Positions 1 to 64,000 of a stretch of DNA of 64,000 bases are shown here, one piece after another. The translations under genes were made by a program, and so were the position numbers. Each line of letters begins with the position of its first letter. The first letter of the stretch is position 1. The notes under the pieces are model-generated. The model did no database searches and was not told the origin of the DNA. It saw nothing but the letters and a program-made list of their open reading frames with translations. This DNA comes from Clostridia bacterium (lineage in GTDB: Bacteria > Bacillota > Clostridia > UBA1381 > UMGS1253), in contig JAZNLB010000013.1 in assembly GCA_045578865.1 (NCBI GenBank), positions 15,106 to 79,105 of the forward strand, read 5' to 3'.

Positions 1-2
1 GA

Positions 3-218
3 CGGATTGTTTTGTGTGGCACGCGCGCGTATGATGTGTACTTGCGGTTGCAATATGCGGATATGGACATGCAAAGAGTTTCGGTGTATGCCGATTATGA
101 TTCTGCGGCGCTGGCTTTGGCGGAAGGCGGAGCGGCGGTTGCCTATGCGCTGGTCAATTATACCGCCATGTATCCGATGTATAAGGCGCTGGAAAAATTG
201 CAGGAAGGGGACAAATAA
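3..218 (+). CDS. murT: MurT (lipid II isoglutaminyl synthase subunit), C-terminal DUF1727 part; 5' truncated by window edge
   Basis: Open frame from window start; CGTRAYDVYLRLQYA and LVNYTAM resemble MurT C-terminal motifs; directly upstream of gatD. Confidence 0.8.
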   Translation, partial: RIVLCGTRAYDVYLRLQYADMDMQRVSVYADYDSAALALAEGGAAVAYALVNYTAMYPMYKALEKLQEGDK

Positions 219-219
219 G

Positions 220-939
220 ATGAAAAAGACGCTTACAATTTATCATTTGTACCCCGATTTGATGGATGTATATGCCGACCATGGTAATGTGACGGTTTTG
301 CAAAAACGCCTTGAATGGCGTGGATTTGAAGTAAATGTGCGTACGCTGACGATGGGGCAGGTGCCGGATTTTACGGATGCGGACATTGTGCTCATCGGTG
401 CGGGTAGCGCACAGGCGCAAAAAACGGTTGCTTCTATGGGCGATGTTTTGGCAGCACCGCTGAAAACCTATGCAGAAGACGGCGGTGTTGTATTGGCTGT
501 CGGCGCAGGATTTGAACTGCTCGGCAACACATTTGAAAATGACGGCGAAATTTTAGACGGTTTCGGTATATTGGATATGAATTCTCGCAAAGCAAAAACC
601 CGTATGGTCGGACATTTTATAGCGCAGGCAGATTTGGGCGGCGAGATAGTTACACTGGTTGGTTTTGAGCATCATACCTGCGGCATGGATATAAAGTCTC
701 TTTCGCCGTTTGCCAAGGTCGTTTCAGGGTATGGCAACGGGGACACAACGGATGGCGCAGTATACAAAAATGTGATTGGCACATATATGCACGGGCCGAT
801 TTTGCCGAAAAATCCGGCACTGGCGGATTTTTTGATTTCTGCCGCATTGATGAAAAAATACAATAGCGCAACCCTTGCACCGCTGGAGGATGAAATGGCG
901 CAGAAGGCGAGAAGTGTCGTGCTGGAGAGGGGAAAATAA
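220..939 (+). CDS. gatD: GatD / CobQ-like type 1 glutamine amidotransferase (catalytic Cys absent)
   Basis: ATG at 220, 1 nt after murT stop; YHLYPDLMDVYADHGN, GYGNG, GTYMHGPILPKNP motifs. Confidence 0.88.
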   Translation: MKKTLTIYHLYPDLMDVYADHGNVTVLQKRLEWRGFEVNVRTLTMGQVPDFTDADIVLIGAGSAQAQKTVASMGDVLAAPLKTYAEDGGVVLAVGAGFELLGNTFENDGEILDGFGILDMNSRKAKTRMVGHFIAQADLGGEIVTLVGFEHHTCGMDIKSLSPFAKVVSGYGNGDTTDGAVYKNVIGTYMHGPILPKNPALADFLISAALMKKYNSATLAPLEDEMAQKARSVVLERGK

Positions 940-940
940 G

Positions 941-1879
941 ATGAGCAGTTTACTAGTGGCAACACAGGTTATTTTGCCTCTTTTAATCTTGATGTTGTTC
1001 GGCGTGCTCCTGCGTAAGACAGGCGTGTTGGAGGAGACGACCAATAAAAAAATAAATGTGCTGATTTTTAAGGCGCTTTTACCGATATTGCTATTTAACA
1101 ATGTCTATAAATCGGATTTTTTTGAGGCATTTGACGGAAAATTGATTCTGTTTGCAATGCTTAGTGTGCTTGCAGTATATCTGCTTTTAATGTTGCTCGT
1201 ACCGGTGTTTATAACAGACAACCGCACGCGCGGTGCATTTATTCAAGGTGTTTTCCGAAGTAATTTAGCCATTTTCGGCATACCGCTTACGCTGTCGATT
1301 GCCGGTGAAGCTGCGGCAGCGAAGGTGGCAGTTGTGGTGGCGTTCACCGTTCCGCTTTACAATGTGCTTGCGGTAATCACGCTTGAAATGTTCCGTCACG
1401 GGAAACCGGAGATTCAAAAGATTTTAAAGGGTATTGTGACGAATCCGTTAATTATTGCCTCTGTGCTTGGTATTGTCGCATCGCTCACAGGGCTTCGTTT
1501 GCCCGCCATTGTCGAAACATCCGTAGGCGATATTGCAAAAATCACAACGCCGCTCGCTTTGATTGTGCTCGGGGCATCGCTTGATTTTGCGCTTTTGAAA
1601 GCAAATTCGATGCGTGTGATGCTGGCGTCTGTCGGCAGGTTGATTGTTGAGCCGCTTGTGTGTATGAGTGTATCTGTTTTATTTGGTTTTCGTGGTGTGG
1701 ACCTTGCCGTACTGCTCGCACTTTTTGCATCACCGACCGCTGTTTCGTCCTTCCCTATGGCACAACAAATGGGCAGCGACGATGCACTGGCGGGACAGAT
1801 TATTGCAGTGACAACCGCCTTTTGTATCTTTACCGTATTTTTGTTTGTGTTTGGTTTGGATTTGATAGGTGTTTTGTAA
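941..1879 (+). CDS. AEC (auxin efflux carrier/malate permease) family transporter
   Basis: Multi-TM protein with FRSNLAIFGIP, NPLII, TPLALIVLGASL, SPTAVSS motifs. Confidence 0.85.
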   Translation: MSSLLVATQVILPLLILMLFGVLLRKTGVLEETTNKKINVLIFKALLPILLFNNVYKSDFFEAFDGKLILFAMLSVLAVYLLLMLLVPVFITDNRTRGAFIQGVFRSNLAIFGIPLTLSIAGEAAAAKVAVVVAFTVPLYNVLAVITLEMFRHGKPEIQKILKGIVTNPLIIASVLGIVASLTGLRLPAIVETSVGDIAKITTPLALIVLGASLDFALLKANSMRVMLASVGRLIVEPLVCMSVSVLFGFRGVDLAVLLALFASPTAVSSFPMAQQMGSDDALAGQIIAVTTAFCIFTVFLFVFGLDLIGVL

Positions 1880-1892
1880 AAATAGTGCCATA

Positions 1893-1928
1893 TGCCGAGT
1901 GTTCCTTAAGGACACTCGGCAGTTTTTT
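1893..1928 (+). terminator. Intrinsic terminator after AEC transporter
   Basis: tgccgagtgt...acactcggca stem followed by gtttttt. Confidence 0.75.
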
Positions 1929-2087
1929 CGTTCTTCGGTGGTTAGAGGCGAATAAAATAGCACTTGAAATATGAGCATAATGAAAGAATGTGGTACGCCG
2001 GATTGCCGTTACATAAAAGGTGCAGATTTTGTCGAAAATTGTGAAAGAAAAATATGGACATAAAAAGCATACATATTTTTGGCGTGC

Positions 2088-2190
2088 GGCGGGGATTCTT
2101 AGGGGACGAAGGGCCCCTTACGCGGTTTTAAGGGGTCCGGGGGAAATACGCGTCCCGGGACTTTTGGGACTTTTGGTCACAAAAGTACAT
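2088..2190 (+). repeat. G-rich REP-like multi-hairpin intergenic element
   Basis: Hairpins agggg..cccct, ccggg/cccgg, acttttg-gtca-caaaagt; shares gtttta(a)ggggtccg with the reverse complement of 19331-19385. Confidence 0.55.
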
Positions 2191-2255
2191 CTTTGAAACG
2201 GTGGAGAAACAATACGCAGAGATTTGTGCATGGATTGCGGAGTTTTGTAGTAAAT

Positions 2256-2286
2256 AAAAAAATGCCCTGTCGGGCATTTTTTTATT
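2256..2286. terminator. Bidirectional terminator downstream of hpf
   Basis: aaaaaaatgccc-tgtc-gggcatttttt. Confidence 0.8.
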
Positions 2287-2813
2287 TACTTATCTTGTTC
2301 TATCAGCGCATATTTACCGTCTTTTCTTTTATACACGACGCTGATAACATCATCTTCTGCGTTGTTAAATACGAAGAAGTTGTGTCCGAGCAATTCCATC
2401 TGCAAAATCGCCTCTTCCACATTCATCGGTTTGAAAGCAAAGCGCTTTACCTTTACGACCTTTAAATCGGGTTCTTCTTCAATAGGAGCAAAACCTTCAT
2501 ACGGTATATCAAAAGCACCCTTCTTTAACTTCTTTTCCAGATGCGTTTTGTGTTTGCGAAGTTGGCGCTCGATAATATCTACAATTTTATCAATGGCGGC
2601 ATACAAATCGGCATCTCTTTCCTCTGCGCGATACATTACGCCGTTTTCATAAATGGTGGCTTCAATAATTTGGTCATCCTTTACGGTGCGGATGGTGACT
2701 TTTACTTCCGGCTCGCTTTTAAAATATTTTTCGAGTTTGCCCAGTCGTTTGTAAATTCTGTCCTTCATACCTTCTGTTACATCAATTTTTCTGCCTGTGA
2801 TTACAAATTTCAT
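2286..2813 (-). CDS. hpf: Ribosome hibernation promoting factor (long HPF/RaiA)
   Basis: MKFVITGRKIDVT, DLYAAIDKIVDIIERQLRKHK, KPMNVEEAILQMELLGHNFFVF; RBS aaggag upstream. Confidence 0.95.
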   Translation of the reverse strand: MKFVITGRKIDVTEGMKDRIYKRLGKLEKYFKSEPEVKVTIRTVKDDQIIEATIYENGVMYRAEERDADLYAAIDKIVDIIERQLRKHKTHLEKKLKKGAFDIPYEGFAPIEEEPDLKVVKVKRFAFKPMNVEEAILQMELLGHNFFVFNNAEDDVISVVYKRKDGKYALIEQDK

Positions 2814-2892
2814 ATATGTCATCTCCTTACCTGTGCATTGCAGGGCACACTGCCCTGTAACTATATATACCACCGAATTTATATCTTCAAAC

Positions 2893-2925
2893 AAAAAAAT
2901 GTGCAAAATTAAATTTTGCACATTT
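2893..2925 (-). terminator. Terminator of pdxK-ECF S operon
   Basis: aaatgtgcaaaatt/aattttgcacattt stem with A-run on + strand (U-run on -). Confidence 0.7.
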
Positions 2926-2929
2926 ATGT

Positions 2930-3424
2930 TTACAGTATTTTGGATTTCACCATCGCGCCGCGCAGGAAAAATGCGGCGATAATGCCGAAAACGGCTTGCG
3001 GCCAACTGACAATCAGCATCTGGATTGCGGAAAGTTCGCGCAGCCCCATAATGAAATAGTCGAAGATAAAATAACCAAGCATCATCACGCCGCCGCCCGC
3101 AATCATGTGGATGAATACCCTCACCGACAAGGGCTTTCTTTGCTTTGCCGCAGGCAAAACGCAGGCGCACATTGCGGCTTTGATTAAAAGTGTAGGCAGG
3201 GCATAGATGGTATAACCGCTGGTTAAATCGGCGAGCATAGAGCCAAAACCTGCGGCGCACACGCCTATAGAACCGCCGGGGATAAAAGCGCAAAGTAAAA
3301 CGAGCGCATCACCTGCGTGAACATACCCGAGCGGACCGACCGGAAACTGTGTAAATCGGGTGGCAATGAAGACGAGCGCGGTCATAATGGCGGCGCGTGT
3401 CAATTTTTGTGTGGAACTTTTCAT
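2930..3424 (-). CDS. ECF transporter S component, probably for a B6 vitamer or HMP
   Basis: ALVFIAT, GYVHAGD, GSMLADL, PTLLIK motifs; start overlaps pdxK stop; RBS ggagg. Confidence 0.85.
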   Translation of the reverse strand: MKSSTQKLTRAAIMTALVFIATRFTQFPVGPLGYVHAGDALVLLCAFIPGGSIGVCAAGFGSMLADLTSGYTIYALPTLLIKAAMCACVLPAAKQRKPLSVRVFIHMIAGGGVMMLGYFIFDYFIMGLRELSAIQMLIVSWPQAVFGIIAAFFLRGAMVKSKIL

Positions 3425-4302
3425 AGTTTCTCCTCCTTCAAAGGCTTGCATGCAGAAGAGATGTCCGTGTGCGTCAGCGTGCTTAAATGCTGTTCAAGCA
3501 GCACGCCGTCTCGCGGCAAAGTGCCGGCTTCAAAGGTGGAACGAATGCACAGGGAAACAAACTCTACGGCGCGCGTGATGGCAATTTCAAGCGTATTGCC
3601 CTGCAAAAGTGCGCCTGTCAACACGCTGGCAAAGGTATCGCCCGTACCGGGATATTGGGCAGGGATATAGGTGCAAGCATGTTGCAAAAAAGCATCTGTT
3701 TTTTTATCGTAGGCAATTACACTGGTTTTGCTATTCGCCAGCGGTGCACTGGTAATGATAACGGTTTCGGGTCCGAGGTCTGCCAGGGCGCAGAGCCATT
3801 CGCGCGCTTCGGTTTGTGTGAGTGTTTCGGGCAGGTCACGCTCTAAAAGGAAGGCCGCCTCGGTGATGTTTGGCGTTATAATTTTGGCGCGCGAAACCAG
3901 ACGGCGCATATGCGGCACAAAATCTGCATCGAAAGTGGAATAGAGCACGCCGTCATCGGCAAAAGCCGGATCAACGACGACGAGCGGCGATGTATCGGCA
4001 AAAGCGTCCATCATATCCGAAAGGATATCCGCCTGCTTTGCCGAGCCGAGAAATCCGGAATAAAGGCAGTCAAAACGGATATTTAAACTGCGCCAGTGTT
4101 TATAATAAGCCGTCAGCGTATCGGTCAGGTCTACAAATGTGTACCCGTCAAAACCACCGGTGTGCGTGGATAAAACTGCCGTCGGCATCGGGCAGACCTG
4201 CATACCCATAGAAGATAAAATCGGTATTACAACCGACAAAGAGCACCTGCCGAAGCCGGACAAATCGTGTATGGCGGCGACAATCGGGATGGGATTTTGC
4301 AT
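3421..4302 (-). CDS. pdxK: Pyridoxal/pyridoxamine kinase (PfkB family)
   Basis: AIHDLSGFGRCSL, LSTHTGG, YSGFLGS, VDP, TPNITEA, GTGD. Confidence 0.9.
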   Translation of the reverse strand: MQNPIPIVAAIHDLSGFGRCSLSVVIPILSSMGMQVCPMPTAVLSTHTGGFDGYTFVDLTDTLTAYYKHWRSLNIRFDCLYSGFLGSAKQADILSDMMDAFADTSPLVVVDPAFADDGVLYSTFDADFVPHMRRLVSRAKIITPNITEAAFLLERDLPETLTQTEAREWLCALADLGPETVIITSAPLANSKTSVIAYDKKTDAFLQHACTYIPAQYPGTGDTFASVLTGALLQGNTLEIAITRAVEFVSLCIRSTFEAGTLPRDGVLLEQHLSTLTHTDISSACKPLKEEKL

Positions 4303-4542
4303 GGTTACACACCTCGCTTTCGATGAAAGTTATCTGATAATCTACTTAATTCTACTACAAAAGTGCGCCGTGTGCAAGGGGTTGAAAAAAATTTACCGCA
4401 ATCGCAAAAAAAAGGTGGAAATTGAGGTAGAAAAGTTGTATAATATAATCATAGTTTTGTCGATTGCCTTTTGACAGAAAAACCGATGCGGAAAAATTCG
4501 TATGTACAAGTAAGAAGGGCATATGTATAGGAGGTAGAAACT

Positions 4543-5391
4543 GTGGCGGAATTTTGGATAAATGTAACGGAGTTTATTTCCACAATCCGTATTTCGGATT
4601 TTATAGATGTTGCCGTCGTAGCCATTTTGGTGTATTGGGCAATCCGATTGATTCGCGAAACGCGTGCGGCTCAGTTGGTGAAGGGTTTATTGGTGCTGGT
4701 GGTCTTGTTCCAGGTCAGTTCATGGATGCGCTTTAACACGCTGCAATATATTTTGCAAAACACATTGCAGCTCGGTTTGATTGCACTTTTGATTGTATTT
4801 CAACCGGAGCTTCGCCGTGCGCTTGAACAAATCGGACACGGCGCATGGGGCAGAATGTTCGGCTTTACCAACCGCCAAAACAGCGGTGTGGAAGAATTGG
4901 CAGAGCAAATCAGCCTTGCGGCAGACAGTCTGTCGAAAAACAAGGTGGGGGCGCTCATTTGTGTGGAGCGTATTACGAAACTCGGCGACATTGCCGCAGG
5001 CGGTACGAAACTTTCCGCGCATGTTTCAGCGGAACTGCTGGTCAACATTTTTGTGCCGAACACACCTCTGCACGACGGTGCGGTCATTATCGGAGACAAC
5101 CGCATTTTAGCGGCCGGATGCGTATTGCCGCTGACGGCGAAAAGTGATTTATCCAAGGAACTCGGTACACGCCATCGCGCGGCCATCGGTCTTTCAGAAA
5201 ACTCGGATGCGGTTGTGGTGGTGGTCAGCGAGGAAACGGGAAAAATTTCCATTGCTTTAAACGGTGATTTAACGAGAAACTTAACCAGAGAAACCTTGCG
5301 CCGTGCAATCATAAAATCGCTTGCAACGGAGCAGGCGGCAAGCAAGGCAAAAAAACTTTTGTTTTGGAAAGGCGACAAGGCAGAAAAATAA
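4543..5391 (+). CDS. cdaA: Diadenylate cyclase CdaA
   Basis: Three N-terminal TM helices, FQPELRRALE, PLHDGA, GTRHRAA, VSEETG. Confidence 0.96.
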   Translation: MAEFWINVTEFISTIRISDFIDVAVVAILVYWAIRLIRETRAAQLVKGLLVLVVLFQVSSWMRFNTLQYILQNTLQLGLIALLIVFQPELRRALEQIGHGAWGRMFGFTNRQNSGVEELAEQISLAADSLSKNKVGALICVERITKLGDIAAGGTKLSAHVSAELLVNIFVPNTPLHDGAVIIGDNRILAAGCVLPLTAKSDLSKELGTRHRAAIGLSENSDAVVVVVSEETGKISIALNGDLTRNLTRETLRRAIIKSLATEQAASKAKKLLFWKGDKAEK

Positions 5392-5417
5392 GTTTAGGGC
5401 AGGAAGGTGAATGGAAG

Positions 5418-6359
5418 ATGAAAAAGTTTTTAACTTCTGATACGGCCTGGAAGATTTATTCTGTACTGATTGCCATCGTGCTTTGGTGCGTGGTGGTAGT
5501 CAATGAAAATCCGGACAGTACGCGTGAGGTTAATGATATTGGCATTACGATTGTCAATCAGGATGCGCTCGAACAGGCGGGACTTGCCTATGTGCAAAAT
5601 GAGGATTTGTCCATGGATTTAAAGGTGAGTGGCAGACGACTGGCGATTGCAAAGGCTGAGCGGGTACTGGCGACGGTGACGGTGCCGAACATCCGCGTGG
5701 GCACATATGATTTGCCGATTGATATTCAGTCGCCGAGTAACGACATCCGTATTGTGAGCAAGAGTCGAGACACGGTGCGCGTTGTGGTGGAAAAACGCGT
5801 TGAAAAGGTGCAGACGATTGAAGTAGTTATCAACGGCGTCGGCGAGGAAGAGCGCATGCTCTATAAAACACAGTTGGATGCGACAAGCGTGCTTTTAACC
5901 GGTCCGCAGAGCGTAATTGATAAGGTTGAGCGTGTGTATGTGAGCGTCAATAAAAATGATACCGGCAAAAAGATTAAAGCGGATTTGCTCATTGAGGACC
6001 GCCGTGGCAACAACTTAACGCAGGATGCGAACATCGCAAAAACCTTTGATGCAGTCAACCTCAGTTTAACCAAACTGACAAGTGCACAGACGGCGGTGGA
6101 GGCAGTTTTGGAGGGCGCAGTAGCAGATAATTATGGGGTGCTTGAAACGGTGATAGAACCGGAAACGGTACTTCTGGGGGCGGAAAAAAAGAGCGACACC
6201 TGGCTTGAAACCATCAAAACCCTGCCGATTTCGGTGGAAGGAAAAAAGTACGATTTTACCGAGACGGTAGAGCTGGATGTGCCGGAAGGCTATGAACTTT
6301 TGGAGAAAAAAGCAACCGTAAAGGTTACGGTGAAAATCGGACCTGTACAGGCGCAGTAA
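5418..6359 (+). CDS. cdaR: CdaR/YbbR-domain regulator of CdaA
   Basis: N-terminal TM (SVLIAIVLWCVVV-NP), beta-rich YbbR-like repeats, position after cdaA. Confidence 0.85.
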   Translation: MKKFLTSDTAWKIYSVLIAIVLWCVVVVNENPDSTREVNDIGITIVNQDALEQAGLAYVQNEDLSMDLKVSGRRLAIAKAERVLATVTVPNIRVGTYDLPIDIQSPSNDIRIVSKSRDTVRVVVEKRVEKVQTIEVVINGVGEEERMLYKTQLDATSVLLTGPQSVIDKVERVYVSVNKNDTGKKIKADLLIEDRRGNNLTQDANIAKTFDAVNLSLTKLTSAQTAVEAVLEGAVADNYGVLETVIEPETVLLGAEKKSDTWLETIKTLPISVEGKKYDFTETVELDVPEGYELLEKKATVKVTVKIGPVQAQ

Positions 6360-6364
6360 AATAC

Positions 6365-6388
6365 GGGGCGTGGATAACGCCCCTTTCT
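6365..6388 (+). terminator. Hairpin/terminator between cdaR and polC
   Basis: ggggcgt-ggata-acgcccc followed by tttct. Confidence 0.5.
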
Positions 6389-6417
6389 AATCAATAAAAA
6401 AGGAAATGTAGGGTATT

Positions 6418-9400
6418 ATGACCAAGGTAAAAGATATTTTCCCGGATGCGCCGGGAGAAATACTTGATATTGAAATAGAAAAAATCAATGTAAACAAGGC
6501 CACGCGAGTGATGAATATTTTGCTTTGCGGCGCTGGAGACGACAGGTCCGATGTGGCAAAGTTGATCGCAGAGAGTTTTAAAGAGAAGTTTAAACTCAGC
6601 GAGGCGTTGGTGCAATATATGGAAAAGAGCCTTTCGCGCGCGCAGCAACATGCCAAAGAGCGTGAAGCCGCAATTCTGGCGCAGCTGAAAAGCGAGAGTG
6701 TAAATCGCGGCCCGAGCGAGATTATTATGGGCAAAAAAATCAAGGGCAAACTCACACCGCTGGAGGATATTGTGCCCGAAATGGGCAGAGTGCATACCTC
6801 GGGTGAAATCTTTGATGTGGAATTTAAAGAGCGCAGAGACGGTGCGTGGATTGTAACGGTGGATATCACAAACAAAAAAAGTTCGATTACGGTTAAACTG
6901 TTTTGTGATGTACCGCAACGCGGCGACCGTGCAGGCGGCACTTACACGAAACAGACACCGCAAAAAGAAAAGATGGAAAAGCGCCTGACCAAAGGCACGA
7001 ATATTGCGGTCAACGCAGATATTGTCTATGATAAATACGCAGGCGATTATGTTTTGTTTGCCAATGACATCAACGAACTGGAAAAGATAGGCGTAAAAAC
7101 GGATGATGAGCCGCAAAAGCGCGTGGAACTTCATGTGCATACGCAGATGTCGGCAATGGACGGCGTTTCTTCGGCGACGGATTTGATTGCGCGCGCCGCT
7201 AAGTGGGGACATAAGGCGATTGCCATAACGGATCACGGCGTGGTGCAGGCTTTTCCCGAAGCGGCGAAGGCTGCCAAGAAAAACGGCATCAAGGTGCTCT
7301 ACGGCGTAGAAGGTTATGTGGTCGACGACCATCAGCGAATTGTGTTTGGCGCAAAAGAGGCTTCGCTTAAAGACAGTTTTGTTGTGTTTGATATTGAAAC
7401 GACGGGCCTGTCTGCGGATAAGTGCTATATTACGGAAATTGGTGCAATCAAGGTTGTGAACGGGGAGATTTACGATTCGTTTTCTACCTTTGTGCATCCG
7501 CCGGTGAGCATCCCGCAAAAGATTGTGGAACTGACGGGCATTACCGATGCGATGGTGGCAGATGCGCCGGAGGAAGAAGAGGCTGTGCGTAAATTTATGG
7601 AGTACTGCGAGGGCAGTGTGCTCGTAGCGCACAACGCCAACTTTGATACGGGATTTATCCGCGCCGCACTTGAACGCATGGGCGAGAATTTTACGCACAC
7701 CTACATAGATACGCTCGAACTTTCGCGCAAACTTTTAACGCAGCTCAAAAGCCATAAACTCAACATCGTTGCAAGGCATTTGAAAATCAAACTCGAAAAT
7801 CATCATCGTGCGGTAGACGATGCGTTTGCTACGGCGCAGATTTTCGTGCAGTTTTTAGGGATGCTTGAAAAGCGGGATATCCAAAGTATCGGTGCACTCA
7901 ACACCGCTTTTGGTGATGCCATTGATGTGCGGGGCGCATCGTCGCACCACATCATTATTTTGGCGAAAAACTATGTCGGTCTGGAAAATCTGTACCGACT
8001 GATTTCGGCATCCAATTTGGACTATTATTATCGTCAACCTCGCATGCCGAAAAGCATCATCAACAAGTATCGCGAAGGCTTGATTGTCGGTTCTGCCTGC
8101 GAAGCGGGCGAACTTTATCAGGCAGTATTCGGCGGAAAGAGCGCCGATGTAATTGATGCGATTGCATCGTTTTACGATTACTATGAAATTCAGCCGCTCG
8201 GCAACAACGCATTTATGCTTCGTGATGGCTCGGTGCAGTCCAAAAAGGATTTGCAGGAGGTCAACAAAAAGATTATCGCGCTTGCCGACAAGCACGCAAA
8301 ACCAGTTGTTGCTACGGGCGATGTGCATTTTCTCAATCCGGAAGATGAGGTGTACCGCCGTGTGTTGATGGCGGGCAAAGGCTTTGACGATGCAGATTTG
8401 CAGGCGCCGCTTTACTTGCGTACCACAAGAGAAATGCTCGATGAATTTTCGTATCTCGACGAAGAAACCGCTTACCGCGTGGTCGTTGAAAATCCGAACA
8501 AAATTGCAGATATGATTGAGGTGTTAGAGCCGGTAAAGGACGGCACATATCCGCCGAGCATTGAAGGTGCGAAGGACGATATTGTCCGCATGAGTTATGA
8601 AACGGCGAAAAAGATTTACGGCGAAGTGTTGCCGGAGTTGGTGGAAGAGCGCATTAAAAAGGAACTTGATTCCATTGTGACTTACGGTTTTTCCGTTATG
8701 TATATGATTGCCCATAAACTTGTGGCAAAGTCAAATTCGGACGGTTATCTCGTTGGTTCGAGAGGTTCGGTCGGTTCGTCGTTTATCGCCTTTCTGACAG
8801 GAATTACCGAGGTAAACGCACTGCCGGCACACTACATTTGCCCGAAGTGTAAGCACAGTGAATTCAGCGGAGACGGCAGCGGTATTTCAGGCTGCGACCT
8901 GCCGGATAAATATTGTCCGGAATGTGGAGAACTGTATAAAAAAGATGGCCATGATATTCCGTTTGAGACCTTCCTCGGCTTTAAGGGCGACAAAGCCCCG
9001 GATATTGACTTAAACTTCTCCGGCGAGTACCAAAGTGTTGCCCACAAGTATACGGAAGAACTTTTTGGCGAGGGGTATGTTTTCCGTGCAGGTACAATCG
9101 GTACGATTGCGGACAAGACGGCGTTCGGCTATGTCAAAAAATACTTTGCAGAGCGTTCGCAGGTGGTGCACAGTGCAGAAATCAAGAGAATTACGCTTGG
9201 CTGTACGGGCGTAAAGCGTACGACAGGGCAGCACCCGGGCGGTGTTATTGTATGTCCGAAAAATTTGGATATTCATATGTTTACACCGGTGCAACATCCG
9301 GCGGAGGACCCGACAAGTGATATTGTAACAACGCACTTTGACTACCACTCTATTCACGATAACCTTTTAAAACTTGATATTCTCGGCCACGATGATCCGA

Positions 9401-10422
9401 CGGTAATTCGTATGCTTGAGGATTTGACGGGGATAGATGCCAAGACGATACCGCTGGACGATGAGGATACGCTCAGCTTGTTCGACTCGACCAAGGCGCT
9501 CGGCGTAGCACCGGACGATATCGGCTCCCCCGTCGGAACATTCGGTGTGCCGGAGTTCGGTACGGCATTTGTACGCCAGATGCTTGTGGATACCAAACCG
9601 ACAACCTTTTCCGAACTTTTGCGTATTTCCGGTCTTTCGCACGGTACGGATGTGTGGCTCAACAACGCCCAGGATTACATCCGCGCAGGTACGATTACCT
9701 TAAAAGAGGCCATCTGTACGCGTGACGATATTATGATTTACTTAATTCATATGGGTCTGCCGCCGCAGGATGCCTTTTCGATTATGGAAAAGGTAAGAAA
9801 AGGCAAGGGACTTTCGGCAGAGGATGAGCGACTGATGCGCGAAAACGAGGTGCCGGAATGGTACATCGAGTCGTGTAATAAAATTAAGTATATGTTCCCG
9901 AAAGCGCACGCAGCGGCGTATGTGATGATGGCGTTTAGAATTGCGTGGTATAAGGTGCACAGACCGGTAGAGTATTACTGTGCGTATTTCTCTATCCGTG
10001 CGCTCGGCGCGTTTGATGCGGAATTGATGTGCAACGGCATGGACAATCTGCGCGCGGCGATGCGTGAAATAGATGCGATGGAAAAACCGACGCAAAAAGA
10101 TGCGGATTTGTATACCACAATGGAACTTGTGCGTGAAATGTATGCGCGCGGTTTCGAATTTGCGCCGATAGATTTGTATGCTTCGGATGCGAAAAACTTT
10201 CTGCCGTGTGACGGTAAAATTTTGCCGCCGCTTTCGAGTTTGCCGGGCATCAGTATTGCCATCGGCGAATCGATTGCCGAGGCGCGCACGCAGGGCGAGT
10301 TTACCTCCATTGAAGATTTTGCAACGCGCACAAAAGTGCCGAAAACGGGCGTGGAAACCTTGGAGAGAAACGGTTGCTTTAAGGGCATGAAGGAAAGCAG
10401 TCAGTTGACCTTTGATTTTTAA
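6418..10422 (+). CDS. polC: DNA polymerase III PolC-type
   Basis: OB fold, PHP (ELHVHT, AITDH), exonuclease FDIETTG/HNANFD/HRAVDD, RGSVGSS, Zn finger CPKC..CPEC, PDIDLNF, KLDILG. Confidence 0.98.
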   Translation: MTKVKDIFPDAPGEILDIEIEKINVNKATRVMNILLCGAGDDRSDVAKLIAESFKEKFKLSEALVQYMEKSLSRAQQHAKEREAAILAQLKSESVNRGPSEIIMGKKIKGKLTPLEDIVPEMGRVHTSGEIFDVEFKERRDGAWIVTVDITNKKSSITVKLFCDVPQRGDRAGGTYTKQTPQKEKMEKRLTKGTNIAVNADIVYDKYAGDYVLFANDINELEKIGVKTDDEPQKRVELHVHTQMSAMDGVSSATDLIARAAKWGHKAIAITDHGVVQAFPEAAKAAKKNGIKVLYGVEGYVVDDHQRIVFGAKEASLKDSFVVFDIETTGLSADKCYITEIGAIKVVNGEIYDSFSTFVHPPVSIPQKIVELTGITDAMVADAPEEEEAVRKFMEYCEGSVLVAHNANFDTGFIRAALERMGENFTHTYIDTLELSRKLLTQLKSHKLNIVARHLKIKLENHHRAVDDAFATAQIFVQFLGMLEKRDIQSIGALNTAFGDAIDVRGASSHHIIILAKNYVGLENLYRLISASNLDYYYRQPRMPKSIINKYREGLIVGSACEAGELYQAVFGGKSADVIDAIASFYDYYEIQPLGNNAFMLRDGSVQSKKDLQEVNKKIIALADKHAKPVVATGDVHFLNPEDEVYRRVLMAGKGFDDADLQAPLYLRTTREMLDEFSYLDEETAYRVVVENPNKIADMIEVLEPVKDGTYPPSIEGAKDDIVRMSYETAKKIYGEVLPELVEERIKKELDSIVTYGFSVMYMIAHKLVAKSNSDGYLVGSRGSVGSSFIAFLTGITEVNALPAHYICPKCKHSEFSGDGSGISGCDLPDKYCPECGELYKKDGHDIPFETFLGFKGDKAPDIDLNFSGEYQSVAHKYTEELFGEGYVFRAGTIGTIADKTAFGYVKKYFAERSQVVHSAEIKRITLGCTGVKRTTGQHPGGVIVCPKNLDIHMFTPVQHPAEDPTSDIVTTHFDYHSIHDNLLKLDILGHDDPTVIRMLEDLTGIDAKTIPLDDEDTLSLFDSTKALGVAPDDIGSPVGTFGVPEFGTAFVRQMLVDTKPTTFSELLRISGLSHGTDVWLNNAQDYIRAGTITLKEAICTRDDIMIYLIHMGLPPQDAFSIMEKVRKGKGLSAEDERLMRENEVPEWYIESCNKIKYMFPKAHAAAYVMMAFRIAWYKVHRPVEYYCAYFSIRALGAFDAELMCNGMDNLRAAMREIDAMEKPTQKDADLYTTMELVREMYARGFEFAPIDLYASDAKNFLPCDGKILPPLSSLPGISIAIGESIAEARTQGEFTSIEDFATRTKVPKTGVETLERNGCFKGMKESSQLTFDF

Positions 10423-10481
10423 CCGCAAACACACACAAAGACGCCCTTTCAGGCGGGTTCGCATGGTTAAGGAGAAACAGT

Positions 10482-10955
10482 ATGGTTAAAATTTTATTTG
10501 TATGTTTGGGCAATATCTGCCGCAGCCCGATGGCGGAGTTTCTGATGCGGGACACGGTAGAAAAACTGGGGCGCTCAGACGAATTTGTGATTGCTTCGGC
10601 GGCGACGAGCACTTGGGAACTCGGCAACGGCGTGCACCACGGCACGCGGGAGATTTTACGCTCGAAGGGGATAGATACGGCAGGTAAGCGTGCCGTATTG
10701 CTCACGAAAGAAGACGGCAAGATATACGATTATATTATCGGCATGGAGATGATGAATGTAAAAGACATTTATCGCAGGATAGACAATGCTGATGCACATA
10801 AAGTATGCAGACTTCTGGATTTTACCGATGCGCCGGGCGATATTGCTGACCCGTGGTATACAGGAGATTTTGGGGCGACCTATCGGGATATTGCAAGGGG
10901 AATAGACGGTCTTTTGGCACATATTGATGCGAAAAAAGGAAAGATTGTCAAATGA
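10482..10955 (+). CDS. Low-molecular-weight protein-tyrosine phosphatase
   Basis: VCLGNICRS P-loop and DPWY. Confidence 0.93.
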   Translation: MVKILFVCLGNICRSPMAEFLMRDTVEKLGRSDEFVIASAATSTWELGNGVHHGTREILRSKGIDTAGKRAVLLTKEDGKIYDYIIGMEMMNVKDIYRRIDNADAHKVCRLLDFTDAPGDIADPWYTGDFGATYRDIARGIDGLLAHIDAKKGKIVK

Positions 10956-10973
10956 TGGTGTTTGTAGTATAAT
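10945..10973 (+). promoter_or_regulatory. Sigma-A promoter for galE
   Basis: TTGTCA-17-TATAAT. Confidence 0.65.
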
Positions 10974-11006
10974 CATATACTGTAAGTAAAAGAAAGGATG
11001 ATATAG

Positions 11007-12020
11007 ATGACAGTATTGGTAACAGGTGGTACAGGGTATATCGGTTCGCACACTTGTGTGTTGCTTTTAGAGGCAGGACACGATGTGGTTGTAATTGACA
11101 ATCTGTCCAACAGCAGTGAAAAGTCTTTGGTGCGTGTAGAAGAAATTACGGGCAAAAAGGCAATTTTTTACAAATGCGACATTCTGGATACGGAAGGGAT
11201 GCGAAAGGTGTTTGCTGCACACAAAATTGATGCGGTAATTCATTTTGCGGGGCTTAAAGCTGTTGGCGAATCCGTTGCAATTCCGCTCAAGTACTATGAC
11301 AATAATATCACCGGCACGCTTCGCCTTCTGGAAGTGATGAGCGAGTTTGATGTAAAGAAGATGGTGTTTAGTTCTTCGGCGACGGTGTACGGTGTAACCG
11401 ACAAGATGCCGCTGACAGAAGATTTGCCGACATCTGCAAACAGCCCGTACGGACAGACAAAACTGATGATAGAGCAGATTTTGACCGACCTTTGCGTATC
11501 GGATGAAAGTTGGAAGATTACGCTTTTGCGTTATTTCAATCCGGTCGGTGCACATGAGAGCGGTAAAATCGGCGAAAATCCGCGCGGTATTCCGAATAAC
11601 CTCATGCCGTATATCACTCAGGTGGCTTCGGGTAAACTCGAGCAACTTTCCATTTTCGGTGACGATTATCCGACCAAGGACGGCACGGGTGTGCGTGATT
11701 ATATCCATGTTGTGGATTTGGCGGACGGTCATATAAAGGCACTCGATAAACTTGACAGTCAAAAGGGCGTGGAAATTTATAATCTCGGTACGGGTGTGGG
11801 TTACAGCGTTCTGGATTTGGTGCACGCATTTGAAGAGGCCAATGATTTGAAGATTAACTATAAAATTGCGCCGCGCAGACCGGGCGATGTTACGGTTTGC
11901 TATGCGGATGCGTCCAAAGCAAAGCGCGAACTCGGCTGGAGTGCAAATAAGACGGTTGTGGATATGTGTCGTGATTCGTGGAGATGGCAAAAAAATAACC
12001 CGAACGGCTACGAAGAATAA
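11007..12020 (+). CDS. galE: UDP-glucose 4-epimerase
   Basis: GGTGYIGSH, HFAGLKAVGES, FSSSATVYG, YGQTK, LRYFNPVGAH. Confidence 0.97.
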   Translation: MTVLVTGGTGYIGSHTCVLLLEAGHDVVVIDNLSNSSEKSLVRVEEITGKKAIFYKCDILDTEGMRKVFAAHKIDAVIHFAGLKAVGESVAIPLKYYDNNITGTLRLLEVMSEFDVKKMVFSSSATVYGVTDKMPLTEDLPTSANSPYGQTKLMIEQILTDLCVSDESWKITLLRYFNPVGAHESGKIGENPRGIPNNLMPYITQVASGKLEQLSIFGDDYPTKDGTGVRDYIHVVDLADGHIKALDKLDSQKGVEIYNLGTGVGYSVLDLVHAFEEANDLKINYKIAPRRPGDVTVCYADASKAKRELGWSANKTVVDMCRDSWRWQKNNPNGYEE

Positions 12021-12043
12021 GGGGTTTGACTCCTCTCAGCTTA
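12019..12043 (+). repeat. tRNA/tmRNA T-arm-like 25-bp repeat, copy 1
   Basis: aaggggtttgactcctctcagctta; 20/25 identical to the reverse complement of 14403-14427. Confidence 0.45.
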
Positions 12044-12091
12044 GGCTTATGAAAGGCGTGCTAAATCATTAAAAAATAAGGAGAATGTGTT

Positions 12092-12583
12092 TTGAACGCA
12101 ATGCTTGCTTTTTTTACACAGACTTTTATAGGAAAAATATTAACTACACTGATTGTATCCATGGTGCCGGTAGTTGAATTGCGCGGTGCGATTCCGATTG
12201 GAGTAGGGCTTGGCTTGCCGTATGGGCTTGCTGTGCTTGTATCTGTGATCGGCAACATTATTCCGGTGCCGTTTATCATCATTTTTATTAAAAAGATTTT
12301 TGTCTGGATGCGAAAGGTGTTGCCGAAGCTGGATGGTATGGTCTCTGCATTGGAGACGCGCGCTGAAAAACATCGTGGCACCGTAGAAAAATATGCATTC
12401 TGGGGGTTGTTTGTTTTGGTGGCAATTCCGCTTCCGGGTACGGGCGCGTGGACAGGTGCACTTGTGGCGGCGATGATGGATATGCCGCTGAAAAAAGGCT
12501 TTCCGTCCGTGGTGCTCGGCGTTTTCGGCGCAGCGGTGATTGTAACGGCAGTTACATTTTTTGGATTTTCAGTTTTGGGTTAG
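12092..12583 (+). CDS. COG2426 'small multi-drug export' family membrane protein
   Basis: SMVPVVELRGAIP, GNIIPVP, FVLVAIPLPGTGAWTG. Confidence 0.9.
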   Translation: MNAMLAFFTQTFIGKILTTLIVSMVPVVELRGAIPIGVGLGLPYGLAVLVSVIGNIIPVPFIIIFIKKIFVWMRKVLPKLDGMVSALETRAEKHRGTVEKYAFWGLFVLVAIPLPGTGAWTGALVAAMMDMPLKKGFPSVVLGVFGAAVIVTAVTFFGFSVLG

Positions 12584-12717
12584 AGGTGTACGAATATGAC
12601 CAACGCCAAACAGCGTTGGTCATATGAATTTGTATAGAGAGATGGAAAGCAGGTTTATTTGTCGCACATTTGCTGCGTGATGAAAATACATGAGAAGGCA
12701 GCTTAGACAAGAAAACA

Positions 12718-12746
12718 TTGACAGAACTGCATATTTTTTGTATAAT
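12718..12746 (+). promoter_or_regulatory. Perfect sigma-A promoter for NhaC-family gene
   Basis: TTGACA-17-TATAAT. Confidence 0.85.
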
Positions 12747-12809
12747 AATGAGGAATTATGTGCAAATATACATTTTGTACAAAACAAAAGAATAAAGGGG
12801 TTTTTAGGT

Positions 12810-14405
12810 ATGAAGAAAAAGACAATCGTCGGTATTGTTTTGGCAGTGCTGGCAGTTGCAATCGTTGCGGCGTTGTCCGTAATGGTAAATAACGGTGCCG
12901 CAGAAGGCAGCCGTTATGCGGCAACATTTATGGCGCTTTTGCCGCCGGTAATCGCAATCGGTCTTGCGCTGATTACGAAAGAGGTATATTCCTCTCTGTT
13001 TGTAGGTATTGTATTTGGTGCATTATTTGCAGCAAACTACAAACCGCTCGGTGCAATGGACTATCTTCTCAATGACGGTGTCGTTGGTGCGGTATCCGGT
13101 CTTGCAGGTATTTTCGTATTCCTCGTAGTGCTCGGCATCATCGTTGCGCTTGTAAATAAAGCAGGCGGCAGCGCAGCATTCGGCGCATGGGCAAAAAAGA
13201 ACATCAAGAGCCGTACGGGTGCGATGTTGGCTACTTTTGTGCTCGGCGTACTTATCTTTATTGATGACTATTTTAACTGCCTCACCGTTGGTTCGGTTAT
13301 GCGTCCGGTAGCGGATTCTCACAAGATTTCCAGAGCAAAACTTTCCTACATCATTGATGCAACGGCTGCACCGATTTGTATGATTGCGCCGATTTCCTCC
13401 TGGGCGGCTGCAGTGGCAGGTTATGCACCGGAAGGGCAGGGCCTTTCGTTGTTTATTCAGGCAATTCCGTACAATTTCTATTCGCTTTTGACACTCGTGT
13501 TCGTTGTGGCTATTGCGTTGATGAAGTTTGACTTCGGTCCGATGAAACTGCATGAAAAGAACGCACTTGAACTCGGCGATTTGTATACTTGCGGCGACAG
13601 AGCGGAAAGCGAAAAGGTTGAGCCGAATGCGAAGGGTAAAGTTATTGATTTGCTTTTCCCGATTATCGTGTTGATTGCGGTTTGCGTATTTGCTCTTGTA
13701 TATGTTGGCGGAATTTTGGATGGTGCATCTTTCATTGATGCCTTTGCAAATACCGATGCAACCGTTGGTCTGCCGTGGGGCGGTATTATTGCACTTCTAA
13801 TTACAATCATCTACCTCGTTGCAAGGCGTATTGTAACACTGAAAGAAGCAATGGATTGTATTCCGAAGGGCTTTATCGCAATGGTACCGGCAATTATCAT
13901 TTTGACATTTGCTACGGCGCTTAAGAATATGACAGGTCTTTTAGGTGCAGATGCCTATGTTGCAGGTTTGATGGAAGGCGCGGCTGAAGGCCTTGCAAAC
14001 TTCCTACCGGCAATCATCTTCCTGGTAGCGTGCTTTTTGGCATTCTCCACGGGTACATCCTGGGGTACTTTCGGTATCCTTATCCCGATTGTTGTTGCTA
14101 TTTTCCCAGCAGGCAGTGAAATGCTCATTATCGGCATGTCCGCTTGTCTTGCAGGTGCGGTTTGCGGTGACCACTGCTCGCCGATTTCCGATACTACGAT
14201 TATGTCCTCGGCAGGCGCAGAGTGCAACCACTTAAACCATGTATCCACACAGATGCCGTACGCAATCTTTGTTGCTGCGATTTCTTTTGTAGGCTACATT
14301 ATCGCCGGCTTCGTTCAGAACTGGATGATTGTACTGCCGATTATGGTTGTAGTAATGATTGTTGCGTTGTTTGTTACAAAGGCAATTACAAAGAAGGCTG
14401 CATAA
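12810..14405 (+). CDS. NhaC-family Na+/H+ antiporter or amino-acid transporter
   Basis: LLPPVIAI, FIDDYFNCL, DATAAP, PISSW, FSTGTSWGTF, GDHCSPISDTTIMSS. Confidence 0.9.
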   Translation: MKKKTIVGIVLAVLAVAIVAALSVMVNNGAAEGSRYAATFMALLPPVIAIGLALITKEVYSSLFVGIVFGALFAANYKPLGAMDYLLNDGVVGAVSGLAGIFVFLVVLGIIVALVNKAGGSAAFGAWAKKNIKSRTGAMLATFVLGVLIFIDDYFNCLTVGSVMRPVADSHKISRAKLSYIIDATAAPICMIAPISSWAAAVAGYAPEGQGLSLFIQAIPYNFYSLLTLVFVVAIALMKFDFGPMKLHEKNALELGDLYTCGDRAESEKVEPNAKGKVIDLLFPIIVLIAVCVFALVYVGGILDGASFIDAFANTDATVGLPWGGIIALLITIIYLVARRIVTLKEAMDCIPKGFIAMVPAIIILTFATALKNMTGLLGADAYVAGLMEGAAEGLANFLPAIIFLVACFLAFSTGTSWGTFGILIPIVVAIFPAGSEMLIIGMSACLAGAVCGDHCSPISDTTIMSSAGAECNHLNHVSTQMPYAIFVAAISFVGYIIAGFVQNWMIVLPIMVVVMIVALFVTKAITKKAA

Positions 14406-14427
14406 GCCGAGGGGAGTTGAACCCCTC
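14403..14427 (-). repeat. tRNA/tmRNA T-arm-like 25-bp repeat, copy 2 (inverted)
   Basis: Reverse complement reads gaggggttcaactcccctcggctta. Confidence 0.45.
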
Positions 14428-14428
14428 A

Positions 14429-14541
14429 GGGTTTAAAAAGGCAAATTCAGCGAAATACTGCGGAAAAATTTATATACATACGAGGGGTATGCACAAAAAT
14501 TTTATCCTTGTCTTTCATCCGAATTTTCTATTTTTAAACTC
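14429..14541 (-). repeat. Long imperfect palindromic intergenic repeat (CAAGG...ATAC-loop-GTAT...CGCAG family)
   Basis: Ends gggtttaaaaa/tttttaaactc pair; central catac-gagg-g-gtatg hairpin. Confidence 0.6.
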
Positions 14542-14660
14542 GCAGACCCTATACGCAGAGAAATGATTGTCCTTTGGCTGCGTAAGGGCGAAGCAAGGCT
14601 GGCGCCTTGCGCGTCTTCCGTACCCCAAACCTATCGCAAACTCATCCCTTGCAGGTCGCA

Positions 14661-14770
14661 GAATTCAAACGGTGCGGAAATGGGATGATTTCAAGGTAAA
14701 AACACAGGAAATACGATTGTATTTCCGAGTATTTTAACGAAGAAAGCGCACATTTGCGTTCGTTTGAATC
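14661..14770 (+). repeat. Second long imperfect palindromic repeat of the same family
   Basis: attcaaacg/cgtttgaat ends; caagg-taaaa..ggaaatac-gatt-gtatttcc..tttta-acgaag core. Confidence 0.6.
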
Positions 14771-14815
14771 GAGTTCGTATGTGTGCGTTGTGGTTAAGTT
14801 TAAAGAAAAACAGAT

Positions 14816-14853
14816 AAAAAGGGGAAGTAAAACTCAGTTTTACTTCCCCTTTT
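14816..14853. terminator. Bidirectional terminator downstream of gltX
   Basis: aaaaggggaagtaaaact-c-agttttacttcccctttt. Confidence 0.85.
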
Positions 14854-14858
14854 GGTGT

Positions 14859-16307
14859 TTATGAAAGTTTTTCAATACCCTTTTTGATACGCGCAATCGT
14901 TTCTTCCTTGCCGAGAAGCTCAGCAATTTCCACACCGCCGCCCGGTGTAAATTTCTTGCCGGATACCGCCACGCGAAGCGGGAACAAAATCACGCCGTTC
15001 TTTACGCCTAAGGTTTCGATGAGCGCAAAGAGTGCATCGTGGATGGTATCGTGTGTCCACTCGGTCAAACCTTCTAAAACCGGCAGCGTCTTTTCGAGTG
15101 CATCTTTGGAAACTTCTTCGTTGGTTTTCATCTTTTTGTTGACATACAGTTCTGTATCGTAATCGCACAGCTCGTCAATAAAGTCGATGTTTTCCGGAAT
15201 ATCGGAGAATTTTTCCGTGCGGTCGTGGAGCAGCGCAGACAAAAGTGCGTAGTCCACATCGCGCTTGATTTGCTTGTAGTACCCCATTGCCTTTTCGGTA
15301 AACTCTTCCATGGTGAGTTTGCGTATGTATTCTGCGTTCATCCAGTTGAGTTTGTTGACATCGAAAATCGCCGGAGATTTGCTGATGCCGGAAACATCGA
15401 AGGCTTTTACAAGTTCATCGAGCGTAAAGATTTCCTGCTCTGTACCCGGGCTCCAGCCAAGCAGTGCAATGTAGTTGATGATGGCATCTTTTAAATAACC
15501 CTTATTGATAAAGTCTTCATAGGAAGCATCGCCCTCACGCTTGGAGAGTTTCTTTTGGGCATCCTTCATCACCGGAGAACAGTGGATGTATTTGGGGATT
15601 TCCCAGCCAAATGCTTCGTATAGAAGATTATACTTCGGTGTGGAGGAAAGATACTCGCTGCCGCGGATAACATGCGTAATGCCCATCAGATGGTCGTCTA
15701 CCACATTCGCAAAATTGTAGGTCGGCAGACCGTCCGCCTTTAAAAGAATGTTGTCGTCGAGCGTAGAATTTTCTACGGTAATATCGCCGAATACTTCATC
15801 GTGGAAAGAAGTTGTGCCTTCCTGCGGAATTTTCTGGCGGATAACATACGGCACGCCGCTTGCCAGTTTTTCGGCAATTTCTTCCTTGGACAGTTTAGAG
15901 CAGTGGCCGTCATACTTCGGCGGTACTTTCGATGCTGTCTGAATGGCGCGCAGTTCCTCTAAGCGGTCTTTGTCGCAGAAGCAGTAGTATGCTGCGCCTT
16001 TCTCTACGAGTTCTTCGGCATATTTTTTATACATACCGCGTCGCTCACTCTGGATGTACGGGCCGCAGCCGCCGTCTTTATCCGGACCTTCGTCATGTAC
16101 AAGACCGGTGTCGGCGAGCGTTTTGTAAATCAAATCCACCGCACCTTCCACATAACGCTCCTGGTCGGTGTCCTCAATTCTTAAAATAAATGTTCCCTCA
16201 TCGCTCGAGCGCGCCAGAAGCCATGCATACAATGCGGTTCTTAAATTGCCGATGTGCATATAGCCTGTCGGGCTTGGCGCAAAGCGGGTTCTTACTTTGT
16301 TTGCCAT
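14859..16307 (-). CDS. gltX: Glutamate--tRNA ligase
   Basis: [34 protein letters not shown]. Confidence 0.97.
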
Positions 16308-16346
16308 AGTTTTCAGCCTCACTGTTTCATATTTTTCATCTTATAT

Positions 16347-16375
16347 ATTATAATTGTTGTAAAAAGTATTGTCAA
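16347..16375 (-). promoter_or_regulatory. Perfect sigma-A promoter for gltX (-35 overlaps the deoR stop codon)
   Basis: Reverse complement TTGACA-17-TATAAT. Confidence 0.8.
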
Positions 16376-17127
16376 TATAAACTTATACCTTTGCCTGCCA
16401 GTGCATCGGCAAGCTCAGGCGGCACAGGCGCATCGGTTACGATGCAGTCGGCCGCATCAATGCCGGAAACTTTGGAAAATGCACTGCGCTCCATTTTTGT
16501 GGAATCCGCCACGACGATACAGGTGTCCGACTGTTCAATCATAGCCTTATCGACCTGCGTTTCTTCAGCATAGAAGGTGGAAAGTCCGTTTTGTATTTCA
16601 ATACCGTCCACCGACAAAATCAGTTTGTCCGCATGATATTTTTTTAAAATCTCCGTAGCGTCTTCGCCGTGCGTGAACTGGTATTTTGAATTGATGCTGC
16701 CGCCGATTAAGACGATATTGTAATTCGGGTTTGACGAGCCTTCCAATGCGATGGAGATGGAGTTGGTTACGATATTTAAATTGTAGTCCGGCGGGAGATT
16801 TCGAAAGACGAGAAGGGTGGTCGTGCCGGCGTTAAACATCACCGTGTCATTGGGTTTAATCAGACGCGCTGCTTTTTTTGCGATAGAGTCTTTCGAGGCG
16901 CGGTTGGTTTCCAAACGCTGATTTAAATTCATACTGTAATAAGGGCGGTAGGAAAAAACGGCGCCGCCGTGCACCTTGGTTAAAAGCCCTTTGCTTTCCA
17001 TATCCGTTAAATAGTTTCGCACCGTTACTTCGGACACGCCGAGCGCCTTGGAAAGTGAACTTACGCGCACTGAACCGTGTTTTTTTAGCATTTCCAGTAT
17101 TTTGGTTTTTCTTTTCTCGGTTTTCAA
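16372..17127 (-). CDS. DeoR/GlpR family transcriptional regulator
   Basis: HTH VSEVTVRNYL..KVHGGA; sensor domain GTTT, VTNS, IGG, VADSTK, IVTD; TTG start with RBS ggagg. Confidence 0.93.
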   Translation of the reverse strand: MKTEKRKTKILEMLKKHGSVRVSSLSKALGVSEVTVRNYLTDMESKGLLTKVHGGAVFSYRPYYSMNLNQRLETNRASKDSIAKKAARLIKPNDTVMFNAGTTTLLVFRNLPPDYNLNIVTNSISIALEGSSNPNYNIVLIGGSINSKYQFTHGEDATEILKKYHADKLILSVDGIEIQNGLSTFYAEETQVDKAMIEQSDTCIVVADSTKMERSAFSKVSGIDAADCIVTDAPVPPELADALAGKGISLY

Positions 17128-17147
17128 AAAGCATCCCTCCTATGTGT

Positions 17148-17176
17148 ATTTTAAGAGGTTATTATTACTTTGTCAA
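17148..17176 (-). promoter_or_regulatory. Sigma-A promoter for deoR
   Basis: Reverse complement TTGACA-17-TAAAAT. Confidence 0.7.
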
Positions 17177-17179
17177 TGG

Positions 17180-17201
17180 AAAAACTTTCGAAAAACTTTC
17201 G
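17180..17201. promoter_or_regulatory. Putative DeoR operator (tandem AAAAACTTTCG)
   Basis: Exact 11-bp tandem repeat containing a tttcgaaa palindrome, between divergent promoters. Confidence 0.55.
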
Positions 17202-17237
17202 ATTTTAATAAAAAAGAAAATAAATGATAAAAAAGAA

Positions 17238-17266
17238 TTGACAATAAGCTGCAATCTTGATACCAT
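17238..17266 (+). promoter_or_regulatory. Sigma-A promoter for TIM-SIS-YjbQ operon
   Basis: TTGACA-17-TACCAT with extended -10 TG. Confidence 0.7.
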
Positions 17267-17299
17267 AAAGATGCAAAAAAGACAGAGGGAGGCATGAAA

Positions 17300-18001
17300 A
17301 TGTTAAAGGGACACGGTATCAAACCGCCGTTTTTTGAAGTTGGCCCGAAAGCGATTATTTACGGCGAGGCCATGCTCAAACTGGCGAAGGTGATTGATAA
17401 AACCGCTATGAAATACGATGTGGATGTTATTGTAACACCGCAGTATACGGATATTTCGCTCTTAGCAAACAACACGGAGAGAATTTTTGTATTTGCTCAG
17501 CACATGGATGCGTTGAAGCCGGGCAGAGGTCTGGGCAGCGTATTGCCGGAGGCAGTAGCGGCAGCCGGCGCAAAGGGTGTAATGCTTAACCATGCAGAAA
17601 AACCGCTTACGCTGGATGTGATTGAACAAACCATCCGTCGTGCAGAAGAGGTTGGTTTGGCAACGATTGTTTGCGCTGACACCATCGAAGATGTAATGAC
17701 GATTGCAAAGATGGCGCCGGATATGATTGTGGCAGAGCCGACAGAACTTATCGGTACGGGCACAACGAGCGACTCGAATTATGTTGTGGAAACCATCCGC
17801 GCCGTAAAGGAAATCAACGAAGATATTATGGTGCTGCAAGGCGCAGGTATCTCCAACGGTCAGGATGTGTACAATACCATCAAACTCGGTGCACAGGCAA
17901 CGGGTTCGACGAGCGGTATTTTAAAGGCGGACGACCCGTATGCGATGGTGGAGGAAATGCTTTATAACCTCAGAAAGGCATGGGATGAATTGCATGTGTG
18001 A
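17300..18001 (+). CDS. Triose-phosphate isomerase family protein, archaeal-type (probably a non-glycolytic paralog)
   Basis: VGPK, FAQH, LNHAEK, VAEPTELIGTG, GAGIS; about 233 aa; alternative start 17294. Confidence 0.88.
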   Translation: MLKGHGIKPPFFEVGPKAIIYGEAMLKLAKVIDKTAMKYDVDVIVTPQYTDISLLANNTERIFVFAQHMDALKPGRGLGSVLPEAVAAAGAKGVMLNHAEKPLTLDVIEQTIRRAEEVGLATIVCADTIEDVMTIAKMAPDMIVAEPTELIGTGTTSDSNYVVETIRAVKEINEDIMVLQGAGISNGQDVYNTIKLGAQATGSTSGILKADDPYAMVEEMLYNLRKAWDELHV

Positions 18002-18602
18002 ACCAATTAAAAAAAGTGCAATGGAGGCTGCGGTTGCGGCTTACGATATTGAAAAAGAGTGTATCGAGGGTTTGAAGGAACGCTTTGATGCAGAAGCGTT
18101 TTCCAAGGCGGTAAGCCTTTTGGCAAATGCCGAGCGCATCGGCGCATCCGGCTGCGGTCATTCGGGCATCATTTGTCAGCATTTTGCACATCTGATGTGC
18201 TGCATCGAACGCCCGGCGAAATTCATTTCGCCTGCGGAGGCGGTGCACGGCGGTACGGGTTATCTGCAAAAGGGCGATGTCATGTTGTTTGCTTCGCGCG
18301 GCGGCAAGACGGCGGAGCTTCTGCCGATTATCGACATCTGCAAGCAGAAAGAGGTAAAAATCATTGCGGTGACAGAAAACTTTGAATCGCCGCTTGCCAA
18401 GAGTGCCGATGCCGTACTTTATCAGTATGTCAACCGCGAAACAGATAAATATAACGCACAGGGTACGACATCATCTACTGCACTTTGCATGATTTTCCAT
18501 GCGTTGCAGGCGGCGCTCATTGAGCAGACGGACTACCAAAATGAACAATTTGCAAGAATTCATCCCGGCGGTGCTGTGGGTGAGAGATTAAATAAAAAAT
18601 AA
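17994..18602 (+). CDS. SIS-domain sugar-phosphate isomerase (KdsD/GutQ-like, no CBS domains)
   Basis: GCGHSG, EAVHG, SRGGKTAE, TTSST, FARIHPGGAVG; start overlaps TIM stop. Confidence 0.88.
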   Translation: MCEPIKKSAMEAAVAAYDIEKECIEGLKERFDAEAFSKAVSLLANAERIGASGCGHSGIICQHFAHLMCCIERPAKFISPAEAVHGGTGYLQKGDVMLFASRGGKTAELLPIIDICKQKEVKIIAVTENFESPLAKSADAVLYQYVNRETDKYNAQGTTSSTALCMIFHALQAALIEQTDYQNEQFARIHPGGAVGERLNKK

Positions 18603-18623
18603 TTCAAACAGGAGGAAAAGAAA

Positions 18624-19244
18624 ATGGAATTTAAGTTTTTTCAAAAGGAATTAGAGTTGCAGTCGAGAGGTTGGATTCCGACCTTCCACGATATCTCCAA
18701 GGAGATTATCGAGATTGTAAAGGCTTCGGGCGTTAAGAACGGTACGGTGACGATTGCATCCCACCACACCACTTGCTCCGTAATGGTACAGGAATGTTCC
18801 CACGATATCGACTCTTTCGATTTAGAGTACTTGCAGCATGACCTGCTCGATATCATGAGAAAGATGATTCCGGATTACACCAATGAAGGCGACTACCGTC
18901 ATCCGGGCCCGATTCATTCGCAGTTCGGCAGATATGTAAATGAGCCGGGCGACTTTACAAGCATGAACACAGACGGCCATCTCAGAAGTGTATTCTTCGG
19001 CAGAAGCGAAGTTATGACCATTAAAGACGGTGCACTCGACGGTGGTGAATTTGCACATGTTTACTTCGTAGACTGGGATCATGTTCGCGCGCGTCGCCGT
19101 CAGGTAAATGTTACCGTTATGGGTATCGCAGAAGATGTTGCAGACAGAAAGTGGAACAACGGAGAGGTTATCAATACTCTGCGTAAGTTCACCGACGAAG
19201 AAAAAGCATTCGATGTACACTATACACTCCAGCAGGAAAGATAA
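18624..19244 (+). CDS. YjbQ/UPF0047 family protein, extended
   Basis: SGVKNG, HHTTCSVMVQE, YRH, NTDGHLRSVFFG, FVDWD..RRRQV; strong RBS aggagg. Confidence 0.85.
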   Translation: MEFKFFQKELELQSRGWIPTFHDISKEIIEIVKASGVKNGTVTIASHHTTCSVMVQECSHDIDSFDLEYLQHDLLDIMRKMIPDYTNEGDYRHPGPIHSQFGRYVNEPGDFTSMNTDGHLRSVFFGRSEVMTIKDGALDGGEFAHVYFVDWDHVRARRRQVNVTVMGIAEDVADRKWNNGEVINTLRKFTDEEKAFDVHYTLQQER

Positions 19245-19258
19245 GGAAAAGCAAAATT

Positions 19259-19294
19259 TAGAGGGCGATGATTCCATCGCCCTCTATTATTTTT
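19259..19294 (+). terminator. Terminator of TIM-SIS-YjbQ operon
   Basis: tagagggcgatg-attc-catcgccctcta followed by ttattttt. Confidence 0.8.
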
Positions 19295-19330
19295 GTATCC
19301 GGCAGACTTGCGTAGTTTAGCCGATTACCT

Positions 19331-19385
19331 GCGGACCCCTAAAACGGCTTGGGAGGGATTGCATCCCCCCAAGCCCCCCTGCTGT
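19331..19385 (-). repeat. G-rich REP-like element related to 2088-2190
   Basis: Reverse complement ggggggcttgggggg-atgcaat-ccctcccaagcc-gttttaggggtccgc. Confidence 0.5.
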
Positions 19386-19440
19386 CCTGTGGCAAGATTT
19401 GAAAATGGAAAATGGAAAATTACGGAGGATTTTTGCAATG

Positions 19441-19469
19441 TTGCATATTTTTGTGTTTGGTGATATACT
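19441..19469 (+). promoter_or_regulatory. Sigma-A promoter for uvrC
   Basis: TTGCAT-17-TATACT with extended TG. Confidence 0.6.
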
Positions 19470-19515
19470 GATAATTGGATAGATATATCTGATGTAGGGA
19501 AAGGAGGAAGTGTGC

Positions 19516-21369
19516 GTGTTTGATTTTGATTTGCAACTCAAAAAACTGCCGGAAGAGCCGGGTGTGTATTTGATGCACGATAAAAGCGATTCGGTCATTT
19601 ATGTCGGCAAGGCAAAGAATTTAAAAAACCGTGTGCGCCAGTATTTTATGCAAAGCAAAAATCACTCTGTCAAGGTGCGGGCGATGGTCAGCCATGTGGC
19701 GTGGTTTGAATATATCATCACCGACTCGGAACTGGAAGCCTTGGTGCTCGAATGTAACCTGATAAAAAAACACAAACCGCACTACAACATCCTTTTAAAA
19801 GACGATAAGCATTATCCGTATATCAAGGTAACGATGAACGCACCATATCCGCGCATTACGGCAACGCGCACAATGTTGCCGGACGGAGCGAAGTATTACG
19901 GGCCGTATTCGGGCATGGGCGTGGTGCGCCAGACGCTGGATTTAATTAAAAAAATCTTCCTCATCCCGACTTGTAAAAGAAACTTTCCGCAAGACATTGG
20001 CAAGGGCAGACCGTGCCTGAATTTCCAAATTCACAAATGTTTTGCGCCTTGCAGGGGCGAAGTTTCTCAGGCGGAATACAAGAAAGTTTTTGAGCAGATT
20101 TGTATGTTTTTGGACGGTAAAAGCGATGCGGTTGTGCAAAACTTAGAGGTGCAGATGCACAAAGCGGCAGAGGCGATGGAATTTGAAAAAGCGGCGCAAA
20201 AGCGAGACTGTATTGCGGCAATCCGTGCCGTAAACGAACGGCAGAAAATCATTTCTGATGCACAGACGGACCGCGATGTTGCAGACTTTTTATCCTACGA
20301 TGATAAGGCGTTTTTCGAGATGTTTTTAATCCGCGGCGGTCGCATGACGGGCAGGCAGAGTTTTCGCATTGACGGCGTGAGTGAGATGACCGATGGCGAG
20401 ATTATGACGGAATTTTTAAAACGATATTATACGGAAACGAGTATACTGCCGTGTGAGATTATTTTGGGCTGTGCGCCGGAGGAGGCGGAGATGCTTTCGC
20501 AATATTTGTCCGCTCTGCGTGGCAAAAAGGTGCACCTGACCGTGCCGGTGCGGGGCGAGAAAAAACAGCTTGTAGGTATGCTTTTAAAAAATATTCAAAA
20601 CGCGGTGGATGATTACAAAATCGGAGAACTTAAACGCGCCACTGAGCGAGATGTTCTGGAAAAACTGGCGGAGTATGCCAACTTGAAGGTGTTGCCGAGG
20701 CGCATTGAAAGTTACGATATATCCAACACGGGCGGTACGGGAACGGTTGGCGTAATGGTGGTATTTGAAAACGGCGTGGTGAGCAAGGCGGCAAAGCGAA
20801 ACTTCCGCATCCAGAGCATCGAGGGGCAAAATGACTATGGCGCAATGCAGGAGGTTATCTGTCGCAGAATGCAACGCGCACAAGCCGAACTTTCGGCGAT
20901 TGCGGCGGGCACGCTGGATAAAAAAGATGCAAAATTTTTGCCGCTTCCCGATTTGATGCTCATTGACGGCGGTACGGGCCATGTAAATGCCGTGCGTGAG
21001 GCACTTGTGCCCTTTGCGCCCGACTTTGCTGTTTTGGGTATGCAAAAAGACGACCGCCATCGGTTTTCTGCCCTGATGGACGGGCAGGTCGAAATTGAAT
21101 TACCGAACAATTCGGCGGCGTATCGCTTAATCGGTGCAATTTGTGAGGAAACGCACAATGCGGCTATCGGCTATCACAAAAAGGTGCGTAAGCAAAATGC
21201 TTTTCGCTCCGAACTTTCGGAAATTTCGGGCGTGGGCGCGGTGCGTAGAAAACAACTTATGCGTGCATTTGGTTCGCTCGACGCTGTTTCCAAGGCAAGC
21301 GTAGAAGAACTTTTAAAGGCGGGGCTCGATAAGCGCAGCGCACAAAATGTATATGACTATTATCACTAG
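19516..21369 (+). CDS. uvrC: Excinuclease ABC subunit C
   Basis: GIY-YIG (PGVYLM..IYVGKAKNLKNRV), Cys cluster, UVR domain, YDISN, LIDGG, C-terminal HhH. Confidence 0.96.
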   Translation: MFDFDLQLKKLPEEPGVYLMHDKSDSVIYVGKAKNLKNRVRQYFMQSKNHSVKVRAMVSHVAWFEYIITDSELEALVLECNLIKKHKPHYNILLKDDKHYPYIKVTMNAPYPRITATRTMLPDGAKYYGPYSGMGVVRQTLDLIKKIFLIPTCKRNFPQDIGKGRPCLNFQIHKCFAPCRGEVSQAEYKKVFEQICMFLDGKSDAVVQNLEVQMHKAAEAMEFEKAAQKRDCIAAIRAVNERQKIISDAQTDRDVADFLSYDDKAFFEMFLIRGGRMTGRQSFRIDGVSEMTDGEIMTEFLKRYYTETSILPCEIILGCAPEEAEMLSQYLSALRGKKVHLTVPVRGEKKQLVGMLLKNIQNAVDDYKIGELKRATERDVLEKLAEYANLKVLPRRIESYDISNTGGTGTVGVMVVFENGVVSKAAKRNFRIQSIEGQNDYGAMQEVICRRMQRAQAELSAIAAGTLDKKDAKFLPLPDLMLIDGGTGHVNAVREALVPFAPDFAVLGMQKDDRHRFSALMDGQVEIELPNNSAAYRLIGAICEETHNAAIGYHKKVRKQNAFRSELSEISGVGAVRRKQLMRAFGSLDAVSKASVEELLKAGLDKRSAQNVYDYYH

Positions 21370-21378
21370 GAGTTATTT

Positions 21379-22179
21379 ATGCAAACAGGATTTGAAAGAC
21401 ACACCAAAGGCGAACTGGTGTATTATACCATCCCGTCCTTTACCGAGACAGGGCTGGTACGCCACGGATTTTCCACGCGGCTCGGCGGCGTGAGCAGTGG
21501 CGAGACGGCGACTTTGAATTTGGGATTTCACCGTAAGGATACGAAGGAAAATGTCTATGCAAATTATGGTATTTTTTGTGATGCGCTCGGCATAGAGCGT
21601 GATAAACTGGTACTCTCCCGGCAGGAGCATCATGACGGTATCCGCCGCATTACCGAGGCGGATTGCGGTAAAGGTATGGTGCGCGAAAGTGATATTACGG
21701 ACACGGATGCGTTTATTTGCAACACGCCGGGCGTGCCTGCGGTGGTGTTTTGCGCCGACTGCGTGCCGGTGTTTCTGCTCGATACGAAGAAAAAGGCATT
21801 CGGGCTTGTCCATTCGGGTTGGCGCTCGACCGTGCTTTCCATCGCATCGAAAACGGTACTTAAAATGCAGGAAACCTTCGGCAGCGACAGCGCGGATATT
21901 ATAGCCGCCATCGGTCCGTCTATCGGGCAGTGCCACTTTGAAGTGGACGGCGATGTTGCCGTGCAGTTTGAGAAAAAATATCAAAAGCAGGTCGGCGCAA
22001 AGGTGCATATTGACCTGTGGCGTAGGATTGCAGACCAACTTGTGTCGGTTGGTGTGCACAGGGAGGCGATTACGCTTGCGGGGATTTGCACTTACTGTCA
22101 CAGCGATGAATTTTTCTCCAATCGCGCACATCATGGCAAAATCGGCTTGATGGGCGCTATGATGGAGTTAATAGATTAG
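21379..22179 (+). CDS. pgeF: Peptidoglycan editing factor PgeF / YfiH family
   Basis: HGFSTRLGGVS, QEH, ADCVP, HSGWR, IGPSI, CTYC..FFS. Confidence 0.92.
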   Translation: MQTGFERHTKGELVYYTIPSFTETGLVRHGFSTRLGGVSSGETATLNLGFHRKDTKENVYANYGIFCDALGIERDKLVLSRQEHHDGIRRITEADCGKGMVRESDITDTDAFICNTPGVPAVVFCADCVPVFLLDTKKKAFGLVHSGWRSTVLSIASKTVLKMQETFGSDSADIIAAIGPSIGQCHFEVDGDVAVQFEKKYQKQVGAKVHIDLWRRIADQLVSVGVHREAITLAGICTYCHSDEFFSNRAHHGKIGLMGAMMELID

Positions 22180-22201
22180 AAAAAAGAAAATGGTGTTGAT
22201 T

Positions 22202-23758
22202 ATGAAAAGAATGTGGGTGTGTGTTTGTGCGGTGCTTTTGTGCGTAAGCCTGTTTTGCGGTTGCGGCTGTGCACCGGACAAACCGGAGGACACAACAGAA
22301 TATAAAGAGGGCGGTTCGGGCGTGATCAGTCTACCGCTGACGCATTTTGATACATTTAATCCGGTGTTGAGTCAGTCCGATACGGTCGCTGATGCGATGT
22401 CTTTGGTGTATGACAGCTTGTATGTGCCTACCGCAGACGGCGGCGCAGAGCCGCGCCTTGCACTAAAAACGCAGATTTCGCCGGACGGGCTTGTGTATAC
22501 AGTGCATCTGCGGGATGATGTATATTGGCACGACGGAAAGCAGTTTTCCGCCTATGATGTTTCCTACACTTTATCTGCCATAAAACAGGCGGAGACATCG
22601 AAACTGAAAAAGTATCTTTACGGCATTGCCTCGTATGAGGCGCTGAGCAATTTTGTACTGCAAATTACGCTGACAGAGCCGGACAGTTGTTTTATTTCGC
22701 ATCTGGATTTTCCGGTGGTTGCGCGCGGTACGGACTGCACGACTGTGCAGGCGGACTACATTCCGATTGGTACGGCGGCGTACCGCTACACGCCCTCCAA
22801 GCCGGGGCGCATACATCTTTTGACAAAATATGATGCGTGCGTCACACGAAAATCCGGTGCGGTGGAGCAGGTGGTTTTAAAGGAAATTCCGAGTGCGGAC
22901 AATGTGATGTATGCCCTTGAAAGCCGTGAAATTGAAGCGGTGCATGTAGACAGCAAGCAACTGTGCACATACAGTCCGAAAGGAAATGTAACCACGATGG
23001 CTTACACCAACCGCACATTTTCGTTTCTGGGTATCCATGCACAGGGTGCGCTGGAAGATAAACGAGTGCGGAGTGCGGTTTCGCTTTTGCTCGACCGAGA
23101 AAGCATAAAAAACAATGCGCTCTTTGGGCGTTTTGTGCCGTCGATATTGCCGTTTGTCCCCGGCAGCGTATACAATCCGGACAACGAAGCGGCGGCGCAA
23201 GCGGCGCAGGCGGCGGAGCTTTTGCAGGAGGCGGGCTATGAAAAAAGTACTTCCGGCAGATGGCAAAAGGAAACCGAGGACGGCGCAAAAGAACTTTATA
23301 TACCTATTTTGGTAAATGCAGACAATGAGATGCGCGTGCGTGCAGCGCAGGAGATTGCAAGGCAACTATCTGCGTTCGGCATCGGCACTTATGTCGACCA
23401 AACGGATTATGAAACCTACGCATTGCGCGTAGAAACATTGGAATACAGTATGTTTTTGGGCGAAACGGTGCTGGGTGATGCGCTGGATGTGGGCGTGTTT
23501 TTAGGCACAATGGCGCGGTTTGCTTCTCCGGGCGATGCTCGTATGGACGCGCTTTTACGGCAGGCACAGACGGCGGTGTCGCAATCGCAGAAAGACACGG
23601 CATTTTTTGCGCTGGTGGATTCGATTTCGGACGAGGTGCCGATTATATCGCTCGGCTTCGGGCAAAATGCCGTGATTGTAAACGACAGAATTGCAGGAGA
23701 AATCACACCGATTTACGGCGATATCTTTCACGCATTTGAGGCGTGGAATGCCAAGTGA
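22202..23758 (+). CDS. Family 5 (peptide/nickel) ABC transporter substrate-binding lipoprotein, orphan
   Basis: Signal peptide with Cys, FNPVL, VYDSL, LRDDVYWHDG..DV, PIGT. Confidence 0.8.
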   Translation: MKRMWVCVCAVLLCVSLFCGCGCAPDKPEDTTEYKEGGSGVISLPLTHFDTFNPVLSQSDTVADAMSLVYDSLYVPTADGGAEPRLALKTQISPDGLVYTVHLRDDVYWHDGKQFSAYDVSYTLSAIKQAETSKLKKYLYGIASYEALSNFVLQITLTEPDSCFISHLDFPVVARGTDCTTVQADYIPIGTAAYRYTPSKPGRIHLLTKYDACVTRKSGAVEQVVLKEIPSADNVMYALESREIEAVHVDSKQLCTYSPKGNVTTMAYTNRTFSFLGIHAQGALEDKRVRSAVSLLLDRESIKNNALFGRFVPSILPFVPGSVYNPDNEAAAQAAQAAELLQEAGYEKSTSGRWQKETEDGAKELYIPILVNADNEMRVRAAQEIARQLSAFGIGTYVDQTDYETYALRVETLEYSMFLGETVLGDALDVGVFLGTMARFASPGDARMDALLRQAQTAVSQSQKDTAFFALVDSISDEVPIISLGFGQNAVIVNDRIAGEITPIYGDIFHAFEAWNAK

Positions 23759-23764
23759 GAATGC

Positions 23765-23794
23765 TTGACTTTTCTATATAAAATGTGGTATACT
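23765..23794 (+). promoter_or_regulatory. Sigma-A promoter of yloC operon
   Basis: TTGACT-18-TATACT with extended TG. Confidence 0.65.
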
Positions 23795-23854
23795 GATTTA
23801 TCTGAAACTATGTAAATAAAATAAGCCTGAGGCTTAGAGCAGGAGATAAAAAAT

Positions 23855-24733
23855 ATGATTAAAAGTATGACCGGCTACGGCCGTTTTGAAGGCGTGGTCG
23901 AGGACAAGAAGATTTTGGTGGAAATCAAGTCCGTAAATCACCGTTATGCCGACTACAACATCAAGGTGCCGCGCTATTTCGGCTACCTGGAAGACAAGGT
24001 GCGTGTGTATGCATCCAAGTTTATCAACCGCGGCAAGGTGGACATCTATGTGGCGATGGAAAATTACGGCGAGGCGGATAAGAGAGTCACGCTGGATGCA
24101 GCGCTTGCGGAAAATTATCTTAGCGTTTTGCGGCAGTTGCGAGATACATTTGACTTGCGCGATGACATCAGTGTTGGTTCCGTAGCGCGTTTTTCCGATA
24201 TTTTTCTTACAGAGCGTAAGGAGGAGGATGCAGAGCACATCTGGTCTCTGGTGGAATTTGCACTTTCTCAGGCGATGAACGACTTTATGGAGATGCGTAA
24301 GCGCGAGGGGGAGAGAATGCTTGCAGACTTGCGTGCGCGCAGTGCGTTCATGCTCGAGCGCGTTGCAGAAATTGAGGCGCGTTCGCCGCAATGTGTGGAG
24401 GAATATCGTGCAAAATTGCGTGCGAAACTCACGGAGGTTTTAGAGTCTGCCAATATTGATGAGGCACGCATTTTAACCGAGGCGGCGATTTTTGCCGACA
24501 AGATTGCGGTAGACGAGGAAACAGTGCGTTTGCGAAGCCACTTTGATGAAATGGAAACCATTTTGACCTGCGGCGAGCCGGCAGGCAGAAAACTCGATTT
24601 TCTCATTCAGGAAATCAACCGCGAAATTAACACGACGGGTTCTAAGGCAAATGACATTACAATCGCCAAAATTGTGGTCGATTTGAAAGCGGAACTGGAG
24701 AAACTGCGTGAGCAGGTACAAAATATCGAGTAG
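23855..24733 (+). CDS. yloC: YicC/YloC family endoribonuclease
   Basis: [45 protein letters not shown]. Confidence 0.95.
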
Positions 24734-24743
24734 GAGAAGCGTT

Positions 24744-25013
24744 ATGAAACTAATCAATATTGGTTTTGGTAATATTGTGGCGGTCAACCGTCTGGTGGCG
24801 ATTGTCAGCCCCGGCTCTGCGCCCGTCAAGCGTATGGTGCAGGAGGCGAGAGAGCAGGGGATGCTCGTCGATGCCGCTTACGGCAGAAGAACGCGCGCCG
24901 TTTTGGTGATGGACAGCGGACATGTTGTACTTTCCGCACTTTTGCCGGAAACGGTGGCAAATCGTATGGATACGGGCATGCCGCAGGGGCAGGAGGATGA
25001 AGATGAAGCATAA
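24744..25013 (+). CDS. remA: RemA / DUF370 regulatory protein
   Basis: [31 protein letters not shown]. Confidence 0.93.
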
Positions 25014-25614
25014 AAAGGGCATTTTAATGGTCATCTCCGGTCCGTCAGGTGCGGGGAAAGGGACTGTCTGCAAGGCACTTTTGCAAAAGCGTGATGATGT
25101 GGTTTTATCCGTGTCGGCAACTTCCCGCAATCCCAGACCGGGCGAAGTTGACGGCGTGCACTACTTCTTTTTAAGCGAGCAGGCTTTCCGTGAAAAGATT
25201 GATGCAGGACAGATGCTTGAACACGCCGTATTTTGCGGCAATTACTACGGTACGCCGAAAGCGTATGTGGACGAGATGCTCGCCGCAGGCAAGAATGTGA
25301 TTTTGGAAATTGAAGTCCAGGGTGCCATGCATGTGCGCTCGAAGTATCCCGAAGGCGTGTATATTTTTATTTTGCCGCCGTCGATGCAGGAGCTGGAAAA
25401 CCGCCTGGTCGGCAGAGGGACGGAAAAAGAGGCTGTGGTCAGAGAGCGCCTTGAAAGAGCGAAGCGCGAATTGGATTACATAAACAAGTACAACTATGTG
25501 GTTGTCAATGAAGATGTAGATAAAGCGGCAGACGAAATCTGCGCCGTAATCGATGCGGAGCGTTGCCGTTTGGAAAGAAATATTGAATTTATTGAAGAGG
25601 TGTTTGTAAAATGA
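25003..25614 (+). CDS. gmk: Guanylate kinase
   Basis: [35 protein letters not shown]. Confidence 0.96.
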
Positions 25615-25823
25615 TTTATCCGGCAATTTCAAAACTCGTAGACAAGACAGGTACAAGATACTCGCTGGCCATTTTGACCGCGCGTCGTGCACGCCAACTC
25701 GGCATGCAGAAGGAAGGCGCCTTTGCGGGCAAGTATGATGAGGCGATTTTGGAGGCAATCAGTGAGATTGAATCCGGCACGGTAAAGGCTGTGCCGAGCC
25801 TGAGTGCTGTGCTCAACGACTAA
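25611..25823 (+). CDS. rpoZ: RNA polymerase omega subunit
   Basis: MIYP..L, RYSL..TARRARQL, AISEI; gmk-rpoZ-coaBC synteny. Confidence 0.9.
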   Translation: MIYPAISKLVDKTGTRYSLAILTARRARQLGMQKEGAFAGKYDEAILEAISEIESGTVKAVPSLSAVLND

Positions 25824-25845
25824 TTTTCCGAAGGAAGGGAAATTT

Positions 25846-27042
25846 ATGTTAAAAGGCAAATGTGTGGTTATCGGTGTGTGCGGCGGTATTGCCGCCTATA
25901 AGGTTGTTGAAGTTGTCAGCCGATTGAAAAAACTCGGTGCCGAGGTGCATGTTATTATGACCGAAAGTGCCCTGCGCTTTGTCGGCGAACTTACATTTCG
26001 CACGATGTCGCAAAATCCGGTGGCGGCAGATATGTTTGGTGCGCCGGACCGCTGGGAAGTAGAGCATGTTTCGCTTGCACAGAAGGCGGATTTGTTTTTG
26101 GTCGCACCTGCAACGGCAAACACCATTGCAAAAATGGCTTGCGGTATTGCAGACAATATGCTGACGACGACCTATTTTGCAACACGCGCACCGGTGCTCA
26201 TTGCGCCTGCAATGAATAAGAATATGTATACCCACCCCGTAACGGTGGAGAATATGAAAAAGCTCTCGGATGGCGGCTGCAATTTTGTCAATGCCGGTGA
26301 GGGCTTTTTGGCATGTGGCGATACGGGTGTCGGCCGTATGGCTGAGCCGGCTCAAATCGTTGAAGCGGTACTCGATGCGATTGCACATAAAAAGGATTTG
26401 GCAGGCAAGCGTGTGCTGGTAACGGCAGGTGCAACCGCCGAAGCGATTGACCCGGTGCGCTTTATCACCAATCATTCTTCGGGTAAAATGGGCATAAGCC
26501 TTGCCCGTGCGGCAAAGCAGCGCGGCGCACAGGTGATTTTGGTGCGCGGTTTGTGTTCTGTGCCGGAGGTGGAGGGCGTAGAAACGGTGCATGTACGCAG
26601 CGCACAGGAGATGTGCGATGCTGTGCTCCAATATGCGACAGATTGCGACATAATCATTAAAGCGGCGGCAGTAGCAGATTATACACCGATGACGACTGCG
26701 GAGCACAAGATGAAAAAATCCGATGCAAATTTAGCTTTGGAGCTGAAACGCACAACGGATATTTTAGCTGTCCTTGGCAAGCAAAAGCGGGAAGGGCAGA
26801 CGCTGGTCGGTTTTTGCATGGAGACGCAGGATTTGCTTAAAAACGCACAAAAGAAACTGGAAAGTAAAAATTGCGATATGATTGTGGCAAACAGTTTGAC
26901 CGAGCCGGGTGCCGGCTTTGGTACGGACACAAATACCATAACGATTATAAAGCGAAGCGGCGAAAAAATTACGCCGGAGAATATGACAAAGGATGCGCTG
27001 GCACACATCATTCTCGATGCGGCGCTCGAAAAGGTAGAATAA
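25846..27042 (+). CDS. coaBC: Bifunctional phosphopantothenoylcysteine decarboxylase/ligase
   Basis: GGIAAYK, APATAN, PAMN, LACGD.G.GR, IDPVRFITNHSSGKMG, AAVAD. Confidence 0.96.
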   Translation: MLKGKCVVIGVCGGIAAYKVVEVVSRLKKLGAEVHVIMTESALRFVGELTFRTMSQNPVAADMFGAPDRWEVEHVSLAQKADLFLVAPATANTIAKMACGIADNMLTTTYFATRAPVLIAPAMNKNMYTHPVTVENMKKLSDGGCNFVNAGEGFLACGDTGVGRMAEPAQIVEAVLDAIAHKKDLAGKRVLVTAGATAEAIDPVRFITNHSSGKMGISLARAAKQRGAQVILVRGLCSVPEVEGVETVHVRSAQEMCDAVLQYATDCDIIIKAAAVADYTPMTTAEHKMKKSDANLALELKRTTDILAVLGKQKREGQTLVGFCMETQDLLKNAQKKLESKNCDMIVANSLTEPGAGFGTDTNTITIIKRSGEKITPENMTKDALAHIILDAALEKVE

Positions 27043-27045
27043 AAA

Positions 27046-29487
27046 ATGGTAGCAGAGGTTATTGTTTCAAAGACGGCGCGCGAAGTCGACAAATGCTTTG
27101 ATTATGATATCGGTGCGCTCGAAGCGGAGGGCATCGGTGTCGGCGCGCACATTTTGGTGCCGTTCGGAAAAAACAATATGCTCACCGAAGGATTTGTTTT
27201 GCGTGTGAAAGAAAAAAGCGCAGGCAAACAACTCAAAAAAATCCACTCGCTCGCCTCGAGGGAGCCTTTATTTGATGCAAACGGTGTTGCGCTGATAGAG
27301 TATATTCGCAAAAGCACGCTTTGCACTTATATTGAGGCGCTGCATCTTCTCATTCCCACCGGCGCCGGTGTGCATCTGGAAACCTGGGTGCGTCTTTCAC
27401 AGGGTGCGGATGTATCTGTGCTCAAAGGCAGACAAAAGCAAGTGGCCCAGCAGCTTTTAAATGCCGGCGGCGAAATGGAACTTACGCATCTTTTAACCTG
27501 CTTTGAAACCAATGTGCGCTCCGTCGTAACGGCTTTGGAGGAAAAAGGACTTGCCACGCTTGTGCAGGTGGAGGGCAGCAGCATCAAAGAAAAAACGGTG
27601 CGCTTTGCAAGACTTAGCGTGGAGGCGGAAAATCTGTATGCCGTAGAAGAGGGGCTGAAAAAGAGAGCGCCTTTGCAGTATCGGATGTTGCAGGTTTTAA
27701 AATACAACGAAAGTGTTGCCATATGTGATTTGGTTGCGATGACATCTGCCAGTTACAATGCGATAAACGCACTTGAAAATAAAGGCTATATCGAATTTTT
27801 TGACAAGGTCGTTCGCCGCAGCGAAACGGCAAGCGGCAAAAAAGATACGCCGCCGGAAATGACGGCGGAGCAAAAAAATGTATACGAGAGCATATCCGGT
27901 GCCATAGATGCTATGTGCACACAGGAATTTTTGCTGCGCGGTGTAACGGGTTCGGGCAAAACAGAGGTTTATATGCGCTTGATTGAGCGCGTGATTGCGC
28001 GCGGCAGGGGTGCGATTGTGCTTGTGCCGGAAATTGCGCTTACGCCTTTGATGACGGGTAGATTTACACGCCGTTTCGGCGATGCGGTGGCGATTTTGCA
28101 CAGCGGTCTTTCGCTCGGCGAACGCTATGATGAGTGGCAGCGCATCCGAAAAGGCGAAGTGCAAGTGGTGGTCGGTGCGCGTTCTGCCGTTTTTGCACCG
28201 CTTGCAGATATCGGGATTATTATTTTGGACGAGGAGCACGAAAGTGCGTACAAATCGGAGTCGGCGCCACGATACCATGCGCGCGATATTGCAAAATTCC
28301 GTGCCTTTCAGCACGGAGCGGTGGCGCTGTATGCATCGGCAACGCCGCTTGTAGAAAGTTATTACAAGGCTCAAAACGGGGAATATACCCTGCTTGAAAT
28401 GCCGAGTCGCTATAATCAGGGCGAACTTCCATGTGTGGATATTGTGGATATGCGCGAGGAGTTGAAGGCGGGCAACCGCAGTATGTTTTCTGCGCTTTTG
28501 CGCGAGGAGATAGAGTACAATCGCACGCATGGCGAGCAGACGATTTTGTTTTTAAACCGCCGAGGTTTTTCCACCTTTGTGTCCTGCCGTGAATGCGGAT
28601 TTGTGGCGCAGTGTCCGCACTGCAACATTTCATTGACCTATCATCGTCATACGGACAAATTGACATGTCACTACTGTGGCTACACGCAGGATAATTACAA
28701 AACTTGTCCGAGTTGCGAAAGCAAATACATCCGCTTTTTCGGCGTAGGTACGCAGAAGGTGGAGGAGGCGCTCTACGAAGAGTTTTCCGGCATCCGCGTG
28801 GTGCGGATGGATGCGGATACGACTTCGACCAAGGCGGCGCATCAGAAGCTTTTAGAACAATTTGAAACGGAAAAAAGCGATGTTTTATTGGGTACGCAGA
28901 TGGTATCCAAAGGACACGATTTTCATACAGTAACGCTGGTGGGTGTGTTGGCGGCGGACACCGCCCTGCACATTGACGATTACAGAAGCAGTGAGCGAAC
29001 ATTTAACCTGATCACACAGGTGGCGGGGCGCGCGGGGCGCGGAGCATTGCGCGGCCGTGCGATTGTGCAGACCTATTCGCCCGAGCACTATGCCATTGTC
29101 TATGCCAAGGACCACGACTATCTCGGTTTTTACGCTGAGGAACTTGCTTTTCGACGCGCAATGTGGTATCCGCCGTTTTGCGAAATTGTAACCGTACTGG
29201 TCAGCGGCACCAATGAAACTCTGGTGCGCCGTCATATCGGTGCGCTTGCAAAACTTTTGCGTGCCCGTACCGCAGACGATGCTTGCGGCAGAATTTCGAT
29301 TTTGGGTCCGGTACCGTCGGCGGTTGCGAAAATTAAGGACAAATTCCGTTATCGCATTGTGATAAAATGCGAAAGGGCAGACAGGCTCGATGGCGTGCTT
29401 TGCGAAATGCTTGCGCTATATCAACAAGACAAAAATAAACAGATTTTAAATATGATTATAGATAAAAATCCGAATTCAATGTTATAG
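27046..29487 (+). CDS. priA: Primosomal protein N'
   Basis: GVTGSGKTE, VPEIALT, DEEH, SATP, LNRRG, four CxxC motifs, QVAGRAGR. Confidence 0.97.
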   Translation: MVAEVIVSKTAREVDKCFDYDIGALEAEGIGVGAHILVPFGKNNMLTEGFVLRVKEKSAGKQLKKIHSLASREPLFDANGVALIEYIRKSTLCTYIEALHLLIPTGAGVHLETWVRLSQGADVSVLKGRQKQVAQQLLNAGGEMELTHLLTCFETNVRSVVTALEEKGLATLVQVEGSSIKEKTVRFARLSVEAENLYAVEEGLKKRAPLQYRMLQVLKYNESVAICDLVAMTSASYNAINALENKGYIEFFDKVVRRSETASGKKDTPPEMTAEQKNVYESISGAIDAMCTQEFLLRGVTGSGKTEVYMRLIERVIARGRGAIVLVPEIALTPLMTGRFTRRFGDAVAILHSGLSLGERYDEWQRIRKGEVQVVVGARSAVFAPLADIGIIILDEEHESAYKSESAPRYHARDIAKFRAFQHGAVALYASATPLVESYYKAQNGEYTLLEMPSRYNQGELPCVDIVDMREELKAGNRSMFSALLREEIEYNRTHGEQTILFLNRRGFSTFVSCRECGFVAQCPHCNISLTYHRHTDKLTCHYCGYTQDNYKTCPSCESKYIRFFGVGTQKVEEALYEEFSGIRVVRMDADTTSTKAAHQKLLEQFETEKSDVLLGTQMVSKGHDFHTVTLVGVLAADTALHIDDYRSSERTFNLITQVAGRAGRGALRGRAIVQTYSPEHYAIVYAKDHDYLGFYAEELAFRRAMWYPPFCEIVTVLVSGTNETLVRRHIGALAKLLRARTADDACGRISILGPVPSAVAKIKDKFRYRIVIKCERADRLDGVLCEMLALYQQDKNKQILNMIIDKNPNSML

Positions 29488-29497
29488 GAGAACTGGT

Positions 29498-29956
29498 ATG
29501 GCTATTCGTTTGATAAGAAAAGAACCTGATGAGGTGTTGCGTAAGACAAGCCGCGAGGTGACGGTGTTTGATGACCGCTTAGCGCAACTTTTAGACGACA
29601 TGTTTGATACGATGTATGAAGCAAACGGTGTCGGTCTTGCGGCGGTGCAGGTCGGTATTTTAAAGCGCGCCGTTGTGGTGGATACGCGTGAGGAGGGCGA
29701 GCGTTATGAACTTGTCAATCCGAAACTCGTGTATAAAAAAGGTGAGCGCGAGGTAGCGGAAGGGTGTTTGAGCGTGCCGGGTGTAAGCGGTTATGTAAAG
29801 CGTCCCGAAAAGGTCATTGTGCGCGCACAAGACAGACACGGAGAAACCTTTGAAGTGGAGGCAACCGGTCTTCTGGCGCAGGCATTCTGTCACGAAATTG
29901 AGCATCTGGACGGCGGTTTGTTTATTGATAAAGTGACGGAATATATTGAAGATTAA
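29498..29956 (+). CDS. def: Peptide deformylase
   Basis: GVGLAAVQ, EGCLS, HEIEH. Confidence 0.96.
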   Translation: MAIRLIRKEPDEVLRKTSREVTVFDDRLAQLLDDMFDTMYEANGVGLAAVQVGILKRAVVVDTREEGERYELVNPKLVYKKGEREVAEGCLSVPGVSGYVKRPEKVIVRAQDRHGETFEVEATGLLAQAFCHEIEHLDGGLFIDKVTEYIED

Positions 29957-29972
29957 AAGTGAGTGAAAAACG

Positions 29973-30908
29973 ATGAAAATTCTTTTTATGGGCACAAGCG
30001 ATTATGCGGTGGTGTGCCTCAAAGCGCTTGCGGCAAGCAAGCATGAGGTGGTTTCGGTTGTCAGTCAACCGGATAAGCCGAAAAACAGAGGCCACAAACT
30101 GATGCCGACACCGGTGCATGCGGCGGCGGACGAACTCGGTCTGTTGGTGCATCAGCCTCAAACGCTGAAAGACAATGCGTTTTTGCCGGTGCTGGAAACG
30201 GAAAATCCCGATTTGATTGTCGTGGTGGCATACGGCAAAATTTTGCCGTCCTATATTTTGGACTTTCCGAAATACGGTTGCATCAATGTGCATGGTTCGC
30301 TTTTGCCGCGCTATCGCGGTGCGGCGCCGATTCAGCGCGCAGTGCTTGCCGGCGAAAAGGTGAGTGGCGTTACAACGATGTATATGGACATAGGGCTGGA
30401 CACGGGCGATATGATTTTGAAAAAGGAAACCGAAATCGGCGAAGATGAAACTGCCCACGAGCTTTTTGACCGTCTGGCAGTGCTGGGTGCCGAAGCCCTT
30501 TTAGAAACCGTAGAGCAGATTGAAAACGGTACGGCAAAGCGTGAAAAGCAGGACGAGGCGCAGGCAACCTATGCCGCAATGCTCGATAAGGCGCAGGCGG
30601 AAATTGATTGGAGTGCATCGGCACAGGAAATTAAAAATCTGGTGCGCGGCATGAATTCCTGGCCGCTTGCTTACACATACTATAAGGGCGCACGCGTGAA
30701 AATCGGAAGCGTGTCCGTGCTTTCGGGCGAAGGGCGCGGGGTGCCGGGGCAGATTTTGTATGCAAACCGTACCGACGGTTTGTGTGTGCGTGCACGCGAG
30801 GGTGCGGTTTTGATACAGACCGTACAGTTTGAAGGTAAAAAAATGATGGATGTCAAGGCGTATTTGTTGGGCAATACCATCGAAGAAAATGTAATCTTAG
30901 GAGAATAA
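29973..30908 (+). CDS. fmt: Methionyl-tRNA formyltransferase
   Basis: FMGT, QPDKP, VAYG, NVHGSLLPRYRGAAP, DTGD. Confidence 0.96.
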   Translation: MKILFMGTSDYAVVCLKALAASKHEVVSVVSQPDKPKNRGHKLMPTPVHAAADELGLLVHQPQTLKDNAFLPVLETENPDLIVVVAYGKILPSYILDFPKYGCINVHGSLLPRYRGAAPIQRAVLAGEKVSGVTTMYMDIGLDTGDMILKKETEIGEDETAHELFDRLAVLGAEALLETVEQIENGTAKREKQDEAQATYAAMLDKAQAEIDWSASAQEIKNLVRGMNSWPLAYTYYKGARVKIGSVSVLSGEGRGVPGQILYANRTDGLCVRAREGAVLIQTVQFEGKKMMDVKAYLLGNTIEENVILGE

Positions 30909-30912
30909 AACT

Positions 30913-31602
30913 ATGCTTTTTAACGGGTATTACAGTTCGTATATCTATGTTTTAATTCCGCTCATTATTTCGATTTGGGCAAGTTCAAAAGTCAATTCGA
31001 CTTTTGCGCGCTATTCCAAGGTGCACTCTGCAAGGCAGATGACGGCGGCGCAGGTGACGCGCTTGATTTTGGACAATGCGGGCCTTCGCCATATCGGCAT
31101 TGAACGCATCGCCGGTAATCTAACCGACCACTATGACCCGAAGGCGAATGTGATTCGTCTGTCCGATACGGTGTATAATTCCACTTCGGTTGCCGCCATC
31201 GGTGTTGCGGCGCACGAAGCGGGGCACGCACAGCAGTACCGTGACAGCTATCTGCCGATTAAAATCCGCACGGCGATTTTGCCCGTAGCCAACTTAGGCT
31301 CGCAACTGGCGATGCCGCTTTTGATTTTAGGTTTGGTGCTCAGTTTTGCGGGGCTGGTGGATTTTGCAATCTTGCTATATGTGGCGGTTGTCGCATTTTC
31401 GCTTGTGACCTTGCCGGTGGAGTTTAATGCTTCTCGCCGCGCGGTGCAGACGATAGACGAATATGGCATTTTATCCGAAGAAGAAAATAAAGCGGCAAAG
31501 AAGGTGCTTTCTGCGGCGGCGATGACCTATGTGGCTTCTACATTGGCTGCCATCGGTACGCTTTTGCGCCTTTTGGCCATTTCCGGCAGGAGACGAGACT
31601 GA
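30913..31602 (+). CDS. YugP-type neutral zinc metallopeptidase
   Basis: LTDHYDP, AAHEAGH, TLPVEFNASRRA, AAAMTYVA. Confidence 0.92.
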   Translation: MLFNGYYSSYIYVLIPLIISIWASSKVNSTFARYSKVHSARQMTAAQVTRLILDNAGLRHIGIERIAGNLTDHYDPKANVIRLSDTVYNSTSVAAIGVAAHEAGHAQQYRDSYLPIKIRTAILPVANLGSQLAMPLLILGLVLSFAGLVDFAILLYVAVVAFSLVTLPVEFNASRRAVQTIDEYGILSEEENKAAKKVLSAAAMTYVASTLAAIGTLLRLLAISGRRRD

Positions 31603-32942
31603 TGGAACAAAGAAAAGTATCGGATGCGCGCTTCGCCGCTTATAAGGTTTTGTCTGCGGCGCAGACGGAAGGCGCGTATGTCAATCTCGCAATTACCGAT
31701 GTGCTCGGGAAAATGCAGATGTCCTCAGCCGACAAGGCGCTTGCTGCGGCGATTGCCTACGGCTGTGTAAAGTACCGCTTGTATTTAGATTATATCATTG
31801 CAAAATTTTCAAGTTTAAAATTAAAAAAACTTTCTGCGCCCGTTTTGATTTTGCTTCGCATCGGCGTGTTTCAGATTTTAAAACTCGACCGTGTGCCCGA
31901 CAGCGCGGCGGTAGACGAGTGTGTGCGGTTGGCAGGCAAACTTGCGTACCGCTCGAAAGGATTTATCAACGGTATTTTGCGTTCGGTGGTGCGAGAAAAA
32001 GAAAACATCGCCCTGCCGTTAGATGCAGTGCAGAGGCTGGGTATTCTCTATTCGTTTCCGGAGGAACTGACGAGACATTTTATCGACTTATACGGCATAG
32101 AGAGAACCGAGGCACTGTTGTCGGCATTTTGCGAGCCGCCGAAGATGCATGTGCGTGTAAACACTTTGAAAACAAGTGTGGCAGCGGTGCGTGAGGCGCT
32201 TTCGCCGGCAGGCGTTTCGGTGGCAGATGGCGCATACGACGATGCTTTGGTGCTTTCAGGCACAGACATTACGGCGTTGGAGACTTATAAAAACGGCGAA
32301 ATTACGGCGCAGGGGGCAGGCTCGATGTGTGCTGTGCGTGCACTCGGCGCAAAAAAAGGCGATACCGTTTTAGACTTGTGTGCCGCACCCGGCGGTAAAA
32401 GCGTATATATTGCACAGCGCGCGCAAGATGAGTGTACGCTCAAAGCCTTTGATATACATAATCACAAAATAGATTTGATTTTACAAACGGCGGCGCGCAT
32501 GGGCATCAAAAGCATTACAGCGGCGCAGGCGGATGCTAGCGTATGCAAAAGTGAACTTGCACAAACGGCGGACTGCGTATTGGTCGATGCGCCTTGCTCG
32601 GGGCTTGGCATTATTGGCAAAAAGCCGGATATCAAATACGGTTGGAGCAAAGAAAAAGAAGAGGAACTTGCATCTTTGCAGCTTGCCATTTTAGATGCGG
32701 CGGCAACCTATGTAAAGCCGGGCGGCACGCTTGTGTACAGCACTTGTACTATCGGGGAAACAGAAAATTTATCGGTGGTGCGTGCGTTTTTAAAAAAGCA
32801 TAGCGTGTTTGCACTTGCCGATATGTCGGATGCGCTTCCCGACGGCGTGGGTAAGCCGTCGGCAAAAGAAGGCTATGCGGCATTTTTCCCCGACACAGAC
32901 GGGATGGACGGGTTTTTCGTTTGCAAAATGAAAAGAAAGTAG
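31602..32942 (+). CDS. rsmB: 16S rRNA m5C967 methyltransferase
   Basis: NusB-like N-terminus, DLCAAPGGKS, DAPCSG, YSTCT, DGFF. Confidence 0.95.
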   Translation: MEQRKVSDARFAAYKVLSAAQTEGAYVNLAITDVLGKMQMSSADKALAAAIAYGCVKYRLYLDYIIAKFSSLKLKKLSAPVLILLRIGVFQILKLDRVPDSAAVDECVRLAGKLAYRSKGFINGILRSVVREKENIALPLDAVQRLGILYSFPEELTRHFIDLYGIERTEALLSAFCEPPKMHVRVNTLKTSVAAVREALSPAGVSVADGAYDDALVLSGTDITALETYKNGEITAQGAGSMCAVRALGAKKGDTVLDLCAAPGGKSVYIAQRAQDECTLKAFDIHNHKIDLILQTAARMGIKSITAAQADASVCKSELAQTADCVLVDAPCSGLGIIGKKPDIKYGWSKEKEEELASLQLAILDAAATYVKPGGTLVYSTCTIGETENLSVVRAFLKKHSVFALADMSDALPDGVGKPSAKEGYAAFFPDTDGMDGFFVCKMKRK

Positions 32943-32950
32943 TCAATGCT

Positions 32951-33982
32951 ATGGTAGATTTAAGAAGCCTTACATATGAAGAATTAGAGGCGCTTGTTGT
33001 AGAGGCGGGCGAGAAAAAGTTTCGCGCCGCACAGGTGTTTTCCTGGCTGCACGAAAAGGGTGTTTCCTCCTTGGAGGAGATGACCAACCTCTCCAAAGCC
33101 TTTCGCGAGACGCTCTCGTGCATCAGTTACATCAGCCGTGTGGAAATTATGGAAAAGTATGTTTCCAAAAAGGACGGCACGGTAAAATATCTGATGCGGT
33201 TAGACGATGATGAGTGCATCGAAACGGTTGTGATGGAGTACCACCACGGTACGAGCATCTGCGTGTCCTCGCAGGTAGGGTGCCGTATGGGGTGTACCTT
33301 TTGTGCATCTACGCTCGGTGGCAAAAAAAGAGATTTGCTGGCAGGCGAAATTTTAGGCCAGATTTTAGCCGCACAGGCGGATTTGAAAAAGCGCATTTCC
33401 AATATCGTGATGATGGGCATCGGCGAGCCGCTCGATAATTTTGAAAATGTGCGCCGTTTTCTGATTTTAGTCAATGATGCGCGTGGGCTCGGCATCGGAT
33501 ATCGGCATATTTCTTTATCCACCTGCGGGTTGGTGGAGGGGATAAAAAAACTTTCCGAACTCAACTTGCCGATTACACTTTCGATTTCCCTGCACGCGCC
33601 CAATGACACCATTCGCACCAATATGATGCCGGTCAATCGTGCACATAATGTTGCTGAACTTTTAGGGGCGTGCAGAAATTATCAACAGGTGACGGGCAGG
33701 CGTATTTCTTTTGAATATGCGATGTGCGATGGTGTAAACGACAGTGCCCAAAATGCGCGTGAACTGGCGGAAAAATTAAACGGGATGCTTTGTCATGTGA
33801 ATTTGATTCCCGTCAACAATGTAAAAGAGCGTGATTATAGAAAAAGCAAAAAAGAAAATATAGAGAAGTTTATAGAAATTTTAGGCAAGCGCGGCATTAC
33901 CGCAACGGTGCGCCGTGAACTTGGAAGCGATATCAGCGCTTCCTGCGGTCAGCTCCGGCAGAAAACGCTGGAAGAAAAATAA
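32951..33982 (+). CDS. rlmN: 23S rRNA m2A2503 methyltransferase (radical SAM)
   Basis: SSQVGCRMGCTFC, MGIGEP, SLHA, ASCGQL. Confidence 0.96.
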   Translation: MVDLRSLTYEELEALVVEAGEKKFRAAQVFSWLHEKGVSSLEEMTNLSKAFRETLSCISYISRVEIMEKYVSKKDGTVKYLMRLDDDECIETVVMEYHHGTSICVSSQVGCRMGCTFCASTLGGKKRDLLAGEILGQILAAQADLKKRISNIVMMGIGEPLDNFENVRRFLILVNDARGLGIGYRHISLSTCGLVEGIKKLSELNLPITLSISLHAPNDTIRTNMMPVNRAHNVAELLGACRNYQQVTGRRISFEYAMCDGVNDSAQNARELAEKLNGMLCHVNLIPVNNVKERDYRKSKKENIEKFIEILGKRGITATVRRELGSDISASCGQLRQKTLEEK

Positions 33983-34004
33983 GTGATGGGAAGAGGTGAG
34001 GGCG

Positions 34005-34727
34005 ATGGAATTTGTAGCCAGAACGGATACGGGCAAGCGCAGAGAGCAAAATCAGGACAATGCCTGTGCCTTTGTGCATGCAGGGTTCTTAGTCGGCATT
34101 GTGGCAGACGGTATGGGCGGGCATAACGGCGGACAGGTGGCAAGTCGTATGGCCATCGACTGTGTGCGCGATTATCTTATGGAAGGTCTTGAGGCGCAAA
34201 CGGATACCCAACAGCTTCGCAAACTGTTGCGTGTTGCATATGTCAAGGCAAATGCGGAAATTTTTGCCCTTGCTACGCAGAATAAAGATTTGGAAGGTAT
34301 GGGCACGACGCTCACGGTGGCGGTTCTTCGTGAAAATGTTTTGGTCGTATCGCACATCGGCGACAGCCGCGCCTACATTTGCAAAGCCTTAGAAACAGAG
34401 CAGATTACGGTGGACCAGACGCTTGTGCAGCGATTGCTCTCAAGCGGTGTGATTTCGCAGGAGGAAGCCAAAACGCATCCGCATCGCCATGTGATTTTAG
34501 AGGCGGTCGGCACGAGCGCAACGATTGAGCCGGAAATGTACGAGCGTGTCCTTTCGGGGCAGACGCTGCTTCTTTGCTCGGACGGTTTATACGGCGAAGT
34601 GCCGGACAGTGCAATTGCCGGATGTCTTTTTGAAAGCGGCGATTTGGGTGCGGCGGCAGATAATTTGGTTGCGGCGGCGAATGCGGCAGGCGGCAGCGAC
34701 AACATTTCTGTTGTGCTGATGAGATAA
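34005..34727 (+). CDS. prpC: PP2C-family Ser/Thr phosphatase (Stp1/PrpC)
   Basis: G.RREQNQD, ADGMGG, GMGTT, GDSR, CSDGL, DN. Confidence 0.93.
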   Translation: MEFVARTDTGKRREQNQDNACAFVHAGFLVGIVADGMGGHNGGQVASRMAIDCVRDYLMEGLEAQTDTQQLRKLLRVAYVKANAEIFALATQNKDLEGMGTTLTVAVLRENVLVVSHIGDSRAYICKALETEQITVDQTLVQRLLSSGVISQEEAKTHPHRHVILEAVGTSATIEPEMYERVLSGQTLLLCSDGLYGEVPDSAIAGCLFESGDLGAAADNLVAAANAAGGSDNISVVLMR

Positions 34728-34739
34728 GGGGGGACGGTT

Positions 34740-36605
34740 ATGCACAATTATTTGGAAATCGGAACGGTTTTGGATGACCGTTATGAAATATTGGAAGAAC
34801 TCGGCAGTGGCGGTATGGCGCATGTGTATAAGGCGCGTTGCAAAGTATTAAACCGCTTTGTTGCTGTCAAGGTGCTTCGCGGCGAGTTTACGGGCGATGA
34901 AGCCTTTATGCGCCGCTTTGTGACGGAGGCGCAGGCAGCGGCGGCGATTACGCATCCCAACATTGTCGGGGTGCATGATGTGTGCAGCGGCGGCGAGATG
35001 CCCTACATCGTTATGGAGTATATCGAGGGTGTAACCTTGAAGTCCTACATTGAAAAAAACGGTGCGCTGCCATGGAAAAAGGCGGTAAATTTCCAGCTGC
35101 AGATTTGTGCGGCGCTGGAATGTGCACATAAGCAAAATATTATTCATCAGGATATTAAACCGCATAATATGCTCATTACCGATGACGGCACACTCAAAGT
35201 AACGGATTTCGGCATTGCGCGTGCAACGGGCGGTTCGACGACGGTGGCGGGCGAAGCGGAAGGCGCAGTCGGCTCGGTGCATTACTGTTCGCCGGAGCAG
35301 GCACGCGGCGGCTTTACGGATGCAAAATCTGACATCTATTCCGCCGGCGTGGTTTTGTATGAAATGTTGGTGGGCAAAGTTCCATTTGATGCACCGACAC
35401 CCGTGGCGGTTGCCATGATGCATATGCAGTCCGATGCCGTGCCTGTATCGCAAATCAGAGCGGAGTTACCCAAGGATTTGGATTTGGTGATTGCGCGTTC
35501 CATGAGCCGTGAAAAACGAAACCGCTATGCTTCGGCATCGGAGATGATGCGTGATTTAAACTTCATTTTGGAAGGTGTGCATATAGACGGTGAGGCCGCC
35601 AATACGCAAGAAGAGCACATTGCACACAGAAACGGCTCGAAGCGCAAGGGCAAAGTCAAAAAGAGCGACATCTGGATTGCAGTTGGCTCAGCGCTTTGTG
35701 CACTTGCACTTGTCGGCGGTATGCTTTTGCTGTTTTTATCCACCGGCGGTACGCGCGGTGAGGTTAAAGTGCCGAGCGTGCTGGAAATGACTGAGCAGGA
35801 GGCTGAAGCACTTTTAAAGAAATATAAACTGAAAATGGAAGTTGAAGAAATCGTATACGATACTGCCTTTGAAGAGGGCATCGTGGTGGAGCAGGACCCG
35901 GCGGCCGAAAAGAGCGTGCAGAAGGGTTACAAAGTGAAAGTGCGCGTCAGCGGCGGTGAGGCGGAATTAAAAGTACCGAGCGTAGTCAACATGCCGGTAG
36001 AAGATGCCGTGGAGGAGCTCGAAGCGGCAGGGTTTAAAGTAACAAAGCGTTCGCAGTACAGCACTGAAGTGCCCAAAGATACCGTCGTGCGCCAAAATCC
36101 GGCAGCGGACAGTGGCGCAAAAAAAGGCGATACGGTTACCATTTATGTCAATGACCGTATAGAAGAAGGCGTGATTCCAAATCTGGAGAGCAGCAGTGTA
36201 GCCACTGCCAAGACAAAGCTTGAAGAAGCGGGATTTGCGCTCGGCAGTATAACGGAAGAGGAGTCCGATGCGGAAAAGGGAACGGTCATCCGTCAAAGTC
36301 CGCTTGCAGGCACCGAGGCGGAAAAAGGGGAAAAAGTCAACATCGTCATCAGTACGGGTAACAAACAATCGCCGACCGACCGGCCGTCGACGGGGGAGGT
36401 CAAGGTGAAAACCATCAGTATTCCCGTACCGCAGTCGCAGGAGATGACACAAATTCGCATCGTGGCAAACGGACAGACGATTCACGATGCAAAGCACAGT
36501 AAGTCCGAGGGTACATTTGACCTGCGTGTAACCGGCGAAAATGAAGCTGCGCTTGAAATTTATCATGACGGCGTATACAAAGGCACACAGAAAATTCGAT
36601 TTTAG
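34740..36605 (+). CDS. prkC: PASTA-domain Ser/Thr kinase (PrkC/PknB), HQD catalytic loop
   Basis: GSGGMA.VY, VAVK, HQDIKPHN, DFG, SPE, TM helix, three PASTA repeats. Confidence 0.95.
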   Translation: MHNYLEIGTVLDDRYEILEELGSGGMAHVYKARCKVLNRFVAVKVLRGEFTGDEAFMRRFVTEAQAAAAITHPNIVGVHDVCSGGEMPYIVMEYIEGVTLKSYIEKNGALPWKKAVNFQLQICAALECAHKQNIIHQDIKPHNMLITDDGTLKVTDFGIARATGGSTTVAGEAEGAVGSVHYCSPEQARGGFTDAKSDIYSAGVVLYEMLVGKVPFDAPTPVAVAMMHMQSDAVPVSQIRAELPKDLDLVIARSMSREKRNRYASASEMMRDLNFILEGVHIDGEAANTQEEHIAHRNGSKRKGKVKKSDIWIAVGSALCALALVGGMLLLFLSTGGTRGEVKVPSVLEMTEQEAEALLKKYKLKMEVEEIVYDTAFEEGIVVEQDPAAEKSVQKGYKVKVRVSGGEAELKVPSVVNMPVEDAVEELEAAGFKVTKRSQYSTEVPKDTVVRQNPAADSGAKKGDTVTIYVNDRIEEGVIPNLESSSVATAKTKLEEAGFALGSITEEESDAEKGTVIRQSPLAGTEAEKGEKVNIVISTGNKQSPTDRPSTGEVKVKTISIPVPQSQEMTQIRIVANGQTIHDAKHSKSEGTFDLRVTGENEAALEIYHDGVYKGTQKIRF

Positions 36606-36620
36606 GAGTAGTATCTGTTT

Positions 36621-37487
36621 ATGGCAGACGGCATTATTGTAAAAGGAATCGGCGGATTTTACTACGCGCGCACCGAGGGGCGCATGGTGGAGTGTAAGGC
36701 ACGCGGCATCTTCCGTAAGGAAGGGCAAACGCCCATGGTGGGCGATCGTGTGCGCCTCAGCGAAAAAAACGGTAAGGGCAGCATTGAAGAAATTTATCCG
36801 CGTAAAAATCAACTCATTCGTCCGGCGGTATCCAATATTGACCGCCTGGTGGTAACGGTGGCACTCACCGACCCTGCACCGAATTTGTTTTTGGTGGACT
36901 GCTTTTTGCTTTTGGGAGAAGCGGCAGGGATTGATACACTTTTGTGCTTTAACAAATCCGACTTAACGCAGGATACCTCCGTGGTGGATTTGTATCGTCG
37001 CGCAGGGTATGAAACAATTTTGACCAGCGTCGAAAAGGGCGAGGGTATTTGTGAGCTGCGTGAAAAACTGGCAGGCCGCACAAGTGCGCTTGCAGGAAAT
37101 TCCGGTGTGGGAAAGTCGAGTCTGCTCAATGCTGTCGGCATCACAGGTGAGATGCAAACCGGTGCCATCAGCGAAAAAATCAAGCGGGGCAGACACACCA
37201 CGCGCCATGTGGAACTTTTGCAGCTTGACGGCGGCGGTTTTGTATTTGATACGCCGGGGTTTTCGAGTTTTGAATTGCCGGAAATTGCGGCAGACGACCT
37301 GGCGATGTATTTTCGTGAGTTTGCGCCCTATCTGGGCGATTGCCGTTTCCGTGGATGCGCGCATATCCATGAGCCGGACTGCGCTGTAAAGCAAGCGTTT
37401 GCAGAAGGTAAAATCGGTGAAAGTCGCTATCGGAGTTACTGCGCTTTATATGAGGAGCGCAAAAAGATTAAAGATTGGCAGAAATAA
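36621..37487 (+). CDS. rsgA: Ribosome small subunit-dependent GTPase A
   Basis: NKSD, GNSGVGKSS, GRHTT, DTPG, C..C.H..EP.C. Confidence 0.96.
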   Translation: MADGIIVKGIGGFYYARTEGRMVECKARGIFRKEGQTPMVGDRVRLSEKNGKGSIEEIYPRKNQLIRPAVSNIDRLVVTVALTDPAPNLFLVDCFLLLGEAAGIDTLLCFNKSDLTQDTSVVDLYRRAGYETILTSVEKGEGICELREKLAGRTSALAGNSGVGKSSLLNAVGITGEMQTGAISEKIKRGRHTTRHVELLQLDGGGFVFDTPGFSSFELPEIAADDLAMYFREFAPYLGDCRFRGCAHIHEPDCAVKQAFAEGKIGESRYRSYCALYEERKKIKDWQK

Positions 37488-37528
37488 TTTTCTTTCCAAT
37501 AAAATACATAAGAAACAGAGGGATGAAC

Positions 37529-38176
37529 ATGGTAAAATTAGCACCGTCGATTCTGGCGGCGGATTTTTCAAAACTAGGGGAAGATGTGCTTAAAGCAGTG
37601 CGCGGCGGCGCGCAGTATATGCACATTGATGTCATGGATGGCGCATTTGTGCCGAACATGTCCATCGGTCCTTGCGTGGTTGCAAGTCTGCGACCGGTAA
37701 CGGATGCGGTGTTTGATGTGCATCTGATGATTCATGCACCGGAGCGCTATGTGGAGGATTTTGCAAAGGCGGGCGCAGACATCATTACCGTACATATTGA
37801 GGCAACTGAGGATTTGGGGGCGTGTATAGATAAAATCAAGGCGCTCGGCGTGAAGGCGGGCGTATCCGTAAAACCGGCTACCCCGATTGAAGCGGTATTT
37901 CCGTATTTAGATAAACTCGACATGGTGCTCGTGATGAGTGTAGAGCCGGGCTTCGGCGGACAAAAGTATATGCCGATGGCGGAAGAGAAACTTAAAAAGA
38001 TTGCCGCAGTTGCACCGGAAGGCATGGATATTTCCGTAGACGGCGGTATCAACTTAGACAATATCGGGCGCGTGGTGGCAAGCGGTGCAAATACCGTTGT
38101 AGCAGGCAGCGCTCTTTTCGGTCAGCCGGATATTGAGGCAACGACGAGATTGTTTGTAGAGAAGGCGAACGCGTGA
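37529..38176 (+). CDS. rpe: Ribulose-phosphate 3-epimerase
   Basis: PSILAADF, HIDVMDG.FVPN, DVHLM, MSVEPGFGGQ, VDGG. Confidence 0.96.
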   Translation: MVKLAPSILAADFSKLGEDVLKAVRGGAQYMHIDVMDGAFVPNMSIGPCVVASLRPVTDAVFDVHLMIHAPERYVEDFAKAGADIITVHIEATEDLGACIDKIKALGVKAGVSVKPATPIEAVFPYLDKLDMVLVMSVEPGFGGQKYMPMAEEKLKKIAAVAPEGMDISVDGGINLDNIGRVVASGANTVVAGSALFGQPDIEATTRLFVEKANA

Positions 38177-38787
38177 ATAAGTGTAATATCGTATGCGGCG
38201 GTGTGATTTCGGATTTTGAAAAGACCGGTGCGCGTATAGACAAAGGCGCACCGACCATCTGTGCAGACGGCGGCTATGCCCACATAGAAAAACTCGGATT
38301 GAAAGCCGAGGTCGTGCTCGGCGATTTTGATTCGTTTGACAAAAGTCAACTGCGTGAGCAGGACAATGTGATTGTGTTTCCTGCGCGCAAGGATTTTACG
38401 GACAGCGAAATTGCGGTGCAGTATGCCATAGAGCACGGTTATACGGACCTTGTGCTCATCGGTGCGCTCGGCGGCAGACTCGACCATGCTTTGGGGAATC
38501 TGCATCTGCTCGCTTACGCACATGAAAACGGCGTGCGTGCGACCATTGTAGATGTAAACACCCAGGTGTGGTATGAAACAGCGGGCAGGCAGGTGCAGGG
38601 CAAGGCGGGCGATATTTTATCTATTGTGCCGCTGAACCGACAAGGCAGATATACTTTGCGTGGCTTAGAGTATCCTTTGGAGTGTGCACCGTTGCCGCTT
38701 ACCGGCATCAGCAACATATTTACGGGCGAAACCGCAGAAGTGATTGCCGAAAATGCAGAATTTTTATTGATTCATATTTCTAAATAG
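38173..38787 (+). CDS. thiN: Thiamine diphosphokinase
   Basis: ADGG, GDFDS, KDFTD, GGRLDH, GLEYPL, GISN. Confidence 0.93.
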   Translation: MNKCNIVCGGVISDFEKTGARIDKGAPTICADGGYAHIEKLGLKAEVVLGDFDSFDKSQLREQDNVIVFPARKDFTDSEIAVQYAIEHGYTDLVLIGALGGRLDHALGNLHLLAYAHENGVRATIVDVNTQVWYETAGRQVQGKAGDILSIVPLNRQGRYTLRGLEYPLECAPLPLTGISNIFTGETAEVIAENAEFLLIHISK

Positions 38788-38797
38788 TAGATGCTTT

Positions 38798-38832
38798 AAA
38801 AAGCACCCACAAGATTTTGTGGGTGCTTTTTC
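38798..38832 (+). terminator. Terminator of yloC-thiN operon
   Basis: aaaaagcacccacaa-gatt-ttgtgggtgctttttt. Confidence 0.85.
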
Positions 38833-38923
38833 GTGTTTTTAGGCAACATATACAAAATTAGTATACTCATTAGTGCAAAATGCCGAAATTCTAACAAAAA
38901 AGCGTTAAAACTTTAAAAAACTC

Positions 38924-39000
38924 TTGAAAAAACTGTAATATTCGTGTAAAATTTCATTACAGGGGTACAAAGTGGTATCAAGTGTATAATTGTGGGAAAT
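38924..39000 (+). promoter_or_regulatory. mraZ promoter with MraZ-binding GTGG repeats
   Basis: TTGAAA-17-TAAAAT (38924-38952), then gggg/gtgg/gtgt/gtgg at a 10-bp period (38962, 38972, 38982, 38992). Confidence 0.75.
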
Positions 39001-39057
39001 TTTCCGGACAAAAATGGACCACAACGCACAAAATTCCCCGAAAGTGTGGTGAGAACT

Positions 39058-39498
39058 TTGTTTATAGGTGAATACAAACACACTGTAGATGCAAAAGGCA
39101 GGGTGAGTATGCCGGCTAAATTCCGTACGGGAGAGGTTGGCGAGGCGTTTTTCGTGACACGCGGCTTGGACGGGTGTCTGTTTGTGTATTCAAGAGAGGA
39201 ATGGACAAAGTTCTTTGATAAACTTTCCGAATTACCGAGCACAACCAACAAGGTTGCTCGTGATGTACTGCGTTACTTTACGGCGAATGTGGCGGAGTGT
39301 GAGGTAGACAAATTGGGCAGAATCAATATACCGCTTTCCTTGCGTGTACAGGCAGAACTGGAGCGCGATGTAACCATCATTGGTGCACGCAACCGTATGG
39401 AAATCTGGGATACGACAAAGTGGGAGAAGTACCAGGCAGAGCAAATCAGCGAAGAAATGGTGCTCGAAAATATGGATTCGCTCGGCATGGCATTTTAA
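39058..39498 (+). CDS. mraZ: Division/cell wall cluster repressor MraZ
   Basis: TTG start; FIGEYKHTVDAKGRV, TRGLDGCL, DKLGRI, EIWD. Confidence 0.95.
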   Translation: MFIGEYKHTVDAKGRVSMPAKFRTGEVGEAFFVTRGLDGCLFVYSREEWTKFFDKLSELPSTTNKVARDVLRYFTANVAECEVDKLGRINIPLSLRVQAELERDVTIIGARNRMEIWDTTKWEKYQAEQISEEMVLENMDSLGMAF

Positions 39499-39514
39499 CG
39501 GGTGGTGAGCATAT

Positions 39515-40447
39515 ATGGATTTTCACCACATTCCCGTTTTGTTTGAAGAGTGTCTTGAAGGACTTTGTATCCGCAAAGACGGCATCTATGTAGACGGAAC
39601 GCTCGGCGGCGCAGGGCACGCAAGTGCCGTTGCGGCGAGATTGGAGACGGGCAGGCTCATCGGCATCGACCGTGATGACAATGCCATAAAAGCAGCAGGG
39701 GAAAGACTTGCACCGTTTGGTGAGCGTGTAACGATTGTAAAAAATAACTTTTCAAATATAAAGCAGGTACTAAGTGATTTGCAAATAGATAAAATCGACG
39801 GTGCACTTTTGGATTTGGGTGTTTCGTCGCATCAGCTCGATGCGCCGGAGCGCGGATTTTCCTACATGCACGATGCACCGCTGGATATGCGTATGGACCG
39901 CTCGGCAGAAAAGAGCGCATACGATGTCGTAAACGGATACAGCGAAGAAGAACTGACAAAAATCATCCGTACTTACGGCGAAGAAAATTGGGCTAAACGC
40001 ATTTCTGCGTTTATAGCAAAGCGACGGGCTATGAGGCCGGTCCGTACAACCGGTGAGCTTGTCAGCATTATAAAAGAGGCCATTCCTGCAGGGGCAAGGC
40101 AGGAGGGCGGACATCCGGCGAAACGCACATTTCAGGCGATTCGCATCGAGGTGAACGGCGAACTCGAAATTTTAAAAAATGCCGTTCGTGATTTTACCGA
40201 GGTCATGCGCCCCGGCGCAAGACTGTGCATCATTACCTTCCACTCGCTCGAAGACCGCATCATTAAAGATGCCTTTGCCGAGCTGGCGCAGGGGTGTACA
40301 TGTCCGAGAGAATTTCCGGTTTGCGTGTGTGGCGGAAAGCCGAAGGTAAAAATCATTACGAAAAAGCCGATTGTGGCAACCGCGCAGGAACTCGAGCAAA
40401 ATTCAAGGGCCAAAAGCGCAAAACTGAGAATCGCACAGGTGTTATAG
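39515..40447 (+). CDS. rsmH: 16S rRNA m4C1402 methyltransferase
   Basis: [43 protein letters not shown]. Confidence 0.97.
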
Positions 40448-40471
40448 AGAGGATAACGAGGGGGAAAAAAA

Positions 40472-40954
40472 GTGAGAACAAACGGAAATCTGGCTTTGAA
40501 TCCGGCGTACAAACCGGCATATCAACCATCGCAGACTTCCTTGCGTAAGAAGGCAGATGTGTCTGTTTCTGTGCACATGAAGGCAAAAAAGAAATCTAAC
40601 CTGCTTGCAGCGTTGGTTTTTATTGCAATCCTTTTTTCCATCGCCATTTGCCTGGTAACGCGCGAAGTAAATTTGTATGAAAAAAGCAACCTTGTCAATG
40701 CATTGCAACAGAAGCTCGAAGAGGCAGAAACCGCAACAAAGCAGGCGATGGTGGCATCTGAGCAGGCGGTTGATTTGGCGATGGTTGAGACCAATGCACT
40801 TACGAAATTCGGCATGAGCAAGCCGCAGAAACATCAAACCATCTATATCAATGTGCATCAAGGAGACTATGTAGAAAAGACAGCAAGCAAGCAACTCGGG
40901 GAAGAACTTTATACCAGCATCAGTGCCGTGTTCGGCATATTTGGTATTCGATAA
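40472..40954 (+). CDS. ftsL: Cell division protein FtsL-like
   Basis: Single TM plus coiled coil, A..FGM.KP; position between rsmH and the PBP. Confidence 0.7.
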   Translation: MRTNGNLALNPAYKPAYQPSQTSLRKKADVSVSVHMKAKKKSNLLAALVFIAILFSIAICLVTREVNLYEKSNLVNALQQKLEEAETATKQAMVASEQAVDLAMVETNALTKFGMSKPQKHQTIYINVHQGDYVEKTASKQLGEELYTSISAVFGIFGIR

Positions 40955-41063
40955 GATTATATATAATAGTGCAAATGCACTGCTTCATAGTTTTGATTTG
41001 ATGGGTTAGGTGGATACATTGCTTAACCCTTCTTTTATCTTAAAGGAGATGTGCGAAAAGTCG

Positions 41064-43265
41064 ATGAAAAACCGCACGACATTACCTGTAAAAAACAGAA
41101 TATTTATTTGCACGCTCGCAGTCGTGGTGCTGTTGGGCGCGCTTGGCGTTCGCGTGGGATATTGGCAGATTATCCGTGGAGAACAGATGCGGAAAGAAGC
41201 CACACTGCAACAAACGCGCGACCGTGCCATTACCTCAAAACGCGGCACGATTTATGACCGCAACGGCAAGGAACTGGCCGTGAGTGCATCTGTGGAACTC
41301 GTTGCCGTATCGCCACCGGAAATTGCAAAACACAAGGGCGGTGCGGAAACGGTTGCAAAGCATTTGTCCGATATTTTGGAGTTGGAATACGATACCGTGT
41401 ATGCACAGGTGAGCAAAAAACTTTCCTATGTGACGATTGCGCGCAAAGTGGAAAAGGTGAAAACCGACCAAATTCGTGCGCTCAAAACGCAAGAGGAAAC
41501 CAAAAAGTTGTTTAGTGGCGTGTATCTGGAAGAAGACACCAAGCGTTACTATCCGTTTGGACATTTTGCTTCGCACTTAATCGGTTTTACGGGTACGGAT
41601 AACCAAGGGTTGTACGGCATTGAAGCGGCGCTGGATGACGAACTTTCGGGCGTGGCAGGCAGAATTATATCTGTCAAAAATGCTGCCGGCTCGGATATGC
41701 CGTTCCAATATGAGCAAAAATACGATTCGCAGGACGGTTTAAATGTGACCTTGACCATTGACGAGACCATTCAGCATTTTGCGGAAAAACACCTTCGTCA
41801 GGCGGTGGAGGAAAACAAGCCTGCACAGGGTGCATTTGCCATTGTAATGGCGCCGAAAACGGGAGAAATTTATGCAATGACGAGCATGCCCGACTATGAT
41901 TTGAATTCTCCGTTTACGATTGTGTCTGCCGAGGCGCAGGCGCTTGTGGATGCAGAAACGGACAGCGAAAAACGCAGCACACTTCGCAGCGAAGCACTGG
42001 CGCTGCAATGGCGAAACAAAGCTGTCAGCGATACATATGAGCCTGGCTCGGTATTTAAGATACTGACGGCGGCAATGGCGCTGGAAGAAGGCGTTGCCAC
42101 CATACATGATACCTTTAATTGTCCGGGGTATACCATGGTCGGCGCTGTGAGAATTAACTGCTGGAAGACGGTGGGCCACGGACATGAAATATTCAAAGAA
42201 GGTCTGCAAAATTCCTGCAATCCGGTATTTATGGAACTTGGAAAGCGCTTGGGGCGTGATACCTTCTTTAAATATTTTACCGACTTCGGTCTGACCGCGC
42301 CGACGGGGATTGCGGTAGGCTCGGAGGGCGAAAGCGTGTACTATACCGCGAAGTACTTAAATGAAACGGAACTGGCGACGAGTGCGTTCGGACAGAGTTT
42401 TCAGATTACACCGATGCAACTCATCAGCGCAGTTGCGGCAACGGTCAACGGCGGCAACTTGATGCGGCCGCATCTGATCAAATCCCTTTCCGACAGTCGG
42501 GGCAATGTAGTAAAAACCTACGAGCCTGAACTGGTGCGTCAGGTGGTATCGGCGCAGACGAGCGCAATTATGCGTGATTTTACCGAAGGCGTTGTTGCCT
42601 ATGGCACAGGTAAGAGTGCACAGATAAAGGGATATGACATCGGCGGCAAGACGGGTACATCGGAAAAACGACCGCGTAATCAGGGCAAGTATGTTGCCTC
42701 CTTTATAGGTATGGCGCCGGCGGACGATCCGGAACTGATTTGCCTTGTGGCCATCGACGAGCCGACGGGTGATTTATATCAGGGCAGCCAGATTGCTGCA
42801 CCGGTGGTTCGAAATATTTTAGAAGATACACTGGGATATATTGGTGTTGAAAAGCATTTTGATGCTTCGGAGGATATAAGCCAGCAAATCGTGCCGGAGG
42901 TGCGAAATTATGGCGTGCAGAAGGCGGCTGAGTCCGTAGCTGCGCTGGGCTTTGGTTATCAAGTCATCGGTGAAGGCGAAACAGTGGAGGAGCAACTGCC
43001 CAAGCCGGGTGCGAGTCTTGCAAAAGGCTCGACGGTGCTTTTGTATACAACGGGAGGCGCCATACAGCAGGTGCAACTGCCTGACTTTAAGGGGCAGACC
43101 CTTGCCGATGTGCGTACGCAACTCAAAGAGTTGGGGCTTAATCTGGAAATTTTAGGCGCAACGGATGATAGTTGCCTGGTGCAAAAGCAAGAGCCGGCGG
43201 GGGGCACTATGGTTAACCCTGCAACAACGGTGCGTGTGGAGTTTGTTTATATGGCCGGCGACTAA
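41064..43265 (+). CDS. spoVD: Class B penicillin-binding protein, SpoVD/FtsI-like, two PASTA domains
   Basis: RGTIYDRNG, RYYP, GLYGIE, EPGSVFK, SCN, FGQ, GKTGT. Confidence 0.85.
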   Translation: MKNRTTLPVKNRIFICTLAVVVLLGALGVRVGYWQIIRGEQMRKEATLQQTRDRAITSKRGTIYDRNGKELAVSASVELVAVSPPEIAKHKGGAETVAKHLSDILELEYDTVYAQVSKKLSYVTIARKVEKVKTDQIRALKTQEETKKLFSGVYLEEDTKRYYPFGHFASHLIGFTGTDNQGLYGIEAALDDELSGVAGRIISVKNAAGSDMPFQYEQKYDSQDGLNVTLTIDETIQHFAEKHLRQAVEENKPAQGAFAIVMAPKTGEIYAMTSMPDYDLNSPFTIVSAEAQALVDAETDSEKRSTLRSEALALQWRNKAVSDTYEPGSVFKILTAAMALEEGVATIHDTFNCPGYTMVGAVRINCWKTVGHGHEIFKEGLQNSCNPVFMELGKRLGRDTFFKYFTDFGLTAPTGIAVGSEGESVYYTAKYLNETELATSAFGQSFQITPMQLISAVAATVNGGNLMRPHLIKSLSDSRGNVVKTYEPELVRQVVSAQTSAIMRDFTEGVVAYGTGKSAQIKGYDIGGKTGTSEKRPRNQGKYVASFIGMAPADDPELICLVAIDEPTGDLYQGSQIAAPVVRNILEDTLGYIGVEKHFDASEDISQQIVPEVRNYGVQKAAESVAALGFGYQVIGEGETVEEQLPKPGASLAKGSTVLLYTTGGAIQQVQLPDFKGQTLADVRTQLKELGLNLEILGATDDSCLVQKQEPAGGTMVNPATTVRVEFVYMAGD

Positions 43266-43291
43266 TTAGACTTTGAAAGAGGGTGTTCGTT

Positions 43292-44716
43292 ATGAAATTA
43301 TCCGAATTATTGCAAAGCGTAGAAACGGTCGGCACTGTGGCGGATGTGTGTGTGCGCTCGATTGCCTACGATTCTCGTGCGGTGGAGCCGGGCGATGTGT
43401 TTGTGTGCATCAAAGGCTACGCTACGGACGGACACCAATATGTGCAAAAGGCGATTGAAAACGGCGCTGCGGCGATTGTGGCACAAGATAGCGTTGAGGC
43501 AGATGTGCCTGTGGTGTATGTCAAAGACAGTCGTATGGCACTTGCACAGATGTCTAGGGTTTACTACGGCAAACCTGACGAAAAGATGAAAATTATCGGC
43601 ATTACGGGCACCAACGGAAAGACCACGGTGACTTATTTAATCAAGCATATTCTGGAACATTACGGGCATAAGGTCGGTTTAATCGGCACCAATCAGAATA
43701 TGATTGGCGATGTTGTGTTGCCTACACAGAGAACAACGCCGGAGTCGAAAGAACTTTATTTAATGTTTGCCGATATGGCAAATGCGGGTTGCAGTCATGT
43801 GGTGATGGAGGTTTCCAGCCACGCGCTTTATCTCAGTCGTGTGGGTGGTATTCAATTTGAGGTAGGCGTGTTTACGAACTTAACGCAAGATCATCTGGAT
43901 TTTCATGGTGATATGGAAAATTATTATCTGGCAAAGGCGATGCTGTTTGATGTGTGTAAAAAAAGCGTTGTCAATACCGACGATGCGTACGGCAAGCGCA
44001 TAGCGCGCCTTGCGCCAAACCTGCTGGATTATTCAGTAGATACGGCATCTGCGCTGCAAGCATCCGATATTGAAATCTCCGCCAAGGGCGTACTCTATGA
44101 CGCAGAGCATAACGGGGAGCGCACATCAGTGCATGTGGCAATTCCGGGTATGTTTTCCGTTTACAATTCGCTTGCGGCGCTCGGTTGTGTGATGCAGCTC
44201 GGCATACAGACAGATGATGCCGTTCGTGCACTTTTGACGGCGCATGGCGTAAAAGGCAGGGCAGAGGTTGTGCCGACATCTACGCCATACACGGTGCTCA
44301 TTGATTATGCACACACACCGGACGGACTTGAAAACATCTTGTCCACCGTCAATGAATTTAAAAAGGCGCGTCTGATTACGGTGTTCGGCTGCGGCGGCGA
44401 TCGTGACCGCACGAAGCGACCGCTGATGGGCGAAACGGCGGCGAGACTTTCCGATTTTGTAGTTGTAACTTCGGACAATCCGCGCATGGAAGACCCCGAG
44501 GCGATTTTAGATGACATCATACCGGGCATTGAGAAAACCGATTGCCCGTATGTGCGTATTGCCAATCGCAAAGAGGCGATTGCCTATGCACTATCCCATG
44601 CCGAGGCAGGCGATATTATCGTGCTTGCCGGCAAAGGACATGAAACTTATCAGATTTTAAACACGGGAACAATCCATTTCGATGAACGCGAAGTGGTATA
44701 TGAACTGTTGCAATAA
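43292..44716 (+). CDS. murE: UDP-MurNAc-tripeptide synthetase (meso-DAP type)
   Basis: GTNGKTT, TTP, MEVSSH, DHLDFH, DYAHTP, DNPR, GKGHE. Confidence 0.96.
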   Translation: MKLSELLQSVETVGTVADVCVRSIAYDSRAVEPGDVFVCIKGYATDGHQYVQKAIENGAAAIVAQDSVEADVPVVYVKDSRMALAQMSRVYYGKPDEKMKIIGITGTNGKTTVTYLIKHILEHYGHKVGLIGTNQNMIGDVVLPTQRTTPESKELYLMFADMANAGCSHVVMEVSSHALYLSRVGGIQFEVGVFTNLTQDHLDFHGDMENYYLAKAMLFDVCKKSVVNTDDAYGKRIARLAPNLLDYSVDTASALQASDIEISAKGVLYDAEHNGERTSVHVAIPGMFSVYNSLAALGCVMQLGIQTDDAVRALLTAHGVKGRAEVVPTSTPYTVLIDYAHTPDGLENILSTVNEFKKARLITVFGCGGDRDRTKRPLMGETAARLSDFVVVTSDNPRMEDPEAILDDIIPGIEKTDCPYVRIANRKEAIAYALSHAEAGDIIVLAGKGHETYQILNTGTIHFDEREVVYELLQ

Positions 44717-44738
44717 TTCGAAAAAAGAAGGGCAGCTT

Positions 44739-46106
44739 ATGAAGGCATTTTCGGTTCAGCAAATTTTAGAAGCGACGGGCGGCACACTTGTGTGCGGCGC
44801 ACCGACACAAAATTTTTCCGGCATATCTACCGACTCGCGCTGCGTCGGGTACGGGGCACTGTTTATCCCGTTTGTCGGGGAAACTTTTGATGCACACGAT
44901 TTTATCGACAGCGCAATCAAAAGCGGTGCCAGTGGTGTGCTTACGCATAAGGATATGGCAATAGATACGCAAAGTGCGGTCATTCGCGTGCAGGACACGA
45001 AAAAGGCATACGGCGATATTGCTCGTTACTATAAAAATCAAATTGCACCGAAAACCGTAGCGATAACCGGCTCGGTCGGCAAAACGACCACGAAGGATAT
45101 GGTGGCTTGTGTGCTTTCGGAGCATTTCAGCCTTACCGTAACCGAAAAAAACTACAACAATGAAATCGGCGTTCCGAAAACCCTTTTGAGCTTGAAAGAG
45201 ACGGATACGGCGGCGGTGGTGGAAATGGGTATGAACCATTTTGGTGAAATTGCTTACCTTTCCTCGATTGCACAGCCGGATGCGGCTCTAATTACCAACA
45301 TCGGTTTATCGCACATTGAAAACCTCGGCTCGCAGGAGGGCATCTTAAAGGCAAAATTAGAGGTGTTGGAGCATTTGAGCGAGGACGGCGTTTTGTTTTT
45401 AAACGGCGATGATGCGCTTTTAAATACGGTCAAGGCGGACCGCGCGATTGTGCGCTTCGGTCTGGATGCAAACACTTGTGATATCTATGCCGAAAACATC
45501 GTATCGGGCAGCGAGGAAATTGAATTTGATGTAATTTACAAGCGCAAGAAAGCGCATGTGCATCTGCCGGTGCCGGGCGTGCACAATATCTATAACGCAC
45601 TTGCTGCGATGGCGGTCGGTGTGTTTTACGGGCTGACGCTTGCACAGACGGCGCGCGGCGTGGAAAAATTTGTGCCGGGCGATAAACGCATGAACATCAT
45701 TCGCACGGAAAAATTTACGATTTTAAATGACTGCTACAATGCATCTCCCGCTTCGGTGGAGGCGGCGGTGCAGGTGCTTTGCGGTCTGGAAAGCAAAAGA
45801 AAAGTCGCTATTTTAGGAGACATCAAAGAACTCGGCGATTTTGCACCGGCGGCGCATGGTAAGATGGGAAAACGGATTGCCCGCTTGGGTCTTGACTGCA
45901 TTCTTGCCATCGGCGAAAATGCAAAGTTTGTCTGCCGTGGCGCGCAGGAGGGTGGCATCGGGCCAGAAAATCTACATTGTTTTAAAACCCGTCAGCAGGC
46001 GATTGATGCACTGGAAACTTTGATTTTGCCGGGCGATGCGATTTTGGTGAAGGCATCTCGTGCAATGCAGTTAGAGTATGTAACGCAGGCACTAAAGCAA
46101 TTATAA
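44739..46106 (+). CDS. murF: UDP-MurNAc-tripeptide--D-Ala-D-Ala ligase
   Basis: GSVGKTTTK, NNEIG, EMGMNH, DCYNA, KASR. Confidence 0.95.
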   Translation: MKAFSVQQILEATGGTLVCGAPTQNFSGISTDSRCVGYGALFIPFVGETFDAHDFIDSAIKSGASGVLTHKDMAIDTQSAVIRVQDTKKAYGDIARYYKNQIAPKTVAITGSVGKTTTKDMVACVLSEHFSLTVTEKNYNNEIGVPKTLLSLKETDTAAVVEMGMNHFGEIAYLSSIAQPDAALITNIGLSHIENLGSQEGILKAKLEVLEHLSEDGVLFLNGDDALLNTVKADRAIVRFGLDANTCDIYAENIVSGSEEIEFDVIYKRKKAHVHLPVPGVHNIYNALAAMAVGVFYGLTLAQTARGVEKFVPGDKRMNIIRTEKFTILNDCYNASPASVEAAVQVLCGLESKRKVAILGDIKELGDFAPAAHGKMGKRIARLGLDCILAIGENAKFVCRGAQEGGIGPENLHCFKTRQQAIDALETLILPGDAILVKASRAMQLEYVTQALKQL

Positions 46107-46126
46107 TATACAAGGGGGAAAAGGAT

Positions 46127-47110
46127 ATGGCACTTTGGGTTTGTTTCAAATTGATTTGTATGAAGTACGCATGGCTTGCGGCGGCGATTGCTTTTTTGAT
46201 TACGGCGCTGCTCGGGCCTGTTCTGATTCCGTTTTTGCACAAATTAAAGTTTGGCCAGTCCATCCGTGAAGAAGGGCCGAACTGGCATCAAAAGAAGAGC
46301 GGTACACCAACGATGGGTGGCATTATGTTTATTGTTGCCAGCGCGGTTGCTACATTGATTTGCGCGCGTGGCGAACTGATGCTTTGCGTGCTCGCTTGCA
46401 GTCTTTGTTTCGGTATTATCGGTTTCGTTGACGATTATATTAAGGTGATTTTAAAGCGTAACCTCGGCTTGCGTTCAAAAGAAAAACTGGTTTTGCAAAT
46501 TTTGGTTTCCGTTGCATTTACGGTTGTACTGTATTCTAACTCGGTGATTGACAACCGAATCATTTTGCCTTTTACCGAATGGCAGTTGCCGCTCGGCTAT
46601 TTGTATATTCCGGCGGCGGTATTTGTGATGGTCGGCTTTAACAATGCTGTAAATTTAACGGACGGCGTTGACGGGCTTGCATCGTCGGTAACGGCGATTG
46701 TCTGTCTGTTTATTGCGCTGGCAGCCTACATCAGAGGCATTCCGGCGCTCTGCATACTCGCCTTTTCGATTTTCGGCGCTCTTTGTGGCTTTTTGCTGTT
46801 TAATCACCATCCGGCGAAGGTGTTTATGGGTGATACCGGCTCCCTGTTTTTGGGTGGCTTTGTTGGTGCCTCCGCCATTGTTTTAAAGATGCCGGTGATT
46901 TTCGTGCTGGCAGGTTTTATCTATGTCGCAGAGGCGTTGTCCGTGGTTTTGCAGGTAATCAGTTTTAAGACAACCGGCAAGCGCATCTTTAAAATGAGTC
47001 CGATTCATCATCACTACGAGATGTGCGGTCTTAGCGAAAAACAGATTGTATTTCGTTTCAGTGTGGTAACGGCTATCGGTTGCGCGATTGCATTTTTCTC
47101 TATTTTATAA
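46127..47110 (+). CDS. mraY: Phospho-MurNAc-pentapeptide transferase
   Basis: GTPTMGG, DD, NAVNLTDGVDGL, FMGDTGS, PIHHHYE. Confidence 0.96.
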   Translation: MALWVCFKLICMKYAWLAAAIAFLITALLGPVLIPFLHKLKFGQSIREEGPNWHQKKSGTPTMGGIMFIVASAVATLICARGELMLCVLACSLCFGIIGFVDDYIKVILKRNLGLRSKEKLVLQILVSVAFTVVLYSNSVIDNRIILPFTEWQLPLGYLYIPAAVFVMVGFNNAVNLTDGVDGLASSVTAIVCLFIALAAYIRGIPALCILAFSIFGALCGFLLFNHHPAKVFMGDTGSLFLGGFVGASAIVLKMPVIFVLAGFIYVAEALSVVLQVISFKTTGKRIFKMSPIHHHYEMCGLSEKQIVFRFSVVTAIGCAIAFFSIL

Positions 47111-47143
47111 TTCGGATTTCAAAATCAAAAAGGAGGGTTGGCT

Positions 47144-48442
47144 ATGCCGCAGTACGGCGCAGCAGCGCGTAAAAGCGCACACACAAAAAAGCATAAAAAT
47201 AATGTCGTGCATTTGCGTGATGCCAAGGTATCGCAGTCGGCACAGCCAAAGAAAAAAGCAGCCCGAAAACAGGGAAAAGGTGCTTCGGGCTGGGCACAGT
47301 TGTTTGAACTCTACACGGGCGGATTTCATACGCGTTCACTCGATAAATCCATGTTGATTTTGATTATCGGTCTGGTGGTATTCGGATTGGTCATGGTCTT
47401 TTCGGCGAGTGCGCCTTCTGCAAGTGCATTTCAGAGCAGTCCCTACTTTTTCATTATCCGCCAAGGGATATTTGCGGTGCTCGGTATTGCGGTGATGCTT
47501 GGAATTTCCTTTATGGATTATCACCATTTAAGCAGGTTTGCTTTGCCGCTTTTAGGCGGCTCGTTCGCGCTTCTTTTATTGGTATATATTCCGGGGCTTG
47601 GCATGTCTATCAATGGTGCGCGCCGCTGGATTAACCTCGGCTTTACAACCCTGCAACCGTCCGAGGTGGTAAAAATTGCGCTGATTATATTTTTTGCTTT
47701 CAGTCTCAGCAAAGTCAAAGACGGCATCAAAAATTTCTGGCCGGAGCTTTGTATTTACCTCGGTATTCTGGTTGCGTTTGCAGGTATGATTCTGGCAGAG
47801 CCTCACCTTTCCGCTACGCTGATTATCGGCGCAACGAGCGTTGTTTTGTTTTTGGTTGCAGGCGCAAGAATTCTACACTTTTTCTGGCTTGCTTTTCCGG
47901 TGGTGGGTGTCGGCGTATTTTACATTATGCAAAATCCGTACCAGATGGAAAGAATCATGGCATTTTTAGACCCGTTTGCTTACAAAAGCGACGAGGGATT
48001 TCAGGTGGTTAATTCGTTGTATGCGATTGGTTCGGGTGGCATTTTCGGTCTTGGTCTCGGACAGAGCAGACAAAAATATCTGTATCTGCCGGAGCCGCAA
48101 AATGACTTTATTTTTGCGATCATCTGTGAAGAGCTTGGTTTAATTGGTGCACTTTTGGTATTGTTTTTGTTCGGTTGCCTGATTTGGAAAGGCTATCGCA
48201 CGGCGATTGAAGCACCGGATATGTTTGGCACGCTTCTGGCAACAGGAATTACCACGCTGGTAGCGATTCAGACGGTGCTCAATGTCGCAGTCGTAACCTC
48301 GTCTATTCCGGCGACGGGTGTGGCATTGCCGTTTTTCAGTTTTGGCGGCACATCTCTGTTGATTTTGCTTGCATCTATGGGCATTTTGCTGAGTATCAGC
48401 AGGCAGACTGTAACGAAGAAGGATGACGGTATCAAGTTATAG
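47144..48442 (+). CDS. ftsW: SEDS glycosyltransferase FtsW/SpoVE
   Basis: MVFSAS, GARRW, QPSE, GLGLGQS.QK..YLPEPQNDFIF, EELG, PFFSFGG. Confidence 0.92.
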   Translation: MPQYGAAARKSAHTKKHKNNVVHLRDAKVSQSAQPKKKAARKQGKGASGWAQLFELYTGGFHTRSLDKSMLILIIGLVVFGLVMVFSASAPSASAFQSSPYFFIIRQGIFAVLGIAVMLGISFMDYHHLSRFALPLLGGSFALLLLVYIPGLGMSINGARRWINLGFTTLQPSEVVKIALIIFFAFSLSKVKDGIKNFWPELCIYLGILVAFAGMILAEPHLSATLIIGATSVVLFLVAGARILHFFWLAFPVVGVGVFYIMQNPYQMERIMAFLDPFAYKSDEGFQVVNSLYAIGSGGIFGLGLGQSRQKYLYLPEPQNDFIFAIICEELGLIGALLVLFLFGCLIWKGYRTAIEAPDMFGTLLATGITTLVAIQTVLNVAVVTSSIPATGVALPFFSFGGTSLLILLASMGILLSISRQTVTKKDDGIKL

Positions 48443-48452
48443 GAGGCGGCAT

Positions 48453-49559
48453 ATGAAAGTATTGTTTGCAGGCGGCGGTACGGCAGGGCATATCAATCCT
48501 GCGCTCAGTATTGCCGATGAAGTGCGCGCGCAGCATCCGGATGCACAAATTCTGTTTCTCGGCAGGCGCGGCAATATGGAAGAAAAACTGGTAACGAAGC
48601 AAGGTTACCCGATAGAGTTTATTGATGTAGAAGGATTTAAGCGCTCACCGATTGCCAATGTGCGTGTGGTGGCAAAAACGCTTAAAGCCATCTTGCAGAG
48701 CAAAAAGATTATTAAGCGTTTTCGACCGGATGTCGTGGTGACAACGGGTGGCTATGTCAGCGGACCGGTGATGATTGCGGCGTACCTTTCGGGCGTGCCG
48801 TCATTGATTCACGAGTCAAATGTATATCCGGGTGTAGCGGTAAAAATGTCGGCAAAAACGGCAACGCGCATTTGCGTAAGTTTTGATAAAACACTTGAAC
48901 TGATTTCTCAAAAGCACAAGTGCGAAAAAACCGGAAATCCGGTGCGTGCACAGATTTTGAAAACCGGCAAAGAAGAGGCGCGTGCGGCGCTACGCATCAA
49001 GGATAAAGTGTTGGTTTTGGTCTTTGGTGGCAGTCTGGGCGCTAAAAAACTAAACGAAGCGGTACTCGGCTATATTGCCGAGATTCGTGACGCACAAGAT
49101 GTAGAACTCATTTTCGGTACGGGTGAGCGTAACTATGCCGATGTAATGGCGGCGCTTGCCAAGATGGAGATCAATGTCCCCGAATGTCAGCACATTCAGG
49201 TTTTGCCGTATATTTACAATATGAACGAGGCGATGGCGGCGGCCGATATTGTAATTGCGCGCGCAGGCGCAATCACGATTGCGGAGCTGATGGCGCTCGG
49301 CAAGCCGTCGATTTTAATTCCGTCGCCGAATGTAGCATATAACCATCAGGAAACGAATGCGCGCCAGTTGGAGCAAAACGGTGCAGCGCTTGTGCTGACG
49401 GAAGATGAACTTTCAGCAAAAAGTTTACAGGAAAAAATTGACCTCTTGATTTCTGACAAGGAACAGTTGTATACTATAGGTGAAAATGCAAAGAAGATGG
49501 GCATGCCGGATGCGACAAAGCGCATTTGCGCCATTTTAAATGAAATTGCATTAAAGTAA
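48453..49559 (+). CDS. murG: Lipid II GlcNAc transferase
   Basis: GGGTAGH, GGYVSGP, HESN, TGNPVR, GGSLGA, RAGA, HQE.NA. Confidence 0.96.
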   Translation: MKVLFAGGGTAGHINPALSIADEVRAQHPDAQILFLGRRGNMEEKLVTKQGYPIEFIDVEGFKRSPIANVRVVAKTLKAILQSKKIIKRFRPDVVVTTGGYVSGPVMIAAYLSGVPSLIHESNVYPGVAVKMSAKTATRICVSFDKTLELISQKHKCEKTGNPVRAQILKTGKEEARAALRIKDKVLVLVFGGSLGAKKLNEAVLGYIAEIRDAQDVELIFGTGERNYADVMAALAKMEINVPECQHIQVLPYIYNMNEAMAAADIVIARAGAITIAELMALGKPSILIPSPNVAYNHQETNARQLEQNGAALVLTEDELSAKSLQEKIDLLISDKEQLYTIGENAKKMGMPDATKRICAILNEIALK

Positions 49560-49586
49560 CACAATACACGCACTCCGCATACGATA
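49559..49586 (+). promoter_or_regulatory. Putative sigma-E/K promoter upstream of murA
   Basis: ACA-16-CATACGATA. Confidence 0.45.
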
Positions 49587-49618
49587 CAATGATAATTGTA
49601 GTATGCGGAGGTGTTTTC

Positions 49619-50914
49619 ATGTCTGTGATAGTGGTAGAAGGTGGTCACAGTCTGGAAGGAACGGTGCGCGTGCAAGGTGCAAAAAATGCGGTGTTGCCGA
49701 TTTTGGCGGCGACGGTGCTCTGCCGCGGAGAAAGTCTTGTGGAAAACTGCCCCAATCTAAGTGATGTAGCGGCAACGGTGCGGATACTAAAACATCTTGG
49801 GTGTCGGGCGGTGCGTGAAGAGGACAAAATTTTAGTGGATGCATCGGGGATGCACAGAAGTGATATTCCGGAAAGTCTGATGCGCGAGATGCGGTCCTCC
49901 GTTATTTTTTTAGGGGCGATTTTAGCACGCTTCGGCAGGGCGAGTGTTGCCATGCCGGGCGGATGTGAACTCGGACCGAGACCGATTGATTTACATCTGG
50001 CGGCTTTTCAGCAGATGGGCGTGTCGATCACCGAGGCGCACGGCAGTATTGAGTGTACTTGTAATAAACTTGTCGGCACACAAATACACCTTGGATTTCC
50101 CAGTGTCGGCGCAACGGAAAATATTATGCTTGCGGCAACGCTTGCTGAGGGAGAAACTGTGATCACCAATGCGGCGAAAGAGCCGGAAATTGAAGATTTG
50201 CAAAGGATGTTAAACCGTATGGGCGCGCGTGTGCGCGGTGCAGGTACGGATTGTATATGTATCGAGGGCGTACAGGATTTGCACGCTGCCGCGCACAGCG
50301 TGATGCCTGACCGCATTGTGGCGGCGACCTATATGGCTTGCAGTGCAGCGGCGGGCGGCACATTGGAACTGTCCGATGTTTGTCCGGCGCACATGGAATC
50401 AATTTTAAGCGTGGCACGCAGCTACGGAGCGAAATTGTATACGGAGGAAAAACGCATTATACATACGGCGCCCGAAAGGCTTAGTGCCGTGAAAATGATT
50501 CGCACGATGCCACACCCGGGTTTTCCTACGGATGCACAGGCGCCCGTGATGGCGGCGCTTTGTCTGGCGCAGGGCACCGGGATTATTACGGAGACCATAT
50601 TTGAAAACCGATTCAAGCATGTTACGGAACTGATGCGTATGGGTGCTGACATTACGGTGGAGGGGAGAATCGCCGTCGTCCGTGGTGTGGAGCATTTAAG
50701 CGGAGCAAATGTATGTGCGATGGAACTGCGCGGCGGTGCAGCACTGGTTGTTGCTGCGCTGGGTGCACAGGGGGTAACGCGTATCGGGAAAATCGGATAT
50801 ATAGAACGCGGCTACGACGACATTGCCGGTGTGCTTGCCGGTGTGGGCGCAAAAATCAGAAAGGAAACAGAGGATGAAAGAGATGAAAAACAGGCGTGTC
50901 CTTCCTGTCCATGA
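49619..50914 (+). CDS. murA: UDP-GlcNAc 1-carboxyvinyltransferase
   Basis: GAKNA, MRSS, PGGCELGPRPID (Cys retained), SVGATEN, GFPTD, FENRF, ERGY. Confidence 0.96.
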   Translation: MSVIVVEGGHSLEGTVRVQGAKNAVLPILAATVLCRGESLVENCPNLSDVAATVRILKHLGCRAVREEDKILVDASGMHRSDIPESLMREMRSSVIFLGAILARFGRASVAMPGGCELGPRPIDLHLAAFQQMGVSITEAHGSIECTCNKLVGTQIHLGFPSVGATENIMLAATLAEGETVITNAAKEPEIEDLQRMLNRMGARVRGAGTDCICIEGVQDLHAAAHSVMPDRIVAATYMACSAAAGGTLELSDVCPAHMESILSVARSYGAKLYTEEKRIIHTAPERLSAVKMIRTMPHPGFPTDAQAPVMAALCLAQGTGIITETIFENRFKHVTELMRMGADITVEGRIAVVRGVEHLSGANVCAMELRGGAALVVAALGAQGVTRIGKIGYIERGYDDIAGVLAGVGAKIRKETEDERDEKQACPSCP

Positions 50915-51668
50915 GGACATCCGCGAGCGGCATCGCAAAAGGCAACTTAAAAAGAAGCGTGTCCGGTTCATATTCTTTTGCATCAGTATGCTGCTTTTGT
51001 TTTTAGCGGCGGCGACGGCGGTTGTATTTTTAACGCCGTGGTTTCATACCCAAGCCGTGATTGTACAGGGAAACGCACAGGTAGACAGCGCCGACCTCAT
51101 TGAAGCAAGCACCATCAAAAAAGGGGAGAGCATTTTTGCGGTTAGTTTAAGCAGCGTGGAGGAAAGACTTTTGCAAATCCCGTATGTCAAAGCGGCAACC
51201 GTAAAGCGAAAATTGCCGAATACCATCGTGATTTCGGTGCAGGAAAGTACGGCGGTGGCACGCATAGAAAAAGAGTCTATGCAAATTTGTCTCGACGAAA
51301 TGGGCGAAGTGGTTTATGCGGGGGCAAATCCGCCCGAAAATCTGATTTTGGTTTTGGGTGTGCCGGTGGAGGAATACACATTGGGCGCGCCGCTATTACT
51401 TGCAGACGGCAAAGCGCCCGCACTTTTGATGGAATTTATCGGTGCTGTGCGTGAAGTCGGGCTGCTGGGTAACATCCACAGTGTAGATATGACGGTGGCG
51501 GAGAATATCAAAATTACCTACGGGCAAGGACTGACGGTACTTTTTGGTGACAGCTATGATTTGAAGCGTAAACTTTTAACATTTATGGAGATTGCACACG
51601 AATTGCCGGAGAATGCAAAGGGTGAAATTGACCTGCGAATCAGCGGCAAGGGCTTTTACCGTCCGTAA
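50874..51668 (+). CDS. ftsQ: Cell division protein FtsQ/DivIB
   Basis: Basic N-terminus, single TM, POTRA (V.GN, PYVK..V.RKLP.TI.I.V.E), IDLR. Confidence 0.85.
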   Translation: MKEMKNRRVLPVHEDIRERHRKRQLKKKRVRFIFFCISMLLLFLAAATAVVFLTPWFHTQAVIVQGNAQVDSADLIEASTIKKGESIFAVSLSSVEERLLQIPYVKAATVKRKLPNTIVISVQESTAVARIEKESMQICLDEMGEVVYAGANPPENLILVLGVPVEEYTLGAPLLLADGKAPALLMEFIGAVREVGLLGNIHSVDMTVAENIKITYGQGLTVLFGDSYDLKRKLLTFMEIAHELPENAKGEIDLRISGKGFYRP

Positions 51669-51723
51669 TTTTGAGTTAAATGTAAAAAAATTATAAAATT
51701 TAATATTTTTTTAATAAATTCTA

Positions 51724-51752
51724 TTGAACAAATGAAAAAAATGTTGTATAAT
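51724..51752 (+). promoter_or_regulatory. Sigma-A promoter for ftsZ
   Basis: TTGAAC-17-TATAAT. Confidence 0.6.
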
Positions 51753-51810
51753 AACATTTGATTAAATATTGATTACATTTAAGTTACAAAGGATAGAGGA
51801 GGCGCTTGAA

Positions 51811-52947
51811 TTGTTTGATATTGAAGTTGAAACAAGCAATGTTGCGAAAATTAAAGTCATTGGTGTCGGCGGCGGCGGTAACAATGCCGTAAATCGCATG
51901 ATTGATGCCGGTGTAAAATGTGTAGACTTTATTGCGGTAAATACAGATGCACAGGTTTTAAAGGACTCCAAGGCTGTTGCGAAGATGCAGATTGGCGAAA
52001 AACTCACCCGTGGTCTGGGCGCAGGTGCAAATCCGGAAATCGGCGAAAAGGCTGCAATGGAAAGCCGCGATGAAATCGAGGCAATGATTAAGGGCGCTGA
52101 TATGGTATTTATTACTGCAGGTATGGGCGGCGGTACCGGTACGGGTGCGGCAGCTGTAATTGCAGGCATTGCGAAGGAGATGGGCATTTTAACCATCGCT
52201 ATCGTAACCAAGCCGTTTACCTTTGAAGGTCGTCCGAGACTTGCCAAGGCGGAAATGGGTATTGCAAAACTGCGTGAAAATGTGGATGCGATTATGACCA
52301 TCCCGAATGACAACATTTTGAAGGTTGTAGATAAGAACACCACGCTTGCCAACAGTTTCTTAATGGCAGACGATGTACTCCGTCAGGGTGTGCAGGGTAT
52401 TTCCGATATGATTGTCGGTACAGGATACATCAATGCCGACTTCGCCGATGTAAAGAGAACCATGGAAAATTCCGGTATCGCACACATGGGCGTGGGCGTT
52501 GCAAAGGGCGAAAACAAGGCATCAGAGGCAATCAAAATGGCGATCGAAAGTCCGCTTCTGGAAACCTCTATTGCAGGCGCAAGAAATGTGCTTGTTAACA
52601 TCACGGGTGACAAAAACCTTACCTTGTTTGATGCAAATGATATCATGAGCATGGCAAACGATTTGGTGGATTCCGATGCGGAAATCATCTTCGGTGTGGT
52701 TATTGATGAAAACCTCGATGATGAAATGCGCGTAACCGTTGTCGCAACGGGTTTTGACAGCGCAAGACCGGCTGCGCCGGCGGCAAAACCGGCTGAGGAA
52801 AAGAAGGATGATTTCTTCGGTAGTCTCATCGGTAAGACCGAGGAAGTTGAGGCACCGGCAGCGGAGGATGCGTCGTTTGCGCCGACTGCGAGTGCAGAAC
52901 TTGAAAATGTAGACATCCCGAATTTCTTAAAGAATAAGAATTTCTAA
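51811..52947 (+). CDS. ftsZ: Cell division protein FtsZ
   Basis: [30 protein letters not shown]-terminal DIPNFL; TTG start after gaggagg. Confidence 0.98.
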
Positions 52948-52955
52948 AACATTTT

Positions 52956-52981
52956 AAAGGACGGCGTTGCCGTCCTTTTTT
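52956..52981 (+). terminator. Terminator after ftsZ
   Basis: aaaggacggc-gtt-gccgtcctttttt. Confidence 0.8.
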
Positions 52982-52995
52982 ACAAGGTATATCCT

Positions 52996-53502
52996 ATGAA
53001 AGAAAATATAGAAAAGCTATCTTTGCCCGAGCAGTTTGAACTTGCCAAGCAAAAGGCGGCGCAAATCACGGCGCGCAGGCGAAAGACGAAAAAAGAGCTG
53101 ACAGATAAATTAAAAATGCTTGGTTTTGATGTGCAGGTGTGTGATGCCATCGGCGCGTGGGCGCAGGAATATTATTTTATAGACGATGCTGCCTATGCGC
53201 GCGACTATGTTGCATCTGCATCGAAAAAGTACGGTAAGCGCAGAATTGTGCAGGCGCTTCGCTTTAAGGGGATTGCCCCTGAGGTGATAGAAGATGCGCT
53301 CGCTGAATTTGATTTTGAAGATGCGCCGCAAGAACTTTGCGCGCAGGTGCAAAAAAAGCTCGGCGGACAGACGGACAGAAAAAGCATCGACAGGGTTGTG
53401 CGTTCATTTTTGATGCGCGGCTATAACTATGACGATGTGCGCCGTGCGATAGAGCAGGCAAAAATGAACATTGCATCAGAGGAGGATGACTTTGGGATAT
53501 AA
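52996..53502 (+). CDS. recX: Regulatory protein RecX
   Basis: R.KT.KEL..KL, IDD..YA, YG..RI...L..KGI, L.RGY. Confidence 0.88.
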   Translation: MKENIEKLSLPEQFELAKQKAAQITARRRKTKKELTDKLKMLGFDVQVCDAIGAWAQEYYFIDDAAYARDYVASASKKYGKRRIVQALRFKGIAPEVIEDALAEFDFEDAPQELCAQVQKKLGGQTDRKSIDRVVRSFLMRGYNYDDVRRAIEQAKMNIASEEDDFGI

Positions 53503-54835
53503 GATTGCGGTTGCATCTTTGGGATGCGCTAAAAATTTAGTGGATACGGAAAATATGCTTGGTATCCTTTTAGAGCAAGGACATACGCTTACGCTCGAGC
53601 CGGCTGAGGCAGATGTGATTTTGGTCAATACCTGCGGTTTTATCGGTGATGCGAAAAAAGAATCCATTGACACGATTTTGGAAATGGCAGATTACAAGAT
53701 AAGCGGAAACTGCAAAGCGCTTTTGGTGGCAGGTTGTCTTGCCGAGCGGTATAAAGAGGAAATATTAGACACGATTGCTGAGGTGGATGCCGTCATCGGG
53801 ACGGGCGATTTTGATAAAATTGCCGAAGTGCTTTTTGCCGTGCTTGGCGGCAAACGCATTGCGCTTTATGGCCACGCTGATACCTACGACATGGAAAACC
53901 TGCCTCGTGTAACGACCACGCCGCCGCATACGGCATATTTAAAGATTGCCGAAGGGTGCGACAATCATTGTACCTACTGCGTTATTCCGTCGCTGCGTGG
54001 TAAATTTCGCTCACGCAGCATCGAAGATGTTTTCACAGAGGCACAGGCGTTGGCGGAAAACGGCGTAAAAGAACTGATTTTGATTGCACAAGATACAACC
54101 CGGTATGGCACGGATATTTACGGCGAATATGCACTCGACAGGCTATTGGAAAAACTTTGTACCCTAGAGGACATCCGCTGGATTCGCTTGCATTATATGT
54201 ATCCGGAAGCGATTACGGATGCGCTTTTGAAAACATTTGCTGAAAATAAAAAAATAGTAAACTATTTTGATATTCCCGTGCAGCATGGTTCGGATGCGGT
54301 GCTGCGCCGTATGTGTAGGCACACAAACAAGCAGCAGATGCGAACGCTTTTTGAAAAAATCCGCAAATACTGTCCGGATGCGGTGCTGCGTACGAGCGTG
54401 ATTGTGGGATTTCCGGGTGAAACGGAAGCGGAATTTAACGAGCTTTTGGAATTTGTGCGCGCGGTGCGCTTTGACCGTCTCGGTGCATTTACCTACTCGA
54501 AAGAGGAGGGTACGCCGGCGGCAAGAATGCAAAATCAAATCCATCCGGCTACAAAAAAGGCGCGTGCGCGCCGCGTGATGGAGCTTTCCCAAACTATTTC
54601 TAAAGAAAAAAATGAAGAAAAACTCGGCTCGGTTTTGGAAGTTGTCTGCGAAGGCTATGACGAGGAAAACTTTATGTACTACGGTCGCAGCCGTGGCGAC
54701 AGTCCGAATGTGGATGCGCTTGTTTACTTTGCCGCCACGCGGGATTTAACCGTCGGTGAGTTTGTAAATGTAAAAGTGCTATGCGTGGAAGAATACGATT
54801 TGATAGGAGAGATGACAAATGAATTTACCGAATAA
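53492..54835 (+). CDS. rimO: Ribosomal protein S12 methylthiotransferase
   Basis: SLGCAKN.VD, NTCGFI..AK.ES, EGCDNHCTYC, TRAM domain. Confidence 0.95.
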   Translation: MGYKIAVASLGCAKNLVDTENMLGILLEQGHTLTLEPAEADVILVNTCGFIGDAKKESIDTILEMADYKISGNCKALLVAGCLAERYKEEILDTIAEVDAVIGTGDFDKIAEVLFAVLGGKRIALYGHADTYDMENLPRVTTTPPHTAYLKIAEGCDNHCTYCVIPSLRGKFRSRSIEDVFTEAQALAENGVKELILIAQDTTRYGTDIYGEYALDRLLEKLCTLEDIRWIRLHYMYPEAITDALLKTFAENKKIVNYFDIPVQHGSDAVLRRMCRHTNKQQMRTLFEKIRKYCPDAVLRTSVIVGFPGETEAEFNELLEFVRAVRFDRLGAFTYSKEEGTPAARMQNQIHPATKKARARRVMELSQTISKEKNEEKLGSVLEVVCEGYDEENFMYYGRSRGDSPNVDALVYFAATRDLTVGEFVNVKVLCVEEYDLIGEMTNEFTE

Positions 54836-55370
54836 ACTGACCTTGATCCGCATTGCAATGATTCCCGTATTTTTGTTCTTTTTGATGACGGCGTTTGTGC
54901 CGTATTCGGTATATATTGCGCTTGCGGTATTTATTATAGCGGCGGCGACGGATGCGCTCGACGGGCACATCGCGCGCTCGCGCAATCTTGTAACGGATTT
55001 TGGCAAATTTGCCGACCCGCTGGCAGACAAGATTTTGGTGCTTTCCGCATTGATTGGTTTAATTCAGCTCGGTCAAATTGGGGCAATTCCGGTGATTATT
55101 ATTATCGCAAGAGAATTTATGGTAACGGGACTGCGTATCGTAGCCATCGGTGCGGGCAAGGTGATTGCCGCAGGACTTTCCGGTAAAATCAAAACGGTGC
55201 TTCAAATGATTGTAACCATACTTTTGATGGTGATTTATCCGTTTAGGGCACAGGTTTTTGCGCTCGAGGTCATTGCACAAATCGGCATCTGGGCGATGGT
55301 GGCGATTACCGTATATTCCGGCGCAGAGTACATCATTCAAAACTGGAGCATTATTGATTACAAAAAATAA
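54819..55370 (+). CDS. pgsA: CDP-diacylglycerol--glycerol-3-phosphate 3-phosphatidyltransferase
   Basis: NLPNKLT..R, D.LDG.IAR....T.FGKFADP.ADK, GKIKT. Confidence 0.96.
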   Translation: MNLPNKLTLIRIAMIPVFLFFLMTAFVPYSVYIALAVFIIAAATDALDGHIARSRNLVTDFGKFADPLADKILVLSALIGLIQLGQIGAIPVIIIIAREFMVTGLRIVAIGAGKVIAAGLSGKIKTVLQMIVTILLMVIYPFRAQVFALEVIAQIGIWAMVAITVYSGAEYIIQNWSIIDYKK

Positions 55371-55462
55371 TTTTTTATTAAAAATAAAAATGAATGTATA
55401 AATCGCGCATCGTCTGCGTAAATTATAGTCAGCACAAAAAAATTATAAACGGAGGTTTTGTC

Positions 55463-55666
55463 ATGGCTATTTTAGATACGATTGCGCTGATTTTGGTGAT
55501 TGTCGGCGGTTTAAACTGGGGCTCCATCGGTCTGTTCGGTTTAGATTTTGTCGGCGGCATATTTGGCGGTATGGATGCGGTGTTTCCGCGTATTATCTTT
55601 ACGGCAGTCGGCATTGCGGCGCTGTGGTGCATCACGCTTTTGTTTAAAGACAAAATGTATAAGTAA
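55463..55666 (+). CDS. DUF378 (YuzA-like) small membrane protein
   Basis: LVIVGGLNWG.IGLF..D.V..IFG, RII...VGIAA. Confidence 0.9.
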   Translation: MAILDTIALILVIVGGLNWGSIGLFGLDFVGGIFGGMDAVFPRIIFTAVGIAALWCITLLFKDKMYK

Positions 55667-55667
55667 A

Positions 55668-55702
55668 CAATAAAAAAAGATGCGAAAGCATCTTTTTTTA
55701 TT
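55668..55702. terminator. Terminator after DUF378
   Basis: aataaaaaaagatgc-gaaa-gcatctttttttatt. Confidence 0.85.
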
Positions 55703-55904
55703 GCTGTGCGGCTAGTTAAGGGGCATCTTATGTTGATTTTATAATGATTTCAAGCAAAGCTTGAATCAATAAAGCGTGAAGAATTATGGCATAAAATACC
55801 TCGCATTTCAATTAAAAAATCAATTCGTGTCCGTGGTAAAAAAAGTATTGCAATTTATCAGACAATATGATAATATGATGTTGTAAAATATGGAGGTGTT
55901 TCTT

Positions 55905-56891
55905 TTGGATAAGAAAACAGTTGTTATAACAAATGAAATGGTAAAAAAGTATGTCTCAATCGATGATGTGATTGAGTGCGTTGAAAATGTGTGGAAGTGG
56001 TATGGAGAGAAGAAGGTTATTATGCCACCGAAAATCACAACAGATATGAGCAGCCTGGGTGTTAAAGGCTGGTTTAATTCTATGCCGTCATACATCGGAC
56101 CTCTGGATTCTGCCGGTATTAAGGTTGTTGGCGGTTATGATGATAACCCCAAAAAAGGATTGCCTTTTATTCGCTCAAATATTTTGGTGACAGACCCGCA
56201 TGACGGCTTTTTGAAGGCTTTGGTCTGCGGCGACTGGATTTCTGATGCCAGAACAGGTGCTCAGCCTGCAATCGCTATGAAATATTTAGCTGCAAAAAGT
56301 GATATTATCACTGTGATTGGTGCCGGTCGCCAGGCTTTTTACGCTGTAACCTGTATCAGTCGTGTACATAAAATCAAGCAGCTGCGTATTTGCGATATTT
56401 CCAAAGAGGCAAGAGAAAAGTTTGCTTCTTACTTCCCGGATGCTGATTTTGAAATCGTACCTTATGAAAGCAATGAAGAGGCATGCAGAGAGTCTGATGT
56501 TATTATCACCCTCACCACAGCAAATGCCGTATTGGTTGAAGAACCATGGTGTAAGCCGGGATGCCTTGTGCTGACTATGGGCTCTTTCCAGGAAGTATCT
56601 GATGATATTGCCAGAAAGTTTGATAAGCTCTACCTTGACCATATTGCACAGGGGTTGCATCGCGGTCAGTTCCTGCCTATGGCACACCGAGGCGAAATTA
56701 CAGAAGACGATTTTGCTGCTGAGGTTCCTGATATTGTTGCCGGGAAAAAACCGGGCAGAACCGATAACAATGAGCGCTTAATGTGCGAGCTTGTTGGAAT
56801 GGGAAGCCCTGATTTGTGTGTTGCAACACTTGCTTACAACAGAGCAATGGAGTCCGGTGAAGTTCTGACTGAAATTGATATGATAGGTTAA
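55905..56891 (+). CDS. Ornithine cyclodeaminase / mu-crystallin family oxidoreductase
   Basis: MPPK, MPSY, GIKVV, GLP, RTGA, IGAGRQA, LTT, MGS..E, G..D. Confidence 0.88.
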   Translation: MDKKTVVITNEMVKKYVSIDDVIECVENVWKWYGEKKVIMPPKITTDMSSLGVKGWFNSMPSYIGPLDSAGIKVVGGYDDNPKKGLPFIRSNILVTDPHDGFLKALVCGDWISDARTGAQPAIAMKYLAAKSDIITVIGAGRQAFYAVTCISRVHKIKQLRICDISKEAREKFASYFPDADFEIVPYESNEEACRESDVIITLTTANAVLVEEPWCKPGCLVLTMGSFQEVSDDIARKFDKLYLDHIAQGLHRGQFLPMAHRGEITEDDFAAEVPDIVAGKKPGRTDNNERLMCELVGMGSPDLCVATLAYNRAMESGEVLTEIDMIG

Positions 56892-56892
56892 T

Positions 56893-56931
56893 TATAAAAG
56901 ACCTGACCGATTACCGGTCAGGTCTTTTATA
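56893..56931. terminator. Terminator after OCD-family gene
   Basis: tataaaagacctgaccg-attac-cggtcaggtcttttata. Confidence 0.85.
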
Positions 56932-56935
56932 GTTG

Positions 56936-56964
56936 TTGACGAATCGTGAAAAATGAATTATAAT
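56936..56964 (+). promoter_or_regulatory. Sigma-A promoter for acyltransferase
   Basis: TTGACG-17-TATAAT; TGACGAA (Spo0A-like box) overlaps the -35. Confidence 0.65.
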
Positions 56965-57104
56965 ATATCAAATTATGCCTGTAAGGAAATGTAAAAAACA
57001 AAAGCGCAAATACTGAATTGGAATTAAACAAATTTCTAAGAATAATTTTTATTCATAAAACCCAAAAAAGTTTGCTTGATTTTTTATTTTCAAGGGGTGA
57101 GATA

Positions 57105-58115
57105 ATGCAAAGAGACACACGGCTGGATGTTATAAAAACCATCGCTTGTTTTTGCGTGGTGGTGATTCATATATGCTCTTATACATCGACTGTCGGCTCA
57201 ATAAACTGGTATGGCAATGTTTTTTGGCGTGCGCTGTGCGGTGCGGCAGTGCCGTTGTTTTTGATGTGCAGCGGTGCTTTGTTTTTGCAACCAAAACCGC
57301 TCTCGCTTAAAAAACTGTATTTAAAAAACCTGCTTCGTGTTCTGGTGGCAGGCTTTGCGTGGGCATTTGTATATAAAATACATCATATTTGCGTTGCAGG
57401 TACGCTCACGCCGTCCCTGCTTTGGCAGGCGATAAAAGAAGTTTTGTTGTTTCAGCATGAATTTCACTTATACTACATACAGATTGTGTTGGTTTTGTAT
57501 ATTGGTATGCCTGTTTTACGCGTGATTGCCGTGCATGCAACCAGGAGGGAGATTTTATATGCGCTTGCCGTTTGGTTTGTATTCGGCATCGTCTATCCGA
57601 GCGTTATTGTGTTTTGGCCGTTTCGCCTTTTGGGCGGCGTAGCGAATTTATGGATACTCAATATGATTTATGCTGCATTTGGCTATGCGCTTTTGGGTTA
57701 CTATTTGTATGCCTATCCTATTTCACTTCGCGCGAGTTTAGGTGCAGTCCTTGCCGGATTTTTAATTACATTTGTTTCTACGGTGGTCGGCAGCTTGAAA
57801 ACCGGCGTGCTCTATGAGCAGTTTTTGAGCGGTATGTCCGTAGGATGCGCCCTGCTTGCTGCCGGTATCTACGGCAGTTGCCTGCATATAAAGAGAACTC
57901 TGCCCGCTGCGGTATATGTATCCAAAGCTTCGTTTTTAGTTTACCTCGCGCATATGCTTTGGATAAATTTTTTGAAAGACAATTTGCATATCACAGCGGA
58001 TTGCTTTTCCGCATGGCTTTCCGTACCAATTTTGGCCATTGGGACAATCGCAGTTTGTACGGGTTTATATTTTGTGCTGTCGCACATTCCGGTCGTGAAA
58101 AAGTGGCTGATTTAA
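57105..58115 (+). CDS. Acyltransferase family 3 (surface polymer O-acetyltransferase)
   Basis: RLD.IK..A...VV.IH, AVPLFLMCSG, HLYY, SFLVYLAH; multi-TM. Confidence 0.88.
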   Translation: MQRDTRLDVIKTIACFCVVVIHICSYTSTVGSINWYGNVFWRALCGAAVPLFLMCSGALFLQPKPLSLKKLYLKNLLRVLVAGFAWAFVYKIHHICVAGTLTPSLLWQAIKEVLLFQHEFHLYYIQIVLVLYIGMPVLRVIAVHATRREILYALAVWFVFGIVYPSVIVFWPFRLLGGVANLWILNMIYAAFGYALLGYYLYAYPISLRASLGAVLAGFLITFVSTVVGSLKTGVLYEQFLSGMSVGCALLAAGIYGSCLHIKRTLPAAVYVSKASFLVYLAHMLWINFLKDNLHITADCFSAWLSVPILAIGTIAVCTGLYFVLSHIPVVKKWLI

Positions 58116-58142
58116 AAAGGGTGTCCGCAGACACCCTTTTTT
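58114..58142. terminator. Terminator between acyltransferase and tspO
   Basis: aaaagggtgtc-cgca-gacacccttttt. Confidence 0.8.
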
Positions 58143-58196
58143 GCTGAAATGATTTGCAGGATACTCAAAAAAGCGGGCGATTTAACATCCGCACAT

Positions 58197-58670
58197 TTAA
58201 TTTAATATCGCTATCGCTAAATTCAAGTATGCGGCAAAGGTAACCCATAAAAAGTACGGAATTTGCAGGTATGCGGCGAGCGGAGACACAGCGTAAAACT
58301 TAAAGAGCATTCGCAAGATCAAAATCCATAACAAAAGCAACCAGAAAAACGAAAACCAAAAGGCTTGCAGATTGAAAAACAAAATACTCCAAAAGAAATT
58401 GACTGCGAGTTGGAGCGCATAGACGGCAAGTGCATCGCGCCTTTGCGGCTCGGGTGCATCGCTGCGGGAGTATACGATGGCGGCGGAAATGCCCATCAGT
58501 GCATACAAAATCGCCCAGACAACGCCGAAAAGCCAGCCCGGCGGCGCAAGCGGCGGCTGTACGATGCGCGAATAGATATCCATACTGTCTTTGGTCAAAA
58601 GCGCGGATAAACCGCCGATACCGAGCGCAACGGCGATGGAAATCACATACGGTTTAAATTTTTTCCACAT
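58197..58670 (-). CDS. tspO: TspO/MBR family tryptophan-rich protein
   Basis: PPLAPP.W.F..VW..LY.LMG, QL.VNFFWS..FF, L.IPY..WV.FA.YLN. Confidence 0.93.
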   Translation of the reverse strand: MWKKFKPYVISIAVALGIGGLSALLTKDSMDIYSRIVQPPLAPPGWLFGVVWAILYALMGISAAIVYSRSDAPEPQRRDALAVYALQLAVNFFWSILFFNLQAFWFSFFWLLLLWILILRMLFKFYAVSPLAAYLQIPYFLWVTFAAYLNLAIAILN

Positions 58671-58688
58671 AAAAATCACCTCGGTAAC

Positions 58689-58716
58689 AGTATATGTACC
58701 GAGGCTGTTTTTATGC
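58689..58716 (-). promoter_or_regulatory. Putative sigma-E-type promoter for tspO
   Basis: Reverse complement GCATA-15-CATATACT. Confidence 0.5.
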
Positions 58717-59538
58717 TTTGGGAATATATTTATTCGGTGAGTGTCCGCAGTGCAGTTTGAAGGTTTTGGAAAAATAGGATAAATTTTCAAAACCGCTTTG
58801 CATACACGCTTCTGCGACGGTGTACTTGCCACTTTGCATCAGTTTTCTTGCATTTTCGCAACGCAGGGAATTCACATACTTTACAAACGAAACACCCGTT
58901 GCCTTTTTAAATTCGCGCGAAAAATGGTACTGACTTAAATTGACAATGCCTGCCACTTCGCTGATGCTGAGTTTTTGCGTGAAATGCGCGTGGATATAGT
59001 TAAGCGTCGCTTTGATGTTTTCCACCGTCTTGCTGGCGAAACGCTTGCGTACACCCTGTGCATTTTTAGAGTGGAAACGGGCAAGGTACACCAAAAGATT
59101 CAGTACGGCAGAGCGTATGGCGGCATGATAAAATGTCAGATTGCGGTCAGCAAAACTTTCTGCAACCTGCGTAAAAAGTGCACTTGCCTTTCCGTCCTGA
59201 ACATGATTTTGAAATAAAAGCGTTTCAAGATGGATATCATTTTCAATGCAAAATTTATTGTCAACCGTCAGGGAGTAGTAGCATAGCTCCTCCGTGGAGA
59301 CGACACAGTGCAAACTGTTTTCGTTGATGATAAAAATATCGCCGGGATTTACGGGAGTTGTGTGTGTATCGCATAGCACCGCACCTTTGCCGCCTGTAAA
59401 AAGAAGAAGCTCCATATGACTGTGCCAATGCGCCAGGCTATGGTTTTTTTCTGCTGATTTGCCTGCCGGGTTGTATTGGAAGACAAATGGCAATTTTGCG
59501 CCGGACAGGGTAGGGGTTTCGTAAAAATCAAATTTCAT
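58711..59538 (-). CDS. AraC family transcriptional regulator with cupin sensor domain
   Basis: HWH..MEL, H in cupin; YIH.HF...LS, HFSREFKK.TG.SF, GFENLSYFSK.FK. Confidence 0.93.
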   Translation of the reverse strand: MKFDFYETPTLSGAKLPFVFQYNPAGKSAEKNHSLAHWHSHMELLLFTGGKGAVLCDTHTTPVNPGDIFIINENSLHCVVSTEELCYYSLTVDNKFCIENDIHLETLLFQNHVQDGKASALFTQVAESFADRNLTFYHAAIRSAVLNLLVYLARFHSKNAQGVRKRFASKTVENIKATLNYIHAHFTQKLSISEVAGIVNLSQYHFSREFKKATGVSFVKYVNSLRCENARKLMQSGKYTVAEACMQSGFENLSYFSKTFKLHCGHSPNKYIPKA

Positions 59539-59784
59539 CAAATCACTCCGAAATAGCAAAATAATGTTAATAGCGCACAAAAGAATGTCTTGCCTTTTCT
59601 ATAAAACAGTATACAATATGCCTCAAGAAAAGACAATAAAAAGTTTTATGGTGCATCAAAAAATATTAAAACCGCAGTATTGTGCTGGCTCAATGAAATT
59701 TTTGTGCGAAATATTTGACAGGCCTAACTTTTTTGTATACAATGGATACGAAGTTTGAAATCAGCGAAATTTTGGAGGGACCGT

Positions 59785-60213
59785 ATGCGGATTTTAATTG
59801 ATGCGGACGGCTGTCCTGTCGTGCGCGCCTGCGTGCGTATTGCAAAAGAATACAAAATTGAGTGCATCATTTACTGTGACAGCGCACATGAAATCGAGGT
59901 GGATGGTGTCCAAACCGTTACGGTTTCAACAGGCGCAGACAGTGTGGATTTTTATTTGGTGAACCAGATTGAAAAGGGCGATATTGTGCTGACGCAGGAT
60001 TATGGTCTTGCGGCGATGTGCCTTGGAAAAGGGGCGCGCGCTTTAAATCAGAGCGGCATGGTGTATGGCGCAGACAATATGGATGCGCTTTTGTTTTCCA
60101 GATACAGTGCAAAAAAGGCGAGAATGGCGGGCGAGCGGGTTCGTGGTCCCCACAAAAGAAAGCCGCAGGAAGATGCGGCTTTCGAGAAGGCTTTGCGCCA
60201 AATGTTAGATTAA
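59785..60213 (+). CDS. YaiI/YqxD (UPF0178) family protein
   Basis: IDADGCPV, DSVD, GDIV.TQDYGLAA; TTGACA-17-TACAAT promoter upstream. Confidence 0.92.
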   Translation: MRILIDADGCPVVRACVRIAKEYKIECIIYCDSAHEIEVDGVQTVTVSTGADSVDFYLVNQIEKGDIVLTQDYGLAAMCLGKGARALNQSGMVYGADNMDALLFSRYSAKKARMAGERVRGPHKRKPQEDAAFEKALRQMLD

Positions 60214-60251
60214 GAGTCAAACAACGCCTTACATGGCAAAAAGCATCTTTT

Positions 60252-61217
60252 TTAAAGATATTCAATGTCCTGGCTGTGGCGCAGGGGATATGCGGTAATT
60301 TTATCCGAATTTAAATCCGCCTTGTGCATATTTACGGCGCGGATGCGGCGGTTTTCATAGGTGGTATAATAATAAATGCCTGAAGCGGTGTTACAGCATG
60401 AACTGTACACCGTTTTTTCATTGCCATTTTCGAGGCGCACGCAGCCGTTCGTTTGCGAAACACTTTCTAAAATGTGAAAAAATTGGCTGACACTTTCTTC
60501 CTCGCTTTCGCCCGACAGAGAGTTTTGCGCCGTAAAGGCGGCGCGCACGAAGCGGGACGCGGAAGATAAATCGCCGGGCAACCCGAATGCACCGAGTCCC
60601 CGACTGTACCCGCTTTTTGGAAGCGCATCGCTCAGGCGGTTTTCCTGTGCTGTGGCGCTCAGATGTGCATAGGCACGCAAATTTGCAATCTGAAAGTCAA
60701 ATGGGGGTGCATTGGTTAAGATGCCAACGGGATTTTCATAGAGTTGCATGCCGCTTTTTACCGGCTCTATGACCAAACTTTCGTGTGGATCGGAAACAAT
60801 CCAATGCAGTGTTGTATTGGGCAAATCTGCACTGAAAGGCAAATCGACAATTTGAAGGTTTTTTAGTTTTTCATGTACCTGAAAAACGGTTTCGCAGGCG
60901 GCCATGAGATAGGAAATCACTTCAAACGGCGCAAGCGCAGGTGCATTTGTCGGCGGCGGATAATAAGCATATTCGGGGAAATTTAAGGCGGCAATGCTTA
61001 AACCACGCTCATTTACAGCATCATAATATAGCGCAGTGGCGTCTATGGTGGTTGCCATGCCGACAAAGGCAAAATGCTTGGCGAGTGTGGGCAGGCGGCG
61101 AAAGGACAGCGGCAGATTGCGCGGTGTGAGCACAACTTGTTCGCCTAAACTTTGCTCCAAATCGAGATTGCGCCCGAAATAGTGGTGTTTTGTTTTATAA
61201 TTTACGGCAGTACACAT
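60252..61217 (-). CDS. Choloylglycine hydrolase / penicillin V acylase (Ntn hydrolase)
   Basis: N-terminal MC nucleophile, FGRNLD, NERGL, LTNAP, GLPGD.SS.SRF. Confidence 0.9.
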   Translation of the reverse strand: MCTAVNYKTKHHYFGRNLDLEQSLGEQVVLTPRNLPLSFRRLPTLAKHFAFVGMATTIDATALYYDAVNERGLSIAALNFPEYAYYPPPTNAPALAPFEVISYLMAACETVFQVHEKLKNLQIVDLPFSADLPNTTLHWIVSDPHESLVIEPVKSGMQLYENPVGILTNAPPFDFQIANLRAYAHLSATAQENRLSDALPKSGYSRGLGAFGLPGDLSSASRFVRAAFTAQNSLSGESEEESVSQFFHILESVSQTNGCVRLENGNEKTVYSSCCNTASGIYYYTTYENRRIRAVNMHKADLNSDKITAYPLRHSQDIEYL

Positions 61218-61265
61218 ACATTTATTTCACCTCGGTTACATTATGTGCAGATGCCCTGCTTTTTA

Positions 61266-61294
61266 TTGACAATTTATTTGGAATTTTATATACT
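61266..61294 (+). promoter_or_regulatory. Sigma-A promoter for GH3 gene
   Basis: TTGACA-17-TATACT. Confidence 0.7.
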
Positions 61295-61331
61295 TATTTG
61301 CAGAAGATTGTAGAATGTAAGGAGAAAAAAG

Positions 61332-62564
61332 ATGGACAGACGAACGATACACAGACGCGGCAGTTATAAAAATCAAAAAAAGAACGGCGGTTTCGGGTGG
61401 GCATTTTTAGCGGTTGCGGTGATTGTCGCCCTGGGTACGGCGCTGTATTTTGTGTGGCCGATGCTTACAGATAACACAGAGCAAAAGCAGAATGTAGTGC
61501 AGGAAAAACCGCATACGGATTTGACGGCAAAGTCGGTGCTTGCCGATATGACCTTAAAAGAAAAGGTGTATCAAATGCTTTTTGTCACCCCGGAGTCGAT
61601 TACGGGTGTAGGGCAGGTTGTTGTCGCCGGGGATACCACGCGTGCGGCGATTGAAAGTCAACCGGTCGGCGGACTTGTGTATTTTGCACCGAACCTGATG
61701 TCGCGCGAGCAGGTGAGCGATATGATTTCGGCAACACAGGGGTATTCAAAAATCGGACTTTTTACAGGGATAGACGAGGAGGGCGGTCGCGTATCACGCC
61801 TGACGGAAAATCCACAGCTCGGATATTCACCGCTGCCTTCGATGAAAGAAATCGGGGAAGGCGGCGAGCCGCAGGCGGCATATCAGCATGGCAAGACTCT
61901 GGCAGAGAGATTGACTAAGCTGGGATTTAATGTGGATTTTGCGCCGGTGGCGGATGTTTTAATCCATTCGGACAATACGGAAATCGGCAACCGAGCGTTC
62001 GGTCGGGATGCCGAAACGGTCGCTTTTATGGTGCCCGAGGTCGTTTCCGGTTTACAGGAGGGCGGCGTGCGTGCGGTGCTTAAACATTTTCCGGGGCACG
62101 GCAGTGCGCTTTCGGATGCACATACGGGCTATACAGAGAGTCTGCGTACCTATGACCAACTGCGTGAAACGGAGTTTTTGCCATTTGCGTCGGGCATAGA
62201 GGCGGGCGCAGATTTCGTGATGGTTTCGCACATCACCTTGGTCAATGAGGTCGAGGAGGATGTAGCGGCATCCCTGTCGTATGAGGTCGTGACCGAATGG
62301 CTCAAAGAAGAACTTGGCTTTGAGGGCATCATTATCACGGATTCGTTTGCGATGGGTGCCATTACGGAGCATTATTCGCAGGCGGAGGCGGCTGTGCTTG
62401 CCGTAAAAGCAGGGGTGGATATGATTTTAATTCCGGCAGATGTAGCGGCAGTGGCAGGTGCAATTATGGATGCGGTGGAAAGCGGAGAAATCAAGGAAGA
62501 GCGCATTGATGAAAGTGTGTCAAAAATTTTGATGTGTAAAGATAAAATGGGATTGTTGAAGTAA
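61332..62564 (+). CDS. Membrane-anchored GH3 beta-N-acetylhexosaminidase (NagZ-like)
   Basis: N-terminal TM, DEEGG.V.R, APVAD, KHFPGHG....D.H, IITD...MGA, AGVDM. Confidence 0.9.
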   Translation: MDRRTIHRRGSYKNQKKNGGFGWAFLAVAVIVALGTALYFVWPMLTDNTEQKQNVVQEKPHTDLTAKSVLADMTLKEKVYQMLFVTPESITGVGQVVVAGDTTRAAIESQPVGGLVYFAPNLMSREQVSDMISATQGYSKIGLFTGIDEEGGRVSRLTENPQLGYSPLPSMKEIGEGGEPQAAYQHGKTLAERLTKLGFNVDFAPVADVLIHSDNTEIGNRAFGRDAETVAFMVPEVVSGLQEGGVRAVLKHFPGHGSALSDAHTGYTESLRTYDQLRETEFLPFASGIEAGADFVMVSHITLVNEVEEDVAASLSYEVVTEWLKEELGFEGIIITDSFAMGAITEHYSQAEAAVLAVKAGVDMILIPADVAAVAGAIMDAVESGEIKEERIDESVSKILMCKDKMGLLK

Positions 62565-62571
62565 AGGGCAA

Positions 62572-62617
62572 AACAAAAAAAGCTGAACGGACAATAAAGT
62601 CCGTTCAGCTTTTTGTT
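62572..62617. terminator. Bidirectional terminator between GH3 and mreB-like gene
   Basis: aaaaagctgaacggac-aataaa-gtccgttcagcttttt. Confidence 0.85.
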
Positions 62618-62620
62618 ATT

Positions 62621-63676
62621 TTATTTTTCCAAATCGTACATATACGAGCCTTTGTCGCGCAACACATGCAGGTTGTCGAGCGATGCGCCCGTACCCTTTG
62701 CCACGCAAGAGAGCGGGTCATCTGCTAAGTATACATGAATGCCCGTCTTTTCCATAAGCAGTTTATCGAGGCCTTCAATCATCGCACCGCCGCCGGTCAT
62801 CACAATACCGTTTTCGGCAATATCGCCCACGAGTTCGGGCGGTGTGCGCTCAAGCACGGAGTGTACGGCATCGACAATCTGTATGGCAACTTCGTCGAGG
62901 GCATCGCGCACATCCTCGCTGGAAACATTGATGGACTGCGGCAGACCGGTCAAAAGCGAACGACCGCGCACCTCCATAAAGGTTTCCTTACCGTTGGGGT
63001 ACACGCTGCCGATTTCCTTTTTGAGTTCTTCCGCCGTTCTGTCACCGATAACCGCATTAAACTTTTTGCGGATGAAGCGCACGATGGCATCGTCAAATTT
63101 ATCACCTGCCACTTTGATGGAGGTGCTCACCACGATACCGCCGAGAGAAATGACCGCAATATCACTTGTACCACCGCCGATATCCACAATCATACTACCG
63201 CACGCACGGGCAATATCAATGCCCGCACCGATGGCTGCCGCGATTGGCTCTTCGATTAAGTAAACCTGTCTGCCACCTGCCTGCATAGCCGCATCTATTA
63301 CGGCTCTTTCCTCCACCTCGGTTACGCCGCTTGGTACACAAATCATAACTCTCGGTTTAAACAGACGGTTCTTTGTCACCTTGCGGATGAAGTATTTGAG
63401 CATCATCTCGGTCGTGGAGTAGTCGGAAATTACGCCTTCACGCATCGGACGCACTGCGGTGATGTTCCCCGGTGTACGACCGAGCATTTTTTGCGCTTCC
63501 GTACCAACGGCGTAGAGTTTGCCCGTGCCTTTGTCGATGGCAACCACGCTCGGCTCGCACAAAACGATGCCCTTGTCCTTGACATGCACCAGCACCGATG
63601 CGGTACCTAAGTCGATACCGATGTCGGTGGACATGCCAAACATGTTTTTAATTTTAGAAAAAAAAGAACTTGCCAT
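62621..63676 (-). CDS. mreB: Rod shape-determining protein MreB/Mbl family
   Basis: IGIDLGT, EPSVVA, EEP.AAAIGAG, VDIGGGT, TGGG; RBS aggagg. Confidence 0.93.
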   Translation of the reverse strand: MASSFFSKIKNMFGMSTDIGIDLGTASVLVHVKDKGIVLCEPSVVAIDKGTGKLYAVGTEAQKMLGRTPGNITAVRPMREGVISDYSTTEMMLKYFIRKVTKNRLFKPRVMICVPSGVTEVEERAVIDAAMQAGGRQVYLIEEPIAAAIGAGIDIARACGSMIVDIGGGTSDIAVISLGGIVVSTSIKVAGDKFDDAIVRFIRKKFNAVIGDRTAEELKKEIGSVYPNGKETFMEVRGRSLLTGLPQSINVSSEDVRDALDEVAIQIVDAVHSVLERTPPELVGDIAENGIVMTGGGAMIEGLDKLLMEKTGIHVYLADDPLSCVAKGTGASLDNLHVLRDKGSYMYDLEK

Positions 63677-63729
63677 TCTTCTGCCTCCTGAGGGGATAAC
63701 ACCCCAAATATATCATAGCTAATATACTC

Positions 63730-63757
63730 ATTATATACCATTTCCTGCTTTTGTCAA
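63730..63757 (-). promoter_or_regulatory. Sigma-A promoter for mreB-like gene
   Basis: Reverse complement TTGACA-16-TATAAT. Confidence 0.7.
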
Positions 63758-63835
63758 GTAGAACTCGACGCAGAATTTTGCGGGTGCGGTTTACATAATC
63801 ACATAAAATTCGGGAATTCAGGCGAACTTTTATGT

Positions 63836-63952
63836 TTTTCCACAGAGTTATCCACAAAAAACATATGTTCTGCACATAGTTTTCCTTGAAAATACGCATT
63901 TTGCAAAAAGTTATCCACATAACATGTGCAAAAAACGGAACGGTTTTCCACA
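63836..63952 (+). promoter_or_regulatory. Cluster of five co-oriented DnaA boxes
   Basis: TTTTCCACA 63836, TTATCCACA 63848, TTCTGCACA 63868, TTATCCACA 63911, TTTTCCACA 63944. Confidence 0.75.
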
Positions 63953-64000
63953 TGAAAGAGGTTTACATAATGTAAAATTTGATGAATTTTAGAGAAGAAA

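Follow-up and report, generated by a model that had tools for sequence, protein, structure and literature searches.

The window, a stretch of 64,000 nucleotides from a Clostridia bacterium, contains between gltX (14859-16322, minus strand) and uvrC (19510-21369, plus strand), where the initial annotation had placed it, a DeoR-family regulator gene (16372-17127, minus strand, 251 aa) divergent from an operon of three genes (17294-19244, plus strand). The ORF positions and the protein families bear out this layout. The first gene of the operon encodes an archaeal-type TIM-like paralog (17294-18001, 235 aa), the second a single-domain SIS protein (17985-18602, about 205 aa) and the third a long YjbQ/UPF0047 protein (18624-19244, 206 aa). 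All four families were confirmed by Pfam and NCBIfam, and these matches support the idea of a unit of sugar-phosphate-isomerase-type genes linked to a DeoR regulator. The SIS reading frame corresponds to an ORF at 17940-18602 on the plus strand; its likely start is the ATG at 17985, which is preceded by GAAAGG and would create a 17-nt overlap with the TIM-like gene. No transporter, kinase or dehydrogenase gene is found within 16372-19294, in agreement with the initial annotation. A gene of the Na+/H+ antiporter family is located on the far side of gltX (12690-14405).

The 166-nt region between the DeoR and the TIM-like genes carries promoter-like sites on both strands, both of them identified as consensus matches only: TTGACA-17-TAAAAT for the DeoR gene (17148-17176, minus strand, 11/12 positions) and TTGACA-17-TACCAT with an upstream TG for the operon (17238-17266, plus strand, 10/12 positions). 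In the same region there is an exact tandem direct repeat of an 11-mer, GAAAAACTTTC x2 (17179-17200), which is a candidate DeoR operator. The operon ends with a strong intrinsic terminator (19259-19286, plus strand, the hairpin reading on both strands), a 12-pair stem (7 GC pairs) with a T-run behind it. Back-to-back promoters, a tandem repeat and a terminator of its own had all been proposed for the locus, and each has its counterpart among these features. An Rfam scan of 16200-19600 yielded a sole match, a sub-threshold MicX over the terminator (E 0.072).

The regulator has the domain composition of its family, an N-terminal HTH_DeoR (PF08220, 56.9 bits) and a C-terminal DeoRC sensor domain (PF00455, 163.4 bits), and reaches no NCBIfam equivalog cut-off, the best being AgaR (190 bits, cut-off 260). 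Of 80 related loci, 26 have a DeoR gene. The tandem GAAAAACTTTC x2 occurs once in the 1.42-Mb genome when up to 3 mismatches are allowed over both halves. Among seven loci examined, a similar tandem was clear at the same DeoR/TIM intergenic position in three (L034, L093, L092) and weaker in two (L005 and L025), and to this extent the candidate operator is conserved across species.

The TIM-like protein (PF00121, 82.4 bits, cut-off 20.1; match to structure 1HG3 with E 2.9e-44) is a paralog and not the sole tpiA product, as a canonical tpiA (317 bits, G000:C13:8603-9334) lies elsewhere in the genome, on the same contig. It could simply be a second TPI, since it scores above the NCBIfam cut-off for true TPIs (NF003302, a model named triose-phosphate isomerase: 203.2 bits, cut-off 132); with TIGR00419 it stays under the cut-off (110.7 bits, cut-off 130.6). 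This score is one of the arguments for regarding the three genes as ordinary ones, that is, a second true TPI, an arabinose-5-phosphate/hexulose-phosphate isomerase of the SIS type and a general-purpose YjbQ (e.g. a promiscuous thiamine-phosphate synthase), whose clustering would serve flux boosting only. The phosphate-binding loops, which are retained, point in the same direction, and so do Lys19, His100 and Glu148, which align to the 1HG3 residues and are invariant in all 66 TIM-like family members. Two residues ahead of the Lys, however, TIM has a catalytic Asn (1HG3 reads N-F-K there), in place of which the window protein and 62 of the 66 members have Gly17, and alongside this Gly the family has acquired an extra conserved Glu15. 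The Asn is kept in four members, those linked to aldolase: at four distant loci a Gat-type PTS and a class II FBP/tagatose-bisphosphate-type aldolase accompany the TIM-like and YjbQ genes, the Asn-type gene lying directly behind the aldolase gene. These loci would be compatible with simple triose-phosphate handling, YjbQ having a task other than sugar-phosphate isomerisation, and count in favor of the ordinary function.

For the SIS protein (PF01380, 71.8 bits) the assignment to arabinose-5-phosphate isomerase (API) meets with similar difficulties. The protein is KpsF/GutQ-like, but scores far below the respective cut-offs (TIGR00393, 121.3 vs. 203.7 bits; GutQ, 120.9 vs. 481 bits), and indeed below every NCBIfam cut-off, including all those for API. 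Its length corresponds to the SIS domain alone, without the CBS pair of the KpsF/GutQ architecture. In API the Lys of the GxGKxG motif is catalytic, and 3ETN, the enzyme of Bacteroides fragilis, has this Lys (GMGKAG); the motif of the present family is G(C/S)GHSG (GCGHSG in the window), with His at the Lys position in 66 of 68 members. The closest solved relative is 3FXA, a Listeria 'SIS domain protein' (E 4e-40), followed by 3ETN (7e-21) and 5UQI (3e-19).

The third protein is a YjbQ by Pfam match and fold. It matches PF01894 with 87 bits (cut-off 27) and falls slightly under the cut-off of TIGR00149 (65.4 vs. 67.75 bits). A Foldseek search with its AlphaFold model (pLDDT 77.5) gave exclusively YjbQ structures as leading matches, the target-normalised TM-score (TMt) being 0.81-0.86 in the ten best; 2P6C, 1VMJ and 1VPH were matched with a probability of 1.00 and TMt 0.81-0.84. 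The ESM Atlas search returned YjbQ clusters only. UPF0047/YjbQ is a widespread family, for which we know of no accepted physiological reaction. More than ten solved structures were among the matches listed, and a 2026 preprint still describes yjbQ as a gene with "no clear function". Our literature search, which covered openly accessible texts, found no link between YjbQ and sugar-phosphate metabolism, and no printed account of a TIM-like/SIS/YjbQ module.

The long YjbQ is 79-96% identical across species and families, compared to 44-90% for its TIM-like partner. Over 77 loci its mean amino-acid identity is 90.3% and the identity of third codon positions 51%, which indicates strong selection; because of the latter value we rejected the idea that recent horizontal transfer alone accounts for the high identity. 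Across five further genomes, the identities were 79-87% for YjbQ, 72-77% for the SIS protein and 81-88% for the TIM-like protein in four genomes (48% in the fifth, G484), whereas canonical TpiA was 60-68% identical in the same five genomes. By this baseline the module proteins are mostly more conserved than TpiA. We also tried gltX as divergence baseline and dropped it: in four of the five genomes the matches were partial (approximately 350/487 residues), with 40-42% identity, and maybe non-orthologous.

Extreme conservation would also be explained if YjbQ had no catalytic function and instead assisted the TIM-like and/or the SIS isomerase as a subunit, chaperone or regulator. The gene order is compatible with such a role, as the gene preceding YjbQ is the TIM-like one for 22 of the 23 short forms and SIS for 46 of the 84 long forms, and one singleton ORF (P0001) appears to fuse SIS and YjbQ. 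P0001 is, however, one of seven longer proteins matching YjbQ, of which six are singletons and one has two member sequences; none is a TIM-YjbQ fusion, and the fused ORFs may be gene-calling artefacts. What argues against such a role is the set of invariant residues (His48, Thr49, Thr50, Cys51, Glu57, Asp61, Asn115, Asp117 and His119, furthermore Asp150, Asp152, Arg157 and Arg159), which look like an active site and include the motifs common to canonical YjbQ proteins. Weighing these points, we give little credence to the non-catalytic role. The alignment-based prediction of a complex between the TIM-like protein and YjbQ scored 0.00 (mark 0.32) and was counted neither for nor against it.

For the distribution of the genes we used 200-201 genomes sampled at class level and counted the YjbQ clade at E<=1e-10 and the TIM-like protein at E<=1e-30. 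The two were found in an identical set of 27 of 200 genomes, 25 of which also have the SIS gene, and 13 of the 15 sampled genomes with a FucI-like gene belong to the same 27. The YjbQ family of these genomes is heterogeneous, 17 of the 27 having the long form and nine the short form only. In loci from sampled genomes the TIM-like gene adjoined a YjbQ gene in 10 of 10 cases, including short forms with 34-55% identity, and all three genes were present, in several orders, in 70 of the 90 loci fetched. Since other genomes likewise have the three genes together and the TIM-like gene stands beside a canonical tpiA, two objections that the initial annotation had foreseen to its own proposal fall away.

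A housekeeping role would not predict such a coincidence of YjbQ and the TIM-like protein, which, together with the Gly17 substitution and the SIS features described above, weighs against the ordinary functions. In their favor it can be mentioned that this genome gave no ThiE match; on the other hand, it gave no ThiM match above cut-off, so a thiamine-phosphate synthase would be short of one substrate. The lack of both makes a thiamine-phosphate synthase role of YjbQ unlikely here. On balance we consider it quite unlikely that the three proteins are ordinary enzymes clustered for flux.

It is interesting to look at the genes accompanying the trio in other species. ORF clustering of 80 loci identified FGGY kinases in 55, FucI-like proteins in 23, FSA/transaldolase and ceramidase-fold genes in 22 each, NagA-like in 13 and AraA-like genes in 8. 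The commonest neighbors are thus FucI/AraA-type aldose isomerases, XylB-like FGGY kinases, ceramidase-fold hydrolases and NagA/NagB-like enzymes. The FGGY kinase was among the partners that the initial annotation had suggested looking for around this YjbQ clade, and the association with the TIM-like gene in kinase/isomerase operons provides YjbQ with a metabolic context.

In the genome studied here an operon on another contig (C5) encodes a hydrolase of 513 aa with neutral-ceramidase fold (Foldseek E 3e-22) together with an XylB-like FGGY kinase, an MFS transporter and a FucI-like isomerase. In 33 of the 90 trio-bearing loci there is a kinase sharing 58-77% identity with that of C5, and in 27 a FucI-like protein sharing 67-91%. 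In other species genes of these four types are contiguous with the trio. The description of the module as self-contained is therefore correct locally, for 16372-19294, but not genome-wide, as the orthologs of the trio-flanking kinase, isomerase, transporter and hydrolase genes sit on C5. Glycosyltransferase genes are located near the C5 operon. RpiB, Rpe and transketolase are present in this genome; matches to class II AraD/FucA-type enzymes (PF00596) and to FSA were zero. A search upstream of the C5 operon did not find the tandem operator; there was one half-site with 2 mismatches, and the number of half-site matches at the C5 locus (11) was close to that expected by chance (9.2). With half-sites at chance level and a tandem unique in the genome, a shared regulon of the trio and the C5 operon is not supported.

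The similarity of the SIS protein, which is nearest to KpsF/GutQ-type isomerases, and the glycosyltransferase genes near the C5 operon could suggest a biosynthetic module making an unusual sugar phosphate (e.g. arabinose-5-phosphate) for a cell-envelope glycan. The recurrent neighbors are, however, a DeoR repressor, kinases, aldose isomerases, transporters and deacylases, and neither nucleotidyl-transferases nor Kdo-type synthases were seen among the annotated neighbor clusters; we regard a biosynthetic role as highly improbable. (The annotation of the 90 loci covered clusters present in at least two loci, plus selected loci.)

The initial annotation proposed a tetrose/tetrulose-phosphate cascade similar to that of erythritol or threitol catabolism, in which the TIM-like protein would play the role of EryH/LerI, the SIS protein would replace RpiB, and YjbQ would be an epimerase or aldolase; the product of such a cascade would be erythrose-4-phosphate. 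A TIM paralog besides the canonical tpiA, DeoR-type control and a transketolase able to use erythrose-4-phosphate are consistent with this proposal, as is a distant locus (L089), where the TIM-like and YjbQ genes occur with two dehydrogenases, a GutM-like protein, an FSA/transaldolase-like gene and a transketolase. The specificity for tetroses was nevertheless not supported by the neighborhood data: the commonest neighbors act on C5/C6 sugars, and among the annotated neighbor clusters of the 90 loci there were FGGY kinases but no polyol or tetritol dehydrogenase, EryB-type partner, EryC-type racemase or RpiB. In this genome there is no polyol dehydrogenase near the trio, and RpiB is encoded elsewhere, thus the SIS protein need not replace it. 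The likeness of the archaeal-type TIM-like protein to EryH is by analogy only. A tetrose pathway is, in our opinion, distinctly improbable.

We are inclined to think, with slightly more confidence than doubt, that a catabolic pathway is split between two loci here and that the present one supplies its regulated, downstream half, in which the trio acts as an isomerase cascade on the ketose phosphate made by the kinase. What speaks against this view is the score of the TIM-like protein above the TPI cut-off, the aldolase-linked loci with Asn, the His at the Lys position of the SIS protein, the heterogeneity of the YjbQ forms and the lack of a tandem operator at the C5 operon. The sugar, probably C5/C6 and possibly N-acylated or anionic, would enter through the MFS transporter of C5. 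The ceramidase-fold hydrolase would trim it, the FucI-like isomerase would turn it into a ketose, and the XylB-like FGGY kinase would attach a phosphate. This ketose phosphate, or a compound derived from it, would release the DeoR repressor from the tandem operator, and the TIM-like, SIS and long YjbQ proteins would then catalyze successive enediol-type isomerisations/epimerisations yielding a metabolite of glycolysis or the pentose-phosphate pathway. The trio would thereby stand in for the AraD/FucA-type class II epimerase/aldolase, for which this genome gave no match. Gene content, residues, co-occurrence, conservation and the split arrangement are observations; the order and direction of the steps, the substrate, the effector of DeoR and any catalysis by YjbQ are what we infer. 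The substrate is probably a component of a dietary, host or microbial glycan; it could be an acylated amino sugar, to judge by the many deacylases in the neighborhood.

A bolder and, we think, rather unlikely version of this split pathway is a 'carbonyl-walk' cascade, in which the keto group would be moved stepwise along the chain, interconverting ketose-1-phosphates and ketose-omega-phosphates, and each chain length would have its own number of isomerases: TIM for tetruloses, as in the erythritol pathway, TIM and YjbQ for pentuloses, and TIM, YjbQ and SIS for hexuloses. In that case YjbQ/UPF0047 would represent a novel class of sugar-phosphate isomerases/epimerases, possibly acting through the invariant Cys51, His48 and Glu57. 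If this is true, many gut Clostridia would use such a cascade in place of class II aldolase/epimerase reactions. Irrespective of the exact chemistry, the YjbQ clade gains a concrete, testable context from its co-occurrence with the TIM-like gene, its place in kinase/isomerase operons and approximately 90% identity with synonymous sites near saturation, and the proposed pathway would recur in many uncultured gut and rumen Clostridia.

Isomerase cascades are known from erythritol/threitol catabolism (EryC-EryH/TpiA2-EryI/RpiB in Brucella, LerI-DerI in Mycobacterium). By analogy, the proposed pathway would share with them a TIM-family paralog, kept beside the housekeeping tpiA and forming part of a chain of sugar-phosphate isomerases that follows an FGGY-type kinase, as well as a sugar-phosphate-sensing repressor and an outlet into central metabolism. 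It differs in that the TIM is archaeal-type with Asn replaced by Gly, the partners are SIS and YjbQ instead of RpiB and a xylose-isomerase-like racemase, and the neighbors are C5/C6 aldose isomerases and deacylases instead of tetritol dehydrogenases. The SIS protein resembles the single-domain SIS isomerases (3ETN, 5UQI, 3FXA and 6-phospho-3-hexuloisomerase) in consisting of the SIS domain only (approximately 200 aa) and in keeping the C-terminal HPGG motif, and deviates from the B. fragilis API in the His substituted for Lys. The long YjbQ has the fold and the HTT and N-D-x-H motifs of canonical YjbQ proteins (TM0723 1VMJ, aq_2013 2P6C, SSO2532 1VPH and E. coli YjbQ), but unlike these proteins of 130-150 aa, it contains an insertion with Y-x-HPG and a tail of approximately 40 residues, is far more conserved and was, in the sample, always found in genomes with the TIM-like gene. 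The AraA-AraB-AraD and FucI-FucK-FucA operons also combine an aldose isomerase of the FucI/AraA superfamily with an FGGY kinase and a sugar-specific regulator; whereas those operons include a class II AraD/FucA-type enzyme, which was not found in this genome, in the related operons its place is taken by the trio.

The four-gene unit recognized in the initial annotation was confirmed by the ORF map and by family scans, and the tandem repeat, promoter-like sites in both directions and terminator are likewise present. Between gltX and uvrC, a gene for a DeoR-family regulator (16372-17127, minus strand) diverges from the genes of an archaeal-type TIM-like protein of 235 amino acids (17294-18001; NF003302, 203 bits against a cut-off of 132; PF00121, 82 bits), a single-domain SIS protein, and a YjbQ/UPF0047 protein of 206 amino acids (18624-19244; PF01894, 87 bits), which is preceded by an AGGAGG site. 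The SIS ORF opens at 17940, the likely start, judged from a GAAAGG ribosome-binding site, is the ATG at 17985, and from there it overlaps the TIM-like gene by 17 nt. The operon ends in a terminator with a 12-bp stem (19259-19286). The DeoR/TIM-like intergenic region has promoter-like hexamers on each strand and an exact tandem of two copies of GAAAAACTTTC (17179-17200), with no second such tandem anywhere in the 1.42-Mb genome. Among seven orthologous intergenic regions examined, a comparable tandem in the same place is clear in loci L034, L093 and L092, and weaker in L005 and L025. Binding of DeoR to the tandem site would keep the operon repressed until a sugar phosphate accumulates. A second direct repeat, two copies of ATAAAAAAGAA with 19-nt spacing (17208-17237), borders directly on the operon promoter's -35 box. 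The interval from the terminator to uvrC contains a G/C-rich stretch, gggagggattgcatccccccaagcccccc (19317-19440), spanned by a 93-amino acid minus-strand ORF (19317-19598).

In a scan of species-representative genomes the YjbQ protein had more than 591 relatives, of which the 80 best, 85-96% identical, came from MAGs labelled Clostridia, Oscillospiraceae, Acutalibacteraceae etc., from ruminant, bird and human guts. When 10 loci fetched from sampled genomes were added, the trio was complete within the locus in 70 of the 90, in varied gene order, thus the three genes do co-occur in other genomes. Neither gltX nor uvrC was near the unit in any of the 80 loci, which shows that it travels as a block. 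Among 200-201 genomes sampled at class level (E<=1e-10 for the YjbQ clade, E<=1e-30 for the TIM-like and E<=1e-25 for the SIS protein) the YjbQ clade and the TIM-like gene were found in exactly the same 27 genomes; SIS occurred in 29, 25 of them among these 27. The seven sampled genomes from the taxonomic order to which the window genome belongs all lack the YjbQ-clade, TIM-like and SIS genes, and at phylum level a YjbQ-clade match was obtained in 6 of 301 sampled genomes.

The YjbQ identities in the class sample were bimodal: 79-89% for the long form, present in 17 other genomes, and 36-52% for short forms of about 165-170 amino acids. In 77 full-length loci the mean amino acid identity of the long form was 90.3%, and codon positions 1 and 2 were 92% identical, as opposed to only 51% at position 3, which means that the divergence is old and purifying selection very strong. 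Recent transfer as the sole cause of the high identity was rejected on the same position 3 value. In five genomes whose canonical TpiA shares 60-68% identity with that of the window genome, long YjbQ is 79-87% and SIS 72-77% identical, the TIM-like protein 81-88% in four and 48% in the fifth, and a FucI-like isomerase 90-91% in three.

The TIM-like gene directly adjoins YjbQ in all ten fetched loci, short forms (34-55% identity) included. Of 23 short YjbQ genes, 22 come after a TIM-like gene; of 84 long ones, 46 come after SIS and 19 after TIM. Four distant loci (L086, L087, L089, L094) represent a second operon type, in which a class II aldolase of the FBP/tagatose-bisphosphate type is followed by an Asn-type TIM-like gene and short YjbQ; in three of them the aldolase is preceded by Gat-type PTS parts and a sigma-54 activator of the LevR type, and none of the four has SIS nearby. 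Of the remaining 86 loci, just L050 and L058 have an aldolase of this family, and there it is about 4 kb off. This second type shows that TIM-YjbQ is the old core, and the pair may act on products at the triose level. The operons at L086 230-7479, L087 6997-14202 and L094 5843-13635 (genomes G092, G287 and G327, from other lineages of the phylum) encode a LevR-like activator with PTS domains, EIIA, Gat-type EIIC, aldolase, TIM-like protein and short YjbQ, and no kinase gene was seen in them. Elsewhere (L008, L009, L010, L017, L033, L061, L070 and others) a single TIM-like gene belonging to the 44-49% class stands between two YjbQ genes, in the order SIS, long YjbQ, TIM-like, short YjbQ, AraA-like isomerase, Amidohydro_2 protein, FGGY kinase.

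It could be argued that the TIM-like and SIS proteins are simply an ordinary triose-phosphate isomerase and an arabinose-5-phosphate isomerase (API). The TIM-like protein does align with Pyrococcus TIM 1HG3 (E 2.9e-44), and Lys19, His100 and Glu148 are invariant in 66 family members from related loci. In 62 of the 66, Gly replaces the Asn preceding the Lys, where 1HG3 has N-F-K, and the residue two places before this one is a conserved Glu; the four members with Asn are from the aldolase-linked operon type. The window genome (36 contigs, 97.1% complete) has a canonical tpiA elsewhere (G000:C13:8603-9334, 317 bits), thus the operon gene is not its only tpiA, and its product is a paralog whose active site is altered. 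The SIS protein is nearest to KpsF/GutQ-type isomerases, yet falls under every curated cut-off, and its closest solved structure is 3FXA, an unassigned SIS protein of Listeria (E 4e-40). Where the Bacteroides API 3ETN has GMGKAG, the window protein has GCGHSG, with His at that motif position in 66 of 68 members. It is not a standard API. We regard the ordinary pair as unlikely.

The window YjbQ protein is predicted to have the YjbQ fold (pLDDT 77.5; target-normalised TM-scores of the ten best Foldseek matches 0.81-0.86) plus additions, namely an insertion and a 40-residue tail. On a single metagenome contig one ORF (P0001, 413 amino acids) fuses SIS to long YjbQ, the latter domain 94% identical to the window protein; as a singleton it could reflect read-through or an artefact of gene calling. 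In the window genome ThiE had no match and ThiM none above the cut-off, which makes a thiamine-phosphate synthase role for YjbQ unlikely there. That YjbQ has no catalytic part in the pathway seems quite improbable to us.

The unit had been described as self-contained. This was not borne out: contig C5 of the window genome carries an intact four-gene operon (86.5-92.0 kb) encoding an XylB-like FGGY kinase (505 amino acids; 58-77% identity with the kinases at 33 of the 90 loci that hold the trio), a FucI-like isomerase (448 amino acids; 67-91% identity at 27 loci), an MFS transporter and a 513-amino acid protein without Pfam family (L084 4549-6090, minus strand). The model of the latter (pLDDT 83.7) matched neutral ceramidases (Foldseek E 3e-22, catalytic domain of 2ZWS/4WGK), and its H-x-H motif (His110, His112) is invariant. 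At L093, a locus from another family, DeoR, divergent from the rest, is followed in one string by TIM, SIS, YjbQ, FGGY kinase, ceramidase-like, FucI-like and FSA genes. As counterparts of the kinase, ceramidase-like and FucI-like genes of this string are on C5, the window holds half of a pathway that is split in this genome. When the ORFs of the 80 loci were clustered, the neighbours were FGGY kinase (55 loci), FucI-like isomerase (23), FSA/transaldolase (22), a ceramidase-fold protein of about 494 amino acids without family assignment, adjoining the trio (22), NagA-like amidohydrolase (13), Amidohydro_2 protein (11), a weakly NagB-like protein (9) and AraA-like isomerase (8). Accessory genes in other species encode CE4 deacetylases, M20 amidohydrolases, an Amidase_6 protein, GDSL and alpha/beta esterases, GH20 hexosaminidase and Opp-type ABC parts. 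Together with the recurring ceramidase-fold and NagA/NagB-like genes these hint at an acylated amino sugar as substrate, which proves nothing. With such neighbours, the tetrose-phosphate isomerase cascade originally suggested looks quite unlikely, and a biosynthetic role very improbable. In tblastn and Pfam matches a second sugar cluster (G000:C19:33994-43300) has NagB-like, NagA-like and another FGGY kinase gene, and a class II aldolase of GatY/KbaY size (C19:38543-39367).

No match to class II AraD/FucA-type enzymes (PF00596) or to FSA was found in the window genome, which encodes RpiB, Rpe, transketolase and two class II FBP-type aldolases. The best reading, on balance a probable one, is that the C5-encoded isomerase and kinase make a ketose phosphate, which the DeoR-repressed trio would rearrange, by successive enediol-type steps, to a pentose-phosphate or glycolytic intermediate. 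What the data establish is the gene content, the residues, the co-occurrence, the selection and the split between the two operons; the substrate, the effector, the order and direction of the steps and any catalysis by YjbQ are inferred. A bolder reading, in which YjbQ is a new class of isomerase in a "carbonyl walk" matched to chain length, is possible, if doubtful. Our literature search, outside subscription journals and supplements, found no paper placing YjbQ in sugar-phosphate metabolism, and a 2026 preprint still counts yjbQ as a gene of "no clear function"; the locus offers a real chance at the first physiological reaction for UPF0047. Compared with known systems, we place it as a variant among the repressor-controlled sugar-phosphate isomerase cascades; the rearrangement by the trio would stand in place of AraD/FucA chemistry.
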